Positions 1-7,267 of a stretch of DNA of 7,267 nucleotides are shown here, one piece after another. The notes beneath the pieces are model-generated. The model was not told where the DNA came from. It made no database searches and saw nothing but the letters and a program-made list of their open reading frames with translations. Position 1 is the stretch's first letter. Every line of letters starts with the position of its first letter. A program made the translations under genes and the position numbers. The stretch is from a virus (taxonomy: Duplodnaviria > Heunggongvirae > Uroviricota > Caudoviricetes), in IMG/VR virus record IMGVR_UViG_3300030438_000051. The stretch is one strand, 5' to 3'.

Positions 1-345
1 GTGTTTCAGGCGGTGCTGGGTGCGGCGCTGATTGCGGTGGCATGGTGGAACCCTGTTGGCTGGCTGGGGGCCGCGGCTGTATCGGGTCTGTATGCAGCAG
101 GGGCCAGTATGATCCTGGGTGGTGTGGCGCAGATGCTGGCACCGAAAGCCAGAACTCCCCGCACACAGACAACGGATAACGGTAAGCAGAACACCTATTT
201 CTCCTCACTGGATAACATGGTTGCCCAGGGCAATGTTTTGCCTGTTCTGTACGGTGAAATGCGTGTGGGGTCGCGGGTGGTTTCTCAGGAGATCAGCACG
301 GCAGACGAAGGGAATGGTGGTCAGGTTGTGGTGATTGGTCGCTGA
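1..345 (+). CDS. I: Tail assembly protein I, C-terminal portion (5' end lies outside the window; stop TGA at 343..345)
   Basis: Frame-1 ORF open from the window edge to TGA at 343..345. Its translation ends ...NGKQNTYFSSLDNMVAQGNVLPVLYGEMRVGSRVVSQEISTADEGNGGQVVVIGR, which I recognise as the C-terminus of lambda gpI. It sits about 60 nt upstream of a J homologue, as in lambda. Homology is from memory, not from a search. Confidence 0.85.
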   Translation: MFQAVLGAALIAVAWWNPVGWLGAAAVSGLYAAGASMILGGVAQMLAPKARTPRTQTTDNGKQNTYFSSLDNMVAQGNVLPVLYGEMRVGSRVVSQEISTADEGNGGQVVVIGR

Positions 346-363
346 TGCAAAATGTTTTATGTG

Positions 364-385
364 AAACCGCCTGCGGGCGGTTTTG
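364..385 (+). other. Intergenic RNA hairpin between I and J (8-bp stem, 4-nt loop, short T-run)
   Basis: Seen in sequence: AAACCGCC (364..371), loop TGCG (372..375), GGCGGTTT (376..383) is a perfect inverted repeat, followed by TT and then GTCGTTT. Its function is unknown; it lies inside an operon that is normally co-transcribed. Confidence 0.35.
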
Positions 386-405
386 TCGTTTATGGAGCAT
401 GACGA

Positions 406-3400
406 ATGGGTAAAGGCAGCAGTAAGGGGCATACCCCGCGCGAAGCGAAGGACAACCTGAAATCCACGCAGTTACTGAGTGTGATCGATGCCATCAGCGA
501 AGGGCCGATAGAAGGTCCGGTGGATGGATTAAAAAGCGTGCTGCTGAACAGTACGCCGGTGCTGGACAGTGAAGGGAATACCAACATCGCCGGTGTCACG
601 GTGGTGTTCCGGGCAGGTGAGCAGGAGCAGACACCGCCGGAGGGTTTTGAATCCTCCGGATCCGAGACGGTGCTGGGTACGGAAGTGAAATATGACACGC
701 CGATCACCCGGACCATCACGTCTGCAAACATCGACCGTCTGCGCTTTACCTTCGGTGTGCAGGCTCTGGTGGAAACCACTTCAAAGGGGGACCGGAATCC
801 GTCGGAAGTCCGCCTGCTGGTTCAGATACAGCGTAACGGTGGCTGGGTGACGGAAAAAGACATCACCATTAAGGGCAAAACCACCTCGCAGTATCTGGCC
901 TCGGTGGTGGTGGATAACCTGCCGCCGCGCCCGTTCAATATCCGGATGCGCAGGATGACACCGGACAGCACCACAGACCAGCTGCAGAACAAAACGCTCT
1001 GGTTGTCATACACCGAAATCATCGATGTGAAACAGTGCTACCCGAACACGGCACTGGTCGGTGTGCAGGTGGACTCGGAACAGTTCGGCAGCCAGCAGGT
1101 GAGCCGTAATTATCATCTTCGCGGGCGCATTCTGCAGGTGCCGTCGAACTATAACCCGCAGACGCGGCAATACAACGGTATCTGGGACGGGACGTTTAAA
1201 CCGGCATACAGCAACAACATGGCCTGGTGTCTGTGGGATATGCTGACCCACCCGCGCTACGGCATGGGGAAACGTCTTGGTGCGGCGGATGTGGACAAAT
1301 GGGCGCTGTATGTCATCGGCCAGTACTGCGANNNNNNNNNNNNNNNNNNNNNNNNNNNNNNNNNNNNNNNNNNNNNNNNNNNNNNNNNNNNNNNNNNNNN
1401 NNNNGTAAGGCGTGGGATGTTCTCAGTGATTTCTGCTCGGCGATGCGCTGTATGCCGGTATGGAACGGGCAGACGCTGACGTTCGTGCAGGACCGACCAT
1501 CAGATAAGGTGTGGACCTATAACCGCAGTAATGTGGTGATGCCGGATGATGGCGCACCGTTCCGCTACAGTTTCAGCGCCCTGAAGGACCGCCATAATGC
1601 CGTTGAGGTGAACTGGATTGACCCGGATAACGGCTGGGAGACGGCGACAGAGCTTGTGGAGGACACGCAGGCCATTGCCCGTTACGGTCGTAACGTCACG
1701 AAGATGGATGCCTTTGGCTGTACCAGCCGGGGGCAGGCACACCGCGCCGGGCTGTGGCTGATTAAAACGGAGCTGCTGGAAACGCAGACCGTGGATTTCA
1801 GCGTGGGCGCAGAAGGGCTTCGCCATGTACCGGGCGATGTTATTGAAATCTGCGATGATGACTATGCCGGTATCAGCACCGGTGGTCGCGTGCTGGCGGT
1901 GAACAGCCAGACCCGGACGCTGACGCTCGACCGTGAAATCACGCTGACATCTTCCGGCACCACGCTGATAAGCCTGGTTGACGGGCAGGGAAGTCCGGTC
2001 AGCGTGGAGGTTCAGTCCGTCACCGACGGCGTGAAGGTGAAAGTGAGCCGTGTTCCTGACGGCGTTGCTGAATACAGCGTGTGGGGGCTGAAGCTGCCGA
2101 CGCTGCGCCAGCGCCTGTTCCGCTGTGTGAGTATCCGTGAGAACGACGACGGTATGTATGCCATCACTGCAGTGCAGCATGTACCGGAGAAAGAGGCCAT
2201 CGTGGATAACGGGGCGCACTTTGACGGTAACCAGAGCGGCACGGTGAATGGTGTCACGCCGCCAGCAGTGCAGCATCTGACCGCAGAAGTCACCGCAGAC
2301 AGCGGGGAATACCAGGTGCTGGCGCGCTGGGATACGCCGAAGGTGGTGAAGGGCGTGAGCTTTATGCTTCGCCTGACCGTGGCAGCGGATGACGGCAGTG
2401 AGCGGCTGGTCAGCACGGCCCGGACGACGGAAACCACTTACCGCTTCAGGCAGCTGGCTCTGGGAAATTACAGTCTGACAGTCCGGGCGGTAAATGCGTG
2501 GGGGCAGCAGGGCGATCCGGCATCGGTATCGTTCCGGATTGCCGCACCGGCAGCGCCGTCTCGGATTGAGCTGACGCCGGGCTATTTTCAGATAACCGCC
2601 ACGCCGCATCTTGCGGTTTATGATCCGACGGTACAGTTTGAGTTCTGGTTCTCGGAAAAGCGGATTGCGGATATCAGGCAGGTTGAAACAAGCGCGCGTT
2701 ATCTTGGTACGGCGCTGTACTGGATAGCCGCCAGTATCAATATCAAACCGGGCCATGATTATTACTTTTATATCCGCAGTGTGAATACTGTTGGCAAATC
2801 GGCATTCGTGGAGGCTGTCGGTCGGGCGAGCGATGATGCGGAAGGTTACCTGGATTTTTTCAAAGGAGAGATAGGGAAAACACATCTGGCTCAGGAGCTG
2901 TGGACGCAGATTGATAACGGTCAGCTTGCGCCTGACCTGGCTGAAATCAGGACGTCCATTACGGATGTCAGCAATGAAATCACGCAGACTGTCAATAAGA
3001 AACTGGAAGACCAGAGTGCGGCAATCCAGCAGATACAGAAGGTTCAGGTTGATACAAATAATAACCTGAACAGCATGTGGGCTGTGAAGCTGCAGCAGAT
3101 GCAGGATGGACGCCTTTATATCGCGGGTATTGGTGCCGGTATTGAGAACACCCCCGACGGTATGCAGAGTCAGGTGCTGCTGGCGGCAGACAGGATTGCG
3201 ATGATTAATCCTGCGAATGGCAACACAAAGCCGATGTTTGTTGGTCAGGGCGATCAGATATTCATGAACGAAGTGTTCCTGAAACGCCTGACGGCTCCCA
3301 CCATTACCAGCGGCGGTAATCCTCCGGCATTTTCCCTGACACCGGACGGGCGGCTGACGGCGAAAAATGCCGATATTAGCGGTAACGTGAATGCGAACTC

Positions 3401-3887
3401 CGGGACGCTCAACAACGTCACGATTAACGAGAACTGCCGGGTTCTGGGAAAACTGTCCGCGAACCAGATTGAAGGCGATCTCGTTAAAACAGTGGGCAAA
3501 GCTTTCCCCCGGGACTCCCGTGCACCGGAGCGGTGGCCATCAGGGACTATTACCGTCAGGGTTTATGACGATCAGTCGTTTGACCGGCAAATTGTTATTC
3601 CAGCGGTGGCTTTCTGCGGTGCCAGACATGAGCGGGAGAATAGCGATACTTATTCGTCATGCCGCCTGATAGTGAAGAAAAACGGGGCTGAAATTTATAA
3701 CCGAACGGCTCTGGATAATACTCTGATTTACACGGGTGTTATTGATATGCCTGCAGGCAGTGGTGTAATGACACTGGAGTTTTCTGTATCAGCATGGTGG
3801 GTAAATGGTTGGTATCCCACAGCAAGTATCAGCGATTTGCTGGTTGTTGTGATGAAGAAAGCCACTGCAGGCATCAGTATCAGCTGA
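406..3887 (+). CDS. J: Host specificity protein J (tail tip / central tail fibre); one gene interrupted by an N-run at 1332..1404 that changes the apparent frame
   Basis: ATG at 406 is preceded by GGAG (394..397). The N-terminal translation [54 protein letters not shown]... and long downstream stretches (e.g. ...[34 protein letters not shown]..., ...[42 protein letters not shown]...) match my recollection of lambda gpJ. The coding frame is frame 1 for 406..1331 and frame 3 for 1405..3887, with stop TGA at 3885..3887. The two six-frame ORFs 406..1479 and 1227..3887 are the two halves of this one gene. Confidence 0.92.
1332..1404. other. Run of 73 ambiguous bases (N): assembly gap or masked segment inside J
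   Basis: Seen directly. The run length is not a multiple of 3 and the J reading frame differs on the two sides, so the run is a placeholder rather than the true sequence. Confidence 0.95.
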
Positions 3888-3905
3888 ATTTTATAACCCA
3901 TATAC

Positions 3906-3930
3906 GGGCGCCAGAAATGGCGCCTTTTTT
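3906..3930 (+). terminator. Putative rho-independent terminator immediately downstream of J
   Basis: Palindromic GC stem GGCGCC (3907..3912) and GGCGCC (3919..3924) around loop AGAAAT, followed by TTTTTT (3925..3930). It lies 19 nt after the J stop. Confidence 0.6.
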
Positions 3931-3954
3931 ATTGCAGAAAAGCGAGAGGTAATT

Positions 3955-4554
3955 ATGCGTAAAGTTTGTGCAGCCATTTTGTCCGCAGCCATCTGTCTGG
4001 CCGTATCCGGTGCGCCTGCATGGGCGTCTGAGCAGCAGGCCACACTGAGCGCAGGGTATCTTCATGCCCGTACGAACGCTCCCGGCAGCGATAATCTGAA
4101 CGGGATTAACGTGAAATACCGTTATGAGTTTACGGACACGCTGGGGCTGATTACGTCATTCAGTTATGCCAACGCTGAAGATGAGCAAAAAACGCATTAC
4201 AGCGATACCCGCTGGCATGAAGATTCCGTGTGTAACCGCTGGTTCAGCGTGATGGTGGGGCCGTCTGTGCGCGTGAATGAATGGTTCAGCGCGTATGCGA
4301 TGGCGGGTATGGCTTACAGCCGTGTGTCGACTTTCTCCGGGGATTATCTCCGCGTAACTGACAACAAGGGGAAAACGCACGATGTGCTGACCGGAAGTGA
4401 TGACGGTCGCCACAGCAACACGTCTCTGGCGTGGGGGGCTGGCGTGCAGTTTAACCCGACCGAATCCGTGGCCATTGACCTTGCTTATGAAGGTTCCGGC
4501 AGTGGTGACTGGCGCACTGACGGTTTCATCGTGGGTGTCGGTTATAAATTCTGA
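3955..4554 (+). CDS. lom: Lom outer membrane protein (Ail/Lom/PagC/OmpX-family 8-strand beta-barrel; lysogenic-conversion moron)
   Basis: ATG at 3955 is preceded by GAGAGG (3944..3949). The N-terminus [24 protein letters not shown]|SEQQ looks like a signal peptide. The C-terminus ...[23 protein letters not shown], ending in an aromatic residue, matches my recollection of lambda Lom, as do the GINVKYRYE and [12 protein letters not shown] motifs. Its position between J and stf is the same as in lambda. Confidence 0.9.
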
Positions 4555-4580
4555 TTAGCCAGGTAACACAGTGTTATGAC

Positions 4581-4607
4581 AGCCCGCCGGTTCAGGCGGG
4601 CTTTTTT
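4581..4607 (+). terminator. Putative rho-independent terminator downstream of lom
   Basis: 8-bp perfect stem AGCCCGCC (4581..4588) and GGCGGGCT (4595..4602) around loop GGTTCA, followed by a T-run through 4607. It lies 27 nt after the lom stop and immediately before the stf ribosome-binding site. Confidence 0.65.
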
Positions 4608-4618
4608 GTGGAGTGGAT

Positions 4619-6991
4619 ATGGCAGCAGTAAAAATCTCAGGTGTGCTGAAAGATGGTGCGGGAAAACCAATACAGAACTGCACTATTCAACTGAGGGCAA
4701 AGCGTAACAGCACCACGGTACTGGTGAACACGGTGGCTTCTGAAAATCCGGATGAAGCCGGACGTTACAGCATGGATGTTGAGTATGGCCAGTACAGCGT
4801 CACCCTGCTGGTTGAAGGTTTTCCGCCTTCACATGCCGGGACCATTACCGTCTATGAAGGCTCCAGACCAGGTACGCTGAATGATTTTCTCGGTGCCATG
4901 ACGGAAGATGATGTCATGCCGGAGGCATTGCGTCGTTTTGAGGCAATGGTGGAAGAAGTGGCACGCAACGCCGAAGCCGCCTCTCAGAGCGCAGCGGCGG
5001 CAAAGAAATCCGAAACTGCAGCGGCATCATCAAAGAACGCGGCGAAAACCTCAGAAACGAATGCAGCTAATAGTGCACAGGCGGCAGCGGCCTCACAGAC
5101 TGCATCGGCAAACTCCGCGACAGCAGCCAAAAAATCAGAAACCAACGCGAAAAATAGCGAGACAGCCGCAAAGACGAGCGAAACCAACGCAAAGTCCAGC
5201 CAGACGGCAGCGAAAACCAGCGAAACGAATGCCAAAGCCAGTGAAACTGCGGCAAAAAACAGCCAGGTTGCAGCAGCCCAAAGCGAGAGCGCGGCAGCCG
5301 GTTCTGCGACTTCAGCAGCCGGATCAGCAACTGCTGCGGCTAACAGCCAGAAAGCTGCGAAGACGAGTGAAACTAACGCAAAGTCCAGCCAGACGGCAGC
5401 GAAGACCAGCGAAACGAATGCCAAAGCCAGCGAAACTGCGGCGAAAAACAGCCAGGATGCAGCAGCCGAAAGCGAGAGTGTTGCAGCTGGTTCTGCAAGC
5501 GCGGCGGCTGCTTCTGCCACTGCATCAGCTAACAGTCAAAAAGCAGCAAAAACCAGTGAAACCAACGCAAAGACAAGCGAGACTGCGGCAGCTAACTCGG
5601 CGAAAGCATCCGCTGCAAGCCAGACAGCGGCTAAAGCAAGTGAAGATGCAGCCAGGGAGTACGCAAGCCAGGCAGCTGAGCCGTATAAACAAGTTTTGCA
5701 GCCACTGCCTGATGTGTGGATACCGTTTAATGACTCGATGGATATGATTGCAGGATTTGGCCCGGGATATAAAAAAATAACAGTGCGCGATGATGTGGTC
5801 ACTATACCATCCGACAAAATTGTCCCGTTTTCCCGCGCGAGTTCCGCGACCTATATCAATAAGTCCGGCGCTCTTACCATTGCAGAAATTAATGAGCCAC
5901 GTTTTGAAAAAGAAGGGCTGTTAATTGAAGGGCAGAGAACTAACTATCTAAAAAATTCTAATACACCGGAATTGTGGTACTACCACAGTTTACTGGCGAA
6001 AGAGTATGGGGTTGATAATTACGGTTTTAATTATGCAACCGTCACCGTGACAGACAGCCTTGTAGGCACAACCAGTAGTTATCAGATTCATAGTGTAACT
6101 GGAGAGAACAGGTTTTCTCTGTCCATCGGTGAAACCTGCACTTTTTCTGCCCGCTTTCGTGGAGTTAATTCACGTTGTCGCGTCCATATATCTCTTGTTA
6201 TTGGCGAAAATGTTAAAACATCTGTTGATGTATGTCTGGAGCCAGATACAGGTGAGGTTAAGGCGTACGGTAATAAGGCGCTGGTGACATTCAGAACGGA
6301 AAAACAGGGGGACTGGTGTTACTTTGAAACAACATATACCGCCGCCGAGAATATTGACGAAGTGGTATGCGTTTTTTTTATAACCAATCCTGAAGATGGT
6401 GGTTTTTCTTCTGATTCGTCATTAACAATGACTACGCCGCAAATTGAAAAAGGGTCATGCGCTTCATCGTTTATTATTTCCGGAAACACACCAACCACGC
6501 GCGCCAGTGATATGGTTATTTTTTCAACCAAAAATAACATAAGTTCTGTCCCTTTAAGCTGTCTTGTTGAAATACATAAACATTGGGACTCTACGCCAAA
6601 TCAGGCCCCACGAATTTTAACCACTATTGGCGTGGCGACTAATGATGAACAACTGGTATTGGCTTTCAGGACGCCTACAAGTCCGGATGTAGAACCTTTA
6701 CCTTATGTTCAGTTTGGAGTGAGATCTGCATATCTTAGTCCATCTGTGAAGGCCGGGCGCAAAATGATTGCTGGTTTTGTCTGTAATAGCTCGACTGAAT
6801 TTCGTTGCTGTTGTAATGGTTACCTGTCACCTGTTCAGACTTCGTCATGGAAGAATACCGGAGCTGCACATGAAATACGTATTGGGGGAACTTCTGCTGG
6901 AGGAGAACGTCACTTGTTTGGTCACGTTCGTAACCTGAGAATATGGCATAAAGAATTAACTGATGCGCAAATGGGGGAGAGTATTAAATGA
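4619..6991 (+). CDS. stf: Side tail fibre protein (Stf-like): lambda-Stf-like N-terminal domain, Ala/Ser/Thr-rich repeat shaft, divergent distal (probably receptor-binding) domain
   Basis: The preferred start is ATG 4619, with GGAG at 4610..4613 and a 5-nt spacer; the six-frame track begins at an in-frame GTG at 4613 that lies within the Shine-Dalgarno sequence. The N-terminus MAAVKISGVLKDGAGKPIQNCTIQLRAKRNSTTVLVNTVASENPDEAGRYSMDVEYGQYSVTLLVEGFPPSHAGTITVYEGSRPGTLNDFL matches my recollection of the lambda Stf (orf-401) N-terminus. The central part is repeats of the KTSETNAKASETAAKNSQ type (phage tail-fibre repeat style). Stop TGA at 6989..6991. It is intact as one 790-codon ORF. Confidence 0.88.
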   Translation: MAAVKISGVLKDGAGKPIQNCTIQLRAKRNSTTVLVNTVASENPDEAGRYSMDVEYGQYSVTLLVEGFPPSHAGTITVYEGSRPGTLNDFLGAMTEDDVMPEALRRFEAMVEEVARNAEAASQSAAAAKKSETAAASSKNAAKTSETNAANSAQAAAASQTASANSATAAKKSETNAKNSETAAKTSETNAKSSQTAAKTSETNAKASETAAKNSQVAAAQSESAAAGSATSAAGSATAAANSQKAAKTSETNAKSSQTAAKTSETNAKASETAAKNSQDAAAESESVAAGSASAAAASATASANSQKAAKTSETNAKTSETAAANSAKASAASQTAAKASEDAAREYASQAAEPYKQVLQPLPDVWIPFNDSMDMIAGFGPGYKKITVRDDVVTIPSDKIVPFSRASSATYINKSGALTIAEINEPRFEKEGLLIEGQRTNYLKNSNTPELWYYHSLLAKEYGVDNYGFNYATVTVTDSLVGTTSSYQIHSVTGENRFSLSIGETCTFSARFRGVNSRCRVHISLVIGENVKTSVDVCLEPDTGEVKAYGNKALVTFRTEKQGDWCYFETTYTAAENIDEVVCVFFITNPEDGGFSSDSSLTMTTPQIEKGSCASSFIISGNTPTTRASDMVIFSTKNNISSVPLSCLVEIHKHWDSTPNQAPRILTTIGVATNDEQLVLAFRTPTSPDVEPLPYVQFGVRSAYLSPSVKAGRKMIAGFVCNSSTEFRCCCNGYLSPVQTSSWKNTGAAHEIRIGGTSAGGERHLFGHVRNLRIWHKELTDAQMGESIK
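5168..5545 (+). repeat. In-frame tandem duplication, 2 x 189 bp (63 codons each), within the stf repeat shaft, with a partial third copy beginning at 5546
   Basis: Seen in sequence: 5168..5356 (gcaaagacgagcgaaaccaacgcaaagtccagccagacggcagcg...) and 5357..5545 (gcgaagacgagtgaaactaacgcaaagtccagccagacggcagcg...) align along their whole length with scattered substitutions. About 27 nt of a third unit follow. Both units contain a shorter periodicity of roughly 21 and 42 bp. Confidence 0.8.
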
Positions 6992-7267
6992 AAGATTTAA
7001 CACTCAAATTTGCAGACAGGGCCGACTTTTCGGCCTTTATGGATAGCACGGGCTATTATGATGACGAGTCGATGCAGGATGATATTCTTATTGACGTGAT
7101 AGGTAACGTGTACAAAGAAACCGGAGAACTGACTGAAGATGGCGAACCGGTGTGTGTTAAGGAAGACGGATATTTTGTAAACGTGCGCATCATTAATGAT
7201 GCAAAAAAATCGTCAATATTCGATGAATACGCGGTTGTTGTTGAACATCAACTTCGTGGCTGGATGT
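6988..7267 (+). CDS. Hypothetical acidic protein, 3'-truncated by the window edge; start overlaps the stf stop (ATGA); candidate tail-fibre accessory or chaperone
   Basis: ATG 6988..6990 overlaps the stf TGA (6989..6991) and is preceded by GGGGGAGAG (6973..6981). I translated the frame by hand and it stays open for 93 codons to the window end: MKDLTLKFADRADFSAFMDSTGYYDDESMQDDILIDVIGNVYKETGELTEDGEPVCVKEDGYFVNVRIINDAKKSSIFDEYAVVVEHQLRGWM. It is absent from the supplied ORF track. I see no resemblance to lambda Tfa. The function is an inference from position only. Confidence 0.5.
   Translation, partial: MKDLTLKFADRADFSAFMDSTGYYDDESMQDDILIDVIGNVYKETGELTEDGEPVCVKEDGYFVNVRIINDAKKSSIFDEYAVVVEHQLRGWM

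What the first reader, a model, noticed from the sequence alone, without database searches (positions are those of the whole stretch)
5690..6991. Stf carries a divergent, A+T-rich distal domain of about 430 residues ending in a LamG/ConA-lectin-like motif
The first ~120 residues and the repeat shaft look lambda-Stf-like, but from about PLPDVWIPFNDSMDMIAGFGPGYKKITVRDD onward the protein no longer resembles anything I recall from lambda Stf. The C-terminal stretch ...GGERHLFGHVRNLRIWHKELTDAQM (about 6914..6973) resembles the characteristic C-terminal strand of concanavalin-A-like lectin / Laminin_G_3 jellyroll domains (consensus-like ...D-E-V-R-I-Y-N-R-A-L-S-x-x-E-I). An upstream segment, ATYINKSGALTIAEINEPRFEKEGLLIEGQRTNYLKNS, also resembles a motif I associate with phage receptor-binding proteins. 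This is a plausible carbohydrate-binding receptor-recognition module swapped onto a lambda-type fibre scaffold, and its receptor cannot be predicted from the sequence.
Basis: partly seen in the sequence, partly recalled or inferred. Interest (0 to 1): 0.7.

Follow-up and report, generated by a model that had tools for sequence, protein, structure and literature searches.

The report
Lectin-tipped lambda-type side tail fibre
This prophage side tail fibre keeps phage lambda's attachment end and shaft but carries a swapped-in tip made of two sugar-binding-type domains; the tip is real and probably binds host surface sugars, but it is common among coliphages and already catalogued.

Summary
The stf gene (4613-6991, 792 aa) has a lambda-like N-terminal anchor and Ala-rich repeat shaft. 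From residue 360 (nt 5690) it becomes an A+T-rich region (GC 0.43 against 0.55-0.56 for J and lom) with no similarity to the lambda Stf tip.

The distal region has three parts:
- **Adaptor** (aa 360-436): conserved across the family.
- **D1** (aa 437-631): a beta-sandwich that passes the NCBIfam "GTA head spike fiber" model (67 bits, cutoff 36).

The module is not rare. PHROG 1419 matches the protein end to end, and 93 of 5,426 complete E. coli genomes carry most of it, the listed ones at about 99% identity. Related copies (30-52% identity) sit on lambda-like, T1-like, T5-like and rV5-like fibres, followed in every locus examined by a 93-aa acidic ORF.

The domain cores are hypervariable between conserved linkers. 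The most likely function is non-enzymatic glycan binding for primary adsorption. The receptor is unknown, and I found no characterised member. Interest is modest.

The parts
4613..6991 (+). stf, side tail fibre gene, 792 aa plus stop
   Evidence: ORF list. PHROG 1419 'tail protein' matches end to end: 1250 bits, aa 4-791 against profile 1-793/793. 99.95% identical to the annotated prophage gene in E. coli CP145718, which lies next to bioA/ybhB.
4625..5014 (+). N-terminal anchor domain (aa 5-134), lambda Stf type
   Evidence: Pfam PF08400 phage_tail_N, 222.3 bits against cutoff 26.6. Aligns with lambda orf-401 aa 2-121.
5015..5689 (+). Ala/Ser/Thr/Lys-rich repeat shaft (aa 135-359) with a 189-nt tandem repeat
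   Evidence: Tandem Repeats Finder: period 189, 2.3 copies, 5156-5583, with 42- and 21-nt sub-repeats. Aligns with the lambda Stf shaft. Also shared at 55-65% identity with the LtfA-like protein of T5-like phage EC104.
5690..5920 (+). Conserved adaptor/neck (aa 360-436), start of the swapped A+T-rich cassette
   Evidence: The conserved block aa 362-451 (the adaptor plus the first residues of D1) has mean pairwise identity 56% among 44 diverse relatives, against about 20% for the domain cores. Many of the 1,234 representative clusters match only this stretch, at 45-60% identity. AlphaFold monomer confidence is below 50 here. A trimeric neck would explain that, but this was not tested.
5921..6505 (+). 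D1: GTA-head-spike-fibre-type beta-sandwich (aa 437-631), CBM4/CenC-like
   Evidence: NCBIfam NF048003, 67.1 bits against cutoff 36; 44 of 44 relatives match it. A D1 profile against PDB sequences gives RcGTA Rcc01080 E 3e-33, E217 gp45 and Pa193 gp46 E 3e-18, Sf11 gp17 E 4e-17, CBM4 laminarinase 1gui E 0.004 and a CenC-type CBM E 0.046. Model pLDDT is 80-93. The core is hypervariable at about 20% identity.
6515..6988 (+). D2: LamG/pentraxin/CBM40-type jellyroll (aa 635-792); the Pfam Laminin_G_3 stretch lies at nt 6782-6970
6988..7266 (+). 93-aa acidic ORF (pI 4.2) overlapping the stf stop codon (ATGA); conserved partner of the module. Its stop codon lies just past the end of the window.
   Evidence: Sequence. 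PHROG 1361, unknown function, 157 bits. No Pfam, NCBIfam or PDB match. tblastn finds it in 181 phage records; in most rows shown it overlaps a tail-fibre gene, and it follows that gene directly in the five loci inspected.

Best explanation
This is a mosaic side tail fibre. A lambda-type N-terminal anchor and Ala-rich repeat shaft carry a horizontally exchanged distal cassette. The cassette is a conserved adaptor followed by two tandem, non-enzymatic ConA-like beta-jellyroll domains: D1 of the CBM4/CenC-like 'GTA head spike fibre' type, and D2 of the LamG/pentraxin/CBM40 type. It is co-inherited with a small acidic 93-aa protein in place of the lambda tip and Tfa chaperone.

The likely working is as follows. 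The fibre tip binds a surface polysaccharide of the host (O-antigen, capsule or LPS core) reversibly, through the variable faces of D1 and/or D2. This holds the virion at the cell surface so that gpJ can reach its outer-membrane receptor. Specificity changes when the hypervariable domain cores are swapped by recombination in the conserved adaptor, the inter-domain hinge and the C-terminal tail.

Shown here: the architecture, the folds and homologies, the distribution, and the mosaic pattern.
Inferred: glycan binding, the role in adsorption, the trimeric state, and the role of the small ORF.
For: Architecture and folds.

A homologue with tested function: D1 is homologous (profile E 3e-33) to the RcGTA head spike fibre. 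That protein, tagged with a fluorescent protein, binds Rhodobacter cells better when capsule is present (PMC10218006).

Fold neighbours: the closest matches to D2 are sugar-binding modules (CBM40 with sialyllactose, pentraxins, an arabinanase CBM). D1 remotely matches CBM4 and CenC-type modules.

No enzyme signature: no hydrolase or lyase family passes threshold. The only such hit is kappa-carrageenase at E 0.03-0.06.

[quoted passage not shown] The literature treats these fibres as O-antigen or other glycan binders (PMC8594841; PMC4728585).

Variability: domain cores are about 20% identical across the family, while adaptor, hinge and C-tail are 51-56%. In phage PhiR46_1 the Stf is 92-100% identical to this one up to aa 360 and 88% in the last 32 aa, but only 12-28% in the D1 and D2 cores.

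Foreign origin: low GC from nt 5690 onward. A tfa remnant pseudogene lies downstream in the near-identical prophage.
Against: No member of this module family has an experimentally defined receptor that I could find.

LamG and pentraxin folds also bind proteins, for example neurexin, so the fold does not prove sugar binding.

Pfam Laminin_G_3 is below its gathering score in this copy.

The adaptor was modelled with low confidence, and the oligomeric state was not tested.

Several related loci encode a second fibre protein just downstream. Part of the module could therefore serve as a docking site rather than as the receptor binder.
Confidence: 0.65

Rival explanations
1. The module is mainly a branching platform. 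D1 and/or D2, perhaps with the 93-aa protein as adaptor, dock the N-terminus of a second fibre protein encoded downstream, giving a branched fibre as in DT57C LtfA/LtfB. The second protein would then be the true receptor binder.
For: In the near-identical prophage, stf is followed by the 93-aa ORF, a 234-aa fibre protein with a Peptidase_S74 chaperone domain and a conserved 32-aa N-terminus, and then a 97-aa ORF. T5-like EC104 and VSe12 have the same order, with further 'tail fiber' genes after the small ORF. Branched LTFs are documented genetically in DT57C (PMC4728585).
Against: Lambda_4B5 has the module and the small ORF but no second fibre gene. A docking surface should be conserved, yet both domain cores are hypervariable. 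In DT57C itself LtfA both docks LtfB and binds its own O-antigen, so docking would not exclude receptor binding.
Confidence: 0.15
2. The tip binds a protein receptor, an outer-membrane protein, as proposed for Ur-lambda Stf and OmpC, rather than a glycan.
Against: The only homologue with binding data binds better to capsulated cells. The closest fold matches are CBMs. The same module sits on lateral fibres generally assigned to glycan recognition.
Confidence: 0.1
3. The distal region is a glycan-degrading enzyme, a GH16-like depolymerase, rather than a lectin.
Against: The score is 12.5-13.5 bits against a cutoff of 350. No GH16-type catalytic motif is conserved; the region in question is among the most variable in the family. 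The best fold matches are non-catalytic modules.
Confidence: 0.03
4. The gene is an inert relic of a defective prophage with no current function.
For: A tfa remnant pseudogene lies downstream in the near-identical prophage. Many E. coli prophages are defective.
Against: The 792-codon ORF is intact. 93 complete genomes carry at least 80% of the distal region, and the 20 best listed are 99.3-99.9% identical. The neighbouring tail genes are annotated as intact. Isolated, plaque-forming phages of at least four lineages carry full-length homologues.
Confidence: 0.05

Closest known systems
Lateral/side tail fibre proteins of T5-like (EC104, JLBYU40, VSe12), T1-like (KarlBarth, rolling), Jouyvirus/lambda-like (Lambda_4B5, 1H12, PhiR46_1) and rV5-like (JeffSchatz, EdH4) coliphages: PHROG 1419 and 5939
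   Same: The whole distal module (adaptor, D1, D2) is shared at 30-52% identity over about 99% of its length, and the 93-aa ORF follows it directly in every locus examined. With EC104 the Ala-rich shaft is shared too.
   Different: The N-terminal anchors differ by phage lineage: lambda-type PF08400 here, T5 LtfA-type, P2 collar-type and TSP1/Gp66-type elsewhere. The D1 and D2 cores are only about 20% identical. I found no defined receptor for any member.
Phage lambda (Ur-lambda) Stf with Tfa
   Same: The N-terminal anchor domain and repeat shaft are shared (173/285 identities). The genomic position is the same: J, lom, stf.
   Different: The distal 433 aa have no similarity to the lambda Stf C-terminal half, orf-314. 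The next gene is a 93-aa ORF with no Pfam, NCBIfam or PDB match, where lambda has tfa.
Rhodobacter capsulatus GTA head spike fibre Rcc01080 (NCBIfam NF048003)
   Same: D1 is homologous (67 bits with the family model; profile E 3e-33 over Rcc01080 aa 80-273). It includes the ending motif Q-x-E...ASS-x-I-x-T...TRA-x-D. Rcc01080 binding to cells increases with capsule (PMC10218006).
   Different: Rcc01080 decorates capsid vertices and is anchored by its N-terminal 10 residues to a pentameric base; it is not a tail fibre. Only those residues are resolved in 6TB9.
E217 gp45 / Pa193 gp46 baseplate wedge proteins, and the C-terminal appendage of the Sf11 distal tail protein gp17
   Different: There the domain is a peripheral decoration of a baseplate or tail-tip protein, not a fibre tip. 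In Sf11 that part was not modelled and is called 'of unknown function' (PMC12724387).
LamG / pentraxin / CBM40 ConA-like jellyrolls (Pfam clan of Laminin_G_3)
   Different: Sequence identity is 9-16%. The Pfam score is below threshold in this copy. Ligand- and metal-binding residues were not examined.

Membership tests
Lambda-type side tail fibre (Stf), N-terminal anchor | PF08400 phage_tail_N domain at the N-terminus above the gathering score | tested here: met
   222.3 bits against 26.6, aa 5-134. Aligns with lambda orf-401.
Lambda-type side tail fibre (Stf), tip | C-terminal tip homologous to the lambda Stf C-terminal half (orf-314), followed by the tfa chaperone gene | tested here: not met
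   No alignment with orf-314, best E 1.8. The next gene is a 93-aa ORF that matches PHROG 1361 (unknown function) and nothing in Pfam, NCBIfam or the PDB. It was not compared directly with lambda Tfa.
NCBIfam NF048003 GTA_spike_fiber domain | Score above the curated cutoff over the full profile | tested here: met
   67.1 bits against 36, profile positions 1-181 of 182, aa 437-631. 44 of 44 relatives match. Reciprocal profile hit to Rcc01080, E 3e-33.
Pfam PF13385 Laminin_G_3 (ConA-like lectin/glucanase superfamily) | Sequence score above the gathering threshold | tested here: not met
   20.7 bits against 27.6, E 4.8e-4, covering only profile positions 88-149. 27 of 44 relatives match at E <= 1e-3, best 1.9e-11.
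LamG/pentraxin-type ConA-like jellyroll (fold level) | Beta-jellyroll sandwich that superposes on LamG, pentraxin and CBM40 structures | tested here: met
LamG/pentraxin/CBM lectins | Demonstrated carbohydrate (or Ca2+-dependent ligand) binding site | not testable with these tools
   Needs binding assays or a ligand-bound structure. Binding residues were not mapped.
T5 pb1 / DT57C LtfA-LtfB type fibres | C-terminal Peptidase_S74 autocleaving intramolecular chaperone | tested here: not met
   No PF13884 hit in Stf at E <= 1. The domain is present instead in the separate 234-aa downstream protein of the near-identical prophage.
PHROG 1419 (phage tail protein) | Full-length match to the family profile | tested here: met
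   1250.1 bits, aa 4-791 against profile 1-793 of 793.
Tailspike/depolymerase (GH16-like) | Family score above cutoff and a conserved catalytic motif | tested here: not met
   Kappa-carrageenase model 12.5-13.5 bits against cutoff 350. The region is highly variable in the family.

The most novel reading that the evidence does not exclude
The double-jellyroll tip and its 93-aa acidic partner could form a Tfa-independent, self-contained two-gene receptor-binding cassette. Coliphages of at least five lineages (lambda-like, T1-like, Dhillonvirus, T5-like, rV5-like) would exchange it by recombination at three conserved linkers: adaptor, hinge and C-tail. The small protein would be a previously undescribed kind of fibre chaperone, tip cap or branching adaptor that recognises the conserved framework rather than the variable cores.
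Probability: 0.3. Interest if true: 0.5.

Novelty: new member of a known kind. Interest (0 to 1): 0.3.

Why it matters
Side and lateral fibre tips decide which O-antigen or capsule types a siphophage can get past. This module is one of the commoner tips among coliphage fibres, yet I found no member with a defined receptor.

Three features make it practically useful. It has a lectin-type, non-enzymatic double-jellyroll architecture. It has conserved junctions: EPY/PLPDVW at the 5' end, the PQIE...TRASD hinge, and the GHVRNLRIWH tail. It also has a small dedicated partner gene. Together these would allow rational fibre swapping in lambda-based delivery particles and prediction of host range.

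The analysis also suggests a function for two appendages currently labelled as unknown or only proposed: the Sf11 distal-tail-protein C-terminal domain and the GTA head spike fibre domain.

As a discovery it is incremental. Mosaic fibres are expected, and this family is already in PHROGs, NCBIfam and RefSeq.

Tried and rejected
1. **A characterised relative with a known receptor.**
   - The lateral fibre of BASEL phage JakobBernoulli, thought to use O16 O-antigen, is not homologous.
   - DT57C LtfA and LtfB (O22/O87/O81) use S74-type tips, a different kind.
   - The T5-like Salmonella phage phi37 has Ltf host-range mutations at residues 468-556, which could fall in D1. No sequence or accession is given in the paper, and NCBI's 'Salmonella phage 37' is an unrelated Chivirus. 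The lead could not be tested.
   - PMC9469705 is not held.
   - The Eligo lambda-STF chimera papers do not describe this module.

2. **Experimental coordinates for D1 from the sequence hits.** 6TB9 resolves only residues 2-10 of Rcc01080. 9OCC models only residues 3-165 of Sf11 gp17. Only E217 gp45 and Pa193 gp46 have the domain resolved.

4. **Near-identity DNA search in the phage collection.** It found no full-length copy, only the adaptor segment in two T5-like phages at 83%. Close copies are in E. coli chromosomes instead.

5. **The 93-aa ORF.** No Pfam, NCBIfam or PDB match.

6. **Depolymerase reading.** Rejected on score and lack of conservation.
Full report
**Context.** The window is a lambdoid prophage tail region. 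It holds the 3' end of gpI (1-345), gpJ (406-3887, interrupted by a run of N), lom (3955-4554; Ail_Lom 412.7 bits) and a 792-codon stf (4613-6991). A small ORF then starts at 6988 inside the stf stop codon (ATGA). From nt 1405 to the end, the window is 99.95% identical to a prophage of E. coli S1-CAM-01-C (CP145718). That prophage lies next to bioA/ybhB, and its gene is annotated 'prophage tail fiber N-terminal domain-containing protein', WP_094314108.1.

**Observation check.** GC falls from 0.55-0.56 in J, lom and the stf shaft to 0.431 (GC3 0.365) in 5690-6988, and stays low in the next ORF at 0.419. The N-terminal part of Stf passes PF08400 (222 bits), and with the shaft it aligns with lambda orf-401 (173/285 identities, E 1e-78). 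Nothing in the distal 433 aa aligns with lambda orf-314, the Stf C-terminal half.

**Anatomy of the distal region.** It is three parts, not one domain.

1. *Adaptor, aa 360-436.* This holds PLPDVWIPFNDS and ATYINKSG...EPRFEKEGLLIEGQRTN. It is the best-conserved stretch of the family: the block aa 362-451, which runs into the first residues of D1, has 56% mean pairwise identity among 44 diverse relatives. In an exhaustive search of 1.84 billion cluster representatives, many of the 1,234 hits match only this stretch, at 45-60% identity, in front of other sequence. AlphaFold as a monomer could not model it (pLDDT below 50). An inter-chain trimeric neck would explain that, but I could not test it.

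**Distribution.**
- PHROG 1419 matches the whole protein end to end at 1250 bits.
- Of 5,426 complete E. coli genomes, 619 contain some match to the distal DNA and 93 contain at least 80% of it; the listed ones are 99.3-99.9% identical.
- At protein level, 218 phage records carry it, 196 of them nearly full length at 30-52% identity. They include T5-like (EC104, L6jm, JLBYU40, VSe12), lambda-like (Lambda_4B5, 1H12, the PhiR phages), T1-like (KarlBarth, rolling, tunus), Dhillonvirus and rV5-like phages (JeffSchatz, EdH4).
- The N-terminal anchors differ among carriers: lambda-type, P2 collar-type, Phage_fiber_2 and TSP1/Gp66-type.
- Predicted structures of many uncultured marine and other phage proteins show the same two-jellyroll arrangement.

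**A conserved partner gene.** The 93-aa ORF at 6988-7266 is acidic (pI 4.2) and belongs to PHROG 1361, of unknown function. It has no Pfam, NCBIfam or PDB match. It is found in 181 phage records, and in the loci I inspected it directly follows, usually overlapping, the fibre gene that carries this module, across all these lineages. It takes the place of tfa. In the near-identical prophage a tfa remnant pseudogene lies further downstream, after a 234-aa fibre protein with an S74 chaperone domain and a 97-aa ORF. That marks the right-hand scar of the replacement.

**Mosaic pattern.** Across the family the D1 and D2 cores are about 20% identical. The adaptor, the hinge (PQIE.G..ASSFI...TRASD, aa 610-634) and the C-terminal tail (aa 755-792) are 51-56% identical. 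The clearest case is phage PhiR46_1. Its Stf is 92-100% identical to this one over aa 1-360, 75-82% in the adaptor, 12-28% in the D1 core, 62% at the hinge, 20-28% in the D2 core and 88% in the last 32 residues. Its small ORF is 94% identical. The cores have therefore been exchanged between conserved flanks, and the small ORF travels with the flanks rather than with a particular core. T5-like EC104 shares the shaft (55-65%) and the module but not the N-terminal anchor.

**Mechanism.** The best-supported reading is a non-enzymatic, lectin-type tip that binds a host surface polysaccharide for reversible primary adsorption. Specificity would be reset by swapping cores.
- For it: both domains have carbohydrate-binding-module-type folds. 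The only homologue with binding data, the GTA head spike fibre, binds cells better when capsule is present (PMC10218006). The module occupies the distal part of lateral fibres that the literature assigns to O-antigen or other glycan recognition (PMC8594841, PMC4728585). No enzyme family scores. The variability pattern fits a receptor-binding surface.
- Against it: there is no direct binding evidence for any member. LamG-type folds can bind proteins. Downstream second fibre genes in several loci allow a docking role.

The architecture and homologies are shown. Glycan binding, trimeric state and the small ORF's role are inferred.

**Rivals.**
- A branching platform for a second fibre is plausible in part. 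However, Lambda_4B5 has the module without a second fibre, and hypervariable cores do not suit a docking surface.
- A protein receptor is possible from the fold alone.
- A GH16-like depolymerase is rejected: 13 bits against a cutoff of 350, and no conserved motif.
- An inert relic is unlikely, given intact and near-identical copies and plaque-forming relatives.

**Comparison and novelty.** The gene works like the lateral fibre tips of T5-like and T1-like phages, and it belongs to that module family (PHROG 1419, NF048003). It belongs to the lambda Stf family only through its anchor and shaft. It fails the lambda-tip/Tfa test and the S74 test. Near-identical proteins are already annotated in RefSeq, so this is a new (uncharacterised) member of a known kind. 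The literature I could search does not describe its domain architecture, its conserved partner ORF or the linker-bounded core swapping.

**Verdict.** It is common and catalogued, and the receptor remains unknown. Interest is 0.3.

Noticed in passing
window 1332-1404: A run of 73 N interrupts gpJ and splits it into two apparent reading frames (406-1479 and 1227-3887). The matching stretch in the near-identical prophage CP145718 is 71 nt (L001 4645-4715), so the masked run is 2 nt too long and the frame break is an artefact.
   Followed up: yes
window 6988-7266: A 93-aa acidic ORF (pI 4.2, PHROG 1361, no Pfam, NCBIfam or PDB match) overlaps the stf stop codon. It is conserved directly after fibre genes carrying this module in lambda-like, T1-like, Dhillonvirus, T5-like and rV5-like phages (181 phage records). 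It stays 94% identical in PhiR46_1 even though that phage's D1 and D2 cores are only 12-28% identical to the ones here.
   Followed up: partly
window 5119-5583: The stf shaft contains a 189-nt (63-aa) tandem repeat in 2.3 copies, with 42- and 21-nt sub-repeats. Close alleles in the protein database are 720-734 aa rather than 792, which suggests copy-number variation in shaft length. The same region has strong AT skew (0.48-0.67) and long spurious ORFs in other frames and on the opposite strand.
   Followed up: partly
L001 10590-11737 (CP145718, downstream of the window): After the 93-aa ORF come a 234-aa fibre protein with a Peptidase_S74 intramolecular chaperone domain and a conserved 32-aa N-terminus, then a 97-aa ORF (PHROG 1443), then a tfa pseudogene lacking its N-terminus. 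This suggests a branched fibre and marks the right-hand scar of the cassette replacement.
   Followed up: partly
PDB 9OCC chain C (Shigella phage Sf11 distal tail protein gp17, residues 222-402): The large C-terminal appendage of Sf11 gp17 was left unmodelled and described as of unknown function. It is homologous to D1, the GTA head spike fibre domain (profile E 4e-17). This suggests it is a CBM-like glycan-binding decoration.
   Followed up: partly
L003 (Lambda_4B5, LR595863) 1798-3144 and 5942-9266: In this lambda-like phage an IS4 transposase sits between J and stf where lom would be. A sitABCD manganese/iron transporter operon lies just after the fibre cassette as cargo.
   Followed up: no
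window 1-99: The blastn alignment to the otherwise 99.4-99.9% identical prophage CP145718 begins only at window position 100. The 5' end of the gpI segment may therefore be a different allele or a recombination boundary.
   Followed up: no
window 3955-4554: An intact lom (Ail/Lom outer-membrane beta-barrel, 412.7 bits) lies between J and stf, as in lambda.
   Followed up: yes

What the first reader, a model, noticed from the sequence alone, without database searches (positions are those of the whole stretch)
5700..5780. Abrupt base-composition shift inside stf marks a likely recombination junction
Upstream sequence in J and the stf 5' part is G+C-rich; a hand count of 2461..2520 gives about 62% G+C. 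The stf 3' part and the downstream ORF are visibly A+T-rich; a hand count of 6541..6600 gives about 38% G+C. The change occurs just after the repeat shaft. This is the signature of modular exchange of the distal fibre domain, plus its coupled downstream gene, from a lower-GC donor.
Basis: seen in the sequence. Interest (0 to 1): 0.5.

Follow-up and report, generated by a model that had tools for sequence, protein, structure and literature searches.

The report
Mosaic junction in prophage tail fibre
The drop in G+C inside this lambda-like prophage's side tail fibre gene is real and lies where a phage-specific anchor-and-shaft part meets an exchangeable, A+T-richer receptor-binding part, which is the ordinary, well-known way phage tail fibres evolve.

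Summary
The strongest G+C changepoint in the window, and in 12.8 kb of the unmasked prophage, is at 5684 (support 5665-5874). G+C is 0.555-0.567 to the left and 0.427-0.444 to the right, far beyond shuffles. It lies at the end of the Ala-rich repeat shaft of stf.

- **Breakpoints:** Close lambdoid relatives are 95-100% identical up to about 5690 and diverged after it. The max-chi-square breakpoint is 5750 for two of them.
- **Population:** About 10% of sampled E. coli prophage matches end at 5749-5778.
- **Replacement scar:** A 39-codon remnant of a lambda-type tfa lies 1.3 kb beyond the window, so an older distal module was replaced.

Four caveats apply.
- About 63% of the step comes from amino-acid composition (36% Ala in the shaft). 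Only about 37% comes from codon choice.
- This junction is one of at least six recurrent ones. The head/shaft boundary near 4960-4976 is the commonest. The crispest junctions, 5977 and 6503, carry no compositional signal.
- The downstream 93-aa ORF always accompanies the fibre type, but its alleles assort independently of the variable domains.
- No donor was found. Sharing with T1-, T5-, Nonagvirus- and Dhillonvirus-type phages is old.

This is a known kind of tail-fibre mosaicism and of low interest.

The parts
4619..6991 (+). stf, side tail fibre gene (790 aa from the RefSeq ATG at 4619; the mechanical ORF list starts at GTG 4613)
   Evidence: ORF. RefSeq CDS WP_094314108.1 in the 100% identical prophage. 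End-to-end match to phrog_1419.
4619..4969 (+). Head, a lambdoid-specific virion-attachment domain (Prophage tail fibre N-terminal, PF08400). G+C 0.52, GC3 0.50.
   Evidence: PF08400 E 2.4e-66 at aa 5-134. 61% aa identity to lambda orf-401. 29 of 60 sampled E. coli matches end here, at window 4958-4976. Not homologous to the Drexlerviridae head.
4970..5655 (+). Repeat shaft (36% Ala, 18% Ser, 11% Thr, 10% Lys). G+C 0.56, GC2 0.67, GC3 0.49. Contains several recurrent homology end-points (5088, 5194-5200, 5245, 5509, 5581).
   Evidence: TRF 189-nt x2.3 at 5156-5583 and 42-nt units. Composition. End-points.
5656..5760 (+). Conserved linker encoding EYAsQAAEPYKqvLQPLPDVWIPFNDS. It holds the G+C changepoint (5684) and the identity breakpoint seen with 2G7b and IdasGreatGrand (5750). 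Nucleotide similarity to T1-like phages starts here.
   Evidence: Changepoint. Alignment. Max-chi-square. blastn to swan01 and KarlJaspers starts at 5656. Motif present in lambdoid, Drexlerviridae, T5-like, Nonagvirus and Dhillonvirus fibres.
5761..5977 (+). Neck, moderately conserved at protein level (54-82% aa across all lineages) with near-saturated synonymous sites. A+T-rich.
5978..6502 (+). Domain A, an exchangeable cassette matching the GTA head-spike-fibre domain (NF048003, aa 435-629 = nt 5921-6505). Crisp breakpoints at 5977/5978 and 6502/6503, with no compositional signal.
   Evidence: NCBIfam E 1.9e-17. Weak PDB hit to RcGTA head spike fibre 6tb9 (E 0.015). L016-L018 share 4602-5977 (96%) and 6503-7267 (99%) but not this block. 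Most of the 75 partial E. coli matches cover only 6503/6506-6900.
6503..6900 (+). Domain B, the second variable block; 20-44% aa identity to the relatives aligned. A weak concanavalin/LamG-like signal lies mostly in the adjoining conserved 3' end (nt 6782-6970).
   Evidence: identities. Laminin_G_3 E 4.8e-4, below the curated cut-off, at aa 365-427 of the C-part, i.e. nt 6782-6970..
6901..7011 (+). Conserved 3' end of stf (RHLFGHVRNLRIWHKELTDAQMGE) plus the first 24 nt of the next ORF. This is the right-hand recombination zone, where identity to 2G7b and PhiR46_1 returns and identity to the FDAARGOS_497-type prophages ends (7011).
6988..7267 (+). Small downstream ORF (93 aa; its stop is 2 nt beyond the window; start overlaps the stf stop as ATGA). 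phrog_1361, function unknown, not a lambda Tfa. G+C 0.42.
   Evidence: Present after the fibre gene in all five phage lineages.

Best explanation
The window is the tail-tip end of a lambda-like prophage integrated next to the bio operon of E. coli. The G+C step at about 5684 marks a module boundary inside the side tail fibre gene.

To its left lie the head, which fixes the fibre to a lambda-type tail, and an Ala-rich repeat shaft. Both are shared at high nucleotide identity with other lambdoid prophages.

To its right begins an A+T-richer distal module. It comprises a neck, a GTA-spike-fibre-like domain and a second variable domain (with a weak LamG-like signal at the conserved 3' end), followed by a 93-aa ORF. 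Beyond the window there is a second fibre-like ORF. The same kind of module is carried behind unrelated heads by T1-like, T5-like, Nonagvirus and Dhillonvirus phages.

In this lineage the module replaced a lambda-type stf-3'/tfa module, whose last 39 codons survive downstream. Exchange most likely occurs by homologous recombination between co-infecting or resident phages within short conserved stretches. These are the shaft repeats, the linker at 5656-5760, the flanks of domain A at 5977 and 6503, and the conserved 3' end at 6901-7011. Receptor-binding alleles are therefore reshuffled while the virion attachment part stays put.

Shown: the step, the breakpoints, the non-co-occurrence of parts, and the tfa scar. 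Inferred: the recombination mechanism, the receptor-binding role (probably surface glycans), and the view that the low synonymous G+C reflects residence in lower-G+C phage genomes. Roughly two thirds of the step's size is simply the Ala-rich shaft.
For: **Step**
- Changepoint at 5684 with LLR 40.5 in the window and 66.2 in 12.8 kb of L001; shuffle maximum 7.65.

**Codon level**
- GC3 is 0.65 in J, 0.60 in lom, 0.49-0.50 in the stf head and shaft, and 0.36 in the stf C-part.
- After removing amino-acid composition, the C-part still has an extra codon-choice deficit of 0.049 relative to the shaft (95% CI 0.023-0.075).

**Breakpoints**
- Max-chi-square breakpoints fall at 5750 (2G7b, IdasGreatGrand), 5978 (PhiR46_1), 5581 (PhiR47_1) and 5089 (Lambda_ev203).
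- In a spread sample of 60 of 4,867 E. coli records, matches end at 4958-4976 (29), 5088 (6), 5194-5200 (8), 5245 (3), 5509 (1), 5749-5778 (6) and 5947-5971 (4); 2 are full length and 1 is an internal fragment.

**Non-co-occurrence**
- Some part of stf is present in 4,819 of 5,426 genomes. The full gene plus small ORF is in 104, and the variable domains are in 93-168.

**Replacement scar**
- L001 12695-12814 is 85% identical to lambda Tfa aa 156-194. The window's C-part and small ORF have no similarity to lambda orf-314 or Tfa.

**Composition follows history, not function**
- C-part GC3 is 0.28-0.37 in lambdoids, 0.26-0.30 in Drexlerviridae, 0.30 in Nonagvirus, 0.28 in a T5-like phage and 0.57 in a Dhillonvirus.
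- Head and shaft GC3 track each resident genome. In T5-like EC104 there is no total-G+C step (0.413 vs 0.409).
- Lambda's own distal module shows no GC3 step.

**Literature**
- Lateral fibre loci of these siphoviruses are conserved only at the far 5' end (PMC8594841).
- Lambda STF N-terminus fused to foreign C-termini gives functional fibres (PMC11338833).
Against: - 0.083 of the 0.131 local step is explained by amino-acid composition alone. A shaft-to-C drop of about 0.08 in total G+C is seen even where no synonymous step exists (Dhillonvirus, lambda). The raw G+C plot therefore overstates the 'foreign' signal.
- The same step occurs in every lambdoid relative examined and in Drexlerviridae. 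It records an old, inherited architecture, not an event specific to this prophage.
- The stf head and shaft already have lower GC3 (0.49-0.50) than J and lom (0.60-0.65). The compositional boundary is thus a staircase, not a single edge.
- The most recent, sharpest exchanges (5977, 6503, 7011) leave no compositional trace.
- No donor with more than 85% nucleotide identity to 5978-6900 exists among 50,697 phage records. Cross-family synonymous sites are near saturation. Direction and timing of transfer are therefore unknown.
Confidence: 0.74

Rival explanations
1. The step is only a protein-composition effect. An Ala-rich (GCN) shaft is followed by a globular domain of ordinary composition, with no bearing on recombination.
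For: GC2 falls from 0.67-0.68 to 0.46. 63% of the local step is predicted from amino-acid content with resident codon usage. A similar total-G+C drop is seen in lambda and in the Dhillonvirus homologue without a GC3 drop.
Against: GC3 also falls, from 0.49 to 0.36. The codon-choice deficit difference is 0.049 with a CI that excludes 0. Identity breakpoints of close relatives fall at 5750. The low G+C continues through two further ORFs of quite different amino-acid composition. A tfa remnant is present.
Confidence: 0.07
2. The low G+C is a regional property of the distal end of the lambdoid late operon and the b region (weakly expressed accessory genes, relaxed codon adaptation, A+T-biased mutation). 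It does not reflect donor composition, and the junction with the shaft is incidental.
For: Lambda itself drops to 0.28-0.34 G+C just beyond tfa. This prophage ends with a 25-28% G+C cargo gene. GC3 declines stepwise from J to lom to the stf head to the C-part. Synonymous sites shared with virulent phages are saturated, so the module has been in its present lineages a long time without ameliorating.
Against: Lambda's own stf 3' part and tfa, in the same genomic position, have GC3 0.46-0.48. The same module has GC3 0.57 in a 53% G+C Dhillonvirus and 0.26-0.30 in 39-45% G+C virulent phages. This shows composition tracking the carrier genomes, with lambdoids as the outlier.
Confidence: 0.15
3. A single recent transfer from a T1-like (Drexlerviridae) virulent phage into this particular prophage created the junction.
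For: Nucleotide similarity to swan01 and KarlJaspers begins at 5656, next to the changepoint. Their genomes are 0.43-0.45 G+C, like the C-part.
Against: Identity is only 69-75% and confined to conserved patches. Only 32-56% of codons for identical residues are the same codon. The same architecture is present in 104 E. coli genomes and in several isolated lambdoid phages with different alleles. The best protein matches are spread over T5-like, Dhillonvirus and T1-like phages at 46-53%.
Confidence: 0.03
4. Programmed variation, either an invertible segment (Pin/Gin/Cin type) or a diversity-generating retroelement, and not recombination between phages, produces the alternative distal parts.
For: A related prophage (FDAARGOS_497) has pinQ next to its tfa remnant. 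Invertible tail-fibre segments are well known in Mu, P1, e14 and related elements (established knowledge).
Against: There are no inverted repeats of 18 nt or more in L001 8900-13000. This prophage has no invertase or reverse transcriptase between stf and its end. All the ORFs concerned lie on one strand.
Confidence: 0.01

Closest known systems
Bacteriophage lambda (Ur-lambda) side tail fibre Stf with Tfa
   Same: Same position after J and lom. The N-terminal head and first part of the shaft are homologous (61% aa over 285 residues; PF08400). A C-terminal fragment of a lambda-type Tfa still lies downstream.
   Different: The distal half and the following gene are unrelated to lambda orf-314 and Tfa (E > 5). 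Lambda's distal part shows no synonymous G+C drop.
Lateral tail fibre locus of Drexlerviridae (T1-like), Markadamsvirinae (T5-like), Nonagvirus and Dhillonvirus phages, as described for the BASEL collection (PMC8594841)
   Same: Same linker motif, neck, GTA-spike-fibre-like and LamG-like domains. Same ~92-aa downstream ORF, followed by a second fibre-like ORF. Same rule that only the 5' end is lineage-conserved.
   Different: Those phages carry a different head domain for their own tails and shorter shafts. Their own genome G+C matches the module, so little or no codon-level step is seen (T5-like: none or reversed; Dhillonvirus: the module itself is G+C-rich).
Horizontal exchange of tail-fibre segments among unrelated phages (P2 H / lambda stf / T4 gp37-38 / Mu S / P1 S; Haggard-Ljungquist et al. 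1992; Sandmeier 1994; Tetart et al. 1998 - cited from my own knowledge, not read here)
   Same: Conserved short segments flank variable receptor-binding cassettes and act as recombination zones. The N-terminal attachment part is retained.
   Different: A different distal fold family (GTA-spike-fibre/LamG type rather than the gp37/H type), and a different accessory gene (a 93-aa ORF of unknown function instead of Tfa/gp38).
Segmental G+C heterogeneity of the lambda chromosome (Skalka, Burgi and Hershey 1968; Sanger et al. 1982 - from my own knowledge), reproduced
   Same: A G+C-rich structural left arm gives way to A+T-rich DNA near the tail-fibre genes.
   Different: In lambda the drop comes after tfa (about 22.4 kb). 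Here it comes inside stf, at the shaft/distal-module boundary.

Membership tests
Lambdoid side tail fibre (Stf) | N-terminal 'prophage tail fibre N-terminal' domain (PF08400) | tested here: met
   E 2.4e-66, aa 5-134. 61% aa identity to lambda orf-401.
Lambdoid side tail fibre (Stf) | Gene located directly downstream of J and lom in a lambda-type tail operon | tested here: met
   RefSeq annotation of the identical prophage reads tape measure, M, L, K, I, J, Lom, then this gene.
Lambdoid side tail fibre (Stf) | Distal part homologous to lambda orf-314 / P2 H and followed by a Tfa-type assembly protein | tested here: not met
   No significant blastp match to orf-314 or Tfa. The downstream ORF is phrog_1361 with no Pfam or NCBIfam match. 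Only a 39-codon Tfa remnant is present, 1.3 kb further on.
phrog_1419-type lateral fibre distal module (shared with T1-, T5-, Nonagvirus- and Dhillonvirus-type phages) | Linker motif AAEPYK..LQPLPDVWIPFNDS followed by the neck | tested here: met
   Found in the window and in all 11 homologues aligned; two variants, PhiR47_1 with PLPDIWLPLNDS and Dhillonvirus LM40P1 with GAPYK/PLPDVWVPF.
phrog_1419-type lateral fibre distal module (shared with T1-, T5-, Nonagvirus- and Dhillonvirus-type phages) | GTA head-spike-fibre-like domain and conserved C-terminal RHLFGH.RN.RIW motif | tested here: met
   NF048003 scores 64.4 bits against a cut-off of 36. phrog_1419 residues 357-793 match at E 8.6e-159. 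Alignment.
phrog_1419-type lateral fibre distal module (shared with T1-, T5-, Nonagvirus- and Dhillonvirus-type phages) | Immediately followed by a ~92-aa phrog_1361 ORF | tested here: met
   E 2.1e-46. The ORF is present in every lineage examined.
Recombination (mosaic) junction | Statistically significant compositional discontinuity | tested here: met
   LLR 40.5 and 66.2 against a shuffle maximum of 7.65.
Recombination (mosaic) junction | The discontinuity persists at synonymous / codon-choice level | tested here: met
   GC3 falls from 0.49 to 0.36. The codon-choice difference is 0.049 (CI 0.023-0.075), only about 37% of the step.
Recombination (mosaic) junction | Abrupt change of pairwise identity with relatives at the same place | tested here: met
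   Max-chi-square breakpoint at 5750 for 2G7b and IdasGreatGrand. Other relatives break at 5089, 5581 and 5978. 6 of 60 sampled E. coli records end at 5749-5778.
Recombination (mosaic) junction | The two flanks occur in different combinations in other genomes | tested here: met
   The head is in about 4,800 genomes and this C-part in 93-168. The same C-part family sits behind unrelated heads in four other phage lineages.
Recombination (mosaic) junction | Identified donor lineage or direction of transfer | tested here: inconclusive
   No close nucleotide match outside E. coli prophages. Synonymous sites are saturated against virulent phages.
Invertible tail-fibre segment (Gin/Cin/Pin) | Inverted crossover sites flanking alternative 3' fibre exons, plus a serine invertase | tested here: not met
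   No inverted repeats of 18 nt or more. No invertase annotated in this prophage end.

The most novel reading that the evidence does not exclude
The fibre C-part, the ~92-aa ORF and the second fibre-like ORF form a self-contained three-gene 'plug-in' receptor-binding unit, possibly a branched fibre in which the small protein is an adaptor or chaperone. This unit would move between temperate lambdoid and virulent T1-, T5-, Nonagvirus- and Dhillonvirus-type phages, using the conserved linker at 5656-5760 as a universal docking and recombination point. Its persistently low G+C in lambdoid prophages would then reflect continuing import from virulent phages, i.e. measurable gene flow from lytic to temperate coliphages.
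Probability: 0.12. Interest if true: 0.4.

Novelty: new member of a known kind. Interest (0 to 1): 0.2.

Why it matters
It matters little as a discovery. Modular exchange of the distal parts of phage tail fibres, with the virion-attachment end retained, is textbook, and it is already exploited to retarget lambda particles (PMC11338833).

The practical value is a base-level map of where this widespread E. coli prophage fibre can be cut and rejoined: 4960-4976, the shaft repeats, 5656-5760, 5977, 6503 and 6901-7011. The analysis also shows that a raw G+C plot over an Ala-rich shaft exaggerates the 'foreign DNA' signal by roughly a factor of three.

The cross-lineage table is a tidy illustration of module-specific compositional history. 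The same module has GC3 of 0.26-0.37 in four lineages and 0.57 in Dhillonvirus, while head and shaft GC3 track the resident genome.

Tried and rejected
- **DNA-level conservation of the linker.** I asked whether 5656-5760 is conserved at the DNA level beyond what the protein requires, as a dedicated recombination site would be. Among codons for identical residues, only 32-56% are the same codon against the other phage families, no better than in the neck (37-51%). Rejected.
- **Allele coupling of the small ORF.** Its identity does not correlate with the variable domains (r = 0.00 and -0.11). It correlates only with the physically adjacent stf 3' end (r = 0.61). Rejected as a domain-specific partner, though it could still be a general assembly factor.
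- **Donor search.** megablast and blastn of phages, and pattern scans of GTDB genomes and IMG/VR, returned only E. coli prophage-type loci plus one 2.8-kb contig binned as Collinsella that is 95-99% identical to the window over the segments that align, lacking only domain A. No donor was found.
- **Solved structures.** There is only a marginal hit to the RcGTA head spike fibre (E 0.015).
- **Invertible-segment and DGR idea.** No inverted repeats were found.
- **Failed script.** One search returned nothing because all loci are stored in one FASTA file. It was repeated correctly.
- **Megablast end-points.** The end-points at 5778 and 5799 are partly sensitivity limits, since blastn extends the same matches to about 5946 at falling identity. 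I therefore located breakpoints with codon-aligned max-chi-square tests and did not rely on hit ends alone.
Full report
**What the window is**

The window is 100% identical over 4613-7267 to the chromosome of E. coli S1-CAM-01-C. There it lies in a lambda-type prophage next to ybhB and the bio operon. The annotated gene order is tape measure, M, L, K, I, J, Lom, a 'prophage tail fiber N-terminal domain-containing protein', and then several small and fibre-like ORFs.

In window coordinates the genes are:

| Gene | Coordinates | Note |
|---|---|---|
| I (3' end) | 1-345 | |
| J | 406-3887 | interrupted by a masked run of N at 1332-1404 |
| lom | 3955-4554 | |
| stf | 4619-6991 | |
| 93-aa ORF | 6988-7269 | |

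**The observation**

Both hand counts are right: 61.7% and 38.3%. A likelihood changepoint scan places the strongest step of the window at 5684, with G+C 0.555 to the left and 0.427 to the right (LLR 40.5).

Restricted to stf and downstream, the optimum is again 5684, with a support interval of 5665-5874. Its LLR is 19.3, against a maximum of 7.65 in 200 shuffles.

On 12.8 kb of the unmasked prophage, the same base is the single strongest changepoint (LLR 66.2; 0.567 | 0.444). A weaker step lies inside J at 2583.

The step follows the repeat shaft. TRF finds a 189-nt unit repeated 2.3 times at 5156-5583. The Ala-rich sequence ends at about 5655-5690.

**How much of the step is 'foreign' composition**

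The shaft is 36% Ala, 18% Ser, 11% Thr and 10% Lys, so its second codon positions are 67-68% G+C against 46% in the C-part.

I used the codon usage of the resident tail genes (M to lom) to predict G+C from amino-acid content. The shaft should be 0.610 and the C-part 0.527. The observed values are 0.562 and 0.431.

Of the local step of 0.131, 0.083 (63%) is therefore amino-acid composition and 0.049 (37%; bootstrap 95% CI 0.023-0.075) is codon choice.

GC3 declines in a staircase:

| Gene or part | GC3 |
|---|---|
| J | 0.65 |
| lom | 0.60 |
| stf head and shaft | 0.49-0.50 |
| stf C-part | 0.36 |
| small ORF | 0.43 |
| next fibre-like ORF | 0.41 |

A real codon-level drop exists at the shaft/C-part boundary, but it is about a third as large as the raw plot suggests.

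**Anatomy of the fibre**

- **Head:** PF08400 covers aa 5-134.
- **Whole protein:** it matches phrog_1419 end to end.
- **Domain A:** NCBIfam finds a GTA head-spike-fibre domain at aa 435-629, i.e. nt 5921-6505. There is a marginal PDB echo, RcGTA 6tb9, E 0.015.
- **C-terminal end:** a sub-threshold LamG-type signal is present.
- **Small ORF:** the 93-aa ORF is phrog_1361 of unknown function, with no Pfam or NCBIfam match.
- **Comparison with lambda:** similarity is confined to the head and early shaft (61% over 285 aa). The distal part and the small ORF are unrelated to orf-314 and Tfa.

**Relatives and breakpoints**

Among isolated phages, lambdoid relatives share the 5' part at 92-98% nucleotide identity, but no record covers 80% of stf plus the small ORF.

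Codon-aligned comparison shows that 2G7b, PhiR46_1 and IdasGreatGrand differ from the window by 2-10% per 60 nt up to about 5680. The difference then rises to 10-17% at 5680-5740 and to 23-40% from 5740. It is at random-like levels from 5980 to 6900, and similarity returns from about 6900 through the small ORF.

Max-chi-square breakpoints are:

| Relative | Breakpoint |
|---|---|
| 2G7b | 5750 |
| IdasGreatGrand | 5750 |
| PhiR46_1 | 5978 (with a minor step near 5740) |
| PhiR47_1 | 5581 |
| Lambda_ev203 | 5089 |

I took an evenly spaced sample of 60 of the 4,867 matching E. coli records. Their homology ends at the following window positions:

| End of match | Records |
|---|---|
| 4958-4976 (head/shaft boundary) | 29 |
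| 5088 | 6 |
| 5194-5200 | 8 |
| 5245 | 3 |
| 5509 | 1 |
| 5749-5778 | 6 |
| 5947-5971 | 4 |
| full length | 2 |
| internal fragment only (window 5068-5199) | 1 |

It is one of at least six junction classes, and not the commonest.

**Finer mosaic inside the A+T-rich part**

Three IMG/VR loci share 4602-5977 (96%) and 6503-7267 (99%) with the window but carry a different domain A. Most of the 75 partially matching E. coli genomes match only 6503/6506-6900, which fits the same pattern.

FDAARGOS_497 matches the window through stf as far as 7011. Every other 99.3% hit listed ends at the same point. In FDAARGOS_497 the small ORF is only 42% identical in protein.

These crisp junctions (5977, 6503, 7011) carry no compositional signal, because both partners are A+T-rich.

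Across 11 loci, small-ORF identity is uncorrelated with domain A or domain B identity (r = 0.00 and -0.11). It correlates with the adjacent stf 3' end (r = 0.61). The downstream gene is therefore linked to the fibre type but not allele-coupled to the specificity domains.

**Evidence that a module was replaced**

Beyond the window, L001 carries three further features:
- a second fibre-like ORF with an S74 chaperone domain;
- another small ORF;
- a 39-codon fragment that is 85% identical to the C-terminus of lambda Tfa (aa 156-194).

That fragment is a scar of a lambda-type stf-3'/tfa module. The present distal block, from within stf to just before this scar, has taken its place. No inverted repeats or invertase are present, so programmed inversion is not the mechanism here.

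**Where the module occurs, and with what composition**

The C-part family (46-53% aa identity) occurs in T5-like, T1-like, Nonagvirus, Dhillonvirus and lambdoid phages. In every case a ~92-aa ORF follows, usually with a second fibre-like ORF. The module sits behind heads that are unrelated between lineages.

| Lineage | Head/shaft GC3 | C-part GC3 | Flanking G+C |
|---|---|---|---|
| Lambdoids | 0.45-0.53 | 0.28-0.37 | 0.53-0.56 upstream |
| Drexlerviridae | 0.39-0.44 | 0.26-0.30 | 0.44 |
| Nonagvirus JenP2 | 0.29-0.38 | 0.30 | 0.40-0.42 |
| T5-like EC104 | 0.11-0.19 | 0.28 | 0.39 |
| Dhillonvirus LM40P1 | 0.59-0.68 | 0.57 | 0.53 |

(Values.)

In EC104 total G+C is 0.413 in the shaft and 0.409 in the C-part, so there is no step. 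The Dhillonvirus case shows that the protein does not require A+T-rich codons. Lambda, with the alternative distal module, has GC3 of 0.49 then 0.48 across the equivalent boundary.

However, synonymous sites shared with the virulent phages are near saturation, and no close donor exists in the collections searched. The donor and the date remain unknown. A regional, expression-linked explanation for the low G+C cannot be excluded.

**Mechanism proposed**

Shown:
- the step;
- the breakpoints;
- the reassortment of parts;
- the tfa scar.

Inferred:
- Exchange happens by homologous recombination within conserved stretches. These are the shaft repeats, the linker encoding EYAsQAAEPYKqvLQPLPDVWIPFNDS, the TRASD-containing patch before 6503, and the RHLFGHVRNLRIW 3' end.
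- The exchange takes place between co-resident or co-infecting phages.
- The head keeps the fibre compatible with the lambda-type tail, while the distal domains set the primary receptor, probably surface glycans. That receptor role is the one the BASEL authors propose for these lateral fibres (PMC8594841).
- Functional tolerance of such fusions is documented for lambda STF chimeras (PMC11338833).

**Comparison with what is known, and verdict**

This is an ordinary instance of tail-fibre mosaicism in a RefSeq-annotated prophage carried by about a hundred sequenced strains. It qualifies as a lambdoid Stf by head and position. It fails the 'lambda-type distal part plus Tfa' feature, and instead belongs with the phrog_1419-type distal module shared with several virulent siphovirus groups.

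- Observation: confirmed.
- Interpretation: partly supported. The junction and the modular exchange hold. The 'coupled' downstream gene holds only at the level of gene type. The 'lower-GC donor' is plausible but unproven. Most of the raw step is the Ala-rich shaft.
- Interest: low.

Noticed in passing
window 1332-1404: A run of 73 N (masked or unresolved) lies inside gene J. It fakes a G+C dip at 1201-1500 in sliding windows and splits J into two ORFs in the mechanical ORF list.
   Followed up: yes
window 2583; 2904-3116; 3436-3847: There is a second, weaker G+C changepoint inside J (0.588 to 0.529). Nucleotide homology to 2G7b, IdasGreatGrand and PhiR47_1 is interrupted in the 3' third of J. 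The receptor-binding end of the central fibre is therefore mosaic too.
   Followed up: partly
window ~4000-4100 (lom): A local patch of about 69-70% identity sits within an otherwise 86-100% identical lom in comparisons with 2G7b, PhiR46_1, PhiR47_1 and FDAARGOS_497. It may be a variable surface loop of the Lom/Ail barrel.
   Followed up: no
window 3906-3925 and 4581-4602: Terminator-like G+C-rich hairpins with T-runs lie directly after J and after lom, so lom is bracketed like a moron cassette. The number of such sites in the region is no higher than in shuffles.
   Followed up: no
window 6988-6991: The stf stop codon and the small-ORF start codon overlap as ATGA, which suggests translational coupling of the 93-aa ORF to stf.
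   Followed up: no
L001 11667-12814 (window-equivalent 7279-8426, beyond the window): This stretch holds a second fibre-like ORF that corresponds only to the C-terminal end of a long fibre family (phrog_3299 positions 1147-1384, S74 chaperone domain). It is followed by a 97-aa ORF (phrog_1443) and a 39-codon remnant of lambda-type Tfa. These look like stacked remains of successive fibre modules.
   Followed up: partly
L001 12888-14219: A sensor diguanylate cyclase gene of only 25-28% G+C lies on the opposite strand, between the last prophage-type ORF and ybhB/bio. It may be prophage cargo or a separate islet.
   Followed up: no
L002-L012 (fibre loci of five phage lineages): The order 'fibre gene, ~92-aa ORF, second fibre-like or endosialidase-like ORF' is conserved in lambdoid, T1-like, T5-like, Nonagvirus and Dhillonvirus phages. 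This hints at a three-gene unit, possibly a branched fibre.
   Followed up: partly
window 4900-5700: The coding strand of the shaft has a very strong A-over-T skew (0.45-0.75). The long out-of-frame and antisense ORFs there (4908-5747 on +, 4984-5520 on -) are artefacts of the Ala-rich repeat, not genes.
   Followed up: no
L013 (JAGZNZ010000051.1): A 2.8-kb contig binned as a Collinsella MAG is 95-99% identical to this E. coli prophage fibre over the segments that align (5342-5977, 6503-6878, 6940-7267). It carries a different domain A, like L016-L018. It is almost certainly a mis-binned Escherichia phage fragment.
   Followed up: partly

What the first reader, a model, noticed from the sequence alone, without database searches (positions are those of the whole stretch)
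6988..7267. Unknown acidic ORF translationally coupled to stf, not recognisable as a lambda-type Tfa
In lambda the side tail fibre gene is followed by tfa, the fibre assembly chaperone. Here the gene in that position overlaps the stf stop by ATGA and has a strong Shine-Dalgarno sequence, but its sequence (rich in Asp and Glu, MKDLTLKFADRADFSAFMDSTGYYDDE...) does not resemble lambda Tfa as I recall it. It may be a distinct chaperone or accessory factor matched to the novel distal domain, or an unrelated cargo gene. It is truncated by the window, so its full length is unknown.
Basis: partly seen in the sequence, partly recalled or inferred. Interest (0 to 1): 0.6.

Follow-up and report, generated by a model that had tools for sequence, protein, structure and literature searches.

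The report
Small partner gene of lectin-headed tail fibres
The acidic ORF after the side tail fibre gene is a real, complete 93-residue gene from an uncharacterised phage family that always follows tail fibres ending in a lectin-like head, so it is very probably a fibre accessory protein, but whether it acts as a folding helper or a structural adaptor remains untested.

Summary
An ORF starts at 6988, overlaps the stf stop as ATGA, has a GGAG 8 nt upstream, and is acidic (pI 4.2). It is not meaningfully truncated: all 93 codons are in the window and only the stop codon is cut.

It has no Pfam or NCBIfam match and no similarity to lambda Tfa. It matches PHROG 1361 (function unknown) over its full length. 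The AlphaFold model is confident (pLDDT 86) but resembles no solved structure.

Comparative genomics gives the main result. In 95 loci found through the ORF, and in 83 found independently through the fibre's C-terminus, the small ORF directly follows a fibre ending in a GTA-spike-fibre plus LamG-like head, nearly always with overlapping stop and start codons. This holds in lambda-, T1-, T5-, 9g- and rV5-like phages, and in Aeromonas, Leclercia and Buttiauxella prophages.

The ORF does not co-vary with the variable part of the head. Here it is followed by a second short fibre gene (Peptidase_S74), a membrane protein and a tfa remnant.

Best reading: a trans-acting assembly helper for lectin-headed fibres. 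Main rival: a virion adaptor holding the second fibre. This would be a new family doing a known kind of job. Interest is moderate.

The parts
4619..6991 (+). stf, the side (proximal) tail fibre gene. It has an N-terminal phage_tail_N domain, a repetitive Ala/Ser/Thr/Lys-rich shaft, and a C-terminal globular head.
   Evidence: ORF 4613-6991; RefSeq starts the CDS at the ATG equivalent to window 4619. Pfam phage_tail_N E=2.4e-66. PHROG 1419 'tail protein', full length.
5921..6505 (+). Variable sub-domain of the Stf head: a GTA head-spike-fibre type domain, probably the glycan-binding part.
   Evidence: NCBIfam NF048003 GTA_spike_fiber, E=2.7e-18, above the curated cut-off. Weak sequence match to RcGTA head spike fibre 6tb9. 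This is the most variable stretch among prophages.
6434..6988 (+). LamG / concanavalin-A-like C-terminal sub-domain of the Stf head. It ends in the conserved tail ...IRIGG..G.RHLFGHVRNLRIWHKELTDAQ.
   Evidence: All 18 of 18 aligned homologues hit Pfam Laminin_G_3 (best E=1.1e-7). The window's own copy scores E=1.8e-4, below the gathering score. The last ~35 residues reach 80-83% pairwise identity, against ~49% for the head as a whole. The region is 46% identical to the IrisVonRoten Gp22 head.
6973..6981 (+). Shine-Dalgarno-like GGGGGAGAG inside the end of stf.
   Evidence: Read directly from the sequence. The GGAG core ends 8 nt before the ATG.
6988..6991 (+). ATGA stop/start overlap, indicating translational coupling of stf and the small ORF.
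   Evidence: In 80 independently retrieved loci the same 4-nt overlap occurs in 61 and a 1-nt overlap in 16.
6988..7267 (+). The 93-codon acidic ORF (WP_001735043.1; PHROG 1361). It is complete except for the last two bases of its TGA stop, which would fall at 7268-7269.
   Evidence: PHROG 1361 E=2.1e-46 over residues 1-93. AlphaFold2 model pLDDT 86.2, order beta-alpha-alpha-beta-beta-beta-beta, with a lower-confidence C-terminal tail carrying invariant R90 and W92.

Best explanation
The ORF encodes a small, soluble, acidic protein that is the dedicated partner of tail fibres whose C-terminus is a lectin-like head (GTA-spike-fibre domain plus LamG-like domain). It is made in step with the fibre through stop/start overlap.

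The most likely mechanism is that it acts in trans as the assembly helper for this class of fibre end. It would bind the conserved LamG-like C-terminal part of Stf and promote correct folding or trimer registration. That is the job done by Tfa for lambda/P2/Mu-type tips and by the self-cleaving Peptidase_S74 domain for T5/K1F-type tips. It is a functional analogue of these, not a homologue.

Shown: the gene is real and complete; it is strictly and anciently coupled to this head type; it is independent of the head's variable part; it is unrelated to known chaperone families. Inferred: physical binding to the head, and the helper role itself.
For: (1) Strict co-occurrence in both directions: 95/95 loci retrieved through the ORF have the homologous head immediately upstream. 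Searching with the LamG tail alone found 5/5 loci in E. ruysiae, Aeromonas, Buttiauxella and Leclercia and 78/78 informative IMG/VR loci in which the small ORF follows.
(2) Coupled translation nearly everywhere: a 4-nt or 1-nt overlap in 77 of 78 loci.
(3) The ORF persists where no second fibre gene follows. This is seen in phage 21, PhiR41_1, the rV5-like phages JeffSchatz and naswa, and a Buttiauxella Mu-like prophage. In the prophage survey, 15/15 loci of ORF types 0 and 8 are followed directly by the membrane protein. Its core role is therefore tied to the head, not to the second fibre.
(4) There is a 'one tip type, one helper' pattern. Within the same phage groups, the allele ending in a Peptidase_S74 intramolecular chaperone has no small ORF (rV5 gp41; DT57C LtfA). 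The allele ending in the lectin head has one (JeffSchatz, AKFV33, EC104). In this prophage the true tfa has decayed to a 39-codon remnant.
(5) It is always a separate polypeptide. No fusion to a fibre was seen among the family members inspected.
(6) Purifying selection, dN/dS 0.35.
(7) It is soluble, with no hydrophobic segment or signal peptide.
Confidence: 0.45

Rival explanations
1. Structural adaptor or 'knee'. The protein stays in the virion, bound to the LamG-like end of Stf. It forms the socket for the conserved N-terminal peptide (MATSTVIPxDIxxLK) of the second fibre protein encoded 10 nt downstream. This would give a two-segment or branched side fibre, working like T4 gp35 between gp34 and gp36.
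For: Gene order is proximal fibre, small ORF, distal fibre in lambda-, T1-, T5-, 9g- and Dhillonvirus-type phages. There is an island of conservation made of the last ~35 residues of Stf (0.80-0.83), the ORF (0.93) and the first 20 residues of the distal fibre (0.90), flanked by variable sequence (0.37-0.55). Residues 1-26 of the distal fibre were seen only in the listed modules that carry this ORF, whereas residues 27-60 recur in many other fibres. Our ORF type is followed by a distal fibre in 69/69 unique loci. Humolli et al. 2025 model IrisVonRoten Gp24 as attached to the proximal fibre Gp22, and the ORF homologue is gp23 between them.
Against: The ORF is retained, and not degenerate, in several lineages with no adjacent distal fibre, so docking a second fibre cannot be its core role. 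Across phage families the docking peptide (~67% identical) and the LamG tail (~78%, both read by eye from the sequences) are much better conserved than the ORF (37%). This suggests the peptide may bind the LamG tail directly. The correlation with the downstream gene may simply reflect 10-nt physical linkage; the low synonymous divergence (pS 0.09) shows the island is recently shared DNA. No virion proteomics detects the protein or excludes it.
Confidence: 0.3
2. Both roles at once, in the manner of T2 gp38: the protein helps the head assemble and then remains bound as part of the receptor-binding tip.
For: This is compatible with all the synteny and conservation data above. In AKFV33 the lectin-headed fibre ran at 95.8 kDa against 83.1 kDa predicted, and the small protein adds 10.2 kDa. 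This is a weak hint only.
Against: There is no sequence or fold similarity to gp38-type adhesins: no Pfam or PDB match. The ORF is far less variable than the head among prophages, which is unexpected for a receptor-contacting protein. The gel-mass discrepancy is within the normal error for fibrous proteins.
Confidence: 0.12
3. Unrelated cargo (a moron), for example an anti-defence or exclusion factor that merely rides next to the fibre gene.
For: It has no recognisable family, it is small and acidic, and it lies near the prophage end where cargo genes accumulate.
Against: It is equally present in strictly lytic T1-, T5-, 9g- and rV5-like phages, inside their fibre operons. It is always coupled to the same fibre end. 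There is no PADLOC match of any weight (E=0.039). Cargo genes do not show this strict synteny across Escherichia, Aeromonas and Leclercia.
Confidence: 0.04

Closest known systems
Lambda Tfa / P2 G / Mu U tail fibre assembly proteins (Pfam Caudo_TAP, PF02413)
   Same: The gene lies immediately 3' of the fibre gene, is co-translated with it, and is specific to one class of fibre C-terminus. The proposed job is the same: helping the fibre end fold or trimerise.
   Different: There is no sequence or profile similarity. It is half the size (93 aa against 194 aa). The predicted fold matches no solved tail fibre chaperone. A genuine Caudo_TAP remnant sits separately about 1.3 kb downstream.
Peptidase_S74 intramolecular chaperone domain (endosialidase / T5 pb1 type)
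   Same: It alternates with the [lectin head + small ORF] arrangement at the C-terminus of otherwise homologous fibres in rV5-like and T5-like phages. The same alternation is noted for RBP_10 versus RBP_11 in the RBPseg atlas preprint.
   Different: S74 acts in cis and cleaves itself off, whereas this ORF is a separate gene with no S74 match. In this locus the S74 domain belongs to the next gene, the 234-aa fibre protein.
T4 gp35, the hinge between the proximal (gp34) and distal (gp36/37) half-fibres
   Same: It sits between a proximal and a distal fibre gene, and would work the same way if the adaptor reading is right.
   Different: gp35 is about 370 aa (my own knowledge), and no homology was tested or seen. 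The ORF also occurs without any distal fibre gene.
IrisVonRoten (Bas32) lateral fibre module Gp22-gp23-Gp24 (Humolli et al. 2025, PMC11990801)
   Same: This is a direct homologue of the whole cassette. The head is 46% identical, the small ORF is about 37-40% identical, and the distal fibre carries the same N-terminal peptide. Gp22 is described there as a proximal fibre with a protruding galectin-like domain, and Gp24 as the attached distal fibre.
   Different: The paper does not discuss gp23 and gives it no role. Here the distal fibre is a minimal 234-aa coiled coil plus S74 domain rather than a 574-aa T-shaped fibre.

Membership tests
Caudo_TAP / lambda-type Tfa | Match to Pfam PF02413 (or Phage_tail_APC PF16778) | tested here: not met
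   No Pfam family at E<=1 for the 93-aa protein. The same scan finds Caudo_TAP at E=6.9e-16 in the downstream tfa remnant.
Caudo_TAP / lambda-type Tfa | Detectable similarity to lambda Tfa (orf-194) | tested here: not met
   hhalign of the 38-sequence family profile against lambda Tfa gives probability 0.07%. BLASTP gives E=35.
Caudo_TAP / lambda-type Tfa | Gene directly downstream of the fibre gene it serves | tested here: met
   ATGA overlap with stf. The same position holds in 78/78 informative loci.
Caudo_TAP / lambda-type Tfa | Required for folding or trimerisation of the fibre tip | not testable with these tools
   Needs co-expression or deletion experiments.
PHROG 1361 (phage protein family, function unknown) | Full-length match to the family HMM | tested here: met
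   E=2.1e-46, residues 1-93 on profile positions 1-92 of 92.
Peptidase_S74 intramolecular chaperone | Match to PF13884 with the S-x-x-R-x-K cleavage motif | tested here: not met
   No match in the ORF. The next gene has it: E=4.4e-6, with SSIRYK at residue 116.
Fibre hinge / adaptor (T4 gp35-like, by function) | Encoded between the proximal and distal fibre genes | tested here: met
   True in this prophage and in 69/69 loci with this ORF type. Not universal for the family as a whole.
Fibre hinge / adaptor (T4 gp35-like, by function) | Present in the mature virion | not testable with these tools
   The published virion MS for AKFV33 covered only four gel bands. rV5 itself lacks the gene.
Known anti-phage defence proteins (PADLOC) | Significant match to a defence-system model | tested here: not met
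   Only a chance-level hit, E=0.039 and 10.5 bits.

The most novel reading that the evidence does not exclude
The small protein is a virion-retained connector. Together with the LamG-like end of Stf, it captures a conserved 15-20-residue N-terminal peptide of a second, freely exchangeable fibre protein. Many lambdoid prophages and T1-, T5- and 9g-like phages would then carry modular two-tier or branched side fibres built on one universal plug-and-socket joint. This would be a siphovirus counterpart of the T4 gp34-gp35-gp36 knee, built from unrelated proteins.
Probability: 0.3. Interest if true: 0.6.

Novelty: new variant of a known kind. Interest (0 to 1): 0.45.

Why it matters
Lectin-headed side or lateral fibres are common: 990 of 5426 complete E. 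coli genomes carry this ORF, with up to five copies per genome. They also occur in many lytic coliphages and Salmonella phages used as models or for biocontrol. Every such fibre comes with this small gene, yet the gene is annotated 'hypothetical' and no paper I could find discusses it. If it is the helper or connector for this fibre class, anyone building chimeric fibres with these heads would probably need to bring the ORF along, for example in lambda-based delivery particles or host-range engineering of T5/T1-like phages. The conserved island (Stf tail, ORF, N-terminal peptide of the next fibre) would also mark the natural cut-and-paste points for swapping receptor-binding modules. The question can be tested directly in phages that are already in hand (BASEL Bas06, Bas25, Bas32; phage 21).

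Tried and rejected
1. Complex prediction. I built a paired alignment of 21 fused sequences (Stf head, linker, ORF, linker, distal N-terminus; A3).
3. Sequence families. Pfam, NCBIfam, PADLOC and PDB profile searches found nothing for the ORF.
4. Virion proteomics. rV5 turned out to carry the S74 allele and to lack the ORF, so its MS table is irrelevant. The AKFV33 study analysed only four gel bands on a 10% gel.
5. Literature. Searches for the family identifiers (PHROG 1361, VOG7707, FIG00639828, bas32_0023) found nothing. The BASEL papers, the RBPseg atlas, the DT57C structure paper, the Eligo base-editing paper and the 9g, Hf4s, Cronobacter and phi24B papers do not treat this gene.
6. LtfC of T5/DT57C was considered and rejected. 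It is a different 140-aa gene upstream of ltfA.
7. The third profile search, with distant homologues added, listed only close E. coli members, so it gave family size but no new contexts.
8. Allele-specific co-evolution with the head was rejected on the identity profile and the contingency table.
9. Two short downstream 'ORF types' (MVLRIADGYHVD..., MELKGG...) proved to be spurious overlapping frames at the start of the membrane protein gene.
Full report
**1. The observation**

The ATG at 6988-6990 overlaps the stf stop codon TGA at 6989-6991. A G-rich Shine-Dalgarno sequence, GGGGGAGAG, lies at 6973-6981, and its GGAG core ends 8 nt before the start. The reading frame gives MKDLTLKFADRADFSAFMDSTGYYDDES...HQLRGWM, 93 residues. 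The protein has pI 4.17, 21 acidic against 9 basic residues, and no hydrophobic segment. No ORF of 50 aa or more overlaps it on either strand.

Identical DNA in E. coli chromosomes is annotated as a 282-nt CDS, WP_001735043.1. One genome, E. coli S1-CAM-01-C, is 100% identical to window 4600-7267. The window therefore contains all 93 codons and the first base of the stop.

**2. It is a real gene**

Among 46 distinct 93-codon alleles, dN/dS is 0.35. Homologues of 85-124 aa occur in several groups: lambda-like phages, Drexlerviridae (T1-like), Dhillonvirus, Queuovirinae (9g-like), Markadamsvirinae (T5-like), Vequintavirinae (rV5-like) and phage-plasmids. The family holds at least 791 clusters at 90% identity but only 49 representatives at 50% identity among 1.84 billion proteins. 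It is thus a compact family, mainly of enterobacterial phages. It is present in 990 of 5426 complete E. coli genomes, with up to five copies each.

**3. What it is not**

- No Pfam or NCBIfam family matches at E<=1.
- PADLOC gives only a chance hit.
- The family profile finds nothing in the PDB.
- Against lambda Tfa, hhalign probability is 0.07% and BLASTP E is 35.
- It matches PHROG 1361, function unknown, over its full length with E=2e-46.
- The AlphaFold2 model built from 38 homologues is confident: pLDDT 86.2, pTM 0.73. It is a small alpha/beta domain of order beta-alpha-alpha-beta-beta-beta-beta, followed by a less confident C-terminal tail that carries the invariant R90 and W92.

**4. 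The fibre it follows**

Stf has the prophage tail fibre N-terminal domain (E=2.4e-66) and a repetitive shaft. Its globular C-terminal region of about 430 aa has two parts.

- Residues 74-268 of that region match NCBIfam GTA_spike_fiber (E=2.7e-18, above the cut-off).
- The last ~185 residues are LamG/ConA-like. All 18 of 18 aligned homologues hit Pfam Laminin_G_3 (best E=1e-7). The window's own copy scores 1.8e-4, below the gathering score.

The whole region is 46% identical (E=3e-119) to the C-terminus of IrisVonRoten Gp22. Humolli et al. 2025 (PMC11990801) describe that protein as a proximal lateral fibre with a protruding galectin-like domain. The 'novel distal domain' is therefore a known, widespread head type.

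**5.

Starting from the ORF, all 95 loci assembled have a fibre with the homologous head immediately upstream. These comprise 80 IMG/VR prophage loci plus annotated phages and genomes.

Starting from the fibre, I scanned one genome per species with the LamG tail only. This found five loci, in Escherichia ruysiae, Aeromonas finlandensis, Buttiauxella izardii and Leclercia adecarboxylata (two loci). In all five a recognisable family member follows. An example is Buttiauxella MKDIYLKF...IDVIGVIY...PGWHINLRIV...TPARVWA. This holds even where the head is only 26-29% identical.

A scan of IMG/VR with the same profile returned 80 loci, and 78 have the ORF directly after stf. The other two contigs end less than 175 nt after the stop. 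The start overlaps the stop by 4 nt in 61 loci and by 1 nt in 16.

**6. The ORF is not matched to the particular head**

Mean pairwise identities among 54 unique prophage loci:

| Region | Mean pairwise identity |
|---|---|
| C-terminal 340 aa of Stf | 0.49 |
| Last ~35 residues of Stf | 0.80-0.83 |
| The ORF | 0.93 |
| First 20 residues of the next gene | 0.90 |
| Next gene beyond residue 20 | 0.37-0.54 |

In 100 unique loci, our ORF type pairs with 11 different LamG-body clusters. One LamG cluster pairs with four ORF types that are only about 50% identical to each other. Synonymous divergence of the ORF among prophages is low (pS 0.09). The island is therefore recently shared DNA flanked by recombination, and the same ORF evidently works with very different heads.

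**7. What lies downstream**

In the genome identical to the window, the following come after the ORF:

- Ten nucleotides downstream, a 234-aa protein. It has the conserved N-terminal peptide MATSTVIPGDITTLK, a coiled coil, and a Peptidase_S74 intramolecular chaperone domain (E=4.4e-6, with SSIRYK at residue 116).
- A 97-aa two-helix membrane protein (PHROG 1443).
- A 39-codon remnant of a true tfa (Caudo_TAP E=6.9e-16).
- The host genes dgc, ybhB and bioA, which mark the lambda attachment site.

Prophages carry two main alleles of the second fibre, 234 aa and 346 aa. Lytic phages carry versions of 225-576 aa.

Residues 1-26 of this second fibre appeared only in the listed modules that contain the small ORF. 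Residues 27-60 recur in DT57C LtfA, phiKT and Wifcevirus fibres.

The ORF also occurs with no second fibre: in phage 21, PhiR41_1, the rV5-like JeffSchatz and naswa, and a Buttiauxella Mu-like prophage where a baseplate hub gene follows. All 15 prophage loci with the phage 21 / PhiR41_1 ORF types go straight to the membrane protein.

**8. Alternation with other helpers**

rV5 gp41 ends in an S74 domain and has no small ORF. The homologous fibre of JeffSchatz ends in the lectin head and does have one. The RBPseg atlas preprint notes the same domain swap (S74 versus a lectin-like head D69) and saw the head in cryo-EM maps at 7-9 Å, without mentioning the small gene. Other groups show the same pattern:

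- T5 and DT57C fibres (S74) have no small ORF, whereas AKFV33, EC104 and IrisVonRoten fibres (lectin head) have one.
- Lambda has Tfa, whereas phage 21 has the lectin head and the ORF.

Each class of fibre end therefore has its own companion.

**9. Interpretation**

It is firmly supported that this is a fibre accessory protein whose core function is bound to the lectin-type head. Beyond that, two mechanisms compete.

I favour a trans-acting assembly helper, at about 0.45. The reasons are the one-tip-one-helper pattern, the persistence of the ORF without a second fibre, its obligatory separateness as a polypeptide, the coupled translation, and the decay of tfa in this locus.

The main rival, at about 0.3, is a virion-retained adaptor that holds the second fibre. 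It is supported by the gene order, the conserved island, the exclusive association of the N-terminal peptide with this module, the perfect correlation of ORF type with the downstream gene, and the BASEL annotation 'tail fiber protein'. Two points weaken it. Across families the docking peptide and the LamG tail are far better conserved than the ORF (sequences; 37% for the ORF). The linkage is also only 10 nt.

A dual gp38-like role is possible, at about 0.12. Unrelated cargo is unlikely, at about 0.04.

**10. Literature**

No paper retrieved characterises the gene. Published virion mass spectrometry is uninformative. AKFV33 was analysed from four gel bands only, and rV5 lacks the gene.

**11. 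Verdict**

The gene is real and complete. It belongs to an already catalogued but functionally unknown family. It is not a Tfa. It is strictly coupled to a widespread lectin-headed fibre class. It would be a new protein family performing a known kind of job (fibre helper or connector). Interest is moderate, and the question is readily testable in available phages.

Noticed in passing
Beyond the window; L183 8395-8688 (= L001 10295-10588): A 97-aa protein with two hydrophobic helices (PHROG 1443, no Pfam match) ends the fibre cassette in temperate phages: the prophages, phage 21 and PhiR41_1. It was not seen in the fibre cassettes of the lytic phages examined. It could be a lysogenic-conversion or superinfection-exclusion factor linked to the fibre's receptor.
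   Followed up: partly
Beyond the window; L183 7680-8384: The second fibre protein is minimal. About 115 residues of docking peptide plus coiled coil come before a Peptidase_S74 domain (SSIRYK at residue 116). After self-cleavage almost no receptor-binding part would remain. KarlJaspers has a 59%-identical 225-aa version annotated 'putative lateral tail fiber chaperone'. What such a stub does at the fibre end is unclear.
   Followed up: partly
Beyond the window; L183 8708-8827: A 39-codon C-terminal remnant of a genuine tfa (Caudo_TAP E=6.9e-16) lies just before the host junction at the lambda attachment site (dgc, ybhB, bioA). This suggests the lectin-head cassette replaced an ancestral stf-tip/tfa pair.
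   Followed up: partly
L097 4564-4800 (Aeromonas finlandensis): In the Aeromonas prophage a 78-aa ORF sits between the lectin-headed fibre gene and the small-ORF homologue. It carries a CCQQHDRDY motif reminiscent of the phospholipase A2 active site.
   Followed up: no
L098 2672-5441 (Buttiauxella izardii): Here the lectin-headed fibre and small ORF sit directly upstream of Mu gp44/45/46/47-like baseplate genes rather than after a J/Lom pair. The cassette is therefore also used by Mu-like myovirus prophages, at a different position in the tail operon.
   Followed up: no
L101 1869-4490 (phage AKFV33 orf137/orf136): Niu et al. 2012 report the lectin-headed fibre ORF137 at 95.8 kDa on SDS-PAGE. 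Its predicted mass is 83.1 kDa and the small ORF adds 10.2 kDa. This may be only anomalous migration, but an SDS-resistant complex would be worth checking.
   Followed up: partly
window 4950-5650: The Stf shaft is built of near-perfect tandem copies of an Ala/Ser/Thr/Lys-rich unit (...AAKTSETNAKSSQTAAKTSETNAKASETAAKNSQ...), including a duplicated block of about 60 residues. Length variation here probably explains the 783-822-aa range of Stf among prophages.
   Followed up: no
L002 3923-6292 (E. coli 50579417): In some genomes stf is broken into several pseudogene fragments, and its last 120 nt are mis-annotated as 'terminase'. The small ORF, the second fibre and the membrane protein remain intact.
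   Followed up: no
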